Part shown: piece after piece, positions 1 to 64,000 of the stretch
Layout of the letters: the number at the start of each line of letters is the position of its first letter
How positions within the stretch are numbered: position 1 is the first letter of the stretch
Source: Eledone cirrhosa
Taxonomy: Eukaryota
DNA length: 64,000 bases
Assembly: GCA_964016885.1 (NCBI GenBank)
Contig: OZ024742.1
Coordinates: 297,290,001-297,354,000 of the forward strand
Direction: 5' to 3'
Made by a program: the position numbers and the translations under genes
The notes under the pieces: generated by a model
Databases searched by the model: none
Seen by the model: the letters and a program-made list of their open reading frames with translations, nothing else
Told to the model about the DNA's origin: nothing

Positions 1-1084
1 AATCTTTGTTAAGCTATGCTCCATACACCAGTATAATAATGAAAAAAATATCATTTTCCTAAATCACTTCAAGTATCAAATTTGTGACTTGGCCTCATTC
101 ATTTACAGTAATTGCAAATTCCATTCTGATAGTTTCTTCCCTGACCTATGGATTTCTCTTCTGGCTTCTTGCTTTCTGATCACAAAAATTCAAAAACAAC
201 ATCAATCGTCACTTTCTCTCTTCCTTGAATTATCTTCTCTCTGTCTTGTCCTTTCTATTCCCAATAATCCTATGCATTTTAGTGGCTTTATTGCCTTGCT
301 TGGGGGAGAAAAAAAGTTTTGATTATTTGCAAAATCGTTTGAAAATCACTTGCAGAGTGTTTCATTATTATGAATGTGGTAATGAAAGGGTTAATATTTT
401 GGCATTGTCTATAGATTTTCATTATTCCATATTACAGATGTAAGAATGATAAAATACAAAGCACCATATCTCAAAAGTATCTCATTTTAGTGTACTCAGG
501 ATACTCTAGTGAAAATCTTGATTAATCTGATTTTCTGCTCATAAATCTATCTATAATTCACAATTTATAACACATTTCTCATATACAGAGCCTCTGGGTT
601 TTTACCATTATTGATGATAAACAAAATCAGTATTATGTAAGCAGGTGTGGCTTCAATACCAAGTTGTTTATGTCATTTGAGTCACAAGATTTTTAGTTTT
701 AGAATTTATGTTAGACCCTAGAATTTTCTCTGTTCAATAAACCAACAGCAAATTTGTATCTTCCCTTATCTTTCTATACATCTATATTATCCCTATATCT
801 CCTACAGCAGCATGCTTCAAGTTTTGTTTCCAATGAAATACAGCTGCAAGTTTTCAGTATTGAAATGTCATTTTCAACTGTGATTTGTAGTGGTTATCAG
901 AGTGCTGAAAGCATTACACTCATCATCTCCTCAGATATCAGAATATATAGATAATAAATTACTGGTGTATTAAGTGTATTGTTTCCATACTATACTGTAC
1001 TAAAGAATAATATCTCTATGAATGTTTAGCAATTACATGCCTACATATAGATTATTGTCTAAAAATCTATAGATATATTATGTA

Positions 1085-1400
1085 TGCATGTATCATCCCG
1101 TAACTCCTGATAGAGATGTAGGCGTGACGTATTGATATACAGCGTTTCTTGGGCACTTTAAGGCTAGTGGAGCCCATCGCTCTACAGGCAGATTTCTTCC
1201 AGAGAATGATAGAATGTGAGAGATAGGAAATGAGAATGAGATATAGAAGAAGTACTAGACTGGTACTTTTTTTATCGACCTCGAAAAGTTGAAATGCAAA
1301 GTTGACCTTGGCAGGATTTGAACTCAGAGAGCAGAGAGCTGGAACAAATTCCATAAAGCATTCTATTTGACATTCTAACGACTCTGCCATTTCGCTACCT
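1085..1400 (-). mobile_element. SINE copy (tRNA-derived head plus body); a homologous copy lies at about 36890-37165
   Basis: Minus strand has a B-box-like GAGTTCAAATCC and the core ...CAAGGTCAACTTTGC...GAGGTCGATAAAAAAAGTACCAG. The body GTTTCTTGGGCA..TTAAG...GTGGAGCCCATC is shared with 36890-37065. Confidence 0.65.
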
Positions 1401-3479
1401 ATAGATACATTATATAGTTCAGTAATTCTGTAGGAAGTAAAGTAAAAGAAAGCAGAAGAAAAACATATATCTAAAGATGATGAAGAAATGAAAGCCATGA
1501 GGTTGATAACAGGAGATGCAGAGGTTAGAGGTCACAAGACTAACCTTTGATTTAGCAAAACAGTCTTAAAACGCTTGTAGATCTGTATATTCTGTATACA
1601 GTATAACACTCAGAAAACAATGCTAGTGAATCAGTAATTCATTTATCAAGCTGGCAGTCAAGAATGTTATATATATATGCAAATTGATATAGCCATGTTA
1701 ACTGAAGCCACTAGTATCCCTGACCTTATAGACAGTGTCACTGTGTACAGGAAATGAGGATACTTAATCACTGATGAAATACCAGCACAGGATTGAAATT
1801 TGTATGGCAAATCCCTCTTTTTTCTGTCCACAAATATATGAATGGGAAAAATGTCACTGCTCAGAAACTCCATTTACTATCAACATCCAATCCATGATGG
1901 CCTCAAGATGCCATTACTAATGATGTGCAGACATGTGTTATAGATAATGCACCCACAGAATTACCTCAAATGACACAATGATGATGACTATGAAAGTAAA
2001 GCAAAGCCAAACCTTTCATGCAAAATTTATTTCTACAGTCATCTCCTTGATCGAGCTGCTGTCCTGGGTTGAGCATAGTTGGAGCTTGGGCAGCTGGCAT
2101 CTAGTGTGCTGTCATGGACTTGCAGCTCTTTACCTGCTGGATAACATGATAGGCAGCTAAAAAGAATGCTTGTGTTCTATAGAAGGTTAGTGGAAGTTAT
2201 GAATGATGATTGCCTAGGAGTGGTTAAGGGCATTGCCATGGACTGTCTGAACAGTTTCTACTTTATCTCCATATATTTGGAGTTACATACTGTGTTCTGC
2301 TTCATTTTTTATGGTTTATGGTGATGAGGCTTTGATCTTGTGCAGCAATTAAAAACCATTCAGTCTCGGTTTTTTATCCAGTACTAACAATTTAAAAAAG
2401 ATTTAGGCTATTTCTCTAAAGATGCTTTTTGAAGTGATGTCCAATCTAGTATCCTCCACCACAAACTAACTTGCCCTCTGCCTCTGGGTCCCATCCGACA
2501 GGGTGGAGAATGCATTGCCTCGGAGGATGGCGAAGGAAACATGCTGCAACAGCCACTGTCCAATATCTCCCTATTCTTTTGGGTATTGATTATGTAGGGA
2601 CTTTTCTTGCCATTGTTTTAGCATGGCTTTATCGATATCTGTTTTCAATTTACATTTTATCATTTGCATCTTATATGTTGTTTTGTCTTTTATTTTCATT
2701 TTCTTCATAATTATCTGTCAATTCAACTCCTGTTTTGAATTTGTTGGCTTCCTTGAAGGTTGACAATAATGTTTGCTTTGTTTCTGTTGCATGGCTGTTG
2801 TTGTTGTTGTTTATTTTGCTGGCAAAAAAAAACAGTGAAATAAGAAGACAGGTATAACTTATTAAATCACAAACTAGAATATGACAAATTTGAAACAGCT
2901 TCTCAGGCATGACAAATATTTTAATACATAGCCATTGCACCATAGTATTGAAGTAACCAAGTCACATCAGTACTGTTTTACTCTTTCAACTAGAATATAT
3001 TAAGATTATGCATGGCTACCTTCATTGCAACCAAACGTTATGGTAATCAGTTAGTTTTATTTTAAACTGGACATTGACTAATGCTGGAACAAGAAAGGTT
3101 TGGTAATCTTACTGAACCATTTAACTAATGCAAGAATGGAAGAAAATTATGATAATGGAAACAATAGTTTTATTACATGTGGTGTGAAACTCCATCAGTT
3201 TCGTCAATGAGTGTTCCAGTTGTTCAATCAATAGAGGAGCCTGCTCGTGTAATTAATGTGTAAGTGGTTGAACATTTAATACCTGTTGATGCTAAATGCT
3301 GTTTCTATTTGGATGGTTGACTTAATCTGTTGCCCAGTTTAATACCAGTATCTTTGGGTGTTTTAGTGGAGATCACTCTTTTGTAAACATTCAGGCTGCA
3401 TCTCTGGTTTGAGGATAACTTCATCCTTTCCTCCCACTAATCTCAGAGGCCCTGAAAAAACAAAGAGTCATTGAAACTA

Positions 3480-3850
3480 CCTTAGTGGTTTCATTTTTTC
3501 ATGTAGTGGACATGTGGTTAAAATGACTCAGGAAAGAATTGCTGGACAAATTTTACGGGAAAAACCAACCATCTACCCAGATTTTACGGCCAAATCCAAC
3601 CATCTACCCAGATTTTATGGGCAAATCCAAACATCTACCCAGATTTTACTGGCAAAACCAACAATCTACCCAGATTTTACGGGTAAATCCAACCATCTAC
3701 CCAGGGGTAGACCCCGAGCAAGATGGTTGGATAACATACATGAGCTTGGCTGGTCTCGCTTAGGGATCTAGCCAGATCAGTTGGTTGCTTCTGACAGAGG
3801 ACCCACTTCTGTCCCAACAACCCACTCTGGAATAAATGGGGAAAAAAGAG
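3480..3850 (+). mobile_element. 3' fragment of an RTE-type LINE with an internal 31-bp minisatellite
   Basis: Translates GHVVKMTQERIAGQI...PRGRPRARWLDNI, the typical RTE ORF C-terminus. Homologous to 11440-11690. Confidence 0.7.
3547..3701 (+). repeat. Minisatellite, 5 x 31 bp (CAGATTTTACGGCCAAATCCAACCATCTACC)
   Basis: Units start at 3547, 3578, 3609, 3640 and 3671. Confidence 0.92.
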
Positions 3851-6800
3851 GAAAGCAGAAGAAGGGTTCATTTTTTTCGTCGTACTTACACTAACTTTAT
3901 GTAACATATAACAGTATTCAATATATATTCTAAAGCATATGAGTAATTTTATTGACAAGAAAGATGAATGCAAAAAAATTATTATTAATTTCTTCTCAAC
4001 TCAGTGACCTTAGTCTAACAATGAAACCAGTAAACTGTACATTGAATTCTAGTCACACTTTTACTCTACTTTTTCGTTGTTGTTTTGTTTTCTTGGAAAT
4101 TGAATGAAATGGGAGGAGTTAGATGTACAATCCTTAGTAGAGCATTAGCAAAGGAACACAAGACCATGACACAATTCAGGCATTGCTACTTTTTGTGAAG
4201 TGTTAATGGAAAAGACATAGAGGAAATCAGAAGAGAGGTGAAGGTGATTGATTAAGAAAAAAAAAAAAAACAGATGTCAAGGTGTGGGAATTAGCAAATA
4301 ATAATTATTGACAGAGAAGCAGGTATGGTATTACATAGATATCTTTTTCCTTAATGAAACTATTGCTCATATTGAGAGAATGGTGTAAATTGTATTATAA
4401 TTAATCTGTCACTGATAACAGACCAAGTAATTAATTAAGATGCTTTACTTGCCAGCAGCTGGGCATGCCATTCTGTGTTCTAATGGAAATAAAGAAAAGA
4501 AATGTTGTTTCATCTATTTTCCTTTTTATCTGCAATATTAATGATGAAGTGTCTGATTAAAATTATTTAGATTAACGCCTTGGATCATTAAATCTTAAGC
4601 AATTTCAAGTCTTGAGAAAATAAGTAGGGTGATTTACATTTGAAGTAAGGTAGAACACATACACAGCAAGATGGACTTTATGGCTATTTTCCATGCTAAA
4701 TTAGAAGTTAGTCTTGTGGGTCTCATGACATGCTTCTCTATTACCCCTATCATCATCATTCCCTCTCAACAACTATCATATCTTTATCCAAAATGTTTAG
4801 TAATGTTTTTCTGTGTGTATTCAGTTTAAAGTTGGTATCTTATAGCTTGCATGTCATAAACGGTGGCTAAAATGGTTTCCAACAATAAAGCATCACCTCT
4901 AAATGATACGTATAATTTTGAAGAGACATCTGCTGAAATTTGTATTTACTTAAATAAAGTTCTTTTGCATCAAGAATTGTGCATGTATGCACATGCACAC
5001 ACATTCACACAGGCATGCACATGCATTCATTCACACACATATTCATGCATGCACATGCACACACATGCCTGCACACACACACACATGCATACATGTACAC
5101 CCACATGCATGTACAAACACACACATAATTAAAACATATGTTTATAATTTACATACATTGCATACAGCTGTTGTTGGACATTTTCTCCATCAGTTATTGA
5201 CTAGGAATCATAACAATTTTGGCCCTCGCCAATAGTATTGCTGTAGTGGTACTGAGCTGCAATGAGGCTACCACAGAATGTCAGAATTATTTTGGCCCAC
5301 TGTGTTGTAAGATGCATGTAAAAGGGTTGCCATTAAGAAAGTCATGTGATCATAATGATTAGCCTCAAAATCACCTATCCAGCCTATCACAACATAAAAA
5401 TATGGGTGAAACAATGACCTCTAGTCCTTCTCTACTCAGTTAACCTGTCATGCCCACATTTCTAATGAAATACACTCTATTTCAATTAATTAATGAAGAA
5501 TTTTGAGGGATTTACTAAAATTATAATTATTTCATTACTAAGATAGTAACTTAATATAAGGTTCTTATATAAAATTATGTTGGAAGATTTTAATTTAAAT
5601 TTGAAACCTTTAAAATAGGTGACTTTATTTCATATAACCAGAGCCAGTTTTGGGTGGATTGGTAACAAAAGAGTTAAGAAGACAGACAGCCTGAGTCAAT
5701 CTTGTAAAGACATAAGTCAACATTGTGGCATCAATTTTGAATGTATTTTCAAACACCAATAACCCATCTAAAATATATCCTTCTTCTGCCCTATTGACTT
5801 TATTTTAACTCTATAAAATATAGAAGGGAAATAATGTAAGAATATGACAAAAACTTTAGCTATATTAGTAATGATATAACTTCAAACAGACTAATTGAAT
5901 TTAGCAAAATACTGTTAATGGAATCACTAGTCCACATGCTGTGCCATATCTAACTGCTTGCAATGGCTCATTTTCCATATGTCACTACATAGGTAGTTAG
6001 AGATTGCACACAATAGATTTACAATTATGTTGCCAGTTTTATTGTGCAACTGCATTATTCAACTTGATGATTCAATTTTACATTTCACTTTTGATGAATA
6101 AAAGCAATTTCATTTTACACTCACTTCAACAAGTAATGAAAATTGTTAGACACATAGTTTTGTGTAGACAGACTTATTATTGGACTTAATAAGATGTATG
6201 GATTAAAATGACCGTCAAATTAGCATTGTACACAAAGATGTTGCAATGTAATAATAACTTGACATGTTGTACGTATTCTGCAACAACAAAAACCAATTAC
6301 AGTTAGTTAAGTGTGACAAATTTGGTATGAAAAAAGTATATATATATACTGAGAGTATTTGTTTTATAGGTTTTGTCTGAAAGATAAGTCTATGCCTATA
6401 GTTTTCACAGCCCCTCCAAGACTAGTAAAAATGACATGGTTGTGTTCTTTAACATAATTATTGTCAGATGCAAGAAAACCATGAAAAAGAAAATTCTAGA
6501 AAGCTGATGTTTTGAGGATGAAGGACTATGTTAAATGGAGAGTTCAGGGATGAGAAAGAAAGACAAGTGAGTTATGGGTGGCCAAGAGGATGTGATACAA
6601 GAAGACCAAACAGCTCTAAGAAACAGAAGCCACTGCATTTGCAGTAGAACAGACATATATGTCTGTGATCCAAGAGCTGGAGTGTGTTAGTGAAAAACAA
6701 ATAAATGAAGGTATTCACATGTAGTATTCCTAGTGTTAGATAATTAAATGTCTTTCATTTTAAACCTTTATCATAGAAGGTTGAATATCAACGAGAAATT

Positions 6801-7486
6801 GCCTACTATCTGTATACCACATTACCATTTAGAGGGCTTCACAGAGAGTTAGTGTTGTGATATGTTAGTTCTGATTGAGCAGTAAACCTTCCCTATCAGC
6901 ATGCTGCAATCACAAGCCAACAGACAAGCCATCACTGGAACTATTATATAATTACTAACAAATCTAAAGATTTTGTCATATTCACACATTATTTCCTCCA
7001 TATATTTTAAATTATATATTATTAAGGAGTATATGAAGGCATATAACAATGTATAATAATATATGTCTTGCTATGAGTGTTTTAAACTGGAATCAGTGAT
7101 ACATATATATAAACACAACTACTCATACACATGAGATGGGGAGAGCGAGAAAGATAGAGGCAGTGAGAAAAAGAGAGAGCATCAGTGATGTGGTTATATG
7201 TATGAAGACATTAGTAAAGGAAGACTAAACAAATCAAGTATATATATATATGTGTATGTTGTGTGCATGTTTATGTGTAATGCATGTGTTTGTTATATTT
7301 TTGTTTGTGTATGTGTATATACATTATATAGACTTTCAGATTCCAACACAATCTTTTAAAGGATGCCAAGGAAAAGCTAGGGATGTAAAAAAAAGTCAAG
7401 ATAGAAAGCATTTAATTGCTGTTACATTTTGTTGTGATACATTTAAACCCATGCTAGTGTGGAAGATAGACGTTAAACGATGGTGG

Positions 7487-7532
<46 letters not shown>

Positions 7533-10500
7533 AACATTTTAAGCATACAGTAATTTTAAGTTTTGTCTTTTCTCAAAAATAGTGGCAGAATAATGATCCC
7601 AATGGGAATCAATATCACAAGAAACTCCCCCCACCCCCCAAAAAATCATTTAAATAAATTACCCTACAATGTTGTCTCCTAGCAATCAGATAAACTATTT
7701 AAGATAATTCCTCAGATAGAACTGTGTTTTAAAATATTAGATTTAAAAATATATGAAGATGACTTGAAGCTGGTAAATCATTTCCATATGTGCAAACATG
7801 GCTGTGTGGTTATGTAATTCACTTCACAACCTTATGATTTTGAGTTCATTTCAATTGTGTGTCACCATTAGTTAATATCTGTTATGATAGCCTCATGTTG
7901 ACTAATACCTTGGTCATTTGCATGACTGATGTGGCAGGGTTAAAAGGGAAGGTGTGGGGGATAGTTGAAAGGAAGAAAAGGGGTAAGAAATTACAACTCT
8001 ACGAGTCTTTCCACTGTGATATTTCTCTGTTCCTTCTTATACAACAGTTATTCTTCACACATCTCATATGTCCTCCCATTTGCAGACCATCTCTCATCCA
8101 CACCACAAATCCAACAGAGAAGCCTCCCTATTTTCAGCAGAAGTACTATCTCCATAAATCTTCTCCAGCCCATCCCCATGTCTGCTATCATGCTTTCAAA
8201 ATCCATGGAAATGGCTCTATTCTTTGCACCAAACATTTAACCATCTTCCTTTCCCCCTCTCCTACTTTATGCATGCACAGACTCACACAAACACACAGGT
8301 ACGCATGTGTGTGAATATATATATACATATGGGAGCTGATAAATGTTCTAGTTATATCTTATAACACATATAATGCTGAATCTTTTCAATATTGAACGAG
8401 TTATCAGAGTTTAATGTTGAATAGATTGATTGTTCCTAAAATTCAAAGGGACAGCTTTATCACACAGTGTCACATTGAATCTTTTGAAGAATCATACTAA
8501 AGGTACATTTGTCTATGGAAAACTCAGTCACTTACTTGGAATTTAATTCATAGTCTATTCCAGTGAAACTGCTGGGTGGAAGTTAGTGTTGTTAAAGCCA
8601 TAGAAAAATACCTTTATTTTTGCTTGATTTCATTTCACGTTTCTATTCCATTATATATCTGAAAGCACAAGCACATGAATATTAATGAATATTAATTTTG
8701 ATAATTCAATATTTGTTTCAATTTTTTAAAAGAATTTTCTTTGGCAATATATTAAAAAGTAAGATTTTTACTGAACCAATTTCATGGAAAAATACATCTT
8801 AAATAATAAAATCTTGACAGCTTCTCACAGACTAAAGCTAATCTTATTTTGACCTATATATTTATTTTTGATTTAATGAAATACAAAGCTGAAAATGTTC
8901 CATTTGTTAGTTTACTATTCTCCCGTCCATAAATTTATGATGCCAATCTTATATTCTGAAAGCCTTATATCTTCTTTCAATGTACAATCAATTGTGCGAA
9001 TGCTGAAATATATGAAGAAAAATAAACAGATACATAAAGTGCTTTTATGAAGTTCGTCATAAACATAAATATTATGATTCTAGACAATAAACTTTGAAGC
9101 ATTGCTTCATACTATAAGCAATATATCAACTTGTCAGCATAATTCTATATTTTATTCATTTGTATCTTTTTTTTTTGAGGACTTATAAATAAAACATGAG
9201 AGGAATTAGCAGTGTTAGTAAATGTGTGATGACCAGTAGCATATTTATCAAAGACACTCTGTGATCTCAAAACGTCATCACACTGTCTATACCGGATGTT
9301 GTAGTTTTATTGATATCTGTTTGCATGCTCAATTTTCATGGGTTTCCTGCCTATCTTTTATGATTCTCATCATCATCAAAATCATCCTCAACTTCATCAT
9401 TATCATCATCATCATCATCATCGTTATCATAAGTGGTTGCATGGGTTAGACAGGTTGACACAAAATGAATTAGACTAGTTTGAGAACTACATCTTGATCA
9501 TATATACCTTTTTTTTGGCATGGTCTCTATATCTGGATGCTCTTCCTAAAAGCAACCACTTCACAGCATGTACTGGGTGCATTTTATTGTGGCACCAACA
9601 TTATCACCTTTCATATTTCCCGAAAAAAAGAAAGACTTATTTCACTTGTGCTTTGGTATTAAAATTATCATTATCTAGTAAAGTATCGGTGCTAGGAGGG
9701 GCATCCAACTGTAGAAATCATACCAAAAATAAACTATCTATAAAACTGCCATGCTAAAACTCATTCAGTACACTCTGTATAGAGGTTGGCAATAGGAATA
9801 GAATCCATCTATAGAAACCATGCTAAAAATGAAACATATTGAGCAATATCTGAATTCCTAACCCCTCTGAAAGAACAGAAGTTCTGATAAAGTAATTGGC
9901 CTTTAATCATTTGTCCGACCTTTGCCAACATAGTTTAATGGACATAAAATGATGACAATGATGATGATGATCACGACAATGATTCAAACTCAAGGATTAC
10001 TTGCAAAATTAAATGGATTGTATATTAGAAAAAAGATATATTCCTTATAATCATAGAATTACTTATACATACTTACACTCTTTACATATCGGATTTGTAC
10101 AACGAATCCATATAAAATATAAAGATTTTTCACAACATTCAAAAACAATGATTACAGATGTTAGTATTAGCTGCATACAAATATTATTTTCTAACATTCT
10201 ATTAAAAACTCAAGCAATGAAAAAGTAAAATAAATCATACATTATCATCATCCTACATCATCACCACATCATCATCATCATTTAACATCTGTTTTCTCTG
10301 CTTGCAAAGGTTGGACGGTTCATCACAGATATAATTAGTACTTAATTAGAGATACTGGCCACTTAGAACAGCTGTGAGCCTCATCCCACTTATATATGTT
10401 CCTGAACGTTACAGAATGTACAGGGTATAATATATTGTGATAATAGCATTAGGGAGATCGTCATGTCTTTGACATAATGAAAAGTTCTCTTGGTCCTTTG

Positions 10501-10829
10501 TTTGGCAAGTTTTCTATGACTAGATACCATTCATATAACCAACCAATTTACAGAGTTTACTAAGTATATTTTATCATGGCACCAGCAGTAGGGGGATTGC
10601 TGTGCCCTTGACACAACTGGAGTCCTCTCAACACTTTGTTTGGCAGGTTTTTAAGGCTGGTACAAAACTGTCAATTTTCAAATGTTCATACTTATATTAG
10701 AACTATCCATTATAATTTTATTTCAGAATTTTTTGTTAAAGTAATGTTCTAAACATCATTCTACTAATGAAAAGTTTAGTTATTTTATTTAATTATTTTA
10801 TGTTTTGGATTATTTCCTGCCAAGGGTGT

Positions 10830-11690
10830 GTACAGGCAGATAAAGGATCAGTTGGCTGAAATTTGCTGATGACATGATATTCCTTAGCTTGTCAGAAGGT
10901 GATCACTGACATGCACTTGATAGGTTTGCTGCCAATGCAGCATGGCTGGAATGACAATTAGTGCTGCAAAAATAGAGACACTCATCCTTTCAAGGACGCC
11001 AGCACAGTGCACTCTACATGTGAATGGAGTTCCATTGAAGCAAGTGGAAAAACTGAAGTATTGCAGGGTCACATTCACAAGTGATGGAAAGCAGGAAGAT
11101 GAATTATGTGGGAGAATTACAGGAGCTGGTGCAGTCATAAGCCAGCTTCAACATTCAGTAATCAAAAGAAGTGAGGTAGGTATAAATGTCAAACTTTCTA
11201 TCTTCAATTCAGTATTTGTGTCAACCCTTACTTATGTTCAAGAATCTTGGGTAAAGACAAAAAGAATGCAATCATCATCATCATCATCTTCGTTTAACAT
11301 CCATTTTCTACGCTAGCATGCATGGTTCCTCCGAAAGGTCTTTGGAGTAACATTACTCAATAGAGAGCATAGCCCAAAGATCAGAACGTCACTCCAGGTA
11401 GAATTGATACTTCTCTGAATTGAGAGATCACAGCTCCGATATTATGGGCATATGGTTAGAATGTCTCAGGAAAGAATCCCTTGACAGATTTTATGGGCAA
11501 AACCTATTGGCAGGAGACCCAAGAGTTAACCACCAAGCCAGATGATTGGATATAACATCCATGAGCTTTGCTGGTCTCCCTTGGGGATCAAACTGGATTA
11601 ATTGGAGACGGTTGCTTCTGACAGGACCTGATGGAAGGAGTGTTTGAGGACTCTGCCAACATGACACTCTCAAGAATGAAGAAGAATTTT
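10830..11690 (+). pseudogene. Decayed RTE-clade LINE, reverse transcriptase C-terminal half
   Basis: LKFADDMIFL catalytic motif, then VPLKQVEKLKY and KLSIFNSVFVSTLTY.QESW. Contains stops and frameshifts, and is interrupted at about 11272-11321 by a short (TCA)n-tailed RTE 3' end in the opposite orientation. Confidence 0.8.
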
Positions 11691-13479
11691 CCAAATTAAT
11701 TGCAGTGTATTTAATCAGAAATATGGTAATAATGAGGTTAGGGCAAGTGGTGACAGTTGTTTCTGTCCAACATAATACATCCTACAGTGTAGTGTTTCAA
11801 TGAATGTCATTGGTAGATACCATAATTAAAAGTAAAATATAGATTTGCATAAGGTCTGTAAAACAACTGCCTCAAAACATCTCCTCTAACCCATGACAGG
11901 ATTTATGCACATATAAAAATTATGATGATGTTTATTTATGGACAAAATTTAAACAAAAAGCAAGGCCATGCTATGTAAACAAATTTTTCCGGTTGTTATC
12001 TACAAATAGTTCCATCAGTATTTTGTTTCTTCCTTAAATTTCTATTTTCATTCCAAATTCTCTTTTCTATTTGTCTGCCATTATTTTGATATTCCTACTA
12101 AAAATAGACCCAACTGTAAAACCGTTCTGAGCTCTTTTACAGCATTTTCTTCTCTTCATTTCTTTTTCTCCTGTATTTTTTAATGTATTTCTCTCTCCTT
12201 TTATACACATCACATAGTATCAGCTACGCATCCATTAAGAGAATTTCCCTGATAAAAAATCTTTTAACAAAGCAAACATTAACGATGTAAAAGCATGCAG
12301 TAACACATCTAACAACAAACATTTTTAGCAGAACTTTTCTGTTCCTTAACTTGGCTTAACAGAAATTGGCCATAAAGCTGCCTTTGCTGATATTTTTGTA
12401 GGTCTCTTGTAATGTATAGTACAATACAAAGCTTATTTGGTGTTCTTGTTGTTGTTGTTTTCATCTTTATTATAATTTTCCTATTCATAGTTATAAGTGT
12501 CATTCTATAGAATAAGAGTGTACTTTATTTCTGTAAGAGATTCTCCTTTTATAAAAAAAAAACCAAAAAAACCAGCCAAAGTTGCCAACCAAATTTGAAA
12601 ATTATAGACATGACAGTCCAAATGAAAATCCTACCATAATTTTATTGATATACTTTGGTAACATAAGGCAGTGGATTGATCTAATCAAACAATATATTAT
12701 GGAGTGGTTAGTTACGGATCTTTACATTCTGAATTCAAATCTCATTGAGGTCAACTTCACCCATCATCCTTTCAGGATTGATAGATAAAGTACTTGTCAT
12801 ATACTAGGGTCAAATGAATCAACTTCTGGCCTTATGTCTAAATTAGATTTCATTAGAGTTCCCTAAGTGACAGGTGTTCTTCATACTCATTATTTTACTT
12901 CTGCTTTTCATGCTGCCATGAGTTGGACCATCATCATCATCATCATTATTTGACATTCCCTTTCCATGTTGGTCATGTATTGGACAAGTTATCATGATTA
13001 AAGGTAATCAATATTCAAAGTTACTACTCCCATATCCTGATGAATTAGGGAATTATGTGTTGCCCATATGTTCCATTTTCTGTGTGAGTTTTTTTCTACA
13101 GCTTGATGCCCTCCCTAACAACACCAACAATTTTATAGGCTACCTAAAAACGGAATAGTAACCATGTATTGAATTTTAACAAACAAAACTTAAATCAATG
13201 TCTCAATGAAATGTTTTTACAAACCTAATCAATAAATATCAAATAACAATAAACTTAACATGGTTGGTTAGAAAATACAAAATATTAATAGAGTACAATA
13301 TATTACTTGCTTCGTAGGCCTATAATTCACATCTGGGTTGGGCTTATTACCTTTTTTTTTGTTGGTGGGGTGCTATATTTTACTTTGGTAGAGCTTACAC
13401 CTTACTTTGGCCTGAGCCTATTACCTGCATTGTATGGGCCTGAATACAAGTCTACAATAATTAAAGAAATTTAGCAATA

Positions 13480-13900
13480 AGTTGCCTCATGTCTCAACAC
13501 ATCGATTGGAGCATGCTCACCTCATTTCTTTCCAATCAAAAGTTCTCCATACACAAAGCCCGTCTCACTTCGATGTAGCATTGCCACCATTTGCACACAA
13601 TCGTCATACAATCTACCTTTCACTCTGAGGAAGAGGCTCTTTGTAGCCAGCAGTTGTAGTAGCTCCTTGAATCCTTCCAGCCATTCCTCACTCTGATTAC
13701 CAGATTTTCAGAACACACATCTCCACTGTTAATTTAGACTTCCAAGTACCAAAACCTATTAACTACCAATAAGGACCCATCTAAGCATTTGATAGGGCTT
13801 GTTTCATGTGAACTCCTGTGCATCAACCACATACAAAGCCTACATTCTTTGCTAGCTTACCTACAATCTCTGGACCTATAGCTTACTTAATATGGAATTG
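13480..13900 (-). pseudogene. Degenerate RTE LINE fragment
   Basis: Similar to about 42660-42900 of the intact RTE (CATTGCCACCAT...CATACAATCTACCTTTCACTCTGAGG). Confidence 0.6.
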
Positions 13901-14879
13901 CTACCTACTCTTTTCCTGCACACCAGTGCCTTGTTTTCTTTTTTACTTACTAGGACATTAATCTTTGACATTAAGGCCTGATTCTAGGTTTTCCTTCACC
14001 CTATTACTAACTGCTAATCTTGTTTACCAATATACAACTCACTGTTTTTTGGTATATTATTGCTGGTTTCGTAAATCTCTTATTAAAATGTAATTATTGT
14101 TGGATAATTTACATTTAACTCAATTTATTTACCAGTGCACATTTATGTTGCTTATATTTGGCAACATTTCCACCATTGTCAACTTACTACAGATGACTTA
14201 TGAACTAGAAGTATCTAGTTTTTGGCAAAGTGTTATAAATCTTTCATAGACTATAAATATATCTCTAATGACAAGAGGATTCTATAATTTATTCCTTGTT
14301 TCACCCATTTTATTGTAATTCTTTTATATTTTATGTTTAACCTCATTCTTAGTTTCTTCTCCAATTTGCAATCAAATCTATCTCAGACTCTGTTATCCAC
14401 TGAAGAATATATCTCTCAAAAACCATTGACTATTATTAAAACCAAAATAATTCTTTCTTGTTTTATTTGACAATAGTTCAAATATGGTATATATATTGCT
14501 AAACAACAAAAACTTTGCAAAGATTCGATACAGTTTAGGTCTTTCCTATATCTTATAGAAAATTGATATAATTATAAATTATAATATATTAATGGATGTA
14601 GGCATGACTGAGGGGTTTAGAAGTTGCTTTGAAATCATTATGGCCTGTGTTCATTCTAACTGCAAGGCCTTTTGGGCAAGTGATTTTACCATAGCCTCGG
14701 ATTGATACAAGCATTATGAGTTAAATTTGGTGGGTGGAAACTGTTTGGAAGTCCAATGGATGAGCTGTGCTTATTCAAATATTCAGTATTTTCACATATT
14801 GACACATGTTAATCTAGCCTGGGAACTATATAACTAGGGAATACTCATCCATTTACATATTAATTCATAGTCATTATTT

Positions 14880-15235
14880 TTGAAGATGATGATGATGACA
14901 ACACTGATGATGATGACGATGACAAAGATTATGATTATGATGCTGATGACAATGACGATGATGAAGATAATGACGATTATGATGACGATTATGATGATGA
15001 AAACGGTGATAATGATCACAATGACAATGAGGCCAATGATGTTGGTGATGTTGATGAGAATGATGAAGAGAACAATGATGATGATTATGATGAGTATGAC
15101 GACGATGATGATGACAATGAATTGTGATAATGATGATGCTTATGAGCATGTTGTTGATGATGACAACGATTATGGTATTGGTGAAGTGTATGGTAATGAT
15201 GATTATGATGGTGATGTGGTATTAATAATGATGGG
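14880..15235. repeat. Degenerate (GAT)n trinucleotide microsatellite
   Basis: Imperfect GAT/GAC/AAT triplet run; explains the spurious poly-M/H/I ORFs. Confidence 0.9.
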
Positions 15236-16497
15236 TTATTTAATTATATCTGCTTCTTTGAACAGTCCAAAGATCATACTGCCATGATTAACTTGTGTAT
15301 CATATTAAATAGCTTGTAAGCAGACAAGATTTTTTTTATTAGAGTAATACAGATTGATTCACCTAATCACAAATTGCTTTCACCTCATCAAAAAATAAAC
15401 TTTATCCTAAAAATAATTAGTTAACCTCATCTAGAAGATGATAAAAAATGTATATAGTTTAATGGAGAGCAATTATTCGATGTAGTTATATTTTTACTTA
15501 CTTTATTCACTTTTCTTTTCACCATTATTGTCTTTTTATCTGTATCTGTCTGGGGAAGAATGAAAATAAGAATAGCCCTGTGGATGAGTGAAGTATAACT
15601 GAGAAGAGAGAAGGACAAAGAATAAATTAGTAGGAATGATAGGGATAGCGACACTGATGAATGTTGTGAAGAAAAATAGCATAAGATGGTTGAGTTTTGT
15701 GTAGAGGACAGATAAAAATGGCTAGGTGATTGGATAAAAGACAGTAGTGAATGCTGTGAAGAGCAACAGCATGCGATGTTTGGGTCATGTGTTGAGGAAG
15801 GATGAAAGTAATTGAGTGAGAGAAGTGATGGAAATGAATGTTGAGTGGGGAGGAAAAAGATGAAGACCAAGAAAGATATGGCCAGGGATGATAGCAGAGG
15901 AAATAAGGACCAGAGGGTTTGAGAAGGGAGATGCAGACATATAATTGGGCACCATGGAGAACCTTTGGGTACCATGGTTAACCCTTGATAATGGTTTCTG
16001 ATTTAGGAACAAGGTCAACAATTTTAGAGGAGGGGACAGTAGATTAACTCAACCCAAATACATTACTGGTTTGTTATATAAGGATGAAAGGCAAAGCTAA
16101 CCTCAGCAGGATTTGAAATCAGAACATGAAGGGCCATATCTCTCTGCTGTGAAGCATGTGGTTTGATGCTGTACCAATACTGTCAATCCAAAGGCTTAAT
16201 GGCCTTAAAATGCTTGTTGTTGTAGTAAGCAATTATTGGATATAGTTATATTATTTACTTTATTCAGTTTCTTTTTCTATTGCATCTATTTTTAACAATA
16301 GCAATCATTTTATACATTTCATTAAGATATTTCTAATGAAAGACATTACCTATGATTTGAAAATAATTTTGAAAATAAGCAAGAAAATAATCAAGGGGAA
16401 AGCAAGGCTGAGTAGGTAAAGCGTTTGCTTCACAATAATGTTCTTAGTTCAGTCCCAGTGCTTGGCACTTTGGGCAAATATCTTATGTGTGTACATA

Positions 16498-16830
16498 CAG
16501 GGAGTTCAAAAAGTATCTCTGCTGTGAGTATTTTATTTGGAAAGTAAACAAAATAATTTAAAACGAAATGTGAAATTAAAAAAATATTCTTTATACGAGC
16601 TGTTGAAATGAAGTCCTTTATTTTTAATACATAATGTGTATCTTTTACATTTGCTTTAAAACACATCTTGGGGAGTATTACACACTATGGACCATGTGAA
16701 GATTATGAGTGCATCTTTCAGTTCGATAATTGTTTTCAGATTATTCTTGTACACCGATCCTTTAGCTGCTGCCCAAGAAAATGAAATCTGGTGTCAAATC
16801 AGGTGATCTTGGTGTCCATAGTTCCTTTGA
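16498..16830 (-). mobile_element. Tc1/mariner transposase C-terminal remnant with a probable terminal inverted repeat
   Basis: Minus strand reads W-T-P-R-S-P-D-L-T-P-D-F-I-F-L-G then, frameshifted, LKDR-VY (the WPPRSPDL motif). Left end is TA|CAGGGAGTTCAAAAAG. Confidence 0.7.
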
Positions 16831-17290
16831 AATACTCACTTTGGGTAGACTTTTTGATCACCGTGTGTGTGCGTGTGCGTGTGCGTGTGTTTTTATATTT
16901 CATAAGTTAGTAGTTTGACAAAGAGAATTGATATACAATGTACCACATTTTACAAATAAGTATTGGAGCCAATATGATTAACTAAATCAAGGCAGTGCCC
17001 CAGCATGGTTTTTGTGTAATGACTGAAACAAGCAAAAGAATAAATTAACTATCAATTTCTGTTTATCTGTATCTACTTTTAATAATAAGCATTTTAACAC
17101 TTTCGTTACCATATTTCTAATGACAAAATATATTGCAGGTGCTTTTCAAATAAATTTGGAAATAATTAAGAATTTAAAGGAATGTAATAATATAATTAAC
17201 TTTCTCATCATTAAACTGGCAACTGAAACATAATTTAATAAACGATCTTACATAAAATTATGACGGAAGACTTTTAGATAGATATAATTA

Positions 17291-18301
17291 CCTTATATAC
17301 TCAAATATAAGCTAATCCGAATATAAGCCACCCGCCCTATTTCATATCTGGGAAATAATTAATAATTCAAACTCCATTTAAAAGCCAAGGTAGCTAATCA
17401 ACACATTATGTTTAGATGGCTTGCTTATGAAATTCTCATGAGTATAGAATATATTTATGAAGTTTTAATACTTTGGGGTTTAACCCTTTAGGATTTATAT
17501 TACTCTATATTTATTATTGTATTTTCATGGTAAAGGCTTTACTTCACATACTTATCTCACATAGAGAAGAATACTTTAATAAAAGTATGAGCTACTGGTT
17601 ATGGCCAGTTTGAACAGAAAGAGGTGAGAGAATTCTGGCCAGATTCGGCCAGTTTAAATGCTAAAGGGTTTGAATATTTTAAGTACCGCTTAGAGATTTT
17701 TTCTCCTTATTCCATTATGTGATGCTTCTTTACCATTTTATCTGTTTTATAGTTTCAACAAGTTTCCTGAATTTTGTTTGTATCCGGCTACTCACAAGCT
17801 GGGAGTAGTTGAAAGCAAGAGATAAAATAAGAGAATCTACATAGAGTAGAAAAGGCAGAGAGACAGAGACGGCTAGTGAGAGATAGAGAGAGAGAAGGCA
17901 GAGTGAGAAAAAGAGAAGGAAAGAGAGAGTGAGAGCAATAAAACACAAGTCAGAAGTATAATTGAAAAAGTATTATTGTCGGAGAAAAATAGTTGGTGTG
18001 TGTGTATGTATGTGTGCACATGTATGTGTGTATATGAATGGATATTTATGCATAAAAAAGTTCAATTGCAAAAAATTGTTTGAAATATTTTCATGGGAAG
18101 GCACAAGTAACTCTAATGGTGATGTATTAAATGTAGAAAAAGTGTTTTATTTTAAAATAATCACTCTAGATATTTTATTACTTTATTTACATAGAATTTG
18201 AAGTTGGTAAAATATTGACCCCAAATACAAGCCGACCCCCACCCATTCTATAATCAATATTTTAGACACATAATCCTTGGTTTATATTCAAGTATATATG
18301 T
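17291..18301. mobile_element. Non-autonomous TA-flanked DNA transposon (pogo/Tc1-like) nested in an older MITE
   Basis: Imperfect TIRs CCTTATATACTCAAATATAAGC / GTTTATATTCAAGTATATATG, flanked by TA. Host MITE sequence resumes on both sides (compare the uninterrupted 18835-18880). A related end lies at 26170-26300. Confidence 0.55.
17484..17668. mobile_element. piggyBac-like MITE
   Basis: TTAA|CCCTTTAG(G)ATTT...AAATGCTAAAGGG TIRs. A second copy in reverse orientation is at 54186-54405. Confidence 0.75.
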
Positions 18302-18589
18302 TACTTTAAAATTAACAGTTTTGTATAATAGAACTAGTGGTATTTGCAGGCAGTTTGGAATCAAAAGTGTTCAAACAGGTCCAGATATCTCTGTTACGCT
18401 GTTGAGAGCCAGATGTGGGATTTGTCTGCTTAGCTAAAGTGTATTCCATTTCCATTTCAATATTTGTGCAGTAATTATAACTTGGGGTTTTCATGACATT
18501 TTTTCAATTGTTGGTTTTTTCATATGCTGCTCATTGGTGCACTGGGCATTGTCCACTTGCCCATAAAACCAGCTAGCTTTTGTTTGGAG

Positions 18590-18775
18590 CGATGGATTGG
18601 CAGTATCGCTAGAGGGTCAGATGTCATGCTTTGATGCATAGAGTTACGGCCCTTGCCATTCTGAGTTCAAATCCCGTTGAGGTTAACTTTGCCTTTCATC
18701 CTTATGGGGTCGAAAAAATAAAGTACCAGTAATGCACTGGCCTTGTGCCAAAAGTAGAAACAATTATTATTATTA
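18590..18775 (+). mobile_element. tRNA-derived SINE; similar copies at 27590-27770 (-), 30700-30820 (+), 47915-48105 (-) and 48600-48790 (+)
   Basis: GGATTGGCAG A-box-like sequence, GAGTTCAAATCC B-box, core GAGGTTAACTTTGCCTTTCATCCTTATGGGGTCGA, and tail GGCCTTGTGCC.AAAGTAGAAACAATTAT. Confidence 0.85.
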
Positions 18776-21242
18776 AGGTGGTGTTTAGAACATAACTTAG
18801 CAAAGGTTCTTACATAAAGTTATGATGAAAGGTTTTCAGATAAATATAAATACTTTAAAACAAACAGTATTATATAATAGAGCAAGAGTGGTTTCAGGCA
18901 ATTTGGCATCAAAAGTAGTAAGGTCATTTTCCATAAAACAGGTTAGATTATGAGGTCCATGCAAGGTTTCATGCTCATCATGGGGTCCTTTTTTAGGCAA
19001 TGTTTTATAACAAGATGCCCTCCTTCCTCCTTCACAATGCTATGCCTACTAGTCACGTCTTACAACACACAGAGATACAGTGTAACTATTATAAATCAGA
19101 TATACACAACATATTTTTATCTACTTTTAAAGTGAATAAAATCTTATTTGCTGCTTTAATATAAGCTTCTCTTTTGGTGGATGTAGAATTTGCTAAATAT
19201 CTTACATGATGTAAGCTGTGGAAGCCTTTTCTGCTTTAACTTCCTTTTTTTTTTCTTCTTAACCTGCAGAAACAAACTAAATGGAAATAAAATAGAAATT
19301 TAATCAGCCTAGAAATTTGCATTGAACAAGAAAGCAATTCAGTAGGTTCTCTGTAGCAAGAAGAATAGAAGAAAATAATTATAAAATCAATAATACATGC
19401 AACTACCCACATTACAACTAAAATTGCAAAAACAGAAATTACAGTCACATTTTTATCTGGCTATATACCAATCTACCAAATGTATTTGATGCTGATTTGG
19501 TGATTTACTATACAACACAAGAAGAAAAGATATTTTAAACATCATCTATTTTTGTTTCATTCAGTTATAAAAACTCCATGACAAAATGGACTGAGTTTGT
19601 AGGTTCATATGACACACATTTCATCATATCATTAAATCAATGTATTTTCACACGCAGAGATTTTCTTGATAAGAAATGAGACAAAGGAAAAAGATTTCGC
19701 TACTGATGTCTGCACAATTTGTATTATCAGAAAATTATATAGTTTCTCTTACAGGTGTTCAGTGGTTACCGATAGTACTAATTGAAACTATACTTTTCTA
19801 AGTTCATGTTTAAAGCTTTTCCTTTTTTCCAATGCTTACCATATTTAGTTTGCTAACTTCAAGAGTGGATGCTGCATGACTGCTGCTGCTGAGATGATGA
19901 TGATGATGGGAATGAAAATATTGCTGTGATGCTGGTTTACTAGGTTATATGCCATCTAGTAATAAAGGACTCTATATGCCTGATTCATCAAAATACTGTA
20001 TTTCATGAATTTGATGACAGTAAATCTTTCTAATATTTTAATAGCAAAAGGGTATATTTATCTAAAAATGTCCATCCTAATTTTATACAAGAACCTTTGT
20101 TGAGTTATGCTCCAAAATAAAATGCAGCATAACCAAATTCCTGAGAAAAAATACTTAATCATCACTACCCACAAAATTCCTGATTATTTTCAAAATAATT
20201 TGAAAATCATAAGCACTGTTTTTCGTTAGAAATATGATAATGAAAGGGTTTAAACAACAATAGTTATATAGCAGATGTTGTAATCAGTGGCTTCATCTAA
20301 ATATTTCCAGGAATATTTCAAGTTGGTAGTATTTTGAATAAATTTAAGGTGAATTTGATGTAGGCATTATTGTAGTTTTTAAATATAATCCTTGCTGTGA
20401 AAACATTAAGAAATGTAAGTAGATTTCCCTTTTCACAGAAATTCATATAATTTAAAAATGTAGGTGTTTACATTTAAGTTATCTTAGATTTTCTGATATA
20501 CACTATGTTATGTTACAGTTATCATTGTTTGGTTATCTAATCTTTGGTGATAAATTAGCATTATATGCAACAAAACATTCCCAGCTAGAGGGTTTCTTCA
20601 ATATTGTGGAAAATTGTATGGAAAAGACTGAAATGTTGGTTTGGTTATAGGAAAGCCAATCATTAACAATGAAGCAAACTAAAGTACGATGATTCAGAAG
20701 TTCATGGAGAGAAAGGGAAATAAAAAAAACACAGGTATTTGTTAATTTTACATTTTATAGATTCGTAGTTTTTTGTGATTTTCTTTTAGTAGCAGGGATG
20801 AGAGTAAAAAGGTAAACGAAAAAAGAGAAATTTATATGCTGACAGAATAAAAAGAAATGATATTCATTTAAATAGAAAAAATATCATCAGTGCTATCAGC
20901 AAATTTGCAGCACCAACATAGCACATGGTTTTGTAGTGTTGGGTTGGAATATAAAATAGATAGACACTATAGTTCAAAATACTTCAAATCTACTAAAGAC
21001 ATCAGAAACTACACCATAAATCTGACATACAATGCCTACAGATTCAAAGAATGTAAGAAGCAATGGGATATTTAGTGTCAGAAAACAGTTTAAGATGACA
21101 GATATTATCTATTACTATTCATATATAACAAATATATATAACATATAGTAATAAATTTGAAGACTAAAAACCAAAGAGGTCTCGATAAGATAAATATATA
21201 TCAAATATATAAGAACCGTAGAGCAAATATTTATTAAAATAA

Positions 21243-21318
21243 CAGATTAAAGTTTAAGCAAAGAATAGCTGCTTTCACCCTTAACGGTATCTTCTGAAAC
21301 TAAAAAAAAATCAATCTG
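21243..21318 (-). ncRNA. Degenerate type-I hammerhead ribozyme (core CAGAAGA, U4 changed to A)
   Basis: cagauuga..aguuu-CAGAAGA-uaccguuaagggu-GAAA-gca..ugc-UU^aaacu-uuaaucug. Stem I aguuu/aaacu with an 8-bp extension. Confidence 0.55.
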
Positions 21319-21698
21319 TGAACGCAGAAGTAAATATTTCGAAAAACGTTGCAACCGAAGGAAGCAGGAAGACGATACTTTCGTTCATGGAGGTATGTTT
21401 TCCTGCTAGGTACGGGTATGTTCTTTGTAGAAATATTCATATGTTGTTTCTGCAAGATGAATATAAGTCAATAGAGTCTTCAACCGAGGGAGCCAAATAG
21501 TAATAATAATAAATTTGAAGACTAAAATCCAAAGAGGGCTCGAGAAGGATAAATATATATCAAATATATAAGAACCGTAGAGCAAATATTTATATTCTTC
21601 CTGTCTTCCTTCGGTTGCAAAGTTTTTCAAAATATTTACTTCTGCGTTCACAGATTGATTTTTTTAGTTTCAGAAGATCCCGTTAAGGGTTATGGTAA

Positions 21699-22991
21699 GG
21701 GAGAAAAGCAATCTCGCACAATTTGGCACGAAACGCCTATAAAAATTGATCAGGCCTAACTGACGTAGTGAGGTCGGTGGAGGCAAATCCTCTATGACCT
21801 TAACTCGCTCAGGTCGGGGTCGAATACCGTCAGCATCGATGACGTGATCCAAGAAAGTCAGTGACTCAGCACCAAAAACACATTTGGGTGCATTAATCTG
21901 TACATTATACGCCTTCAATCGGCGGAAAAGAAGATTCAAATGGTGCGTATGTTGTTCTTGAGAAGAACTAGCAATGAGCAGGTCGTCAATATATGTATAG
22001 ACGAAATCGAGGCCACGAGTAACCTCATCCATAAACCGCTGAAACGTACTAGCGGCATTCCTTAATCCGAACGGCATGGTCAAAAACTCAAATGACCCAA
22101 ATGGCGTAACTATAGCCATTTTGGGAATGTTTATGGACAGGAATTTGATGGTACGCACGAATTAAATCTAGTTTGGAGAATACCTTGCATCCCTGCAACG
22201 AAGACGCAAAGTCTTGCAGATGAGGGTTAGGATAAAGGTCTGGTTCCGTTATTGAATTTAAGCGTCGATAATCTCCAGTCGCTTTCGGTACAATGTGTAA
22301 TGGGGACGCCCACGGGCTCGTGGACGGACGAATAATCCCCAACTGCAGCATATGATCAAACTCTGATCGTGCTGCTTTGAGTTTGTCCGGAGGCAAGCGA
22401 CGAGGACGAGAAAAAACGGGAGCACCAATTGTAGTTATGAAGTGCTCCGTGGTATGAGTTGGCTCATCAACTCGAAAATTTCCCTGAGTCAGTTGCGGGA
22501 ACGAGTTCAACAACGCATGGTAAGTATCGCCGGTGTTAGCAAGAAAAAAAGGTCGGGCTAACCGTTAGAACTCCTGCTGCCTTGCCAACAACAAAAAAAC
22601 CAGTGATGTCATCAATTAGGCGTTTACGACGGAGGTCCACCGTCAATGAAAAATGGTGGAGAAAATCCGCGCCTCGAATCGGATACGGCAAGGCAGCGAC
22701 AGTAAAAATCCATTTAAACTCACGCCGCAGATTACAGAACTGCAAAGGTAGCGAGATTTGTCCGAAGGTTCGAATCGGCGAACAATTTACTGCCTGCAAC
22801 TCAATAGGTGACTCAGGGGGAGTCTCCTTCATACAACACACAGGCCATATTGAAAAAGCTGCACCTGTGTCAACCAGAAAGGCTTTACCTGATAGCAGGT
22901 CCTCAATAAAAAAGTGGCGGTTGGATGATGTTTCGCAGAGCGCACTATCCGCCGTTAGTGACTCTGGTCGTCGTTTCCCTTGTAAGCACAA
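21699..22991 (-). pseudogene. pol: Gypsy pol remnant: aspartic protease plus reverse transcriptase
   Basis: FLVDTGA and IRGADFL (protease); SPWASPLHIVPK, DYRRLN, FSKLDLIRAYHQIP, MPFGLRNAASTFQRFMD, YIDDLLIA and GLINFYRRF (RT). Spread over three ORFs. Confidence 0.92.
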
Positions 22992-23714
22992 GGAGGCCTA
23001 CAACGGGCGGCTTTGTCACCATATTTGTCATGGTAATAACAATATGATGGATTTGAAGATTTGGAACGGCTACGGCGGCGAGGAGTTGAATAAGATTGTG
23101 AGCGGCTCCTCTGCCCTCCAAAAGACCTGAGTTCCTGGCACAACTCTGCCATTTGACGAGTTATGGATTCCATAGTTTTGACCAACTTATCACTCGCTGA
23201 TGAGCGTGATTGGGGAAGAGAAGAGGAAGCAACGTACTTTTGCTTCGAAGTGTCTCTCTTCGTCACTTCTATTTTGTCGGCAGAGACAGCAATGTGGTCG
23301 AGTATGTTTAACTCTAGCATATGGGCTAGCATCGCCTGTACCTCTTGAGAGAAGAACAATTGCTTCAGGAAAGGGCTATCCTGATCTTGGAATCACTCAA
23401 TTCCCGCAAATGCCGGAGCAAAGCGGTAGGGGTTCTGTCACCTAGTCGTTCGTCCTCGATCAATGACCGAAAACGACTCTCTACCGATTTACAGTTCCTT
23501 CTCAAGATCTCGCCTTTTAAAGAATCATACGTTAAGTCAGAGGGGGGTCTGTAATAAGGTATTGGACCGAATCTGCTAAATTAGGGGGAAGTCCGCTAAT
23601 CAAGACAGCGAGGCGCTGGTCAGACTCGGTCTTACAGACCGTAAAATACGCCTGTAGCTGGGCGAACCACAGCTTAGGGTTTCCGGTAAAGGCGGGCAAA
23701 TGTGGCGTATTCAT
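22955..23714 (-). pseudogene. gag: Gypsy gag remnant
   Basis: MNTPHLPAFTGNPKLWFAQLQAYF N-terminus, LGDRTP motif, RS-rich linker and CYYHDKYGDKAARCRPPC knuckle. Frameshifted. Confidence 0.85.
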
Positions 23715-24373
23715 TGTGAAACGACTAAAAAAAAATAGAAACAGCAATTAATGTTCCCTCGTACACGGAAAAGTAAACACCCAAAATGGAAAAAAAAAAA
23801 AAAAAAAAAAAAAAAATCAAAGGTCAAAAAGAAACAGACATTCAAAACATTAGGAAATAGCAAAAATACATAAAGTACATATATATATATATTTTTTTTA
23901 AATGTTTTCCTTCAACGTCTGTCCCCTTGTGTTGCTTCAACGGGCAAGCCAAATCATATAACCCGAGAAAAAGAGAAAAAAAAAATGTTTGTTTTAGAAT
24001 ATATCCACGTTGGATATCAACAATAGGTAGCCTGTGGCTAAAAATCCCTTAGAAAAAAAGTAAGGCATGTGAATCGCCAGCGGGGCAGTAATGTTCACAA
24101 AAACAGTTTTTCTCTTGATCAAATATGGGACACACACAATTCAAAATGTCCCTGTCCTGGCGGGAAAATTGCAAAACGGAGGAGAAAAGCAACGCCATAT
24201 TGGAAACATTTTTGGCTGGTTTTTTGTATACTTTTTCAATACCGTATAAACACATTATTATTTCTCTGTCTTTTTTTGTGTGTATTTTTGTAAGTTGCGA
24301 AAAGGTTGGCAACGTGGTAATAACAGTGAAATATTTAAGTTCAAATGAATAAAAGGCTGCGTAAAATTCTTTA

Positions 24374-24386
24374 GTCGGGGTCACCA
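24374..24386 (-). promoter_or_regulatory. Primer-binding site complementary to the tRNA-Trp 3' end
   Basis: TGGTGACCCCGAC one base after the LTR end; matches the eukaryotic tRNA-Trp end ...GUCGGGGUCACCA. Confidence 0.85.
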
Positions 24387-24387
24387 G

Positions 24388-24959
24388 TATGGTAATGAAG
24401 AATCCTTGTTGGATAGTTTATCAATATAGACGTGAGGGAAAGTCCCTCGTCTATTTACCATTTTCGTAAGTGAGAGGATAGGTACTCCGTAGAATTATAA
24501 CAAGTGAGTGGGTGTGTGTGTAGACAAGATAATAACCACAACGAGAATTCTATTCAACAATGTAAATAAGGATGATATTTATTTTGTCTATTATGTGTTT
24601 GTTATATTACAAATGAAACAACATACCAATATAGACGTGATCAGTTGAAATGAAGGCAACGTATTACAATTGTCGTGGGTCACCAATGTAACGCACACGT
24701 CTGGGTCACCAATGTGACGGGACCAGTAAAGTGAAATCAGTTATGAGCCAGTGCTCGTCCAACACTATCCTTGTGGCTTCGGCATAGGAGATCAGTGTAT
24801 TGACATCTGTGTGATCTCATGGTCCAAAGGCTGTTTGCTGTTCCCGTGGCCTATCTGAGAAAGTAATACTGCTGCTTACTTAAATAGTGTTCTCAACCAG
24901 GGCGAGACAACTAGGCCTGGTCCATTATCCGACAGGGAGGCGTAAGGCGTCTTACTACA
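24388..24959 (-). repeat. 5' LTR of the Gypsy element (572 bp, apparently composite)
   Basis: Bounded by the TSD and PBS. Termini TGTAGTAA...TTACCATA, and the same TTACCATA end is found at 21691-21698. Confidence 0.75.
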
Positions 24960-25657
24960 GGGTGAAAGCAGCGATTCTTTGCTTTAACTTTTAATCTGTT
25001 ATTTTAATAAATATATATAACATATATAAGTAGTATTTGGTTCTTTCACCAGACTTTAACTCTTAGCATACTGTAATGAACGGAAAAAATGAAACGAAAT
25101 TTCATTTCTCACTCTTAGTACGGCTCTTACTTAAATATAAGTATGTATACGTACATACATATATGTATACAGGCGTACAGTAGTATGCATGTATATATAT
25201 ATACATACATGCACACATATATATATGTACGTATATATATATATACATACTACTGTACGTCTGTATACATATATGTATGTACGTATACATACTTATACAT
25301 ACTGTAATGATTTAGCAGAAAATATCTAAAAGCAGGTTTGTTAATTCAAATGTTTATAATATTGTTTTTAGTGGACAGATACTTGTGAAAATTTACAGTG
25401 CTAGAGAGTAAAGAATGTCTTGTTAATGAGATTTCATGCAGTACAGGAGATTAGGAGTTAATAAAGCTATGTTTGTAAATTATATTCTTTTATTCTTTTG
25501 GTTTCAGCCAGTAGATTGCGATCATGCTGGAACAATGCTGGAACAATGCTTTGAAGTGATTTTTTGTCTGTCTGATGTTTATTTTATTGATCTCTTTTTG
25601 TCAAATCCCTAATATCTGAGACCTATGTAGAGACACATACATGGGCATACACACATG

Positions 25658-25746
<89 letters not shown>

Positions 25747-25770
25747 TACAAACACACGCAACACACATAC
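25658..25770. repeat. (CA)n microsatellite, followed by (GA)n at about 25875-25956
   Basis: Direct inspection. Confidence 0.95.
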
Positions 25771-25878
25771 ATATATGATAGGCTTCTGAAGGTTCCATCT
25801 ACCGAAATTCATGCATAAAGCATTGGTCAACCAGAGGCTTTAGTTGAAGACACTTGCCCAATGTGCCAGAGAAAGGGA

Positions 25879-25959
<81 letters not shown>

Positions 25960-28900
25960 TGGGAGGAAAGACAGACAAAACTATTAACAGAGAATACTGA
26001 TGTTTGGCAAGAATGAAAGAATTCTAAAATATTTATAACATGCTGTCCTCCTTTTTGTTTGACATTTGTCTTCCATGGATGCTAAGTATACATTTTAGAA
26101 TGGTTTTGACCAATCCCTAAATGTAGAAAAACAGTGTTTTCTTCTAAAATAAATACTCTAGATATATTAACATCTTATTTATGTGGAATTTGAAGTTGGT
26201 GGAAATCATCAAAATATTGACCCCAAATATAAGCCAACCCTCCATTTGACCATTGATTTTCTTATCACATATTCCTCGACTTATATTTGAGCATATACAG
26301 TAAGTATATGTTCTGTAATATTTATAAAATTGTATAAGGGTTTTACAACAAAATATGAGAAACATTACCATACATACACAGTCTGTTATTATTATGTACA
26401 TTAGAAATATTATCCATAATTTCTATAATATCAATGATAAATATCACACCTGTGTGGTTCCTTTTCTGAAATGAAAGACAACTTTTTATTATAATATCTA
26501 ACATAAGTTTTGAAAGATTATATATGGAGGAGGTATTACAATGTAGCAGAACAGTTCTATATGTCTAGTAATTAATAAGTTTCTTAAAACATTTTGTAAA
26601 ACATCATCTGTATTACCATCATCATCATTATTTTATCATTTGTTTTTCCATGTTCACATTACTTAGATGTGTCCTCTTCAGTATAGTGTCTTTCTGCTAG
26701 TTTCTTTCCTTTGACATTTCTTTTGCAAGGTTTAGCATCCTGAAATCAGCTTTCACTACTTCTCCTTATGTCTTCCTTGGTCTTCTGTGAACTCCTGGCT
26801 CTTTGTTACCTGTCATCATCCGTATGCATTATATGCCTTTACCAGTACACTAATATAATTTCTCTGATAGCCAGTTTTTCTTTCCACTCATCTGTGCTGC
26901 CGTTCATGGCCCCTAACATTATACATCACTTATTCTAGATAATTACAATGCAGAGACACTGGAACATTAGCATACATCAGTGTAAAGTCTAGAAGGATGT
27001 TAACTGAGAATGTAAAGAGAAACAACTTTACACCACAAGGCATTTTGTCTGATGTTCTAGAAATTATGTTATCTACCACTATCAAAATAATATTAAAGCT
27101 TTCTATCATAGATGTGGGCTCAAGATATAGGAGAGGGATTGATAGTTGATTACATTAATTGTTGTACTCTTGTAGGCAATCGATTTTGCAGAGTTGTTAG
27201 AAGATTAGATATTCTTTCCAAGTCACAGCATTTCAAGTTAAAATCCTGCCATGGTTCACTTTGTCTTTCATCCTTTCAAGGTCTATAAAAAAAGCAATAT
27301 CACCAACATTTGAACTCAGAAAAATAAAGGGACCTAACACTTTTGATACCAAATTTCCTGATGTGATGATACAAACTGTTTGTGTTCATATTTATCTAAA
27401 TATCCTCTATCATAATTGTATGTAAGAACCCTTGTTAAGTTATTTTACAAACATTAATTTGGCAATGAGAAAATTATTTGTATTTTTAAATCCCCTCAAA
27501 TTCTTGATTATTCAAAAAGAAATATTTGAAAATCATAGGCAGACATTCAAAAGAAATCTTGTTAAGAAAGTTTTAATAAAATACTAATAATTGTTTCTAC
27601 TTCAGGCACAAGGCCAGCAATTACCCAGTGCATTACTGGTACTTTATTTTATCGACCCCGTAAAGATGAAAGACAAAGTCAACCTCGGCGGGATTTGAAC
27701 TCAGATCGTAAAGGGACGCAACTATGCTGGAAAGCATGGCGTCCGACCCTCTACCGATACTGCCAATCCATAATAATGCTATGGAAATTATCAGTAATAT
27801 CATTACTAATACTACTGATAATTACTATCGTTATATTATTCTATAATAGAGCTAGAATTCATGACTAAATTATGTTATATTAAGTGGATAAAACCAAGTA
27901 AAACAAAGAAATGAAACTATGATGGAAAGGGAGGTAATATAGAAAGGTAATGAGGTGATGACAGGGGCATTAATGAAGATGGCAGCTGTAGAAAAAAAGG
28001 AAGGAAGTGTGTCCTATAAATCATCTAAGATGTTATTAATTTAAAGTGTCAAAATAAGTAGAGTAATTAGGAAGAATTCATTTATAAATGACACAGCTGA
28101 ATAACTGGTTTTGCATAAGATATTCTACCACTTATAATATACTTTGCACAGCACAGGTTTGTCATTGGTAATACTATCTGCTTATCACAAATTCGAACAG
28201 GAGAAGATGAGATTTGAACTCAGAATGCACAGAGTTGGATCAGATACTGTAAAAAAACCCATATGACACTTAACAATTTCACTAATCCACTGCCACTGGA
28301 CAGGTACTTATTTTACTGACCCTGAAAAGATGAAAAGTGCAGTTGGCCTTGGCAGGATTTGAATTCAGAGTGTAGAAAATTAGAAGACACTTACACAAAT
28401 CCACACATCATGGCAAAAATTTAATCATTTTGTTAACATATTTCTAATGAAAACACTATTATTTTCAAATAATTTTGAATATAATCAATAATTTGAAGGG
28501 ATTTAGTAAACAATAATTTGCTGAAATTTAATAAATTTTCCCATTATTAACCTGGTGTTTGAAATATAACTTGACACAAAGTTCTAACAAAAGTGTTGAT
28601 GGAAAATGTTTAGATAAATATAAACACTTTAAAATAAATAGTTTTGTATCATGAATCAAAAAATGGTTTCATGAAAAAGTTACATTAAATCCCTCCAAAT
28701 TCTTGATTATTTAAAAAATGATTTGAAAATTATAGATAATGTCTTTCATTAGAAATATAGTAATAAGAGAGTTAAAACGAAATAAATAATAAAATCCTGA
28801 ACAGTGTGTTGTATTGCATGTCACACTCTACCAATTTTGTCAATCTGCTTGCTTTGTTGTTTTTGTAAATAATATTAAAAGATTTTTGCGTTTTTTTATA

Positions 28901-31515
28901 TTTCGGAATATTTGTTATCTTCTATTCATATTTCCTGAATTAAACAATAAAATCCTTAAAGAAAATAAAGTTGAATTATTTATAAGTCAAAAATTAATTG
29001 CTAACTAACTAATGGTTTCATACTGCTTTACTGGTTCCAAACAGTAGATTGCGGACATGCATAATATATTATTTATAATAATGAATTTTATTTTCATCTG
29101 CTTTAATATAATATAAGTATTTCTCAGAGAGTATTAATGATATAGCAGCAGATGGTCTTACTTCATCCAGGAACCTATTCAAACACTAATGCCATAAGAG
29201 CATTCTCTTCAGTTATGAAATATTAGTGAATGTTATTATTAAAGACAGAGTTAAAATTATATTCAAGGTGTGTCATGCTATTTAACAGATTTAGAGGATT
29301 ATTTTGATTTAAAATTCTATGTTTGGCATATGACTAGTGGAGGTGGCACCACGTTTGCTATTTAATTACTATTTACTGAGAAATAATCAATAAATAATTA
29401 TAGGAAAAGGCAGGGATCCATCTCTTCCAATCTAAAATATTTATGCTTTCTAATCATTAAATTATATTTAATGTACTTAGCCATAATTAGTAAAATTGGG
29501 AGAATATAAATTTCAAACTTTATAAGCAATTCAAATAAAGGGCTTAATCCTCTATGGTTACCATAATATTCAATTATGCTGATATAATATTCAGGTGTCA
29601 CAGCACATTAAGAAGATTAATATGTTTCAGTATGAATAAGGAAGTGATCGGGGAAAAGTGTCATTCTAAAAGTGTAGGCATATTTACATTAAATATTCTA
29701 CATACAGCTTGTACTGTGAGACATTCTCTTCATCACCTTCTGACAGTATTGCTCCCTCCAGTGGGAACAAGCAGTATTGATGCTCTGAGGACATAACCTG
29801 GTTACTTGATCCTGTATGGCTTTAAAGAATGTACTGGCTTCATTTTATCATCGTTCCAACATTGAAGGTGTTTGCCTTGCTCTTACATAACAAATAGCTC
29901 CTTTCCACTGGATGTTGTCTCTTCTTTCAACACAAACACGCCTGAAAGTGTACAAAACAGCTAGATACATATATAGTAAATGCCAGATGACCTTCAAGGA
30001 CACATAATGTAATAGTTACTGCTATTGTTGTTGTTATTTAAGTAGAGGTTAACCCTGATCAAACAGACCTCTTATCAAAGATATTTTGGCAGTGACCATT
30101 TTACTTTGTCTGTTTTTGTTTTTAGTGTATTCTAACTGATTAGATTACTTTGTAGATTCTCCCTTAAATTCTTATAAGGTGCGTGAAGGTAACATTTGTT
30201 AAACAACCAAGAAAGCAAAAGTGACATAATGAAGTTAAAGTTAAAACCTGTCCCAAGCTAAGAGGCTCATCAGTTCATAGCTTATTCAAATTTCATTGCC
30301 AGTTCATGACAAGTTTACTTCCCAGCAACTACTCATTTTTCAGCTGAGTGGATTGGAGAAACATCATTATCATCATTATCATCAATGTTTAACATCCATT
30401 GTCCATGCTAACATTGGTTAGAGAGCTGTGAGACAAGCCAAGTCAGAGGACCATGTTTTGCTCACACAGAACCGATTGTTTTCTACAGCAGGATGCCTTT
30501 CCTAACACCAACCACATTTACAATGAAATGTTTTGCACAAGGACACATGTCTCCTGGTCCAGGAACTCAACCCATGAACTTATGATAGTGAGTCCAACAC
30601 CCTAACCACTTTGTCATATAGCTTCATAGCTTCAGAAATGTAATATACCAAATTGAAGAAATAAAAATATTATATAAGGAGATAAGTTACGTCCCTATAC
30701 AGTCTGAGTTCAAATCCCGCCGAGGTTAACTTTGCCTTTCATCCTTACGGAGTCGATAAAATAAAGTACCAGTAATGTACTGGGTAATTGCTGACCTTGT
30801 GTCTAAAGTAGAAACAATTATATAAGGAGATAAATAATAGCATATAATAAAATTAGAGAGAAGTGAACGAAGGGTTTTTAGATATTCAAATTATATTCAA
30901 ATTATACTTGGAGTGAGGTGAAGAATCCTTAATGAAATTATTACTTCTAATCAAGAAATGCTGGAGTGACAACCCAGAAATCCTATTGAATTTGATGTAA
31001 GTCAAAATTAAATTAAATTAGATCATTTACGATACAGTCTGAAGTTTGAAATTCATACAAAACATTTCTTTGATACAAATTTCAGAGAATGCCCAGATGA
31101 AAATAACTATATTTAATACTGCTTTAAGAATTACTTAAATGTTGGACCATTCCTATATAATCCCTTAGTCAGGAGAAAAAGCTGTACTCAAGACACATTT
31201 CAAGATTTCTGAGTTTGATGGAAGGTAAAGGAAGAATATATACTGAATGCTTTCATTAGATTTGACCTTCCGTTGCACCCAAAAGCTAGGTAGGGATGTT
31301 AAATGAATTTAAATTCAGAGTAAAGACAGTTAGAACAAATACTGGAAATTATTTTGTCCTACACTCAAACATCATCATCATTATCATCGTTTAACATCCA
31401 TCCTCCATGGGTAGGACTAACACATCTGTCAATGAGGTGTCTAATTACTGTTTGTTCAATAGAATGGATAATCATTTAAATTTTAATGTATATTCCTGGT
31501 GCTGAAACTAGTTGA

Positions 31516-31760
31516 AAGAATCAGATATATATTTCCTCTCTCCTGATCCATAGCCAACACAAAGTTCTTTCTACTGCTTCTACCATCTTGGTAGCTACTG
31601 CTTTCTCTCTACCTGCCATTCCAATGGAAAATATTCAGTGTCATTGGAATGACAGTAAGAGAGAAGAAAGCAGCAGCTCACATGATAGGGAAGTTAATAG
31701 AAAGACTCTTTTATTGGTTATGGACTAGAAGCTTGGAAGAAAAAATAGACTATTGATTCA
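31516..31760. repeat. Long imperfect inverted repeat (old fold-back)
   Basis: Nested pairs TCCATAGCCAA/TTGGTTATGGA, TCTTTCTA/TAGAAAGA, AGCTACTGCTTTC/GAAAGCAGCAGCT and CATTCCAATG/CATTGGAATG. Confidence 0.7.
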
Positions 31761-32299
31761 GCTGCCATTGCTGACCCGCAAATGAGAGGTTGTTATAGTT
31801 GAGGGTTGAAACCCAATGTATGTTGGACATCATCTGATGACATCAATTTCTCCAGGCCAAGGCTATATTCACTAAAGATGAATGAATGGGAAACATTTTC
31901 TTCAAGATGTAATTATCCTTTCTTATATATATTTCAAATTGAAAATAAATAATATAAAAGGAAACACACTCATAATGCTGAATTTATAATCTTAAAAAAT
32001 TCTATTAAAATGAAGCTACATAGAAAATACTGATTATTAGAATTATGAATTAAAATAGAAATTTATTTTATGCACACACAATTATTCAAATACTAAAATT
32101 CTCAAAAGCTTTGAAATAGAACATTTAAAGATATTCATGAAGACATACGTACATTGACAAAATTATAAAAGTACATGTATTCAACAATATGTATTCACAC
32201 ACCCACACACATGTATGTACATATGTATGTAATGTTTGTATGTATGCATGATATATGTAATGTATGTGTGTAAGTATGTAATGTATTGTATGTATATGT

Positions 32300-32333
32300 A
32301 TATAAACATATTTGTATGTATATATATATATAT

Positions 32334-32391
<58 letters not shown>

Positions 32392-32398
32392 ATATATT

Positions 32399-32447
<49 letters not shown>

Positions 32448-32620
32448 CCACCTTTGCAAGCAGGGTAAAGCGGACGTAAAATGAAATGAAAAATGATGAT
32501 GATATATATATATATGTATATATATATATTTTTATCCTTATCGAACCCTCTTTTGATTTTATTATTATTATTACTATATATATGTATATATATATTTATA
32601 TATATATAAATATATATGCA
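32300..32620. repeat. (TA)n tract containing a roughly 60-bp RTE 3' tail (32444-32503)
   Basis: ...GCGGACGTAAAATG...GATGATGAT resembles the 3' end of the intact RTE. Confidence 0.8.
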
Positions 32621-34079
32621 AATGCTGGCACACATCTTTAATATTTATTCTTAGGTTAATTTATACACGCAAGCATCCACCCACACACAAACACTCACAT
32701 ATACATGCACACAGATATTTAGATACACATATATATTCGAATAAAGAAAACCTCTTGGGAATTCCTTCTCATGCAAGACTTTGGCAATATGTTTGGTTTC
32801 CTTACTGGTGCAATTATCTTTCCATCCTGATTTTCTGACTGCAAATTGCTTCTATATCTAAAACGTCCATTCTGATTAGAAATTTTATATATGCTTTGAT
32901 GAATTTCAACTGAAATTGAACTTGATATAATTCATCATGATGGTGATGATGAACATCATCGCCATTTTACGAGTGATTTACATGCTGGCATGGGTTGGGT
33001 GGGTTGTCAAAGTCTGAGACTAAATTGTTCCGATGGCATACCTTGCTCATATGTTCCATATTTTGGAATGGTTTCTATGGCTGGGTATCCCTCCATAATG
33101 CCAAGCACCCTGCAGACTGTACTTGGTGAATTTTATTGTGGCACCATCACTGTCACTTTACAGAGTGAATTCGTGTATTCTATTATGTCACAAGCACTAA
33201 CACTTTACAGGGTGTACAGGATGCTTTTTATGGTACCAACTCATCTATTTTACAGAGTGGTATTGATACCAAACCATCTGAAAAGGGGCCTGATTCTATG
33301 ATACTAAACTGTTTATTTCAAAGAGAGTATATTTATCTAAAATGTTTCTATCATAAATTCATGTAAGAACATCCTTTAAGTCATATGACAAAGACAAGCT
33401 TTGAAAATCATAACACCTGTAATGATATCTAGTTCCACATTTCAAAACTTTCATCAAAACTTTCATCAAATTTTATGTAAAACATGCTTGTTAAGTTAGT
33501 TCTACACACCAGCATAATACTTTCCAAATATTTTCCAAATTGTTTGGAAATCATAAGCAGTGTGTTTTATTAGAAATATGATATTGAAAGGGTTAATAAT
33601 GAAATTATTGATTATTTAAAAGTATATTTGAAAATCATTAATGTCTTCCATTAGGTATATGCCATTGAAATGGTTAGAGATATCACCTGTTTATTGAAGC
33701 ATTCATTTATGAAAACCAGGTAGTTCATATAAGAAATGCGTTCTATTATTCTCTATTTTCTTATTTAGATATTGAATTATTAACTTGAGAGGAGTACAAA
33801 TAAAATAAGGATTAAGTTAAAATTTAAACTTGTTATTGCTTTTATTTCTGTTATATTATCACCATGAAAAAATATGACTATTGTTTAGTTTACTCTTATT
33901 AATCATATATATTATCATCATCATAATCACCATTTTATATCCATCTCTTCAATTGTCCTGGCTTTTCATTTTGTCCTCTGTGAGATTCAGTGATTTGAGA
34001 TCAGCTCAGACAATATCTGCCAAGTCTTCCTTGGTTTCCATCTACTACAGCTTCCTTCCACTGGAATTACTTGGCACTT

Positions 34080-34750
34080 CTTCACCCAACACTCACCAGC
34101 CATACTCACCGCATGGTCACACCATCACAGTTTTCTCTCCTGCACACTACATCTAATTCCTCTTATATGGAGCCTCTCTCTCATTTCATCTATGAATTAA
34201 CTTTCTCATTTATGAACATTGCTCATCCATCGAAGCATGCTTGCTTCATTTCCTTCCAGCCTTTGCACTTCTTCCATGTTCACTGTCCATGTCTCACTAC
34301 CATGTAATATTGCACTTCATACACACACATCATAGAGCTGACCTTTCTTTCATAGAGGGAAACCTTTTGCTGTCAACAGAGCTAGGAGCTCTCTGAACTT
34401 TTTTCCATCCTGTTCATATTCTAGTTATTATGCTCGTGATGCAGTCTGCTCTCTCACTAATTTGTTTACCTAGGTATCAACTACTTGCATGGTGCTTTTC
34501 TGGGATTGGAAAAGGCTTATTTTATTTGTGTTCTTACTACTAATTATCTCTGTGCATCTACCACATACGAAGGTTACCGTTTCTGTAAGTCTGCCTACCA
34601 TACACCTCTTGTGTATCCAAGATTTACATTGTGTGCATTGTATAGTGTTACTACCTACACCTTTTCTACATATGGAGCAGGGTCACTTTCATGATAGGAT
34701 CAGTGTTTGGTCTTCTTTCTTGGTTACCAGAATCTTAGATTTTCTCAACT
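34080..34750 (-). pseudogene. Degenerate RTE LINE fragment (zinc-finger and C-terminal region)
   Basis: Colinear similarity to about 42540-43200 (CCTACACCTTTTCTACATATGGAGCAGGGTCACTTTC). Confidence 0.75.
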
Positions 34751-35650
34751 AGTAAATATTAATTACCATATTTCTTTATTCCTTAGGTATCTGTTCAATA
34801 GCTACAAACTTTTATATTTGATGTAGATTTCATTTTTCATCCCTCTCTCTCTCACTCTCTCTCTTTCTTACTCTCTCTCCACCTTTAAGGTCTGTCTGCT
34901 TTCTATGAAATCTAGTTTAGGAAACACACCTGATCTGCACTATGTTCCGGTCTTATTGTTATGTTTCCCCTCTTACTATTTATCTATTACCCCCTCTCTC
35001 TCTTTCTCTCTTTCTCTCTTTCTCTCTCCCATAGTTTCTTGCTCACTCTTGCTCCAACCATTACCAGTTCTTACATAGAGAGAATTATTACTATATCTTT
35101 ATTGGGGATCGTAGTTTCTTATCATCTCTGTCTGTTAAAGCTTAAATAAAAGGGCTCATATAGGTTTTAAGCTGACATTTACTGGTATTGCTATAGTTAT
35201 TATCATCAAATTTATTAATATCATGTCTATTGATATCTGTCTATTGGCAACAAACCTTTAGCTTTGACATGCAATGTAGAAAACTTGCCAACAATAAAAG
35301 GGTTAAGAGGACTGCATAGTTATGTCGAATTCATGGAGAGCTCCCTAGTGCTGTTGCCATGAGAAAATACACTCAGTAAAGTTTGGTAATGTATATAAGT
35401 AGAATACAAGGTCATAGCTCCAATTAAGTAAAGATTTGGCTTGTGATGACCTGTCTAATCCTTGCTAGCAGGAAAAACGACATTAGATGATGATGATACT
35501 TATCCATTTCTTCTCTCATCTTTCTCTGAAGTCTATCTGCTTGTGTCTGAAAAGACACATCAAATCAGTATTAATGTTTTTAGCATTATTTCTCTCTATA
35601 TTCACACACACACACACACTTACATATACACATGAACACAAAGCACAAAC

Positions 35651-35743
<93 letters not shown>

Positions 35744-38700
35744 TTGAGAGCTAAAATAATGGGGTTCAGATAAGTGTTAAGTTAATAATTATTGGTATTG
35801 CTAATATTAGTATTATTGTTAATCATCACATTTATTGATATCATATTCATTCATATCTTTTCAATAATATCTACGTATTCCTTACACACACTTACCTTGA
35901 TGTGTAAATACCTTTATATTCTTACACCCTTCCTTCTCATCTTTCTGTGAGGTTCAGAAATAATTCAGGATCTATTTTCTATTTAATTCCATTTGATGAA
36001 AATGTCAAATCAGTAGTAATCATGACATGTATCGCCAGCCACCATTACCCCAGACCTGTTAGTCTACTGCAAACTTCCCCCTTCACTCCTAGCAAACTAT
36101 ACATTACAAATAAATCAACAAGATTACTGCAAGCTCCCTCTCTACCGTGCCATGCCAAGAACCTTTAACAGCAATATGAAGAGATGTTATCCATAATAAA
36201 ATCAACCCGACTAGGAGTGCAATAACTCTGAATGAAATTCTGCACAGGAAGATGAGGACTAGACAATAACAAGGAAAGCTGTAATTCTGAAAAGAAAATG
36301 TGCTTGGGGAAGATGTGAACTCACAAGCCTCAAAGAAAGCAATGAATTTGGAGGAACAGTAAATTTGAAAATAAATTTGCATGAAAGCAGCGGGGATTCT
36401 GCAGTCTACAGCGAATACAAGACATTTAAGAGAGTAGTAGCTCTGAATAAAACTCAGTCTAGAGGGAACACTTTATTGCTAATACTTAGCCTCTTTTGTG
36501 CTGGGGGCATGATAGAATGTACCCAATTCATGCTGTAAAGTGCTTGTTTACAGGAAAGGCATTCAATATAACCTTTCCAAATCCTAACAGACACTAACTA
36601 TATTGTGCTGTACATGGTAGTGGTGGTATTCAGGTAAGAACAAGTAGTCATGTGTGAATGACACCTGAGCATCATCAAAGGAAAGGAAAAGAACCAATTG
36701 TCAGATCAGACTAAGGAAACTATGTTTCTATTGGTCTTTCCATTGCTAATACAATCTACTGGTTGCAACTCATGTAAGGAAGGGGTAATATTTGAACTCA
36801 GAAAACATAGAGTCGGATCAGATACTGCAAAGCAGCATATCTGACTCTAACAATTCTGTCAATCTACTGACCTTCATTGGTATGTATTTTTATGTGTGTA
36901 TGGTCTTGTAACTCCTGTTAAAGTCATAGGGGTGCCATATTGACATATGGTGTTTCTTGGGCATTTTAAGCCAGGTGGAGCCCATCCCTCTCCAGGTCTG
37001 AGTACAGCGAATTTCTTCCAGAGAGAGGAAGAACCGACTCCAGTACTAGAATGGTACATTTTTAACAATCTAGAAAGGATGAAAGGCAATGCTGACCTCG
37101 GCAGGATTTGAATTCAGAGAGCAGAGAGCTAGAACAAATGCCATAAAGCATTCTATCCAACGTTCTAATTTGCTTCCTATATAGTATGTGTTTATAAATC
37201 TCAAAATGCTGAAACGCAAAGTTAACCTCGAATAGATTTGAATGCAGGACACAGAGAACCAGAACAAAAAGGCATTTAACCTGCTACAAAAACAAATCTC
37301 CCAATTCACCAACTTTTGTAACAAGGAAGGAAGCAGAAAGTAAGGTGATGAGACGATCAGAGCTTTTTTTTCCACTTTTTTTACTATTCAAATATTTCTT
37401 GGTTCATCTCATCCGCATGAATCATTAATTACCAGTTAATAACATCATTAAAGAAAGAATTCCCTAGATGTAATAATTTAGACATTAGCAAATGATTGGA
37501 AGGTCAATAGATAAATAATATTTTGTTAAAAGTATGAATCTTGGAGGTGGGGAATATGGTTAAAATAAATTATATTAACATAAGATAAATGAAATGGGAA
37601 TAAAAACGAAACTGGGAAAGAACATAATTCTTGTAGTTAAAGATTGTGGGGTTAAGACGAATAAGATACTTTTATTATTCATTTAACATAGTCATACATT
37701 TCCATTAAATTTCTGTAATATTATATATGATATAGTATATTATAATATAATAATCAGCTAACTTGTATGTAACATATAGTGTGCTAATGCTTTTCTCAAC
37801 TCACCTGCACTCAAACCATTTTTATATAAGTTAAGATTACACAGCAAACATCATCATCTTTTTAATGTATGTTTTTCTACACTGTATGATGTTGGGTGAG
37901 ACATTTTTTATGCTTACCCATACTTTATATTTAAGTGTAATACTAATTATTTACCTATTGAAATGCTACATTGGAGGATATATTCTTTACATAGAAAATA
38001 AACAAGCAACACTGTTGACAAGCAAGAAATAAACACACAAACATGCCTCCATGTATATCGTTGTTGTGTAGGTATCATGACAAAACGCACCCAGTCCACA
38101 CTGTAGAGTGGTCGTATTGGTTACACGGCAAAAAAGCACCCAGTAGTCACTGTAAATGAAGTTGGCATTAGGTAGGGCATCCAGTAGTAGAAACCAAGCT
38201 AAAATCAGTTCTGTATGTGCAAGACAAGGTCACCTGACCTAGCATTGCCCACAACAGGACAACTCGTCTAACCCATGCTAGCATGGAAAAATGCATGTAA
38301 AATGCTGATGATGATATATTGACAATGGTGACACAAGCCCGAAACAGCTGTTAGTGACTTCCCCCTTGTTTCTGCAGGAACAAGGTAGATGGTGCAAATC
38401 ATCACCTTCAAAATTCATAGCTGAAGGCTTTCAAATATTTATTCATAAACATATCATATATTATTCGATATACAAACTTTACATACATGCATGTATACAG
38501 CTATGTTGGAGTGAACAGACACACACACATATATATATATACACACACAGTGGACCCACATCCTACATAGTCAAATGGTTCCTCAATCCTCATCATTATT
38601 CAAATAACATGTGTATTCAAGACTCTTATATAAAAGTGGCTATGTATGTTGATGCGTTGCAAGAAGCATACAATCAGAAAACTCAGGAAACAAGAAACAA

Positions 38701-38850
38701 ATAGCAGTAGTAGAGGGTTGGGTTTTCTCTCTTACATTAGATGATGAAATTTCATGAAGAACAAGAGATTAAAAGTATTCTTACTTCGTAAGATTAAATA
38801 AAATCATATACTGAGTGCAGATATTAAAAACTGCCCTATTTAAAACCACC

Positions 38851-38996
<146 letters not shown>

Positions 38997-40189
38997 CAAA
39001 TGTATGCCACCATGGAAAATGGACATTAAAAGATGATTAAATATTTCATATTTTTGGCTTGGTTTTCTGGCTGGGTGCCTTTCCTATTACCACCCACTTC
39101 ACAACATTTTATCATGCCATCATCACTAGAGTAGGTCATATGTCAGGATTTATGTGTCTCCTCCATACTATATCAGTTTTAATTGAGAGTGGCAGTTCTT
39201 TATGTGCATGTATTTATTTGGAGTTATGGCTCATCTACATGGGCTGCTTTTATTGGCAACTAGTATACCATATAGAGGATAAGGGTTAGAAATGGATTGA
39301 AGTTGTTCAGGAAGTTGTTAATTCTTTTAGGAACTCAGGGTTGTTTTCAAGTATGCATAAGATAAAATATATGAAATATGTATAGGTAATAAATATAGAA
39401 ATAGGGTGCAAAATATTTTCAGAGGATGGACAAAAACCTACTTGTGTTTGTCTTTGAGTTAACCCAGAAGGGTTTGAGCTGGCTCCAACCAGTGAATCCA
39501 TAACAGTGCCAGCAGGGTTCTGCTGATAAAAATGAATCAAATAGGATCTGTTAAATGCATAATGTTACTTTGTGCATTAAAATCAGCATAAAAGATGATG
39601 GTGGGTGAAAAAGGTGAGGATGTTAATGACTACGCTTATGATAATAATGTTGACAATGATGATGACGATAATGATCATCATAATCATGAGATTATTAATG
39701 GGAGTGCTGGCAATGATGATCATGAATACGACAATGACAATGGCTAACAATGCTGGTGAATGTGTGAAATTATTATCAACAGATTTATATAAATACAAAT
39801 AATGAAAAATATATGATTCTTTTGAAGTCAGAAAAAGAAATTATTTTATTCTATAGCAATATATTTCTTTTTACACTTTTAGTACTATCATTAATATCAT
39901 TATTACTTATTTATTTATTTACTATTATTATTATTGCTATTATTATTATTATCATCACTATTATTAAAATTATTATTATTATTAAAATTATTTTTCCCTT
40001 TTGTCTCCAATATGATATACACTGTAATTTATTATATTGATTTCACAGGTTGTATGAGATGGGAAATCTGTGAAATTGGAGTTTCTTTCGTACAGTAAGG
40101 ATAAAAGAGAAATAAACACCATTGTCAGTATTACAATTTCAGTTATTTTCTCTTTTTATTTCTTTTTACCTCACCCAAGAGATGTATTG

Positions 40190-40330
40190 TATGGGATATG
40201 TGTGTATGTGAAGCACTGATTTATCTTCTAATAATCCATGAATATCAAAAGCTGTTGTACCGGCTGTGAGAAGAAATAAGTTGAAGTTGCAAAGTAGCTT
40301 AAATGAGATTATAAAGCAAGTTTCAGATCA
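40190..40330. repeat. Unclassified dispersed repeat abutting (CAT)n-like tracts; copies at about 48355-48505 and 49915-50060
   Basis: Shared TAATAATCCATGAATAT.AAAA...TGTGAAGA...AATAAG...TGCAA.G.AGC.TA.ATGAGATTA.AAGCA. Confidence 0.7.
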
Positions 40331-41156
40331 TGATCACTACCACCACCCACCACCATCATCAACATCTTCATCAACACAACTATTACCATCATCACCACCA
40401 TCACCATCATCCTCATTCTTGTCATCATCACCATCAACTCTACCACCAGCACCACTACCACTTTATTTTTTCCCATGGGAAGTTATGATGTTAGGAAGTC
40501 AAAAGTGTGCTGAATGGAACTGCATGCATTCATGCACATCTGTGGGCTTAAGCGAGGTCACTGGATGCCTCAGTCACAGACAGTGAGCCTGTGTGTGAGC
40601 TGTTGTATTACTTGTCACATTTTCATTTCACCCTTTGCAATCAACAATAATTCTCAGCCTATGTTCATAAGCAAAAAAGCTATAAGCTTGCAGCTTACAT
40701 CGTCTTAGCAACAAGAGAGTAAATCTCTCCAAAGACAGTTGAAATCCAGAAATGGCACCATCAATGTTCTCTCACTTTGTTGCTAAGATAGCAGTGAAAT
40801 GATCACAACTTATTAAAAAAAACATAAACAAATGGGATAAGCTCCAATATACAACCCTATTACATTTCACTCTCTGTCAGTGTGATTACTATGGCTTATT
40901 AATTCAAGGTGTCCAGCTTTTACACTGTATGCATATGAGCATCATCAGCTGATGTTCATAAGCAAAACCTATATGCTTTCAGCTTATTTTGTCTTAATAA
41001 CAAGGGAGTAGATCACTCCAAAGACAGATAAAATCAACATAAAATCAACATATCATATAGTTATATTAGAGGATGGTCATGTTGCCAATATTGCCAATAT
41101 AAAGAAATATAACATATATTTTCATTTTATCTTTATTGTTTGTTATTCATTCGTTT

Positions 41157-41199
41157 GTCAAAGTTCTTTCATCACACATTCTGTGACCTCCTCAATGAC
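41157..41199 (-). ncRNA. Degenerate minimal type-I hammerhead motif
   Basis: guca-UUGAGGA-g-gucaca gaaug ugugau-GAAA-gaac-UU^ugac. U3-G8 wobble and only a 2-nt loop III. AATAAA lies about 20 nt downstream. Confidence 0.4.
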
Positions 41200-41433
41200 T
41201 ATCTGTTTTGTGCCTCCTCTTTTTCTTGGTCTTAAATTTCAGACATGCATTAATATCCAACCCCATTCTGTTTCACACTATATCTGTGCAATTACATATA
41301 TTTACATACATATATATATATATATATGGATGTATATATAATGTATTTTGCAATACACTTTATGCTTAATTAAAAGCATTTTGAAGACCGTATGCTATTG
41401 TTTTAGAGTAGTGACAAATTCACTTACTTTAAT

Positions 41434-41522
41434 CTCAGCAAACAGGGGAGATAAGCGGACAAGGCCTTGTTTCGCATTTATTGATGCTTATCAAGGCTAA
41501 CTACTCCCTCCTGTCTGCTGAG
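41434..41522 (-). ncRNA. Type-I hammerhead ribozyme (U3-A8 variant), inverted copy
   Basis: Reverse complement of 41732-41820. Confidence 0.75.
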
Positions 41523-41731
41523 ATCACTGATGTATATTCTTATAGAATTCTAGTAAATAATCAGGAACTGATTATACAGAACGGTTGTTGGTCAGGCAAA
41601 AATTAAAAATATATATATTGCTATTTCAGAGCTCCAATTCTAATTTTTTATTTCTGCCTGACCAACAACCGCTCTGTATAATCAGTTCCTGATTATTTAC
41701 TAGAATTCTATAAGAATATAACATCAGTGAT

Positions 41732-41820
41732 CTCAGCAGACAGGAGGGAGTAGTTAGCCTTGATAAGCATCAATAAATGCGAAACAAGGCCTTGTCCGCT
41801 TATCTCCCCTGTTTGCTGAG
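41732..41820 (+). ncRNA. Type-I hammerhead ribozyme, U3-A8 core variant
   Basis: UUGAUAA (41760-66), stem II gcau/augc, GAAAC (41781-85), palindromic stem III ACAAGGCCUUGU, GUC^ at 41796. Extended stem I cucagcagacagg/ccuguuugcugag. C-C mismatch at 1.1/2.1. Confidence 0.78.
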
Positions 41821-41961
41821 ATTAAAGTAAGTGAATTTGTCACTAATCTAAAACAATAGCATACGGTCTTCAAAATGCTTTTAATTAAGCATAAAGTGTA
41901 TTGCAAAATACATTATATATACATCCATATATATATTGCTATTTCAGAGCTCCAATTCTAA

Positions 41962-42040
<79 letters not shown>

Positions 42041-42045
<5 letters not shown>

Positions 42046-45000
42046 TCATCACCGTTTTACGTCCGTTCTTCCACGCTAGCATGGGTTAGACGGGTTGTCC
42101 TGTTGTGGGCAGTGTCTGGTCGGCTGACCATGCCTTGCTCATACAGGAACTGATCTGGCTTGATTTCTACAGCTGGATGCCCTTCCTAACACCAACCTCA
42201 TTTACAGTGAGTGCTGGGTGCTTTTTCGTGGCGCCTACACGTCCACTTTACAGTGTGGGCTGGGTGCTTTTTTGCCGTGGCACCTCCACGACCACCTTGC
42301 GGTGGGGGGGGGGGGCATATTGTTTATATGCTTCAGCATGTACCCATGGGAGGTCGGGTACCCTGTATTACTGCGTGACGCCAGAAGTCACGGTCGTGTG
42401 TCATTGACTTTGAGAGGTGTAGTTGGGTAAGGTCGGCTTTTATCACCTCATCCCAAGTCATCTTGGGTCTCCCCACTCCGCGGTTTCCATCAACTTCTAG
42501 TGCTCTGCACCTTTTTATGCAGCTGTCATCCTTCATACGCATCACATGTCCATACCAGCGTAACCGCCTCTCCTGCACGCAGCATTTGATTCCTCTTATG
42601 CTCAGTCTCTCTCTCAATTCATTTATGCTTTGTCGTTCACGTATATTACTGTTACACATCCATCGGAGCATGCAGGCTTCGTTTCTCTCTAATCTACGTA
42701 GGTCTTCCACCTTCAGCGCCCAGGTCTCACTACCATGCAACATCGCTGTTCGGATACACGCATCATACAGTCTGCCTTTCATTCTGAGGGAGAAGCCTTT
42801 TGCAGCTAGCAGTGGTAGTAGTTCCCTAAACTTCTTCCATCCCGTTCTTACCCTAGTTATTGTACTTTCTGAGCACCCACCTCCGTTGCTAATTCGGTCA
42901 CCTAGGTAGCAGAAGCTGTCTACTGTTTCTACAGGGCCCTCCCAGAGATTGGTGGTACTTGTTTCCTGTGGCTGTTTGCTTGCTGTTTCAGCACAGCTGC
43001 TGCATGTGAATCCTACATTCTTAATTAAGCTTCCTGAGATCCCGCTACATCTCTTGTGTACCCATTGTTTGCATTTGGGGCAAAGAATGGAGTTCCTACC
43101 TACACCTTTCCTACATACTGAGCAAGGCCATTTCCCTGAGGGGATCTGGGTTCTGTTTTCTCGTCTACTTATAAGGACCTTAGTCTTTGTCATGTTGACT
43201 TTGAGGCCCTTTCTCTCTAGTCCCTGCTTCCAGGTTTGGAATTTATTCTCTAGTTCTACCATAGATTCAGCTATGAGTGCGAGGTCATCAGCATACAGGA
43301 GTTCCCATGGGCATCCGGTCTTAAACTCCTCCGTTATTGCCTGCAGGACTATGATGAACAGGAGAGGGCTAAGAACAGAGCCCTGGTGGACCCCAACCTG
43401 TACGCTAAATTCCTCGCTATACTCATTGCCAATCCTAACTTTGCTGACTGCTCCCCTATACATGGCTTGTACCGCTTTCACAAGCCATTCATCTACTCCT
43501 AGTTTTCTAAGAGCCCACCAGATTACTGCACGTGGAACTCTGTCAAAGGCTTTCTCAAGGTCGACAAATGCCAAGTAGAGTGGCTTACTTTTAGCTAGGT
43601 ACTTTTCCTGTAATTGCCTCACAAGGAAGAGCGCATCAGTGGTGCCTTTCCCTGGTACAAACCCAAATTGCATCTCGTCTATATTCACCCGGTCCCTAAT
43701 CAGCTGTGCTATAACTCTTTCTGTTACTTTCATGACCTGGTCCATCAACTTTATACCTCTATAGTTTCCTCTATCTAGTGCATCGCCTTTACCTTTGTAG
43801 CAGTTGACAATGATGCTACTGCACCAATCTTTTGGTATGGCCCCCTCTAGTATTACCTGGTTAACGATACGTGTGGTTATAGTGTGACCTACAGACCCAG
43901 ATGCCTTCAGCATCTCGGCAGCTATACCCGATGGACCGGTTGCCTTCCCTATCTTCATATCTCTGATTGCCTTACTTACTACGCTGCCGCTGACTTGTAC
44001 TGCTGGTCCCTCTATAGGGTCTACGTGGGGTAGGGTCTCTTCTTCCCATGCATTCTCCTCATTTAGTAATCTATCATAATGACTCTTCCATGCATCTTTC
44101 TTCTCAGCACTTGTGAGGGCAAGCTCACCTTTATCATTCCGGATACACTTCTCTCCAATGACATCACAACTATCTCTGACACACTGCCTCGCAATCTTGA
44201 ATACCTCCTGTTTCTGGTCCTCACGTTGTAAAACATGCTTGAATTTTCTATCCTCTGCTTCCCTCCTAGCTAAGTATACTTGTCGCCTAGCTTCCCTCTT
44301 GGTCTCTATGTAATGTACCCTGCTCCCCCCGTTCTTCCATTCTTTCCATGCCTGTCTCTTGGCCTTGACTGCTTCATCTACCTTATTGTTCCACCACCAA
44401 GTCACTCTCCTCCTGCTTGAGGTCTTACTCCAGCCACAAACCTCATCCGTCGCCTCTAGTAAGTTATTTTTTAGGAACTCCCAGTTCTCTTCTACGTTAA
44501 ATGTCTCTATCTGTTCTTCTTTACTGTCGTAGGCGTTGAGTAAAATATCTTTAAATCTGTTACTGGTTGAGGGGACTTTCAGCTTCCAGATCTTTCTTCT
44601 CCAGGTTGGCCTCTGTTTCAGGGCTCGTCTAGTTCTGACCGTGAGGTCGCTGACAACTAAGCTATGTTGGGATGTACATTCCTCACTAGGGAAGGCTTTT
44701 GTGTTTACGACCGTCCATCTGTCACGTCCTCTGATGAGGATAAAATCTAACTGACTAGAGTGCTCCCCTGATCTATAGGTGATCAGGTGGTTGTCGGGTT
44801 TTTTAAAGTTTGTGTTACATATCGACATGTCATTGGCGTCGCAGAATTCTAGAAGTCTGAATCCTTCCTCATTCCTTGTGCCAACTCCATGGCCTCCATG
44901 TACTCTATTGAAGCCGTCGCAGTGTTTACCTACGTGTCCGTTAAAATCTCCTGCAATGATTAGGAAGTCCTTGTCGTCTGTTAGAGCAGTAGTGTGTATT

Positions 45001-45460
45001 AGGGACTCGTAAAACCTATCCTTAAGTTCGTCTGGCAGCCCCGATTGGGGTGCGTAAGCTGATATTATTGTGGTAATTGTCTTATTCAGGACTAGTCTGA
45101 GTTTAATGATTCTTGCATTTACCCTGTACACTGAGATTACTTTATCTACCCACTTGTCAGCTAATAGTATACCTACACCACCCATCCCATCGTCATTTCC
45201 CACCCAGAAAAATTTGTAGCACTGGCTTTTTCCTACAAGGACTCTAGCAGACCCTCCTCTCCATCTAGTCTCTTGCACACAGCATACATCAACTTCCTTT
45301 CGCTCTAGCATTTCTACGATTTCTCCTGCTCTTCCTTTCATTGAGCCTACATTGATGGTACCAACTCGGAGTTTTGGGCATTTGTCGACACTCGTAGGGG
45401 AGGGTCTCTGGGTTGGCGCTTCACGTGGGTGCTTGGTAGCTCGCAGATTCATATTTCATA
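42041..45460 (-). mobile_element. Near full-length RTE-clade LINE inserted in (TA)n
   Basis: Single ORF plus a roughly 290-bp 3' UTR ending ...CCCATGCTAGCGTGGAAGAACGGACGTAAAACGGTGATGATGA. TA runs on both sides. Confidence 0.95.
42333..45452 (-). CDS. RTE LINE polyprotein: AP-like endonuclease, reverse transcriptase and a PHD-like zinc finger (1039 aa, uninterrupted)
   Basis: APE motifs GTINV, CVQETRW, SAYAPQ, GDFNGHVG, DFILI, SQH. RT motifs NYRGIKL, QFGF, FVDLEKAFDRV, GVHQGSVLSPLLF, YADDLAL, FCYLG. Cys cluster CSVC...CPKC...HKRC...CSSC. Confidence 0.96.
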   Translation of the reverse strand: MNLRATKHPREAPTQRPSPTSVDKCPKLRVGTINVGSMKGRAGEIVEMLERKEVDVCCVQETRWRGGSARVLVGKSQCYKFFWVGNDDGMGGVGILLADKWVDKVISVYRVNARIIKLRLVLNKTITTIISAYAPQSGLPDELKDRFYESLIHTTALTDDKDFLIIAGDFNGHVGKHCDGFNRVHGGHGVGTRNEEGFRLLEFCDANDMSICNTNFKKPDNHLITYRSGEHSSQLDFILIRGRDRWTVVNTKAFPSEECTSQHSLVVSDLTVRTRRALKQRPTWRRKIWKLKVPSTSNRFKDILLNAYDSKEEQIETFNVEENWEFLKNNLLEATDEVCGWSKTSSRRRVTWWWNNKVDEAVKAKRQAWKEWKNGGSRVHYIETKREARRQVYLARREAEDRKFKHVLQREDQKQEVFKIARQCVRDSCDVIGEKCIRNDKGELALTSAEKKDAWKSHYDRLLNEENAWEEETLPHVDPIEGPAVQVSGSVVSKAIRDMKIGKATGPSGIAAEMLKASGSVGHTITTRIVNQVILEGAIPKDWCSSIIVNCYKGKGDALDRGNYRGIKLMDQVMKVTERVIAQLIRDRVNIDEMQFGFVPGKGTTDALFLVRQLQEKYLAKSKPLYLAFVDLEKAFDRVPRAVIWWALRKLGVDEWLVKAVQAMYRGAVSKVRIGNEYSEEFSVQVGVHQGSVLSPLLFIIVLQAITEEFKTGCPWELLYADDLALIAESMVELENKFQTWKQGLERKGLKVNMTKTKVLISRRENRTQIPSGKWPCSVCRKGVGRNSILCPKCKQWVHKRCSGISGSLIKNVGFTCSSCAETASKQPQETSTTNLWEGPVETVDSFCYLGDRISNGGGCSESTITRVRTGWKKFRELLPLLAAKGFSLRMKGRLYDACIRTAMLHGSETWALKVEDLRRLERNEACMLRWMCNSNIRERQSINELRERLSIRGIKCCVQERRLRWYGHVMRMKDDSCIKRCRALEVDGNRGVGRPKMTWDEVIKADLTQLHLSKSMTHDRDFWRHAVIQGTRPPMGTC

Positions 45461-45522
45461 TATATATATATGAGAGACGTAAAATAAGAAAATTATAAAA
45501 TTAACTTACTTACTAAAATATC

Positions 45523-45604
45523 ACTTCCAACTAATTAGTTTCTGGAATGGAATAAATATATTTTCCGAAGAAGATACAGAGAAGCATTCCGTCGTCAGGG
45601 AGGT
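45523..45604 (-). ncRNA. Type-I hammerhead ribozyme
   Basis: accucc-CUGACGA-cggaaug...cauucca-GAAAC-uaauua-GUU^ggaagu. Predicted cut between 45529 and 45528. Confidence 0.82.
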
Positions 45605-46285
45605 CTATTCTCATCTAAGTATCCAGGCAAAGCGTGGACACTGGAAACTTATTAAAAAATAATTCAGTGGATAGGAAATAGCAAAGCGTGGACTGAATTC
45701 CTAGCCATTGAGAAAATCACTGCCTCTGCGTCGGTGGCAAATTCAAAAAGAATCAATCACGTGACATCGAGGTCAATCAGTGGAAAGTGGTTTGCTAATA
45801 AGACAGCGGCCTGCTACCATAGCAGCAGTCATGGCCAATATTGCTCGACAAATAATTTGGAGATAATTATGAAGATTTAATATCTAGTAACATATATATA
45901 CATACAGATGCATATCAATGCTAGCAAATATATAGGTTTTGTCTTAGTAACTTTGTGGTTCAATGCATGGGGTTGCAGAACAATAATATGAGAGACGTAA
46001 AATAAGAAAATTATAAAATTAACTTACTTACTAAAATATCACTTCCATTGGCCATGACTGCTGCTATGGTAGCAGGCAGGCTGCTGTCTTATAAGCAAAC
46101 CACTTTCCACTGATTGACCTCGATGTCACGTGATTGATTCTTTTTGAATTTGCCACCGACGCAGAGGCAGTGATTTTCTCAATGGCTAGGAATTCAGTCC
46201 ACGCTTTGCTATTTCCTATCCACTGAATTATTTTTTAATAAGTTTCCAGTGTCCACGCTTTGACTGGATACTTAGATGAGAATAG

Positions 46286-46367
46286 ACCTCCCTGACGACG
46301 GAATGCTTCTCCGTATCTTCTTCGGAAAATATATTTATTCCATTCCAGAAACTAATTAGTTGGAAGT
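46286..46367 (+). ncRNA. Type-I hammerhead ribozyme (inverted copy)
   Basis: CUGACGA 46292-98, GAAAC 46348-52, palindromic stem III AACUAAUUAGUU, GUU^ at 46361, stem I accucc/ggaagu. Confidence 0.82.
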
Positions 46368-46561
46368 GATATTTTAGTAAGTAAGTTAATTTTATAATTT
46401 TCTTATTTTACGTCTCTCATATTATTGTTCTGCAACCCCATGCATTGAACCACAAAGTTACTAAGACAAAACCTATATATTTGCTAGCATTGATATGCAT
46501 CTGTATGTATATATATGTTACTAAATATTAATTCTTTATATATATATATATATATATATAT

Positions 46562-46915
46562 ATGGTGTGGGATGCTTAAAGCGTCCGTATGTGGTAGGCC
46601 ATTTGAGCACTCGATGCTCTTACAAAACAGAGTATAATATCACATGAGAAACAGAGAATCAGTGTTAGAATTTATTAGACATATTACAATCGTTTCTCTG
46701 GCAACCAGCTCAAGGCACGATCAATGCGATGAACGAACCTGACTCTGAAATCGCAAGGTCTTCAGATACATTTCAATCCCATGAAGCAGAGCTTTCAAAG
46801 TCCTGTTTATCCCACCGGCCTTCGCTCACCAGCTTCTATCCTGTTCTTGTCGGTCGATGAGTGGTCAAGAATTATACATATCATCAGTATTTCTGAGCAC
46901 TCATGGCCGTCCATT
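46562..46915 (-). mobile_element. Roughly 350-bp non-coding (TA)n-flanked element with a hammerhead motif
   Basis: Bounded by TA runs; carries the HHR at 46679-46771 followed by AATAAA and an ACTC/GAGTGCT hairpin. Confidence 0.65.
46679..46771 (-). ncRNA. Type-I hammerhead ribozyme (degenerate stem II)
   Basis: auguau-CUGAAGA-ccuugcgauu...gguugccaga-GAAAC-gauu-GUA^auaugu. Confidence 0.62.
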
Positions 46916-47125
46916 TATATATATATATATTAGTAAGAGTCGGGGCTCGATGGCTGCAATCTTGCTGTTTCAATAGCTAGTTCCAGGCTAAGCCCCAACT
47001 CTTTCTAATATAGTCACACTCTACTATCCCAAATATTGAGTATTTTGTTGTATAATGGGTTAAATAGTTTAAAACTGGTTTAATCCTGTTTTAAACTATT
47101 TAGACCATTATATATATATATATAT

Positions 47126-47915
47126 GGGATCACATAGCCGAATCTGTGGAAGAATTAAAGAATACATTCCAGCTGTGGAAACAGAACTTAGAATCAAATG
47201 GGCTGAGACTAAACTTAGCAAAATCCAAAGTGTTGATAAATAAGAAAGAAGATAGGGCTCTGATTCCATCAGAAAAGTAGCTTTGCGCGATATGTAGAAA
47301 AGGAGTAGGCATCAATGTTATACAATGTACACAATGCAAAAACTTGGGTTCACAAGAGGTGTAGTATAACAGGCTGACTAACAAGAAATGTCTATGTTCA
47401 GGGTCAATTGATAGTAACTATACCAATAATGTATACCTTTTCTAATCCCAAGAAGGATCCATAGATGTGGTTGATAGCTTCTTCTAACAAGGTGATATAA
47501 TTAACTAGAATAAGTATAGCATGGAAAAGGTTTATGGGGTACTACCTCTGTTTACAACAAAATGTTTCTCCCTACAAACAAAAGGTTGCCTGTAACATGC
47601 TTGTGTGTGACTTGCAATGCAGCATGGTAGGGAAAGATGTGCAGTGAATGCAGAAGACATCTGAAGGCTGGAGAGAAATGAGACAAGCATGTTTTGATGA
47701 TTGTGCAATATTAATGTGTGAGAACAATAAAGCATAGATAAACTGAGTGAGAAACTGGATATATGAGGTACCAGATGTAGTGTGTTAGAGAGGAGACTCT
47801 TATGGTATGGGCATGTAATGCTCACAGAGGAGACAAAGAAGGAATGCAACAAGTGGAGTGATGTTGTACTGAAAAGGACTCATCTATCTCATGCAAGCAT
47901 GGACATTGAATGATA
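47126..47915 (+). pseudogene. Degenerate RTE LINE 3' part
   Basis: IAESVEELKNTFQLWKQNLESNGLRLNLAKSKVLI aligns with the intact ORF segment IAESMVELENKFQTWKQGLE. Many stops. Confidence 0.85.
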
Positions 47916-49426
47916 ATTGTTTCTACTTTAGGCACAAGGCCAGCAATTATTCCAGTATATTACTGGTACTTTATTTTATCGACCCCATAAGGATGAAAGG
48001 CAAAGTTAACCTCGGCAGGATTTGAATTCAGAATGACAAGGGCCATAACTCTATGCCACAAAGCATGGCCTCCGGCCCTCTGCTGATACTGCCAATCCAC
48101 CGCCTTATGGACATTGAATGATAATGATGATATATATATATTAGAATTTGTGTTTAAAATACGATTGTACTTACAATATTTAAACATTAACCGAATGAGT
48201 ACTCACTCCATGCATGGAGGATGTAAAATATCAGAATATGTATATGTATATATAAATGTGTGTGTATGTGTGTGTGTCTGTGTCAGTCTGTGAATATGTA
48301 TATTATTATAGATTAAAAACTAATCATCCTTCTTATGTTTCACTTATCTTTGCCTCAGATAAGAGATGTATTGCATGGGTATCTCCTAATAATCCATGAA
48401 TATGAAAAAACTGCTGTACAGACTGTGAAGACATTTGAATAAGATGAGAAGTTGTTTAGTTGGTGAGCTGTGCAAGGAAGCGTAAATGAGATTAAAGCAA
48501 GTTTCATATTATCATCGCCCTCACTATCATCATTTTGAACATCATCCACACTATCATTATCATTGTCATAGTTTTTATCATCATTATTACATCCATAATC
48601 AGGGCGGTGGATTTGCAGTATCAATAGAGCATCAGACGCCATGCTTTGCAGCACAGAGTTATTTATGGCCCTCTAAGTTCTGAGTTCAAATCCCACCAAA
48701 GTTAGCTTGCCTTTCATCTTTTTGGGGTCGATAAATTTAATCGACTTTGGCTTTCCTTAAATTTTTTGACCTTGTGCTTATTTATGAAAACATTATTACT
48801 GCCACTATCACCTTCATCATTACCACCAATTACATGTTCTATGTAAATGTTAGCTGGTAATAATGATGTTATATCTTCTGGTTGTTGATAAATTTTTTAA
48901 ATGTTTCAGTCATTTTACTGCAGCAATGTGGGGCACTACCTTCATTTAGTTGATCATATTAACCCTGATATTTATCTTTTCAAGTAAGGTACTTATTTTA
49001 TCAATTATATTTTGTTCAAATTTATGACACATAAACACATAGTCACAAATTCGCCGTCCAATTGCATGTTGGCAAAAGTCAAAAATAATTTTTCTTTTCT
49101 CAATGCATTGGTATGTTGCACACATTTTACATGTTAAGTCATTGTTTAATTATTTCTTTTAATATTTTAATGTATTTATCATTGTTTTGGTCGAAAGAAA
49201 CCTGTAAATATTCTGTTCATTCTTTCTTTCGTTATTGTCTCACAAGTATCTTACCAAAAGTGTTTCTCTACCCTGTTTCACAAACAGGCATTATGAGCAC
49301 AACACCGCCTAAATGCATCAAAATGTATGACAGCAACGTGACTGACTAGGTCTAGAAGTCAAGATAGTTTTGTCTGCTCATCGTATGTATCTGTCTTTTT
49401 GTGTGATTTATATATATATATAATTT

Positions 49427-49471
<45 letters not shown>

Positions 49472-49720
49472 TTAATATATATATATGTATGTGTATATAT
49501 ACATATATACACACATACATATATATATTAAAAAAAACAATGAAGTTTCATTTATATGCAGTTTTATGTAGTGTATCAACCTGTTATGCACGTTCTTTAG
49601 AGGATTGACTCAAGGTCAATCATAGAAGTAATGGAGCCAACTCCATTATCGATCTACAGACTGGCGATTCAATAAACAATACCCCAGTAATTCACTGAAT
49701 TATACATACTCTTTCTCTCC

Positions 49721-49787
<67 letters not shown>

Positions 49788-50059
49788 CATATATATATGT
49801 ATATATATATATATACATATATATACATATATATATATATGTATATATATATAATCTTGGAATGAAAAATTTGTCGTTTTATTTTATCTTATTTTCTTTG
49901 TTTACTTAGACAATGGATGGGATATGTGTGAAAATAACTCAATAATCTGTTAATAATCCATGAATATCAAAAGACATTGTTTCACATGTGAAGACGTTTG
50001 AATAAGGTGAGGGAAGTAAGTTAGTTAGGTATGCAAAGTAGCTTATATGAGATTAAAGC

Positions 50060-50181
50060 ACTGATGTTATCATTGTCATCAACATCGCCAACATCATCAT
50101 GTTCATGATCATCATCATTATCAACATTCTCACCACCATTACTTCCACAGCCACTGACGTTATCATTGTCATCAACATCGC

Positions 50182-50216
<35 letters not shown>

Positions 50217-50250
50217 CCATCACCATCATCATCATCATCATCATCATCAT
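50060..50250. repeat. (CAT)n microsatellite
   Basis: Direct inspection. Confidence 0.9.
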
Positions 50251-53200
50251 TTCTGTGTTGATGTGCCAAGTTAGTTAGATGTCCCAAAGTAACTTAAAGA
50301 TATTAAAGTCAGTCTCAGATATCTAAAGTACTTAGGATATGGTACATTATTAGACATGATTGAAGTAAGAATAGAAACATTGGGAAATCAAACATGAGAC
50401 AATAGAAACCAAAAACTAGTGGTAAGCATTATATTGAATGCTAATTACATTTGGAAGTTTTTAGATGTTTGTGTCCCTTCAAAGACTTTGATTTTTATAT
50501 ACTAATTCAAGGTAAGGGTTATACTTTGGATATTTTCTATTTCCATGAGCCTGTAGAAGAAAAAGTAAGATAATGAAGCACAATTATATAATATATCTAG
50601 CAAATACAGTTTTGAAGTCTACTTTATCATAGCACATATTTAGATTCTATATAGCAACAATGGTGTCTTAATCCTTCACCAGACTTACCAACACTGCCTA
50701 GGCCTTGGATGTTTTTAGTGTAGTCCATGTTGTTGTGAGTATTCAGATCCTGTCTCTGGTTTGAGACTACTTTTCTCCCTCACTCGCTCTAATTTTGGAA
50801 GCCCTAAAAAGGGTAATGGGAGCTATTTTTCTCTCCCGGACTAAATAGCCCCCAAAAATATAATGTTGCGTAGAAAAGATTTTTTATTCTTGTCCAAGAC
50901 ATGACAACCTTTCTAATGTTGATGCCATGATAACATGCACCGAGCCCTCTTTGTAAAGTAGTTAGCGCTAGGAAGGGCATCCAGTCATAGAAATGAATTT
51001 ACACATGAGACATAGTTCTCTGGTTTGTCTAGGAGCATAGTAACTCCAATAACTGACTTGGACTGTAATGGCCCATCCAACCCATGCAAACATGGATTGT
51101 GAACATAAAAGGGTGATGATGATGATGATGATGATACTGGATGAATATTTTCTATGAATAGAGTACTCTCCTAATTAGAGGATCACAAATTTTAACCCTT
51201 CTAAAATATTTGTTAATTAATCATCAGTTAATTCTACTCAACAATATTTTGTTGGTGATTAACCCAAGTACAGCTCTGAGCTGACCTATAGGTTCAAATC
51301 CTGCAATCATAATTCGATAATCATGCATGCTGAATATTAGGCATAGAAGACAATACAATCATATGGATTACATAGAAGTGAGGCAAGCCAATGTGAAATT
51401 CTAAATGTGCTAGAAATAGCAGTAAATTCTGCCTTACAGCACTCCCTATTGACTTAAATAATGAAAGAAAATATTAAATAATTGTGTCCCTTACACTCCT
51501 AAAAGGTCAGAAGAGTCACATCTAGAGTGCTTTTGATCATAAATGCACTCAGTCAGAGCTGACCTGGTGCTATCAACAATAATAACAATAAAAATATATA
51601 AAAATAAGGTATATTGTGTAAAAGAAGTATTTTTAATAAACATTTGCAGATTTCTAATACTGGCCAGAAGCAAATCTTCAGGACAGGTGTAATGAAGTAG
51701 ATTAAAAATTAATTATTTACACTTAAGAGAAAAAGAAGGAAAGATTAACTGTTTTATGTTTAATCAACATTAATGATTATGTAAATGCAACCAAAAGGAA
51801 AGCAAAACAAAACAAATTTTCATTTGGTATAATGAAAAGAGTACAGAGAGAAATTGTATGAAAATTTGTTAATGAAAATAAACCAGAAAAATTCTAGAAA
51901 GGAAGGAAGAAAGAAGGGAAGACAGAAAAAATAAATAACCACAAATGGATGCAAACGGAAATTGTACACATAATGAAACAATTATTGCTCTCAGATATGA
52001 AATAATCAATGAAACATAACTAAAGATTATTTGAGCAGTGATGGATTCAAGAAGTAGAAAGGATGCTAATAAAATTGTGATAGGACATTTCCTCCAAATC
52101 TCAGCTCTGTAACTAAATATTAATCAAATATTTTTCATGTTTACCAAGATATAATATTTTATTACAAAGATTTTCAAGTGTTGCCAAAATTTGCCACTAA
52201 GCATTTTTAAGTGTAATGTATTACACAGGCATGGCTGTTTAGTTAAGGAGTTCACTTCACAACCATGTACATGTCTCCTTGGGTTGCAACTACAGCCTTG
52301 GTTTGATGATAAAATGTATTCAGTTCTAGTATCCATGTCAAAATTTAAAAGCAATGAGTTGAACATGGTTTCTGAGTCATCTAAGAGAGCAGTAATTCAA
52401 AATTAGGACAGACTCAGATCCCGTCAACCTGTCCAACCAATACCAACATAGAAAGCAGGCATAAAAGGATAAACCAGCATATAGCTACTACTGTCTTTCA
52501 CCCTTCCTAATCATCATCTCAATCAGTTTCCCACTTTGTATTCATATTCATAGTCTCTCTTCTTTTAACCTCTTAATCATCAGGTCCCTTCTACTTATGT
52601 TCAAACTCATCTTGAAAGAACAGAGACTACATATAGTGGAGAGGACTTTTCCACCTTGCATGGGACTAGATAACCTTTTGAGAAGCAGTGATATGATAAA
52701 GTGCACCATGTACAGTGTTTAAAGTGGTAAGGAATCAAAGAAAATGTGAGGTAGGGTGAACACTTCATACCATAGGTTTTAGGACATACCAACTTCTATA
52801 GTGTTGATGAGTTCTCTCTCAACTAGTTTAATACCCATGCCTGGATCCTCGGTAACTTTAGCAGTGACCACCATGTTAGAAACGTTTTATTGAAGTCTCC
52901 AGTTAGGGAGCAACTACCTCTTTTCTTCTCATTTGGGGCTCTAAAAGTGTGCCATTTCTAAAAATGTGCTTTTCTGATTAAGTCATTAAAAGCTGTGTGC
53001 TAAACATATTGCTAAAACCTTCCTCTCCATTTGTGCATGTTTTTCTAAAGACATTTTACTATAACTGTCTCTCATAATTGAGTTTGACTTGATAATATGT
53101 ACCATGATTTTGCTAAGATCTTAAATGTTCAAGCAGTTCCAAGCAAATACAGCCACATTCTCAACCCTCCCTTAATCTGGAAGATCCAAAATGTGACAGC

Positions 53201-54185
53201 TGGAAAGAGTACTTTCTTTATCAACCCCAAAGGAATGAAAGACTAAAGGGACCTTTGCAGGATTTGAACTCAGAACATAGAAAGTCAGGTGAAATATCCA
53301 CTGCTCCAACAACCCCGTCCAATCAATCATGTTATGAAATTCAAGTTGAATTTCAACCACATCAATTTGGAGAGATTTGAAAAAGCTATGAACAATGCTC
53401 CTCTTCAAATTCACTATGGTCACTAAAATATTACTACTTCAACCACCACAACCACATACTACAACTACTACTACTACTACCTCACCACCACCACCACCAC
53501 CATCATTACCTCTAACTACATAAATTACATTGATATGCCTATTTATGTAACACAAACAGCAGCTTTATTTTGGCAATTGAGATATCAACGTTTGGAATAT
53601 TGGCATTCAGTACTTTGGGGATGAGCATCTAGAGAGTAAAACCCTCCAGCAGATATCATAGTGGTAACATTAAATTCCAGGTAATGTTTTCTGACAGGTG
53701 ACAGGTAATTTTTCCTTTTACTGATAGTAAATGAAAAGAGTAGGAAGTATACATGACCCCCCACCCCACCCCACACTCACTGTACTGCAATCATTAGCAG
53801 AAACTTCTGACAATATAAGAATCTGAACAGTTATTTGAATGAAAAACGGATTCACTTCAAAAATCATATGTGCACATGAAATTTATCAAACATTTTCAGA
53901 AACAAATTTATCTGTTGTCCAGGAAATTAAAGTTTCAGAGAACTAAATTCTACAACATTGTTTTGATTCTGGCTTGTAGTTGTCTATCTTTACTTGTGAT
54001 CCTAGGTATAGTTGTGTAAAGATTTTCGTTTCATAATTGTGTGGTATTAGGTTCAATCACACTTTGCCATAGTTGCTTGGAGTTGACTAAATACTTGTGA
54101 CTGAAATTTGGTAGATGGAAACTATGTGAATTCCTCTCAAATGAACTGTTTTTGTTTGGGTTGAGGTTAATGATAATGAACTTAA

Positions 54186-54405
54186 CCCTTTAGCATTTCA
54201 GTTGACCATATCCAGCCAGAATTCTCTCACCTCTTTCTGTTCAAACCGGCTGTTACTAGTTGCTCATACTGATATTAAGGTTATTGTTCTCAAAATAAAT
54301 AATTTAAAAATCCCATTGATTCAATATTATGTGAGACAATTATGAAGTAAAGCCTTTACTCTGAAAATACAATCTTAAATATAGAGTAATATAAATGCTA
54401 AAAGG
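54186..54405. mobile_element. piggyBac-like MITE
   Basis: TTAA on both sides (54182-85, 54406-09), TIR CCCTTTAGCATTT / AAATGCTAAAAGG. Homologous to 17484-17668. Confidence 0.8.
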
Positions 54406-56164
54406 TTAAGGCATGGCCAAGTTTAACAGCACGGTTACTTGGCCTTGGGGAATTTTATTGGACTTCAACCTGTTCCAAGCGTACAATGTATTCTCGTGCC
54501 TGAGAATAACTTTCTATCTCTAGAAACAAAGGCCTTGCAAGTCTCAGAGGCCTTGAAAAGTGTCATAGACACTGCCATTCCCTTCCTGATATATAGTGTA
54601 AAGAAAATAGAAAAAATGCAGGTCAGCCTTCATCAAACCAACTTATGATCAAATACCTTCCATTCATGACCACACCATCTTTTGTATATCAATGATTGCA
54701 CAATGGATTTTGTCTTTTTTTTATTTTTAAGATGGCAGGATGTGATTTAAGGACGTTTGGCTCCTATTTCTAGCAGGCCTAGACCTAGATAATGCTTGTA
54801 ATGTGTAATAAAACAATTGAATATTTGGAACTATGCAGTAATATGTGACTATTATCATTTTACATCTACTTTCCATTCTGACATGAGTTGGATGAGCTGT
54901 TTCACTCAGTGCCATTTCATATTCAGAGTTACTGCTTACCTATACAGCTCAAAAAATCACACCTTGCTTGTATTTTGGATTTTTTGTATGATTTCCATAT
55001 CTAGATGCCCTTCATAAAATCAACTACATAACAAAATGTAGTGGGTAATTTTTATCGTGCCATCATATGTTTGACAAGATTAAAATGTTGACACTACCAC
55101 TTCATAAATGTTCACTTCACATTTATCTTTGATTGACTGCCACTCAATTTACAGGGTGTACTTGGTGGGTTTTATCATGACATCTACTCGAGAAGTTGCC
55201 TTGCTCCTGCATAGCTAAACATACACTCTATTTTATCTATGATTGTGAATAATCAATCATATGATATAAAATTTAGTTACTTCAATCATGAATGAAATAA
55301 ATAAATGAGTAATCACTTTCTTCAGCTTGAGTGGACATAAGGAGATTAGGTAACATAATGTATCTAATGTATATACAATGAATTTATGTAGCAATTATTT
55401 GTAATGCTATTTAGCTTATAAAAAAAAGTGCCATACCCATGCTCACACACATATTTATATACAAACTTTGAAATACAGATGTAAAAATGATGATAATAAT
55501 GATATTAGCAGCACCATTGTCATAATTATATATCTACCCTCCACGGTGGAATCTCAAAGTGTTAATCAACACAAGGTTATAGAAGACACTTGGTAATTGT
55601 ACCTTGCCAAGAAATCAAACCTTACACCATGTTGTTAAAAAGCAAATGGCCTAACTATACAACCATGCCTGCACCTACATGTGGCTAAGTGTTTAGGGTG
55701 CTGGGCTCATGATCATCAGATGTGCAGGATTGTCATTAGTTTTCTCACAATAGTAACAAACACTTGGTTGAAAAGGTACCAAAAAACACAAAAATGTACC
55801 AAATTTTAAGTGTGAGACTAAACATGATGTCAGCACATCATATTATGATTGCATCATTCTTTTCCTTTATACAAGCTGATTAAAATGGTGTTATGAGTGA
55901 GAAGTGGTAAATCATTAACAACTTATGATGAATTCATCACATTGTAAATAATGAGTTATATATGAAAATATTCTGAAGACTTTGGATGAAGTTGTGAGAA
56001 ATGACCTAAACAATCTAAACCTCATGAAGAAGAGGGCATAAGATCAAGCAGACAGGCAATATACCATCCACTGTAGAGCAGTAAACACTTATATCATATA
56101 TACTTTACTTCTAGGTAGTAAGTTGAATAATTGTCTTACTGGTCTTAACCAGTAATATTTAATC

Positions 56165-56209
<45 letters not shown>

Positions 56210-56212
<3 letters not shown>

Positions 56213-56405
56213 TTAAATATGGAAGTGTGGTAAGGAACCAGATGGACCATAACGCACCAGAGTACTCAATACTTAGGGTAGTTGAGTGGGTAATATGAAA
56301 ATGTGTAACCCCGACGGCAGAGCTCAAGCCGTTTTGACAGCTATTTCTGGACGTCCAGAAATAGCAGTCGAAACGGCTTGAGCTCTGCCGTCGGGGTTAC
56401 ACATT

Positions 56406-56406
<1 letters not shown>
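56210..56406. mobile_element. Truncated fold-back element: a 108-bp spacerless palindrome containing the 3' half of a hammerhead
   Basis: Arms 56299-56352 / 56353-56406 with 2 mismatches. GAAAC-ggc..gcc-GUC^gggg at 56370-56396. TA runs on both sides. Confidence 0.72.
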
Positions 56407-56440
<34 letters not shown>

Positions 56441-56559
56441 ATAAACATATATATGTATATCACCATCCTTTAACATTTGTTTTTCTAGCTAGCAATAGTT
56501 GGTCTACATAAATTGAGCACAACTAAAAGCCTGCATATCACTTACATATGGTCCCCCTA

Positions 56560-56810
56560 CATCTATTATGCATCCATTGATTGCACTGTGTGCATCTTAT
56601 ATAATTTCTGCACAATCCTTTCTGACATATAAAACAAGGCCATTTCCCTGATGGTATCACTCTCTTGTATTAACACTTTCATCTTTGCTAAGTTTACTTT
56701 TAGGCCTTTCAACTCTAGGTTCTTCTTCCATGCTGGAAATTTTGTCCCTAACTCTCCTTCAGATTCAACTATGAGAACTAGGTCATCATTACATAAGAGC
56801 CCAAATTAAG
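56560..56810 (-). pseudogene. Degenerate RTE LINE RT fragment
   Basis: Minus strand reads GLLCNDDLVLIVESEG, corresponding to LYADDLALIAES. Confidence 0.65.
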
Positions 56811-57354
56811 TGTCTCTTGGGTTTCAAACAGCCCCTAAAAACTGAAATGCTTTGAAACCTAAGATAGTAGCAATATATGTTAGATGTATGATTCATGAAA
56901 AATGAATTCTCTTTCACTAGATAGTGATTTTTTTTCTTTTTTCCTTCCAACGTTTTCGCTGCATACATATATGTATGATGATGATACTCTAGAGTAATCT
57001 TTGCTGAAAATCATTTCAATACTTCTCTACTATTTCCCAGAAGACCTCTACTATTTGACAGTGATAGTTTTCTTAAAATATTCTACCATGATATGAAATA
57101 TATGTATATAATTTATTGATAAAAATTATTGATAAATAGTGAGACAAATATTTCTAATAAATTATATTGAGTAGAATATTTAAAACTGATATTAAATTCT
57201 AGAATGTTAACCTCATCATTAAAACAAAACCACATCATTGTTCACCTTTTAAACTATCATAATTTTCCGAAAATAAATTCAAAAATAAATTTATCAACAG
57301 AGTATTTAAATTCTATCATTCATTGACACATTTAAAATTTCTTCTGTTTTAAGC

Positions 57355-58617
57355 TAACATAGCCTCACTATCTGTAACACAAACTTCAAAAACCATAAAA
57401 ACCACTTGATCACCTATAGATCAGGGGAACACGCCAGCCAGATAGATTATATCCTTACTAGAAGATGGGACAAAATGTCTGTTGTAAACATTAAATCCCT
57501 CCCTCGTGAAGAATGCACCTCTCAACATAGCCTAGTAGTTAGTGACCTCATAGTCAGGAATAGACGTACTCGACGACAGAGGAGGCCTACCTTGAGGAGA
57601 AGAATATGGAAGTTGAAGGACCACATAGCCAGTGACAAATTTGAAAGCCTATTACTTGATGCCTTTGACAATAAGGAAGAGAAATTAGAGACGTGCAATA
57701 TAGAGGAATAATGGCAATTCTTGAAAGTGAACCAGCTGAAAGCAACGGATGAAATCTGTGGCTGGAGCAGACCTATTGGCAGGAGGAGAGTAACTTGGTG
57801 GTGGAACAGTAAGGTGGAAGAGACAATCAAGGCCAAAAAGCAGGCTTGGAAAGAATGGCAGGATGGGGGAAAGTAGAGAGCACTATCAAGTGGCCAGGAG
57901 AGAAGCTAGGAGACAAGTGTACCTTGCAAAAAGGGTAGCAGAGGATAGAAAGTTCAAGCATGTTCTACAACGTGAGGACCAAAAACGTGAGGTGTTCAGG
58001 ATTGCTAGACAATGTGTCAAGGAAAACCGGGATATTGTCGGGGAGAAGTGTGTCCGTAATGATAACGGTGTACTTGGGCTCACTGATACTGATAAGAAGA
58101 TAGCCTGGAAGTGTCACTACGAGAGACTATTAAATGAGGAGAATAAATGTGAAAAGATAGTCTGCCCCAAATCGATCCAATAGAAGGACCAGCAGTGCAA
58201 GTTAAAGGTAGTATAATAAGTAAGGCAATCAAAGATATGAAGACAGGCAAGGCAGCTGGGCCTTCGGAGATAGTTGCTGAGATGTTGAAGGCATCTGGTA
58301 TGGTGGGACACACTATGGTCACCCGTATAGTTAACTAAGTAATACAGAATGGGGTCATACCGAAAGACTGGCGTAGCAGCATCATCATTAACTGCTACAA
58401 GGGTAAAAGGGGATGCTCTAGATAGGGGAAACTATAGAGGCATTAAGTTAGTTGACCAGGTCATGAAGGTCACAGAAAGAGTTATAGCGCAACTAATCAG
58501 AGAGCGAATTGATCTAGATGAAATGCAGTTTGGGTTTGTGTCAGGTAAAAGTACCACAGACGCTCTTTTCCTTGTACGACAACTACAAGAGAAGTACCTA
58601 GCTAAAAGTAAACCTCT
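57355..58617 (+). pseudogene. RTE LINE internal fragment closely related to the intact copy
   Basis: ITYRSGEHASQIDYIL...ARREARRQVYLA...GDALDRGNYRGIKL...QLQEKYLAKSKPL, with stops and frameshifts. Ends abruptly at 58617. Confidence 0.93.
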
Positions 58618-59645
58618 TTCTAACTTTGATATTGGTTATAACACACACACATTTTATTTGATTATCTTATTTTATTTTATTCTTTTACCATCTTATTCCT
58701 CCTACCACTTTATCCAACATCTGTCTAACTTTGAGATTGATTATAACACACACACATTTTATTTTATTTGAATCTTCATTTTTATTTTTCATTTATTTTT
58801 TATTTTCTTCATTTTATTGCCTTCTATTTCTTCATATGCATGGCACCCCCCCCCCCCACCCACCACCACCACCACCACGAGAAATGGTGGCAGGATGGAT
58901 GAAAAACCACGCAGATACTTCTAAATGTCAGCAGCAGCAAGATCTAGGCTGACTGCAGCACCAACACCACTACCAAAATAAGGGTAGAGGTCAGATGTAC
59001 TTAACAATAGCAAAATCAAACACTACAGGTAGCCTCACCCCAGAAAGAATTTCTATAGACTTTTGACTGAGGAATGCTCTCACAACTGACCAATGGGAGG
59101 AGTGACCTTACAAATCTTTCTAACTTTGAGACTGGGTATAACACACACACATTTTATTTGATTATCTTATTTTATTTTATTCTTTTACCATCTTATTCCT
59201 TCTACCACTTTATCATTTTTTTGAGCTGACTCCAACACCAACACCACTACCAACATAAGAGTAGCGGTCAGATGTACTTAACAATAACAAGAACAACCAC
59301 TACAGATTGCCTCGCCTCAGAACGAATTTCTATAGACTTTTGACTGAGGAATATCCTCACAACTGACCAATGGGAGGAGAAGATGTCCTTTGACGCTGAA
59401 ATTCGTTTGTTTAAATTCATATGATTCCAGTTCTTCAGTGAAATAACAAGCCAACCAGGAACTGGGCATATCAGAGTATTGACAAAGTTAAACACCTCAA
59501 CAACATGTGTACTCGTCTCTACCACACTAATTCGGACTGCCTGAAGAAGTCACAGCCAAAGATGGCTGCCACCGAAATATATATAGCAGTAATAAACGAA
59601 GCCAAATTTTAAATATTTGACTTATTTATTTTAGTTTATTTTATA
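58616..59645 (+). mobile_element. Non-coding element with internal tandem duplications and a 3' hammerhead (pLTR- or retrozyme-like)
   Basis: TCTAACTTTGA.A.TG..TATAACACACACACATTTTATTT at about 58616, 58724 and 59116. A roughly 140-bp duplication at about 58962-59101 / 59239-59378. HHR and AATAAA near the end, then TA. Confidence 0.65.
59536..59590 (+). ncRNA. Minimal type-I hammerhead ribozyme
   Basis: acugc-CUGAAGA-aguca-cagcc aaagau ggcug-ccacc-GAAA-uauau-AUA^gcagu, immediately followed by AATAAA. Base of stem II is decayed. Confidence 0.7.
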
Positions 59646-59753
59646 TATGTATATATATATATCAAATGAAGCAATGGAGTAAAGGACTCACGTTGTTCCC
59701 TGGTGGTAAAAATACACTGTAATAATAAAGCATCTTCTTTTCATGTATTCTCT

Positions 59754-60530
<777 letters not shown>

Positions 60531-60537
60531 TATTTTG

Positions 60538-61068
60538 AGAATAAACTCTCAGTCGTTTACAATAATTAAGCTCCAGGAAGGGGCTCTTCCGAGCAGTTAA
60601 ATACATTTAAAATATATGATAAACACGAAATGTGTTTATATTGCAACAGACAAAGTTAGCTATTAATGAAATAAACTAATTAAAGTGAATACAATTTGTC
60701 TGTCTCGATACAAGTCAATAAAGACAAGCTTATAATTTTACTGGATTCCTGTTGATAAGCACAGAAGATTTGGATATTTCACTCTTTTATTTCTATTCCA
60801 TTTCGATTCTCTTTATTTTTCAATTCACATTCCACCGTTGCGAAACTTATTTGGGTTTCGAGGTTCAAATTCGTCTACAGAACAGGTTTGAATTTTGAAA
60901 TTTAAATATGTCCAGGAATCATGGCCGTTGCCAATATAAGCTTGTCTTTATTGACTTGTATCGAGACAGACAAATTGTATTCACTTTAATTAGTTTATTT
61001 CATTAATAGCTAACTTTGTCTGTTGCAATATAAACACATTTCGTGTTTATCATATATTTTAAATGTAT
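60538..61068 (+). mobile_element. HHR-bearing fold-back non-coding retroelement in (TA)n
   Basis: 134-bp inverted repeats at 60601-60734 / 60935-61068 enclosing a hammerhead. Confidence 0.85.
60744..60920 (+). ncRNA. Type-I hammerhead ribozyme, U3-A8 variant with long stem III and a large loop II
   Basis: gauuccug (60744-51), UUGAUAA, gca..77 nt..ugc, GAAAC (60842-46), a 24-bp G-U-rich stem, GUC^ (60910-12), caggaauc. Perfect 8-bp stem I. Confidence 0.85.
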
Positions 61069-61276
61069 ATTTATATATATACATATATATATATATGTAT
61101 AAATATATACGCATATATACACACACACATAAATACATATATACACACACATACATAAACAAATACACACACACATACATACACATACGTATACATAGAA
61201 ATATATACACACAAGTATATATACAATAAAACATATACACAGATAAGTATATACATACAAATACACATACACACAC

Positions 61277-61342
<66 letters not shown>

Positions 61343-61508
61343 AAAGGTGGGAGGTGTATTCAAAAGGTTGGAAATACGACAAATATAAATAAATAAAAAT
61401 ATAAATGTTTATAAGTGAAGTAGAGCACTCAACTGGATTCCTGGAGTAAATATGATATTAAATGTTTAATATCTTTGTATATAATTATATATATATATAC
61501 ACATACAT

Positions 61509-61597
<89 letters not shown>

Positions 61598-61639
61598 GAT
61601 ACATAAATACACATATATACACACACACACATACATACA

Positions 61640-62947
61640 TTTACATCACTACAAAAGAGGACATTATCTTTCATGCTAGAAAAACTCTACTCTTTACTAA
61701 TGAAGCTATTTGGGTTTAAAATTCAAGCCCTGAAAACTCTTTTGACGTTGCGATTTGCGATGGGTTCATATGATGTGTGCTGATGTGTGTGACTTAGTAG
61801 GATTATTCCTTCTCCAAACTCTTAAAGAGAAATTTCCTTCCCATAATATCGGTTTATACCGAGACATTGGCAGTTTATCATACCACCAACGGCCATAACC
61901 TTGATAAATTCCGTAAGCATTTAATCAATACTTTTGCTAACCATAACCTTAAAATTACTTTTGATACGAACCTTACTAATGCGAATTTCTTGACATTAAT
62001 CTTGATCTACTTAGTGCCTCTTTTAAACCTTATCATAAACCTAACGAGAATCTAAGATATATACACAAAGAGTCTTGCCATCCCCCTATAATTTATAAAA
62101 ATCTTACTCATAATATTAGCCGTAGGATTTCTACCTTATCTTCGTATCTAGACATTTTTAACGAAGCCGTCCCTTATTATAATAAGGCCCTCAATAACAG
62201 CAGCTTTACAGAACATATTAAATATTTACCAACTCCTCCCCACAAAACTAGTCATAATAACAGGAAAAGGAAAATTATTTAGTTTACATCCCGTTCTCTC
62301 TAACTGTCAAAACTCATGTAGGAAGGAAATTCCTTGACCTCCTAGACAAACATTTCCCCCCTAATCATAGATATTATAAGATTTTTAATAGAAATGTAGT
62401 CAAAATCAGTTACTCTTGCTGTCCATCAATGAAGTCTAAAATCACCAACTCTAATCGTACGAGAGTAAATCCAGGATGCAGTTGCAGGAAGCCGGAAGAA
62501 TACCCATTACAGGGCAAATGTAATACTAAAGCCATTGTGTATGAGGCCAAATTGACACCGTTGGCTAACAACCAGCCAGCCAAGAGTGAACGATATGTTG
62601 GCATGACTCAGGACAGGTTCAAAACCAGGTTTTATGCACATGTCGCTTCTTTTAAACACTCTGATAAAAGAACAACAACGGTTCTCGCAAATAAAGTGTG
62701 GGAATTCAAAGACAAAAACATCCCGTACACTATCGATTGGTCTATTTTGGACCATTCTAGAGAATACCAAAGGGGCACAAAGTATTGCTCTTTGTGCACC
62801 ACAGAAAAATTTAGAATTTTCCAAAATTTGAAAGCCAATTCCACTTGCCTTAACTCCAAGACCGAGATCTTCAGATGTTGTCCTCAGCTGAAATCACATC
62901 TACTTTGTAACTGGATTGACATTCCTAAGATGACTCAACCACCTTGA
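61640..62947 (+). pseudogene. Penelope-like element (Naiad/Chlamys-type) RT C-terminus plus GIY-YIG endonuclease; 5'-truncated and frameshifted
   Basis: ARKTLLF, FDVA..MGSYD, DLVGLFLL, NIGLYRD, PFSLTVKTHVGRKFLDLLDKHFP, KISYSC, CSCRK..PLQGKC, IVYEA...RYVGMT..FKTRF..H, CSLCTTEK, LNSKTE. Confidence 0.9.
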
Positions 62948-63232
62948 ATTCTTCTTTATTCATTACGCCTTACATCCACTACGATGATTATTATTACTCT
63001 CTGAACTCACATTCTGTACCCATATAACTCTCTGAACTCACATTCTGTACCCATATATTCTGTTTCCCCTCATCTCCTCTTATATTTATATATATTTTTT
63101 CCTTTGTTATTTATTTTTCCTATTCGTCCCTACCTTCTACCCTACCCTTTACACACCCACCTTTTTTATATATAGATCTTTATTTTTGTGTGTATGTATG
63201 TATATGTATGTATGTGTTTGTATGTATGTGTA

Positions 63233-63302
<70 letters not shown>

Positions 63303-63306
<4 letters not shown>

Positions 63307-63900
63307 GAAGTTCTATTTAAATTGTTGGGATACAAGCAAATATTTTTATAACTGATATAAAGCACTCAACAAATTATTGGAGTAAAAATACGATATATTA
63401 ACAAATGGAAACTATATTTATAAAACCATATTTATTTCATTATACATATTTCAAGGACACCAAGTTAAATTGTGGTGTGCTTTCATCAGATAAAATATAA
63501 TATAGATCAGTTTTATAAATAAATATTGACATACCCTTCAAGAATGCGACCATTTCTGTTGGAAGCTCCCGGATAGTGGGGTTATTAAATTTATTTAGTC
63601 TATTTGTTATAAAGGACTTCTTACGGTTTATGCTAAACAAACTTATATAATAACAGTCACAACTATATTACAGGTGGATTTATTAGATATAAAATTTATA
63701 AATTTTATAAAATTATAACTTACTATTAAATAATATAAGGTATGTATAATCTTAAATTTCCTTTATTATCTTAATATTTATAACACTTACTTTCCTTCAC
63801 GGTGTTTTGCTATTACATAGAAATGAATTTTCTCCGATTTTTTCTCCGATTTCTCCGAAAAATCTATAAGTTTAGAAAAGTTACTATATCTTAAACATAA
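63303..63900 (-). mobile_element. (TA)n-flanked element with a hammerhead (pLTR-like)
   Basis: HHR at 63434-63496, AATAAA and an ACTC/GAGTGCT motif. Its 3' part resembles about 61340-61475. Confidence 0.55.
63434..63496 (-). ncRNA. Minimal type-I hammerhead ribozyme with a canonical core
   Basis: auuuuau-CUGAUGA-aagcacacc..gguguccuu-GAAA-uaugu-AUA^augaaau. Confidence 0.82.
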
Positions 63901-64000
63901 AAAATCTTTTATTGTATATATATATGTGTATGTATATATATATGTATATATATATATATATGTGTGCGTATGTATATATATGAATATATTCTTTTAATAA

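Follow-up and report, generated by a model that had tools for sequence, protein, structure and literature searches.

Probable one-step arrival of a short Penelope-type element with a hammerhead motif as joined direct and flipped copies, and its later interruption by a Gypsy element

How does a retroelement come to lie in a genome as a direct copy joined head to head to a flipped, shortened copy of itself? For Penelope-like elements (PLEs) the formation of tandem and inverted ends has been named as unresolved (PMC8557442), and PMC3846280 has proposed self-priming on antisense RNA. We analyzed one such locus in a window of 64 kb (the whole stretch of DNA under analysis), where the two arms carry distinguishable family variants and the breakpoints hint at how flipped copies form. 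The host element is non-coding, very high-copy and Penelope-like, with a 358-bp unit and a tail of about 80 bp, arranged head to head. The analysis supports the insertion, in a single step, of a short PLE-type element with a hammerhead motif as a direct and a flipped copy, which a Gypsy element later interrupted. The parts of the fold-back unit are:

21130..21147, plus strand: left copy of the target-site duplication (TSD); its last 3 bases also fit the element's end
21145..21226, minus strand: tail, the segment between the family's two preferred termini and the 3' end of the direct arm; loose ends at both 21227 and 21497 continue as (AT)n
21227..21372, minus strand: segment b of the direct arm, pLTR-like, recurring as the inverted arm
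21251..21301, minus strand: type I hammerhead-like motif, intact, predicted to cut after 21256 (CUU)
21373..21502, minus strand: segment c, the remainder of the 358-bp non-coding unit
21497..21593, minus strand: a', a second tail copy and the 5' end of the direct arm, which stops at the equivalent of 21234
21591..21595, no strand: head-to-head junction, 3 bases common to both arms and then 2 fitting neither
21596..21690, plus strand: first part of the inverted arm, holding the 5' half of a second hammerhead
24964..25014, plus strand: second part of the inverted arm, with GAAA, stem III and stem I, ending at the equivalent of 21227
25009..25026, plus strand: right copy of the TSD; its first 6 bases also fit the element

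Excision of 21691-24963 rejoins an inverted arm of 146 bp that matches 21227-21372 in reverse; 144 bases align with 5 substitutions, and there are 3 gaps, which places the arms 3.5% apart. Position 21497 is the equivalent of the unit's left end, and a' differs from the tail by 4 substitutions in 90 and 1 gap. The arms are separated by a 223-bp spacer, no palindrome is centered on the head-to-head junction, and the locus holds only 1.2 tandem units. A partial tandem followed head to head by an inverted, 5'-truncated copy is the layout of PLEs; a reverse transcriptase (RT) or GIY-YIG ORF of its own, which would mark a PLE by its proteins, is absent from the unit. We found no coding frame in the unit (the longest stop-free frame overlapping 21148-21600 has 85 codons), no match between the 358-bp unit and the PLE-like ORF region at 62261-62947 of the same window, and no PDB entry matching the ORF at 62261 by sequence. 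Pattern scans of metagenome contigs and viral contigs for family copies gave no match, and the predicted fold of the entire direct arm was not unusually stable (z -1.28).

The sequence-only reading had claimed that removing 21691-24963 restores a hammerhead, and this was borne out for the type I fold, with a core that departs from the consensus. In the first hammerhead scan of the 64 kb, 21251..21301 was the sole full match. Its architecture is that of a type I hammerhead and thus of a putative ribozyme: three stems surround the core, the open one being stem I, and a UH triplet is present; stem I has 5 bp, stem II 3 bp, stem III 4 bp, and GAAA is present. The core reads CAGAAGA plus one extra U. 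Both copies have this CAGAAGA in place of CUGANGA, U4 being replaced by A (U4A), and the G10.1-C11.1 pair is missing, since stem II closes with A-U in the left copy and with a mismatch in the right. At -4.2 kcal/mol the active fold is less stable than the minimum-energy fold (-8.2). Rfam gave no hammerhead match at the gathering score, and at E up to 10 it returned 7 weak unrelated matches with no hammerhead among them. A literature search, largely of papers outside subscription, found no precedent for a U4A hammerhead; a very abundant family may run on this variant. Hammerheads of PLEs (PMC4209133) likewise are of type I, have a short stem I and carry an additional base between position 9 and stem II, but here U4 is A, the 3-bp stem II closes with A-U and not G-C, and stem III has the full 4 bp. 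Pairs of hammerheads on opposite strands, 100-700 bp apart, have already been noted in PLEs (PMC4209133).

The inverted arm is interrupted by a decayed Gypsy element, with these parts:

21687..21690, plus strand: left Gypsy TSD, 4 bp, GGGT, equal to the 3' strand of stem II
21691..24959, minus strand: decayed Ty3/Gypsy element, 3269 bp, with 5' LTR, primer-binding site (PBS) and gag-, protease- and RT-like pieces
21691..21698, minus strand: last 8 LTR bases, identical to 24388-95, joined to RT sequence
21699..22564, minus strand: reverse transcriptase pieces (RVT_1, E 5.5e-19)
24374..24386, minus strand: primer-binding site
24388..24959, minus strand: 5' LTR, 572 bp, which starts TGT and ends TA, not CA
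24960..24963, plus strand: right Gypsy TSD, 4 bp, GGGT

The best RT matches are Ty3 reverse transcriptases (E 3.5e-34, the next group at 2.3e-14). The order LTR-PBS-gag-PR-RT, the 4-bp TSD and the TG start are those of Ty3/Gypsy LTR retrotransposons, from which this copy differs in an LTR that ends TA and contains two further PBS-like motifs, and in the loss of RNase H, integrase and a full 3' LTR. The gag-, protease- and RT-like pieces sit in separate frames. We take the piece directly before the RT to be protease-like by its D-T-G-A motif; a Pfam search with it gave no match. The PBS presumably resembles tRNA-Trp. The 8 bases at 21691..21698, which occur at 2 places within the Gypsy element and 11 times in the window, are probably the remnant that an internal deletion spared of the 3' LTR. 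At the other end, the match of another Gypsy copy in run X2 (record 15) ends at 24960. As had been claimed, GGGT occurs both at 21687-90 and at 24960-63 and forms the 3' strand of stem II; the insertion therefore lies within the motif but at the border of stem II and GAAA, not in the unpaired core. The uninterrupted form occurs in 188 reads with 35 start places in RAD run X5, from another sample. The nested Gypsy orders the events, the host having come first.

That the whole direct-plus-inverted unit is flanked by an 18-mer was confirmed. The copies at 21130-47 and 25009-26 are identical, and no further copy exists on either strand of the 64 kb. More than 12 exact bases were shared with the 51-nt left boundary window by none of 2547 other windows, including none of 70 AT-rich controls (at least 85% AT). 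The 18-mer is 94% AT. Its length is an upper bound for the TSD: 25009-14 doubles as a continuation of the inverted arm and 21145-47 as a match to the element's end, so as many as 9 of the 18 could equally belong to the element's ends, and the bases derived for sure from the target number 9-18. The TSD can be read at this locus because the AT tract is interrupted. Repeats of 21 bp round a short relative at 32.5 kb and of 15-18 bp round three other fold-backs lie within (AT)n tracts and were set aside as evidence for TSDs.

Target and tail motif of the element agree at 20 of 22 positions, the best non-self match in the window, and the endonuclease may pick targets that resemble the tail. A motif within the element (at 21192 and 21551) agrees with the 18-mer itself at 16/18 positions. 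A right 18-mer copied from this internal motif was ruled out, the left flank matching it at 18/18.

We looked for an empty site in four of the seven listed sequencing runs (X1, X2, X3 and X5). X2 and X3, which are one sample and possibly the window's own source, have the filled left junction in single-copy contigs; X1 and X5 cover the single-copy flank barely or not at all, and X1, whose share is small (0.05), served solely to represent a related organism that has related repeats. Among the joints listed (15 of 425), none skips the whole unit, and these runs yielded no empty site. The nested insertion had also been held to argue against an assembly artefact. The argument is sound for the fold-back, because an assembler would not yield arms 3.5% apart together with a nested insertion, but only the left junction is backed by single-copy contigs.

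Both outer ends of the unit are family-wide termini adjoining (AT)n tracts. The terminus at 21227 is found in 2038 X5 reads and in 120-121 contigs in X2/X3, and that at 21497 in 122-140 contigs. Beyond the loose ends X2, X3 and X5 all give an (AT)n consensus (agreement 0.61-0.68), which shows an AT-rich or (TA)n target bias of the family; the two preferred termini bound its tail. From 21232 to 21188 depth falls in X2 from 2.2 million to 0.14 million and in X5 from 5908 to 903; such sums do not give copy numbers, and two similar arms divide the reads between them. Most family copies therefore stop at 21227 and are tail-less. Of 1082 X5 reads at the equivalent of 21364, 682 have the extra base of the inverted arm; of 903 at 21188, 532 have that of a'. 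Since both indel states occur at other loci, the arms come from different template units.

The window contains four fold-backs, the others at 41318-41969, 45468-46545 and about 60525-61068, and in three of the four both arms have hammerhead-like cores directed 3'-outward (in this unit after rejoining). In two of the four the inverted arm begins on a tandem template where the direct arm ends. Here the direct arm stops 2-8 nt beyond the start of the inverted arm, and the 41318-41969 unit has the same adjacency with an overlap of 0-10 nt; the 45468-46545 and 60525-61068 fold-backs have none. With an assumed chance of 0.056-0.10 each, the binomial P is 0.017-0.052 for a test framed after this unit had been viewed. 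Both adjacent fold-backs lie in AT-rich spots, which may draw junctions anyway.

The anatomy, TSDs, family termini and variants are read directly from the DNA and the reads. One-step integration is supported because the TSD exceeds chance, the outer ends are family termini and the arms carry different variants. The earlier proposal that the inverted architecture arises during integration gains from the same evidence; it is an inference, and one already published. We consider it probable that the direct and inverted unit was integrated by priming at both target nicks, before the Gypsy insertion. The form we prefer, twin priming on one tandem RNA, is offered tentatively. The template would be RNA of a non-autonomous PLE with tandem 358-nt units, the target an interrupted AT tract, and PLE reverse transcriptase and GIY-YIG endonuclease would presumably act in trans. 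Nicks in the two strands would lie 9-18 bases apart, and each 3' end would prime cDNA on hammerhead-sense RNA, presumably in the order given here. The left nick would prime at the outer preferred site, the tail end, from which one unit and the tail would be copied; the right nick would prime at the inner preferred site on a different unit, from which 146 nt would be copied. The two cDNAs would be joined head to head, with the TSD made by fill-in. The direct arm would have halted near the second primer, as in L1 twin priming, possibly on a single RNA. The Gypsy element would later have entered stem II of the inverted arm with its 4-bp TSD, and an internal deletion would then have removed RNase H, integrase and nearly all of the 3' LTR.

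A PLE protein in vitro cuts and extends both strands, and two start sites bound the tail (PMC11167929). Homology between the cut DNA and the RT start site was absent in that work, unlike the 3- and 6-nt overlaps at this locus, an observation that goes against priming at both nicks. The direct arm's 5' stop lies 21 nt short of the predicted hammerhead cut, which could account for the stop alone, with no second primer. The searches yielded neither an empty site in the four runs nor an autonomous partner element in the window, and this also counts against the reading.

Priming at both nicks also includes a less likely version, in which a dimeric RT/endonuclease takes two separate RNAs, each primes one nick at a preferred start site, and adjacency is due to chance or to run-off near a hammerhead-cut 5' end; it lies inside the reading we call probable. 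It fits the predicted PLE dimer with two-strand extension (PMC11167929), the two fold-backs without adjacency and the 21-nt distance, and the differing arm variants suit it equally well. It is at odds with adjacency within 10 nt in two of four units and with the 41.3-kb unit, where about 130 nt separate the cut from the direct-arm stop. Snap-back self-priming during integration, in which the first cDNA or an antisense RNA (PMC3846280) folds back and copies itself into the inverted arm, is the published model for head-to-head PLE inserts and would suit the 3 common bases at the junction and the 6-base match to the right TSD. We regard it as improbable here: the arms differ by a non-homopolymer indel of which both states exist elsewhere in the family, the junction has no palindrome and a 223-bp spacer parts the arms, and the end of the arm coincides with the family's main terminus. 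Slightly more improbable still are two successive insertions, in which a tail-less copy of opposite orientation later entered the first one at its AT-rich end, within the first TSD. The family's preference for AT-rich targets, the likeness of target to tail motif (20/22) and the different arm variants are compatible with this, but the inverted arm lacks a separate TSD, its inner-side bases are absent from the outer side, it abuts the first insert's 5' end exactly, and polarity is the same in three of four units. A later local rearrangement or an assembly artefact, with the 18-mers as chance or pre-existing low-complexity repeats, is very improbable: the 18-mer is indeed 94% AT with half of it overlapping the element ends, and the four runs gave no empty site, but the null maximum is 12 bases, the arms are 3.5% apart with family variants and a nested Gypsy, and the left junction is in single-copy contigs of X2 and X3.

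The main inference is already known, because direct-plus-inverted, TSD-flanked units have been published for the EN+ PLEs Pen2a, Pen2 and Pen3a of Adineta vaga, which have an inverted 5' pLTR and 8-10-bp TSDs, once with an empty allele (PMC3846280). A general scheme for EN+ PLEs gives a tail of 30-40 bp (PMC8557442). The accessible part of PMC9977147 does not describe inverted de novo PLE inserts. Our locus shares with the A. vaga units the direct partial tandem with an adjoining inverted, 5'-truncated copy head to head, a tail at one end only, a single TSD round the unit and an AT-rich target. It differs in having no ORF, a 358-bp unit, a tail of about 80 bp, a TSD of up to 18 bp and no junction palindrome, and in that segment b has no direct 5'-end copy, being flipped and not added. 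The architecture is thus ordinary for PLEs; what is new is the breakpoint detail, namely the termini, the arm variants and the arm adjacency.

Non-LTR retrozymes, proposed as non-autonomous PLE derivatives (PMC7229834; bioRxiv 10.64898/2026.07.22.740005), are also non-coding, 150-450 bp long and low in GC, with a type I hammerhead and a TSD of more than 4 bp. The 358-bp unit shares these features, its predicted hammerhead being a variant. Unlike them, the locus has an inverted arm, and with 1.2 tandem units and one hammerhead per strand it falls outside the rule of two consecutive hammerheads (bioRxiv 10.64898/2026.07.22.740005). The word 'inverted' does not occur in PMC7229834.

It is possible, and we put this forward with more reserve than twin priming at this locus, that the 5'-inverted pLTRs of PLEs come from twin priming on one tandem sense RNA, the nicks priming at two fixed start sites in neighboring units and the first cDNA stopping at the second primer. 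If true, twin priming would explain the inverted arm, the tail and the TSD in one step without an antisense template. It sharply predicts that, across the thousands of copies in one genome, direct-arm stops cluster at the start site of the inverted arm. A literature search for Penelope and twin priming, mostly outside subscription papers, found no precedent on the PLE mechanism. Twin priming of L1 was reportedly first described in 2001. As in L1 (PMC2912911), the inverted 5' part adjoins the non-inverted part on the template within one TSD, and microhomology is found at the outer ends and the junction. In contrast to L1, there is no poly(A), both primers start at fixed family sites, and the inversion appears as an inverted repeat because the template is tandem.

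The fold-back element at 21130-25026 lies in AT-rich, animal-type DNA crowded with microsatellites and retroelements, and joins a direct and an inverted arm head to head, the 3' ends of both facing outward. Its host unit has a period of 358 bp, in which no ORF was found. In plus-strand order the segments, followed by the features set within them, are:

21145-21234, a, the tail
21227-21372, b, a pLTR-like segment
between b and a', c, the rest of the unit
21503-21593, a', the second tail copy
after a', b reversed, the inverted arm
21301-21251, minus strand, type I hammerhead-like motif
21691-24959, minus strand, Gypsy element
24959 to 24388, minus strand, Gypsy 5' LTR, with the PBS next

Once 21691-24963 is excised, the rejoined arm aligns in reverse to 21227-21372, differing by 5 substitutions in 144 bases and 3 gaps; this bears out the proposal, made in a sequence-only reading, that the removal rejoins the element. 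In X5, a RAD run from another sample, an uninterrupted form is seen in 188 reads (35 start places) that join 21685 to 24959; the single-copy flank has no depth in this run, so these reads represent other family copies. The RT pieces of the Gypsy match RVT_1, with Ty3 RT as the best match, and two of the four pieces searched against Pfam had no match; by their motifs these two are putatively gag- and protease-like. No second LTR was found in the Gypsy. RT sequence reaches its left junction and ends there in the same 8 bases as the 5' LTR end, an 8-mer present in the Gypsy at those two places only. Since these bases stand at the left junction too, GGGT, duplicated at 21687-90 and 24960-63, is supported as the 4-bp Gypsy TSD it was claimed to be. 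A full-length insertion with this TSD, then a microhomology-mediated deletion, probably gave this sequence, and landing in stem II of the inverted-arm motif needs no special cause. Two extra PBS-like motifs in the 5' LTR (24677-24711), 26 bp apart and each after an ACA end, are possibly captured LTR-end/PBS fragments.

The 18-mer flanks the whole unit at 21130-47 and 25009-26, as had been claimed, and occurs at no other site on either strand of the 64-kb window. Exact matches of the 51-nt left boundary window to 2547 other windows reached 12 bases at most, and the maximum was the same for the 70 windows of at least 85% AT. The target-site duplication is real, with 18 bp as an upper bound on its length, because 6 bases at the start of the right copy also extend the inverted arm and 3 at the end of the left copy also match the element end. 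The 18-mer is identical to a motif in the element tail at 16 of 18 positions, and with 4 further right-hand bases at 20 of 22 (higher than any other non-self match in the window), so the target resembles the element's own tail; this would fit a PLE (Penelope-like element) endonuclease that cuts AT-rich DNA, its own pLTR included (PMC11167929).

Evidence external to the window came from papers and public runs, with family data from four of the seven matching runs. Single-copy contigs of X2 (to 21187) and X3 (to 21178), two runs from one sample, connect the flank with the element across the left 18-mer, unbroken at 21147; no hint of an empty allele appears in this sample, which may itself be the source of the window. 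No empty site was found among the best 15 of 425 joints in four runs, X1 and X5 having no coverage of the junction, and none of the listed contigs spans the right junction. Summed depth in X2, which is no copy number, is 2.2 million at 21232 (in b) and 17 on the single-copy flank, about five orders apart. Among the best 24 of 2061 loose-end rows, ends cluster before 21227 (2038 reads in X5, 120 contigs in X2, 121 in X3) and before 21497, the left-end equivalent (140 and 122 contigs in X2 and X3), and continue at both as (AT)n; both outer ends of the unit are therefore family termini. Depth drops from 21232 to 21188 about 16-fold in X2 and 6-fold in X5, so most family copies begin at 21227, tail-less. 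The two termini agree with the PLE whose tail is bounded by two RT start sites (PMC11167929).

A short relative of the tail only (32517-32612, minus strand, 75% identical) starts at about the same terminus and has a 21-bp AT-rich direct repeat on its flanks. About 800 X5 reads match only the 50-bp tail piece 21537-21587, then a GC-rich hairpin and CTAG, resembling a Helitron 3' end; a captured piece of the tail may be present in another family.

The hammerhead-like motif has a 5-bp stem I, core CAGAAGA, one extra U, a 3-bp stem II, GAAA, a 4-bp stem III and a CUU triplet. An extra base preceding stem II is likewise a trait of PLE hammerheads (PMC4209133). U4 is changed to A in both copies of the unit, stem II lacks a closing G-C pair, and the active fold lies 4 kcal/mol above the minimum; we regard the motif as a predicted, core-variant (U4A) hammerhead. 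The absence of this position from the best 40 of 553 differences in the run data hints weakly that A4 is the family state. A relaxed core scan of the window gave 23 matches, of which 7, in chosen regions, were inspected. The unit is real and largely as first described, apart from its unfixed TSD length and a U4A core to which the Rfam search matched no hammerhead.

In tandem-template coordinates the direct arm ends at the 21234 equivalent and the inverted arm begins at 21227-21233, so that they overlap by 2-8 nt; at the junction 3 bases are common to both arms and 2 match neither, and there is no central palindrome. Twin priming of L1 gives the same adjacent-arm pattern (PMC2912911). Besides this unit, the window contains three fold-backs:

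41318-41969, 318-bp unit with 43-bp tail, in (AT)n; arms 1.4% apart, adjacent (0-10 nt), each carrying a U3-A8 hammerhead variant (41760 plus, 41494 minus)
45468-46545, 518-bp unit between (AT)n tracts; arms 0.8% apart, not adjacent; hammerhead-like core, good stem I absent; immediately upstream of a 1040-codon APE-RT (RTE-like) LINE frame, 42333-45455
~60525-61068, identical 134-bp arms, not adjacent, with a one-sided ~76-bp extension; 15-bp interrupted AT repeat on both flanks; no match in the hammerhead scan

Adjacency in two of the four fold-backs has P 0.017-0.052 under random stops, in a test devised after the focal unit was seen and with both adjacent cases in AT-rich spots. Integration of the focal unit in one step, by priming at both target nicks, is probable: the different family variants in the arms favor the earlier claim of a single integration. 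That both nicks primed on one RNA is a tentative reading, slightly short of even; priming on two RNAs, to which the non-adjacent arms of 45468-46545 and ~60525-61068 point, is rather unlikely. Outward-facing hammerhead-like cores occur in both arms of three of the four fold-backs, and in the focal unit 21 nt separate the stop of the direct arm from the predicted ribozyme cut, which could be an alternative cause of that stop. The derivation of the arms from different template units opposes both snap-back copying and local duplication; this derivation follows from both locus-separating indels also varying in the family: the extra base of the inverted arm at the 21364 equivalent is in 682 of 1082 X5 reads and that of a' at 21188 in 532 of 903 (both among the best 12 of 47 indel rows), counts for which reads were split over two similar sites and to which gene conversion may have contributed.

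Direct and inverted arms in one TSD, as here, were already described for PLEs: PMC3846280 reports direct pLTRs with an adjoining inverted pLTR within TSDs of 9, 10 and 8 bp, the 8-bp sequence being single on an allelic scaffold; the origin proposed there is self-priming on antisense RNA. PMC8557442 calls the layout typical of PLEs, its mechanism undefined and PLE TSDs frequently unreadable within microsatellites. By titles and listings for 'Penelope' and 'twin priming', which cover subscription papers and early PLE reviews thinly, we found no application of twin priming to PLEs. Non-LTR retrozymes are defined and tied to PLEs in PMC7229834 and bioRxiv 10.64898/2026.07.22.740005. The focal element behaves as a non-autonomous PLE or non-LTR retrozyme would; its formal membership is unsupported because no autonomous partner was found and the locus departs from the tandem-HHR rule.

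Elsewhere in the window, a 228-codon frame at 62261-62947 is, by its motifs, a candidate for the C-terminal GIY-YIG endonuclease of a PLE; it had no match in Pfam or PDB searches and shares no matching DNA with the focal family, and a hammerhead-like core lies near it at 63489 (minus strand). Roughly 55 bp beyond the right-hand TSD copy starts another, unrelated-family high-copy repeat (25079-25310), which contains an inverted (TA/TG) array. Partial tandem repeats at 58611-59379 (100 bp at 96%, 155 bp at 89%) adjoin a second, inverted RTE-like LINE fragment (~57370-58617). Spacer-free, near-perfect palindromes at 56293-56412 (120 bp, 93%) and 47051-47112 (62 bp, 87%) are candidates for true snap-back products.

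What the first reader, a model, noticed from the sequence alone, without database searches (positions are those of the whole stretch)
41327..41968. 640-bp palindrome with a 318-nt terminally redundant monomer and a hammerhead on each strand
Seen: arms of about 275 bp differ at only a few positions and the spacer is repeated after the right arm. The HHR has the less common UUGAUAA core, a self-complementary stem III (ACAAGGCCUUGU) and a long stem I with an internal loop. Established: palindromic short stem III allows dimeric cleavage in minimal PLE hammerheads. Inference: transcription from either direction gives both a long dsRNA hairpin (a Dicer or ADAR substrate) and a ribozyme, whose folding would compete.
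Basis: partly seen in the sequence, partly recalled or inferred. Interest (0 to 1): 0.78.

Follow-up and report, generated by a model that had tools for sequence, protein, structure and literature searches.

The report
Retrozyme copy with Penelope insertion footprint
The palindrome is real but ordinary for its family: it is one of hundreds of copies of a 318-base repeat carrying a hammerhead (self-cutting RNA) motif, most of which lie as two head-to-head arms with a short tail at one end only, a layout likely left by a borrowed Penelope retrotransposon enzyme, and this particular copy is likely a dead end.

Summary
Observation confirmed. Arms 41318-41610 and 41643-41936 are 98% alike. There is a 43-nt repeat at period 318 and one type I hammerhead per strand. 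The locus is not special. It belongs to a non-coding family with 385 exact core matches genome-wide and satellite arrays of at least 79 and 94 units. Of 73 pattern-picked loci, 53 are head-to-head and none tail-to-tail, nearly all in (TA)n. One arm ends at unit base 10 and the other 26-33 nt further (the Penelope 'tail') in 68 of 72 scorable loci. An autonomous Penelope-like element here does the same (8 of 8). The 'terminal redundancy' is just a 1.13-unit arm. The hammerhead fold is supported by covariation across sister families, including the U3-A8/C3-G8 swap. The C-C 1.1/2.1 mismatch is nearly private to this locus (4 versus 385) and sits in both arms. With one ribozyme per strand, buried by the hairpin on read-through, this copy likely cannot make a circle. 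Verdict: new member of the animal non-LTR retrozymes. Cleavage, expression and the partner enzyme are untested or not found. The scan noted the same layout in other genomes.

The parts
41318..41610 (-). Inverted, 5'-truncated arm (unit bases 35 to 10 of the next unit), ending at the tail-less end site A in (TA)n
41430..41526 (-). Type I hammerhead in the left arm, same sequence as in the right arm including C at 1.1 (window 41457)
41611..41642 (+). Loop of the palindrome = first bases of the right arm (unit bases 3-34, which include the tail sequence), not copied in the left arm
41609..41969 (+). Direct arm, 1.13 units of the 318-nt repeat (non-coding, 33% GC)
41728..41824 (+). Type I hammerhead: core 41760-41766 (U3-A8), stem II 41767-41780, palindromic helix III 41784-41795, predicted cut after 41796, C1.1-C2.1 mismatch 41797/41759
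   Evidence: sequence; covariation
41937..41969 (+). One-sided Penelope-type 'tail' (unit bases 11 to 36-43), end site B
   Evidence: tail 25-mer has 6387 exact matches genome-wide
41308..41327 (.). (TA)n target, left; overlaps the arm end
41968..42043 (.). (TA)38 target, right; no other target duplication discernible

Best explanation
This is one dispersed copy of a non-coding 318-nt hammerhead-bearing tandem repeat family (an animal non-LTR retrozyme), and its palindrome is likely the footprint of insertion by a Penelope-like element's reverse transcriptase/GIY-YIG endonuclease acting in trans. Shown: multicopy family, tandem units up to satellite arrays, (TA)n targets, scattered 5' truncation, head-to-head arms, two fixed 3' ends 26-33 nt apart used once each per insertion, both arms from the same subfamily, and a covarying hammerhead fold. 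Inferred: a PLE protein binds a multimeric or circular RNA, nicks (TA)n and copies the RNA across uncut ribozyme sites. The second arm is made in the same event from the same template information, more likely by fold-back or template switch onto the new cDNA with the far end fixed at the other tail site (about 0.5) than by priming both DNA strands at the two sites (about 0.3). The arms are joined by short microhomology. Inferred for this copy: it has one ribozyme per strand, a mismatch beside the cut site, and a hairpin that would bury the ribozyme on read-through, so it is likely unable to release a monomer or circle.
For: Family: 1627 candidates, 40 scored, 96-98% identity; 385 exact core matches; arrays of at least 79 and at least 94 units. 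Layout: 53 head-to-head, 19 single, 1 complex, 0 tail-to-tail of 73 loci taken from the first 100 of the 385 matches. End rule A+B: 38 of 38 (pattern set) and 17 of 21 (similarity set), 13 of 13, so 68 of 72 with both ends at a canonical site. An autonomous RT+GIY-YIG element shows two ends 40 nt apart, one each in 8 of 8 head-to-head pairs read. The same anatomy is published for PLEs (PMC8557442, PMC3846280 passages), and two internal RT start sites explain the tail in vitro (PMC11167929). Arms differ at 6.5% of subfamily-diagnostic cells versus 42.6% between loci. 54 of 172 arms cross two or more predicted cut sites. Nested arms: 28 of 35 versus 20.7+-2.6 under a permutation that keeps the ascertainment. 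Covariation in 21 sequences: 3-8 pair UA 16 / CG 5; 1.1-2.1 UA 16 / CG 3 / other 2; all 4 stem II pairs change on both sides; 0 of 500 shuffles reach the score.
Against: No autonomous partner found: the unit has no DNA similarity to PLEs in 50 GIY-YIG loci (the hits were other retrozyme copies) or to the full Penelope-type element (score 30, shuffle maximum 35). The published non-autonomous partners usually share pLTR or 3' sequence. Eight of 52 A+B loci are incompatible with pure fold-back, and the sign test for small offsets was weak (Fisher p 0.07). Nearest-neighbour folding prefers an inactive monomer fold in all 5 sequences tried (by 4.8-9.2 kcal/mol). The centre junction was not seen in other samples. 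The covariation alignment holds related sequences, so the shuffle counts are not probabilities.
Confidence: 0.85

Rival explanations
1. The element is only the truncated pLTR end of an autonomous PLE that I did not sample, so the copies are stubs and not an independent retrozyme.
For: Same end architecture as PLEs; head-to-head PLE stubs are described (PMC4209133 part 1: dual motifs 100-700 bp apart on opposite strands). Only 50 of 150 listed GIY-YIG places (10596 candidates) were examined.
Against: Copies continue 5' into further 318-nt units, never into an ORF in the same sense, in 126 family loci mapped. Arrays of 79 or more and 94 or more pure units exist. The longest stop-free frame is 41/52 aa.
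Confidence: 0.07
2. The locus is a selected, host-used switch in which hairpin formation (siRNA or editing substrate) competes with self-cleavage.
For: The arms are more alike (98%) than the family average for arms (about 3.6% divergence at non-diagnostic sites) and share a near-private base, which could reflect gene conversion.
Against: The layout is the family default. The shared base breaks a covarying ribozyme pair. The insertion junction is absent from the other samples laid. Youth or a mutated template explains the arm identity equally well.
Confidence: 0.05
3. The palindrome is an assembly or library fold-back artefact.
For: The centre junction was not covered in 4 of 4 runs.
Against: The arms differ at 5 places, both flanks are unique, and the ends follow a rule shared with 68 of 72 loci and with an unrelated autonomous element.
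Confidence: 0.03

Closest known systems
Metazoan non-LTR retrozymes (Cervera and de la Pena 2020, PMC7229834, passages and sections 13-14 read; Li, Clavereau, Pollet 2026 preprint 10.64898/2026.07.22.740005, parts 1-3 of 5 read)
   Same: 150-450 bp non-coding, low-GC tandem units, each with a type I hammerhead, dimers to long arrays, no LTR/PBS/PPT, PLEs in the same genome; mussel units are 350-390 bp.
   Different: U3-A8 core and a 4-bp palindromic helix III. Most dispersed copies are head-to-head with a one-sided tail, which I did not see described for retrozymes in the parts read. No pLTR homology to a PLE found. Circular RNA and cleavage not shown.
Complex insertions of endonuclease-positive Penelope-like elements (Arkhipova 2013 PMC3846280 and Craig 2021 PMC8557442, passages; Frangieh 2024 PMC11167929, parts 1-2 of 4)
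   Same: Partial tandems, inverted 5'-truncated copy head-to-head, 30-40 bp tail usually at one end, (TA)n targets, hammerhead upstream of the ends.
   Different: No ORF; the unit is 318 nt; the tail is 26-33 nt; the mobilising family is unidentified.
Minimal hammerheads of metazoan PLE pLTRs, including the U3-A8 variant (Cervera and de la Pena 2014, PMC4209133, parts 1-2 of 4)
   Same: Type I order, U3-A8 covariation, palindromic helix III/loop 3 suited to dimers. Several PLE families of this genome also carry U3-A8 cores.
   Different: Not minimal: long stem I with internal loop, 4-bp stems II and III.

Membership tests
Non-LTR retrozyme | Short (150-450 bp) low-GC unit in tandem, dimers to multimers | tested here: met
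   318 nt, 33% GC; 1-6 unit arms; arrays of at least 79 and 94 units
Non-LTR retrozyme | Type I hammerhead in each unit | tested here: met
   61 copies aligned; covariation across sister families; Rfam only weak
Non-LTR retrozyme | No protein coding, no LTR | tested here: met
   Longest stop-free frame 41/52 aa; the 43-nt redundancy is not a fixed terminal repeat
Non-LTR retrozyme | Self-cleavage in vitro | not testable with these tools
   Folding alone prefers an inactive monomer fold and favours a dimer duplex
Non-LTR retrozyme | Expressed as linear and circular monomer RNA | not testable with these tools
Non-LTR retrozyme (active copy, two complete hammerheads in tandem, Li et al. definition) | [quoted passage not shown] | tested here: not met
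   One hammerhead per strand, each with the C-C mismatch; met by other family loci
EN+ PLE-type insertion | Inverted 5'-truncated copy, head-to-head | tested here: met
   53 of 73 loci, 0 tail-to-tail
EN+ PLE-type insertion | Two alternative 3' ends (tail), usually at one end only | tested here: met
   68 of 72
EN+ PLE-type insertion | AT-rich / (TA)n target | tested here: met
   Flanks printed
Non-autonomous derivative of a specific PLE | Sequence shared with the pLTR or 3' end of an autonomous PLE | tested here: inconclusive
   None found in 50 GIY-YIG loci or the full Penelope-type unit; sampling incomplete
Autonomous PLE | RT + GIY-YIG ORF | tested here: not met
   No ORF in the unit
Minimal PLE hammerhead (min-HHR) | Helix III absent or 1-2 bp, short helix I | tested here: not met
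   4-bp helix III plus tetraloop and a long helix I

The most novel reading that the evidence does not exclude
This family gives direct anatomical evidence that animal retrozymes are inserted by Penelope machinery, and it exposes a strict rule of the unsolved PLE insertion cycle: each event uses both tail sites once (68 of 72), builds both arms from one template lineage, and tends to nest one arm inside the other, as expected if the second arm is a fold-back copy resolved at the opposite tail site. A 318-nt RNA with no sequence match to any PLE found would then be a minimal, structure-recognised substrate for testing that cycle in vitro.
Probability: 0.35. Interest if true: 0.55.

Novelty: new member of a known kind. 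Interest (0 to 1): 0.3.

Why it matters
The locus itself matters little. The family matters modestly. The retrozyme-PLE link is argued in print from shared hammerheads, co-occurrence and pLTR trees (PMC7229834; preprint 10.64898/2026.07.22.740005), whereas here the insertion footprint itself is PLE-type and countable. How PLEs make tandem/inverted insertions and a one-sided tail is stated as open (PMC8557442, PMC11167929), and a short high-copy substrate with a near-absolute one-tail rule makes competing models testable. Several hundred such hairpins, and thousands for the wider tail-sharing group, would also be a sizeable potential source of double-stranded RNA if transcribed, which is untested. 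Six searches showed no paper on this family or on counted end pairing. The library lacks most subscription papers and Repbase, and the preprint's supplements could not be seen.

Tried and rejected
Rfam at gathering score: nothing. tRNA head: none. Bacterial promoter scan: uninformative. Partner PLE by DNA similarity: none; apparent neighbours of the Penelope-type family only share (TA)n targets. Period-2 signal that would point to dimer circles: absent, since neighbouring units are most alike (lag 1 2.5%, lag 2 2.8%; patterns 110/011/101 = 49/37/21). Ribozyme-less 163-bp derivative as a mobile subfamily: rejected, all 4 matches lie in one locus. General gene conversion between arms: not seen (3.6% versus 3.5% between loci). 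Excess of 5' ends just downstream of the cut site (26 of 172 in unit bases 189-215, expected 14.6, p 0.003, window chosen after looking): cannot separate cleaved templates from RT stalling at stem I. Strand skew of one pattern (419/269): not traced. A paper search on the effect of a 1.1-2.1 mismatch gave no usable listing, so that effect is recalled knowledge plus covariation. The Atlas look-up of the PLE protein gave only generic RT/GIY-YIG clusters. No look-alike earlier finding by sequence.

Full report
Observation. The inverted arms are real: 41318-41610 and 41643-41936, five differences in about 293 columns, around a 32-nt loop. A 43-nt direct repeat at period 318 (41609-41651 / 41927-41969) makes the right arm 1.13 units long. 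Each arm holds a type I hammerhead in normal strand order: long stem I with an internal loop, core UUGAUAA, 4-bp stem II, GAAA, self-complementary ACAAGGCCUUGU, GUC site, and C opposite C at 1.1/2.1. Rfam gives nothing at gathering score and only E 0.23 to Hammerhead_HH9. The centre junction was not covered in the 4 runs laid on it, three of which are one sample, so independent read support for this locus is lacking. The family itself is present in runs of the same species label and of a second organism.

Family. The genome is a 3.0-Gb animal assembly. That it looks like an octopus is my recollection from its repeats and comes from no call. A DNA search gave 1627 candidates; 40 were scored, at 96-98% identity. 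An exact 26-mer over the cut site has 385 matches with G at 1.1 and 4 with C, two of which are this locus's arms. In 61 aligned ribozyme copies, 58 have G there. The unit is 33% GC with no frame over 52 codons. Arms run from under 100 nt to about 6 units, and two satellite arrays hold at least 79 and 94 units. About five subfamilies are visible. A sister family with the canonical CUGAUGA core shares 71-79% identity and the same ends, and the 25-nt tail has 6387 exact matches.

Insertion anatomy. I took every locus among the first 100 of the 385 matches (73 loci, contigs C1 and C2): 53 head-to-head, 19 single-arm, 1 complex, none tail-to-tail. Arms end at one of two sites, unit base 10 (A) or 36-43 (B), running into (TA)n. 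Where both outer ends are at a canonical site, one is A and the other B in 38 of 38 of that set (15 more had one non-canonical end), 17 of 21 of a similarity-picked set of 33 loci (3 B+B, 1 A+A), and 13 of 13 of 20 further long loci. The total is 68 of 72, against about half if the ends were independent. Class A was scored with tolerance (bases 312-20) because the end merges with the microsatellite. An autonomous RT+GIY-YIG element in this genome has two ends 40 nt apart and uses one each in 8 of 8 head-to-head pairs read by eye. This matches the published PLE layout of an inverted 5'-truncated copy plus a 30-40 bp tail, often at one end (PMC8557442 passages; PMC3846280 passages), and the in vitro finding that a PLE protein nicks and extends both strands from two internal RNA start sites that bracket the tail, without needing ribozyme cleavage (PMC11167929 parts 1-2 of 4). 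The finding's locus is a typical A+B case whose two 5' truncation points happen to lie 34 nt apart.

How the second arm arises. Both arms carry the same subfamily haplotype: 6.5% discordance at diagnostic cells, versus 5.0% between tandem units and 42.6% between loci. So they come from one template lineage, though one master active at a time would look the same. Fifty-four of 172 arms cross two or more predicted cut sites, so the template was an uncut multimer or a ligated circle; these data do not separate the two, and no period-2 signal was found. One arm lies within the span of the other in 44 of 52 A+B loci, and in 28 of 35 of the pattern set against 20.7+-2.6 in ascertainment-matched permutations. 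5' starts fall within 35 nt of each other in 21 of 52 (expected 11.6). This leans to fold-back copying for part of the events, as Arkhipova 2013 suggested from junction palindromes, but 8 of 52 do not fit it and the finer sign test was weak. Junction overlaps of a few bases are the rule.

The ribozyme. In 21 sequences from family A and its sister families, the tertiary 3-8 pair is U-A in 16 and C-G in 5 with no exception, the 1.1-2.1 pair is U-A in 16, C-G in 3 and unpaired in 2 (one is this locus), and all four stem II pairs change on both sides. The sequences are related, so the shuffle control overstates significance. Helix III plus loop is fully self-complementary in 12 of 21 and one mismatch away in 9; the outer loop pair swaps AU/GC, which a monomer hairpin does not need and a dimer does. 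Folding programs prefer an inactive monomer fold by 4.8-7.5 kcal/mol in four other copies and 9.2 in this one; they ignore tertiary contacts. The U3-A8 core is a described PLE variant (PMC4209133 parts 1-2 of 4) and occurs in several PLE families of this genome. That a 1.1-2.1 mismatch lowers cleavage is recalled knowledge; my search gave no usable paper.

This copy. The two ribozymes are on opposite strands, so neither strand has the two sites needed to release a monomer. Read-through from either flank makes the antisense arm first, and the full hairpin (-498 kcal/mol) far outweighs the right arm's own fold (-92); only transcription starting at the centre would leave a ribozyme free. The C1.1 change is in both arms, so it was in the template or spread by conversion. 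If it was in the template, an impaired ribozyme did not prevent insertion, in line with the in vitro PLE result. Expression, small RNAs and editing are untested.

Partner. The genome has at least seven RT+GIY-YIG clusters. None shares DNA similarity with the unit in 50 loci examined or in the full Penelope-type element. Three chimeric head-to-head junctions with three different PLE families are a lead only, since sequential insertion with target loss would look alike.

Comparison and novelty. It works like, and meets the sequence-testable criteria of, an animal non-LTR retrozyme (PMC7229834 passages and sections 13-14; preprint 10.64898/2026.07.22.740005 parts 1-3 of 5, supplements not seen). 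Cleavage and circular RNA could not be tested, and this single locus fails the two-ribozymes-in-tandem criterion for an active copy. It is not an autonomous PLE and its hammerhead is not the minimal type. I found no paper on this family or on counted end pairing (one listed paper, PMC10886601, was irrelevant on reading passages). The scan's own unchecked notes report the same layout in other genomes; they agree with but did not shape the reading, which I had set down before looking. The scrambled hammerheads noted elsewhere in this genome are described with another strand order; this one is in normal order. Verdict: new member of a known kind; interest 0.3, carried by the family-level end rule rather than by the locus.

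Noticed in passing
G000:C3:114931000-114956700 and G000:C2:207697800-207727800 (L283-L291): Satellite arrays of the same family, at least 79 and at least 94 hammerhead units (the first runs off one end of the stretch taken, the second off both). Helix III reads ACAUGUCAUGU, a double change that keeps self-complementarity.
   Followed up: partly
L016:1857-1870, L207:2585-2620, L221/L257:3860-3890: Three head-to-head junctions join a retrozyme-group arm directly to a 5'-truncated PLE arm, each PLE from a different family; two have a short fold-back piece at the joint (172 loci scanned, some duplicates). They could be co-insertions or sequential insertions with target deletion.
   Followed up: partly
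L257:3870-4510: Four tandem 163-bp units lacking the whole ribozyme, with a tailed end in (TA)n; single locus; one junction base alternates between units.
   Followed up: yes
genome-wide: A wider group of about 315-nt units shares the 25-nt tail (6387 exact matches) but carries different hammerheads, including a sister family with the canonical CUGAUGA core (2719 candidates) and the same two ends.
   Followed up: partly
L253-L258: Apparently active Penelope-type element: 900-905 aa open frames, near-identical copies, 37508 candidates, head-to-head pairs with a 40-nt one-sided tail.
   Followed up: partly
window 42333-45455 (-): Intact 1040-aa LINE frame (endonuclease + RT) with a PHD-finger match at residues 778-821, above the Pfam cut-off.
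   Followed up: no
window 45468-46540 and 60535-61068: Two further head-to-head palindromic insertions in (TA)n within the same window (arms of 376+180 bp at 98%, and 134 bp at 100%), unrelated in sequence to the finding.
   Followed up: no
A family pattern gave 419 forward versus 269 reverse matches while neighbouring patterns were balanced; probably another array, not located.
   Followed up: partly
L034, L041, L066, L070, L071, L075: Other hammerhead-bearing short repeats with longer helix III appear near PLE loci.
   Followed up: no

What the first reader, a model, noticed from the sequence alone, without database searches (positions are those of the whole stretch)
45468..46537. Inversion junction sits on the ribozyme cleavage site, and the inverted copy is a circular permutation
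Seen: the minus-strand copy starts at 46046 with GGAAGTGAT, the first bases after the predicted GUU^ cut (1-nt ambiguity at A46047). It runs 518 nt to the cleavage site at 45529/45528 and about 60 nt beyond. The inverted copy (46047-46537) starts mid-monomer, crosses the HHR and continues into sequence that lies upstream in the first copy. Inference: the template was a self-cleaved RNA whose 5' end stopped the RT, and the second copy needed a circular or multimeric template or a jump through the terminal redundancy. This would be genomic evidence that the ribozyme was active in vivo.
Basis: partly seen in the sequence, partly recalled or inferred. Interest (0 to 1): 0.9.

Follow-up and report, generated by a model that had tools for sequence, protein, structure and literature searches.

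The report
Two-armed hammerhead retrozyme, cut-site stops
This is one of over a thousand copies of a 518-base non-coding repeat with a predicted self-cutting RNA motif, pasted into TA repeats as two back-to-back arms; across the family the arms stop about three times more often than chance at the predicted cut, which likely records RNA self-cleavage in the living animal.

Summary
In detail: the minus arm starts at 46046, the first base after the predicted GUU cut, runs 518+61 nt, and meets a head-to-head arm (46047-46540) that crosses an intact ribozyme. The element is a type I hammerhead retrozyme with Penelope-type insertions. It has two fixed 3' ends on (TA)n, monomer positions 61 and 179, and 94 of 96 two-armed copies carry one of each. 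The second arm is therefore likely a second priming event, not a fold-back or a jump. But 89% of ends lie elsewhere, most arms read through, only 7 of 374 hit the cut ±1, and a second family showed no excess (1 vs 1.6). About half of exact hits are chance, so this one junction proves little. A stop implies a linear template, and the two arms here differ, which argues against one monomer circle. A stall at the uncut fold is not excluded. This scan noted two-armed retrozymes before on other DNA, mostly judging the cut-site match chance.

The parts
45458..45467 (.). Left (TA)n target tract, joined to the fixed M61 end
   Evidence: Sequence; 1141 exact M61+(TA)n ends in the genome
45468..46046 (-). 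Arm A, 579 nt: M1-M518 then M1-M61; 3' end at fixed start site M61 (45468), 5' end at the first base after the predicted cut
45523..45604 (-). Type I hammerhead, minus copy: helix I, core CUGACGA at 45598-45592, long helix II with UUCG loop, palindromic helix III; predicted cut 45529/45528; the arm reads through it
45954..45982 (-). Stem-loop M65-93 just behind the M61 start, shared in its outer stem with an unrelated 459-nt family; likely protein recognition site (inferred)
46046..46047 (.). Head-to-head junction: M1 of arm A against M208 of arm B, one shared base
46047..46540 (+). Arm B, 494 nt: M208-M518 then M1-M179; 3' end at fixed start site M179; carries the 4-nt longer family variant
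46286..46367 (+). Type I hammerhead, plus copy; core at 46292; predicted cut 46361/46362, read through
46423..46540 (+). 118-nt tail (M62-M179) present at this end only; counterpart of the Penelope tail between two RT start sites
   Evidence: PMC11167929, PMC8557442
46541..46563 (.). Right (TA)n target tract

Best explanation
This is a non-coding hammerhead retrozyme inserted into (TA)n as two head-to-head arms, likely by a Penelope-type reverse transcriptase that primed once from each target strand at two fixed RNA sites, with the minus arm probably running off a 5' end left by ribozyme cleavage. Shown: two fixed 3' ends (M61, M179), one of each per insertion, variable 5' ends, about 3-fold excess of ends at M517-M12 with a sharp upstream edge. 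Inferred: a Penelope protein nicks both strands of (TA)n; each nick primes cDNA on a longer-than-unit RNA; most cDNAs end early at scattered places; a minority (about 5-10% per passage) end because the RNA ends at a cleaved hammerhead; the two cDNA ends are then joined through microhomology or a few added bases, losing 0-11 nt. Cleavage is partial, because both arms cross an uncut or religated site. In this locus the two arms copied slightly different units, so the template was a mixed multimer or two RNAs.
For: Fixed ends: 1141, 720 and 157. 94 of 96 two-anchor elements are M61+M179 on opposite strands, P 6e-26; in 49 of 94 neither arm contains the other. Arms of one element share family variants (0.49% shared-variant differences, 45 pairs, against 9.6% for random pairs). 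Junctions: 52 of 94 microhomology, 8 blunt, 34 with inserts. Ends in M517-M12: discovery 20 vs 9.0 of 229; window fixed in note, then 21 vs 4.7 of 126 in new elements, P 3e-8; pooled 42 vs 14.7 of 374; holds after GC and distance matching, with one arm per element, for non-symmetric ends (23 vs 12.4) and for ends joined to (TA)n (M517-M4: 5 vs 0.8 of 46). Edge: 2 ends in M512-516, 18 in M517-M4. Genome-wide pattern: 43 matches at the site, 6 at a control site; 20 vs 3 in the inspected stretch, P 4e-4. L441/L442 and L452/L453 have both arms ending at M1 with 1-3 bases between and no palindrome. Helix II 3' side shows no excess (M501-514: 11 vs 11.4). Core intact in 227 of 281 whole copies; compensatory changes in three pairs of helix II.
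Against: 89% of ends (332 of 374) lie outside the window and most arms read through (first passage: 14 of 175 and 16 of 147 stop). Exact site only 7 vs 3.05, P 0.036. A second hot spot lies at M446-459 (26 vs 11.6), away from the cut. 19 of the 42 ends are symmetric junctions, several at a short palindrome at M8-13. A second family with the same architecture shows 1 vs 1.6 of 43 arms. The control site had fewer ends than average (6 vs 11 expected), so test/control overstates the effect. The replication set is mostly one older subfamily. In the one Penelope element tested in vitro, ribozyme mutants did not change insertion and no RNA-seq reads ended at the site (PMC11167929). No autonomous partner was found. 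The window's helix I has a C-A mismatch and helix II opens with a C-A juxtaposition.
Confidence: 0.62

Rival explanations
1. Same two-start Penelope-type insertion, but the excess of ends near the site comes from the RT pausing at helix I or the three-way junction of a folded, uncut hammerhead; no cleavage is recorded.
For: The 3' strand of helix I is M1-6, so a stall predicts ends at M1-M12, where they are. A second hot spot lies in the ribozyme core (26 vs 11.6). Uncut RNA is the main substrate in vitro (PMC11167929).
Against: No excess at the 3' side of the longer helix II (11 vs 11.4) and a weak one at the M209-236 hairpin (10 vs 5.9, P 0.075); sharp edge at the cut; copies with both arms ending at M1.
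Confidence: 0.2
2. The excess is a joining artefact: short palindromes and ATAT matches around M1-M13 attract head-to-head and (TA)n junctions, and the window's junction is chance.
For: Symmetric ends are 8-fold enriched (19 vs 2.4), several at M9-10; other palindromes and stems also collect junctions (M507, M446-475). Earlier unchecked notes e1-9234146 and e1-9188172 read other families this way.
Against: Non-symmetric ends still 23 vs 12.4; TA-joined ends are enriched at M517-M4, not at the ATAT at M8; of 15 inspected exact-site head-to-head arms only 3 overlap their partner by 2-4 nt into the arm; the stronger 8-nt palindrome at M507-514 collects fewer ends.
Confidence: 0.1
3. One reading: one monomer circle, or the first cDNA with a jump through the 61-nt redundancy, templated the inverted arm.
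For: Arms up to about three units long; successive units usually share variants (8 of 8 tandem elements concordant; 0.77% shared differences); retrozyme circles are documented (PMC7229834). Circles may well template many other copies.
Against: A circle has no end at M1; arm B stops at a fixed family end; the two arms here differ by a family indel and 4 substitutions while arm A matches other elements exactly.
Confidence: 0.08

Closest known systems
Animal non-LTR retrozymes (PMC7229834, passages; bioRxiv 10.64898/2026.07.22.740005, parts 1 and 3 of 5; PMC7761336, passages)
   Same: Non-coding tandem unit with one type I hammerhead per unit, GC 36%, palindromic helix III suited to dimer folding, proposed Penelope dependence.
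   Different: 518 nt against 150-450 nt described; mostly dispersed 1-3-unit two-armed insertions; the passages read describe neither fixed start sites nor ends at the cut and propose circles as templates.
Insertions of endonuclease-bearing Penelope-like elements (PMC8557442 and PMC3846280, passages; PMC11167929, parts 1-2 of 4)
   Same: Head-to-head inverted 5'-truncated copy, tail at one end only, two internal RT start sites, (TA)n targets, palindromes and microhomology at the junction, hammerhead upstream of the start sites.
   Different: No ORF; tail 118 nt rather than 30-40; here the two starts are paired one per target strand in 94 of 96 elements, whereas in vitro no strand difference was seen; PMC3846280 explains the inversion by self-priming on an antisense template; PMC11167929 found no role or RNA ends for cleavage.
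R2 retrotransposon HDV-like ribozyme (PMC3774820, search listing only)
   Same: Ribozyme cut coincides with a genomic 5' junction.
   Different: In R2 the cut defines the full-length 5' end; here it accounts for a minority of ends and most arms read through.
L1 twin priming (recalled, no call)
   Same: Two priming events on one insertion give a head-to-head inversion joined by microhomology.
   Different: L1's second primer lands at variable places and the arms do not overlap; here both starts are fixed and 80 of 94 pairs overlap in template coordinates.

Membership tests
Type I hammerhead ribozyme | Core CUGANGA, GAAA and NUH in order | tested here: met
   Both window copies; 227 of 281 whole copies keep both parts
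Type I hammerhead ribozyme | Helices I-III supported by covariation | tested here: met
   93.5% of cells paired in 52 rows; both-side changes in 20, 19 and 15 rows at three helix II pairs; helix I varies on one side only; slid controls 34-53%. Rows are related and a few are truncated arms.
Type I hammerhead ribozyme | G10.1-C11.1 pair next to the core | tested here: inconclusive
   A C and an A precede the first G-C pair; PMC4209133 reports an extra base at the 5' side in Penelope hammerheads
Type I hammerhead ribozyme | Match to an Rfam hammerhead model | tested here: not met
   No match at gathering or E<=10
Type I hammerhead ribozyme | Self-cleavage | not testable with these tools
   Only the indirect excess of arm ends
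Animal non-LTR retrozyme | Tandem unit of a few hundred bases with a hammerhead in each unit | tested here: met
   518/522-nt units in tandem
Animal non-LTR retrozyme | No coding capacity, GC under 50% | tested here: met
   Longest stop-free frame 74 aa, GC 0.357; no similarity to three PLE proteins
Animal non-LTR retrozyme | Linear and circular RNA in tissues | not testable with these tools
   No RNA holder listed
Animal non-LTR retrozyme | Target-site duplication | tested here: inconclusive
   Both ends lie in (TA)n
Penelope-like element (autonomous) | ORF with RT and GIY-YIG endonuclease | tested here: not met
   None in the element; such ORFs exist elsewhere in the genome
Penelope-type insertion | Head-to-head inverted copy and a tail at one end | tested here: met
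   259 of 377 arms join an inverted arm; 94 of 96 mixed ends
Penelope-type insertion | Homology to the pLTR of an autonomous element | tested here: inconclusive
   None in 40 GIY-YIG loci of 10596 candidates nor in 30 motif loci

The most novel reading that the evidence does not exclude
Penelope-type insertions are built by two target-primed reactions, one from each of the two RNA start sites, and the family's arm ends are a genomic record that the hammerhead cut its RNA in the germ line and that cut linear multimers, not only circles, serve as templates.
Probability: 0.45. Interest if true: 0.72.

Novelty: new variant of a known kind. Interest (0 to 1): 0.55.

Why it matters
The papers read call the role of hammerheads in Penelope elements unclear (PMC8557442, PMC7761336), and the one in vitro system found cleavage dispensable and no RNA ends at the site (PMC11167929). 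A replicated excess of insertion ends at the cut, in a family of over a thousand copies, makes the question testable from genomes alone. The strict pairing of the two start sites gives a simple, testable origin for the inverted copy and the one-sided tail. The element class and its overall shape are known, and the single junction is weak evidence.

Tried and rejected
Rfam: nothing. Free folding of the ribozyme stretch does not give the hammerhead and is no better than shuffles (z 1.4 and 0.6); a constrained energy used a wrong offset and is ignored. The 30 loci were chosen for a full monomer and so were left out of all junction counts. Dropped before counts: 2 arms stopped at a family-internal duplication and 3 duplicated junctions. 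One search had the wrong letter sets and served only as denominator (2910 passages). Of 43 matches I inspected 30: by eye 23 junctions (one is the window, three are tandem duplicates), 6 read-throughs with a small indel, 1 unclear; the script's own split was 25 and 5; 13 were not inspected. RNA: no RNA holder listed; three runs of unrecorded kind were laid as contigs and say nothing on ends. Partner search: no homology of M to 40 GIY-YIG loci, to three long PLE ORFs or their flanks, none among 47 unique 5' flanks, none in 30 of 83 motif matches. Second family (30 of 78 loci, 43 arms): no excess at its cut. Pure fold-back of arm A rejected: 49 of 94 pairs have neither arm inside the other. The neighbouring LINE as mobiliser rejected: other copies are flanked by (TA)n. 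An untemplated A on the cDNA cannot be told from U17 of the ribozyme. PMC5850863 was not held. Supplements were not read.

Full report
Observation. I number the monomer M1-M518 on the minus strand from 46046 to 45529, M1 being the first base after the GUU triplet. The locus reads: (TA)n, arm A (minus, M1-M518 then M1-M61, 46046 to 45468), arm B (plus, M208-M518 then M1-M179, 46047 to 46540), (TA)n. The arms share one base at 46047.

Ribozyme. Rfam finds nothing and free folding does not give the motif. The core is nonetheless in order in both copies and intact in 227 of 281 whole copies sampled. On 52 aligned rows 93.5% of cells pair, with changes on both sides in 20, 19 and 15 rows at three helix II pairs; slid controls pair 34-53% (related rows, so not a probability). 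Helix III is a perfect 10-nt palindrome, the design that PMC4209133 (parts 1-2 read) and PMC7229834 (passages) link to dimer cleavage. The window's own helix I has one C-A mismatch, a rare variant. Activity is predicted, not shown.

Family. The own genome (3.0 Gb) gave 2113 candidates. Copies have two fixed 3' ends on (TA)n: M61 (1141 exact matches) and M179 (720 and 157). Of 279 sampled elements 96 had both arms anchored, and 94 of these pair one M61 arm with one M179 arm on opposite strands (P 6e-26). In 49 of 94 neither arm lies inside the other in linear template coordinates, so simple fold-back fails. The two arms of an element share family variants (0.49% shared-variant differences over 45 pairs, 9.6% for random pairs, 0.57% for the best other element). 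Junctions show microhomology in 52, none in 8, inserts in 34 of 94. An unrelated 459-nt hammerhead family has the same layout, with ends at 86 and 191 and a similar stem-loop behind the first end. This is the Penelope pattern: inverted 5'-truncated copy, tail at one end, (TA)n targets (PMC8557442, PMC3846280, passages), two internal RT starts that define the tail (PMC11167929, parts 1-2). Long RT + GIY-YIG frames exist in this genome, but none of the 40 loci read shares sequence with M.

I sampled copies by their 3' ends, which is blind to the 5' junction, and called each arm's 5' end. Discovery: 231 arms of 233, 229 ends; exact site M518-M2 3 vs 1.9 expected (not significant); M517-M12 20 vs 9.0, the top 14-nt window, chosen after the fact. 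I fixed that window in a note and drew new loci: 21 vs 4.7 among 126 ends in elements not seen before, P 3e-8 (mostly one older subfamily). Pooled: 42 vs 14.7 of 374; exact site 7 vs 3.05, P 0.036; one arm per element about 31 vs 10.6. GC- and distance-matched expectations stay at 13.7-14.6. The upstream edge is sharp: 2 ends in M512-516, 18 in M517-M4. A genome-wide pattern for junctions at M517-M1 gave 43 matches, a like pattern at M502-504 gave 6. Of 30 inspected I judged 23 true junctions, 20 without the window and tandem duplicates, against 3 controls in the same stretch (P 4e-4); against the mean rate the excess is about 2.5-fold if about 30 of the 43 are counted. Some elements have both arms ending at M1 with 1-3 bases between (L441/L442, L452/L453).

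Against. 332 of 374 ends lie outside the window; at the first passage 14 of 175 and 16 of 147 arms stop. 19 of the 42 ends are symmetric junctions, several at a short palindrome near M8-13; non-symmetric ends, the window's class, show 23 vs 12.4 (P 0.004) but only 5 vs 2.6 at the exact site (P 0.12). A second hot spot at M446-459 (26 vs 11.6) is not at the cut. The 459-nt family shows 1 vs 1.6 among 43 arms (a 2.85-fold excess has P 0.06 there). The control site is below average (6 vs 11). Helix I's 3' strand is M1-6, so an RT stall on the uncut fold predicts nearly the same positions; the lack of excess at helix II (11 vs 11.4) and the sharp edge argue against it without excluding it. With a 2-3-fold excess, 50-60% of exact hits are due to the site, so this junction has roughly even odds of being a run-off.

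Template. Both arms cross a monomer junction, so the template was longer than one unit or religated. A circle has no end to stop at. A linear RNA from M1 through one uncut site to beyond M179 would hold both arms. Here the arms differ over M208-518 by 4 substitutions and a 4-nt family variant, while arm A is identical to two other elements; the window is the only discordant one of 18 elements scored for that variant. So a mixed multimer or two RNAs fits better than one monomer circle or a jump on the first cDNA; slippage in the 4-nt repeat is a weaker alternative. Circles may template other copies, since successive units usually match.

Mechanism. Shown: fixed paired starts, head-to-head joining, excess of ends at the cut. 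Inferred: Penelope protein in trans, one priming per target strand, partial self-cleavage, run-off, trimming of 0-11 nt at joining. Confidence 0.62; stall 0.2; joining artefact 0.1; single circle or jump 0.08.

Known and new. The element is an animal non-LTR retrozyme by the features testable here, and works like a Penelope insertion without being an autonomous one. A cut that marks a genomic 5' junction is known for R2 (PMC3774820, listing only). Seven paper searches and the passages read showed no count of insertion ends at a Penelope or retrozyme hammerhead, nor the one-start-per-arm rule; most subscription papers and PMC5850863 were not available, supplements were not read. Earlier notes of this scan (unchecked; none by sequence) report two-armed retrozymes on other DNA; one hints at cleavage, most judge the match chance. 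The likeness to L1 twin priming is recalled. Verdict: observation confirmed, interpretation partly supported, new variant of a known kind, interest 0.55.

Noticed in passing
window 42333-45455, minus: Uninterrupted 1040-codon LINE frame (AP endonuclease, RT, PHD finger) between (TA)n at 41968-42043 and the retrozyme's M61 end; probably a separate, 5'-truncated insertion into the same tract.
   Followed up: partly
L357:6506-7420: Second hammerhead family, 459-nt unit, unrelated in sequence, same two-armed layout with ends at 86 and 191; 78 exact ends.
   Followed up: yes
window 45954-45982 and L357:6853-6895: The two families share the outer stem of a hairpin right behind the first start site; candidate recognition signal for a common Penelope protein.
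   Followed up: partly
G000:C5:84646037-84668716: About 22 kb with matches spaced near 527 nt or its multiples: a long tandem array of a divergent subfamily, a possible source of multimer transcripts.
   Followed up: no
L357:7448-8650: Head-to-head remnant in (TA)n with an extension of about 40 nt at one end only; like ends flank L019, L044 and L066.
   Followed up: no
L356:4309-7122, L357:2488-5019, L358:1775-5062: Long frames with RT and a GIY-YIG match near the C-terminus (938, 844, 1096 codons); L356 and L357 are 97.7% alike.
   Followed up: partly
monomer M446-459 and M489-502: A second excess of arm ends in the ribozyme core (26 vs 11.6) and a gap just 3' of it (4 vs 13.2); unexplained beyond stem complementarity.
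   Followed up: partly
L072, L305: Two elements with both arms ending at M179, exceptions to the pairing rule.
   Followed up: no
window 47970-48104 and 48603-48740: Inverted pair of about 135 nt, 76-88% complementary, of another repeat.
   Followed up: no
L345:1035, L358:8828, L346:25, L368:2358: Further hammerhead-like motifs of other families near GIY-YIG matches.
   Followed up: no

Follow-up and report, generated by a model that had tools for sequence, protein, structure and literature searches.

Layout and predicted fold of the hammerhead motif

The window, by which we mean the whole stretch of 64,000 nucleotides of Eledone cirrhosa DNA that was analyzed, carries a hammerhead motif at 60744-60920 within a truncated copy of a dispersed non-coding repeat. 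The insertion and the motif are built up as follows.

60517..60734, minus strand: inverted 3' piece of the repeat unit (unit positions 422-557 plus an 82-nt tail), preceding the truncated unit
60733..61068, plus strand: 5'-truncated unit (unit positions 220-555), 98.5% identical to an observed full unit and ending at a (TA)n tract
60744..60751, plus strand: stem I, 5' strand, pairing with 60913-60920, with compensatory variants in other subfamilies
60752..60758, plus strand: core positions 3-9, U3-A8 variant; older subfamilies have C3-G8 and U3.G8 forms
60759..60841, plus strand: helix II, 60759-60761 pairing with 60839-60841 and closing a 77-nt pyrimidine-rich loop
60842..60846, plus strand: core GAAA and A15.1-C15.2, with no fixed difference among eight long-form clades
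60847..60872, plus strand: left arm of helix III, first copy of a duplicated 26-nt self-complementary hairpin
60873..60883, plus strand: apical loop, a worn duplication junction with the old GUC and a second GCGAAAC
60884..60909, plus strand: right arm of helix III, second copy of the 26-nt hairpin
60910..60912, plus strand: GUC triplet, cut predicted 3' of 60912
60913..60920, plus strand: stem I, 3' strand, pairing with 60744-60751

The core at 60752-60758 reads UUGAUAA and, together with 60842-60845 and 60910-60912, has the letters expected of a type I hammerhead (C3/U3 U4 G5 A6 N7 G8/A8 A9; G12 A13 A14; A15.1-U16.1; H17). Three helices with an open helix I were found as well, stem I and helix III covarying across subfamilies and helix II comprising 3 bp. 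By its sequence, the motif is a type I hammerhead and is predicted to cut itself. The preliminary description had read the same core, a perfect 8-bp stem I (60744-60751/60913-60920) and a cut at 60912, where the GUC triplet ends, and these readings were reproduced. Searches with Rfam covariance models returned no hammerhead match at the gathering score or at E<=10, which may be explained by the long insertions in the motif. A strict hammerhead pattern run over the window gave 0 rows, and a looser one 7.

Between the helix III arms 60848-60871 and 60885-60908, 24 pairs follow one another without a break (16 Watson-Crick and 8 G-U, 0 mismatches), as originally counted, with the wobble Gs at 60853, 60854, 60855, 60860, 60862, 60863, 60885 and 60886. 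That all eight non-Watson-Crick pairs are G-U on one strand has a probability of 0.008 under strand-neutral transitions. Folding of both strands, which had been proposed as a check, showed the helix to be strongly specific to the plus strand, at -22.1 kcal/mol (z -5.75, 0/200 shuffles equal or better) versus -6.3 kcal/mol (z -0.81) on the minus strand.

Helix II of the window copy has just 3 bp, and in the nearest-neighbor model its hammerhead fold lies 4.4 kcal/mol above the predicted minimum, the preferred fold burying the core. The predicted share of the active fold, in a model that ignores core and tertiary contacts, is 4e-4 in the window copy versus 0.1-0.36 in several older clades; for several older clades, the predicted minimum is itself the active fold. 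The helix II loop is much shorter in older subfamilies. Loop II (60762-60838) grew stepwise by pyrimidine-rich insertions, with hammerhead lengths of about 90, 138, 168 and 179 nt; it is in the longest hammerhead forms and in clades V, U and S that the active fold takes up the smallest predicted share.

Repeat family and insertion structure

The motif sits in a non-coding repeat of ~557 nt that occurs at more than 1,200 places. A search of the 3.0 Gb genome gave 1985 candidate matches to the repeat, the best 40 of these 1985 at at least 99%. Degenerate patterns, each run with its own control, matched 1270 times for the right arm, 929 times for the left arm and 333 times for short-helix forms, with 0 matches for each control. 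The unit is 557 nt long (500-557 nt across subfamilies), and units are joined directly head to tail. Two hammerheads in tandem on one strand were found in 6/80 young insertions, and an inverted part in 52/80. The 3' ends lie at unit position ~555 (66/132) or at ~82 of the next unit (62/132), and a (TA)n tract adjoins 122 of 131 of them. At the window locus, the inverted 3' piece creates a 134-bp perfect inverted repeat around the hammerhead.

The family thus bears the marks of a non-autonomous Penelope-like element, namely 5' truncation, an inverted 5' copy, an optional tail and a (TA)n target. No ORF was found between tandem units, and no ORF with reverse transcriptase (RT) and GIY-YIG between repeats in either the tandem units or the two 2.5-kb spacings, as an autonomous EN+ Penelope-like element (PLE) would have. 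An autonomous element with hammerheads 2.5 kb apart, considered for two places, was rejected, both being segmental duplications. PLE coding pieces were found in 24/365 loci; in four insertions they join family DNA without a TA tract, and the pieces so joined belong to different PLE families. At these four (L030, L049, L080 and L083), family pieces join PLE coding fragments directly, three of them inverted; the junctions may reflect either nested insertion or a switch of template from one of the two RNAs to the other.

Among known elements, the family resembles the animal non-LTR retrozymes (PMC7229834; bioRxiv 10.64898/2026.07.22.740005) in its short, non-coding, AT-rich unit with one type I hammerhead and in being dispersed and forming short direct tandems. 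In the available parts of these two sources, non-LTR retrozymes are proposed to be non-autonomous Penelope-like derivatives and are expressed as linear and circular unit-length RNA. By the same account, their units measure ~300 nt (230-390) and their helix III 1-2 bp, versus 500-557 nt and 24-26 bp here, and unlike them the present family occurs mostly as single or inverted insertions. With EN+ PLE insertions, as far as given in the consulted parts of Craig 2021 (PMC8557442) and Frangieh 2024 (PMC11167929), it shares 5' truncation, partial tandems, an inverted 5' copy, (TA)n targets and an optional tail from two RT start points, the two 3' end points matching the two RT start sites of the Anolis element (PMC11167929); unlike in these elements, the tail measures 82 nt instead of 30-40, and the repeat has no RT/GIY-YIG ORF. 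The repeat is likely a non-LTR retrozyme-like Penelope derivative with a longer unit.

The family and its variants also occur in contigs of four runs (kind unrecorded; one study, at most two samples). Outside the helix, the source lineages of clades Z to A are 29% apart, whereas their copies have aged just ~1-3%; the element therefore evolves much faster than its dead copies.

Direction of change along the family tree

From 303 anchors, 237 copies in 175 insertions were aligned, of which 156 insertions were kept, thinning being applied to 19 insertions chosen for their likeness to the window; 7 were left out of clades. The tree was built with helix III excluded, from 111 rows comprising new loci and up to 5-8 rows of each clade; 10 distant relatives, their cores mostly canonical, served as its root. 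It takes the form of a ladder that leads from a 12-nt helix through A/T-only helices, the first Gs and the duplication to the window's clade at the tip, with median end branches dropping from 0.024-0.030 in the older part to 0.006 at the window's end. The long-form clades alone (86 insertions) gave no readable direction; a C-to-T origin of some wobbles, which they suggested, was overturned by the short-helix clades.

The eight G-U pairs of the window lie where other subfamilies have A-U. Compared with an observed A/T-only copy, all eight wobble Gs correspond to A, as do the Gs of both G-C pairs, the Cs of which correspond to T. The preliminary description had noted that every wobble can be read as an A-to-G change from a perfect palindrome, and had named ancestral G-C pairs as the result that would speak against editing; such pairs were looked for in family copies and not found, and the A-to-G direction is supported by the observed older A/T-only helix. 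The reading thus holds at the level of lineages, and the A/T-only root is favored: the free tree, which has the A/T-type rows as a basal grade, is better by 21.9 log-likelihood units, but a tree with these rows as one side clade is not rejected by the AU test (p 0.056, 66 rows; p 0.38 without the G14 rows). The nearest outgroup has a G at helix position 2, paired with C, so that the G at 60885 may be a regain.

The changes were tallied from clade to clade (13 clades, 12 steps), trunk changes being pooled in the tallies with those on side branches, and the 26-nt length used being present in just 5 of the 32 basal rows. Within the helix, they amounted to 15/180 for A>G, 6/98 for G>A and 3/273 for T>C, and outside it to 45/1331, 35/836 and 37/1667, respectively. 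The Gs at helix positions 2, 7, 9 and 14 are older than the duplication, and the others were gained at separate later steps. In the young clades (77 insertions, 2 incomplete), all eight wobbles are present in 46 of the 75 complete insertions and seven in the other 29, and a sub-lineage of 6 insertions converted the 60860-60896 wobble to G-C. One U-to-C, at left arm position 26, arose opposite A. Private A>G changes in helix III number at most two in any copy; outside the helix, the highest count per copy is 5 for A>G and 6 for T>C. Of the outcomes that a polarized family alignment had been expected to yield, the A-to-G direction was thus obtained, and clustered, copy-specific changes were not, 7-8 wobbles being shared in 75/75 complete young insertions.

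Along the same ladder, the core passes from C3-G8 through U3.G8 to U3-A8, position 4 being A or C over a long part of the way. The 3-8 pair is thereby restored after a U.G stage, and since this path consists of C-to-U followed by G-to-A, it is unlike ADAR products. In clades Z, Y, X, W and V and in the nearest outgroup, it was subfamilies having A or C at core position 4 that spread, one of them having C at position 6 as well. The distant relatives L232 and L240 carry U3-A8 cores too, so that within the wider family this variant must have originated repeatedly.

Origin of the long helix III

In distant subfamilies, helix III is a 26-nt self-complementary hairpin. In clade W (6 insertions), the segment from GCGAAAC to GUC is present twice in a row with the junction intact, and the junction pattern matches 122 places. 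The arms of the window copy correspond to two hairpin copies at a period of 37 nt, with 22/37 letters matching. The long form of helix III is thus the 26-nt self-complementary hairpin duplicated in tandem at a 37-nt spacing, and its loop is a relic of the junction. Seven examined long-form insertions have collapsed back to one arm, four of which had been picked by the short-helix pattern.

In the parts of PMC4209133 and PMC3088659 that were consulted, a palindromic helix III is thought to let hammerheads act as dimers; the duplication would then build in cis the long helix of the dimer type. A literature search confined largely to openly accessible journals turned up neither a duplicated helix III nor an A-to-G build-up in a hammerhead. 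The component parts were already known, while the duplication and the polarized series were absent from the literature so searched.

Proposed history of the element

Directly observed are the repeat family, the Penelope-type insertion marks, the duplication and the letter-by-letter series. As an explanation we favor, with moderate confidence, a hammerhead repeat whose helix III was doubled and whose eight G-U pairs were gained singly from copying errors and kept by selection on pairing. The unit would be transcribed in tandem and cut at GUC to unit-length RNA, which the RT/GIY-YIG protein of an autonomous Penelope-like element would copy in trans into (TA)n sites. Where every pair of a helix is A-U, just one kind of single transition, A-to-G, preserves pairing, so that Gs accumulate; some would revert, and some would be fixed as G-C by a U-to-C change. 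It is probable that the first Gs were favored, as they interrupted both the slipping A/T repeat of 7 nt and the palindrome in the DNA with the RNA helix intact. Through the duplication, a long helix III of the kind proposed to form between two short palindromic hammerheads would have come to lie within a single molecule. Strand-specific selection on RNA pairing, one of the two origins offered in the preliminary description, finds support in the stepwise tallies and in the one-strand fold (z -5.75).

The course of the helix is like the compensatory stem evolution described in the abstract of PMC5381666: A-U passes through G-U to G-C at 60859-60897 and 60866-60890, with G-U as a tolerated intermediate. 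Two points set the present helix apart: a third of its pairs have stayed G-U, and it began as a pure A/T repeat.

Cleavage by the window subfamily

The ribozyme of the window subfamily might cut poorly or not at all, with helix III kept for RT binding, RNA stability or the like; we take this seriously and yet consider it unlikely. The 3-bp helix II closing a 77-nt loop and the 4.4 kcal/mol by which the active fold misses the minimum speak for it, as do the spread of ancestral subfamilies whose core has A or C as its position 4 and C as its position 6 and the in vitro insertion of an Anolis PLE without hammerhead cleavage, taken from the available part of PMC11167929. However, stem I covaries across subfamilies, and GAAAC, GUC and the 3' strand of stem I are without fixed change over eight clades, pointing to selection acting on the fold; pairing of 3 with 8 was regained following the U.G stage, and the active fold is the predicted minimum in several older clades. 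Because of the weak helix II and the non-canonical ancestral cores, cleavage would likely be slow or protein-assisted, by analogy with what is reported for PLE hammerheads.

Source of the A-to-G changes

Selection on ordinary errors is, in our view, the reasonably probable source of the A-to-G changes. The alternative of low-level ADAR editing of helix III in source copies, which would supply a large share of the changes, RT writing them and pairing selection filtering them, appears doubtful, and we weigh it here test by test. It agrees with the finding that the eight wobble Gs and the Gs of both G-C pairs all replace As, that positions 7, 10, 14, 15 and 17 turned to G in separate lineages, and that octopus hyper-editing is the highest among 19 species in the part of PMC5625713 consulted. 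According to the same source, a G directly 5' of the target A is under-represented at ADAR targets throughout the metazoans; no such avoidance was found here, the changes amounting to 3/38 for As with a 5' G versus 12/141 for the others (small numbers).

Over the whole ladder, the rate in the helix is consistent with that of free sites, 15 A>G changes being seen versus 10.9 expected at the free-column rate elsewhere in the unit (p 0.14). In the first three steps, a stretch chosen after seeing the data, A>G reached 6/45 in the helix versus 3/305 in the rest of the unit (p 2e-4). This early excess requires positive selection or a local mutagen, and thereby counts in part for editing, but it dates to a monomer helix of ~12 bp. 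It has a selective reading as well: A/T-only helices come in five lengths (13, 19, 20, 26 and 27 nt; 42 copies) and G-bearing short helices measure 26 nt in 29/29, and the first Gs keep the plus-strand fold (-8.4 vs. -6.4) while removing the minus-strand fold (0 vs. -7.3) and the DNA hairpin.

A first test on singletons (helix A>G 17/1915 vs. T>C 5/2710, p 8e-4) was set aside and redone on unbiased and young sets, as its loci had been picked by patterns that favored A/G variation; the results were weaker. In 106 insertions sampled without regard to the helix, A>G changes seen in a single insertion numbered 14/1399 in the helix versus 41/10911 elsewhere (p 0.004; under a strict rule 8 vs. 25, p 0.047), and within the helix exceeded T>C at 5/1790 (p 0.01; strict rule p 0.26). 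This excess, about 2.5-fold over the rest of the unit with T>C not raised, speaks for editing; unsampled minor source lineages under pairing selection could mimic it. In the young clade, the helix singletons show no significant excess (A>G 4/1149 vs. T>C 3/1841, p 0.44), and those of the rest of the unit no strand bias (15/8529 vs. 22/12219). Outside the helix at lineage level, A>G lies above T>C (p 0.056), and so does G>A above C>T (p 0.074).

We hold it to be a minority possibility that ADAR edits, RT-written over many rounds, drove helix III from A-U to a G-U-rich state and that the helix was then duplicated, mimicking the dimer. If true, RNA editing would be a heritable, structure-aimed mutagen acting on a mobile ribozyme.

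A reversed polarity, with the G-bearing helices older and the A/T-only ones a side branch rebuilt by G-to-A changes and by slippage of a G-free 3' half, is improbable. The AU test does not reject one clade for the A/T-type rows, the nearest outgroup carries G2-C and A/T-only helices visibly slip, but the basal grade is the better tree by the 21.9 log-likelihood units given above, the A/T-type rows have the longest end branches despite denser sampling, and the Gs at 60862, 60863 and 60886 are missing from the fresh duplication under any root.

The other origin offered in the preliminary description, a clustered, copy-specific burst of ADAR hyper-editing on the long hairpin fixed by reverse transcription, accounts for eight changes out of eight reading A-to-G on one strand, but as a single event it is excluded by Gs 2, 7, 9 and 14 predating the duplication, by the stepwise gain of the rest with six G-to-A reversals, by wobbles that are common to the subfamily with at most two private A>G per helix, and by A>G peaking at 5 per copy outside the helix versus 6 for T>C.

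Comparison with known hammerheads

The U3-A8 variant itself is already published: natural examples are described in the consulted parts of Cervera and De la Pena 2014 (PMC4209133), for the Schistosoma Cercyon elements, and of Perreault 2011 (PMC3088659). As far as the portion of PMC4209133 at hand goes, the motif is like PLE hammerheads in its type I layout, U3-A8 core and palindromic helix III (dimer model), and unlike them in its short helix II with a very long loop and in the lack of an ORF. A large helix III is described there for fungal and protist PLE hammerheads; here, in contrast, it occurs in an animal and stems from tandem duplication of a palindromic helix.

A single genome thus holds a near-complete ribozyme series, from the short hairpin through the slipping A/T repeat and the first Gs to fresh and worn duplications, along with the core series from C3-G8 through U3.G8 to U3-A8. 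Every stage is an existing copy, open to transcription and assay, by which it becomes testable whether doubling of helix III turns a palindromic, dimer-type hammerhead into an enzyme that acts as a monomer, and whether edits made by ADAR are fixed in retroelement lineages. If there was no editing, the series would still show, in a new retrozyme variant, cleanly how a stem evolves by way of G-U pairs.

Other features of the window

Two further hammerhead loci were noted. At 41760 (plus strand) and 41494 (minus strand) lies an inverted pair of identical minimal U3-A8 hammerheads with a palindromic helix III, belonging to a different family, and at 59533-59600 (plus strand) a minimal hammerhead with a canonical CUGAAGA core and a TA-palindrome helix III, which folds weakly on its own (z -1.28). 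A broken Penelope-like element at 61650-62947 (plus strand), not linked to the hammerhead family, has RT remnants with stops and frameshifts followed by an open stretch of 228 aa. This stretch lies near GIY-YIG clusters, the nearest being labeled 'commonest Mollusca' on the basis of 1-2 records; a Pfam search with the GIY-YIG-like ORF gave no family match. An open frame of 1040 aa at 42333-45455 (minus strand) presumably encodes the endonuclease and RT of an RTE-type LINE, and the fragmented frames at 21670-23392 (minus strand) we take to be the gag, protease and RT of an LTR retrotransposon.
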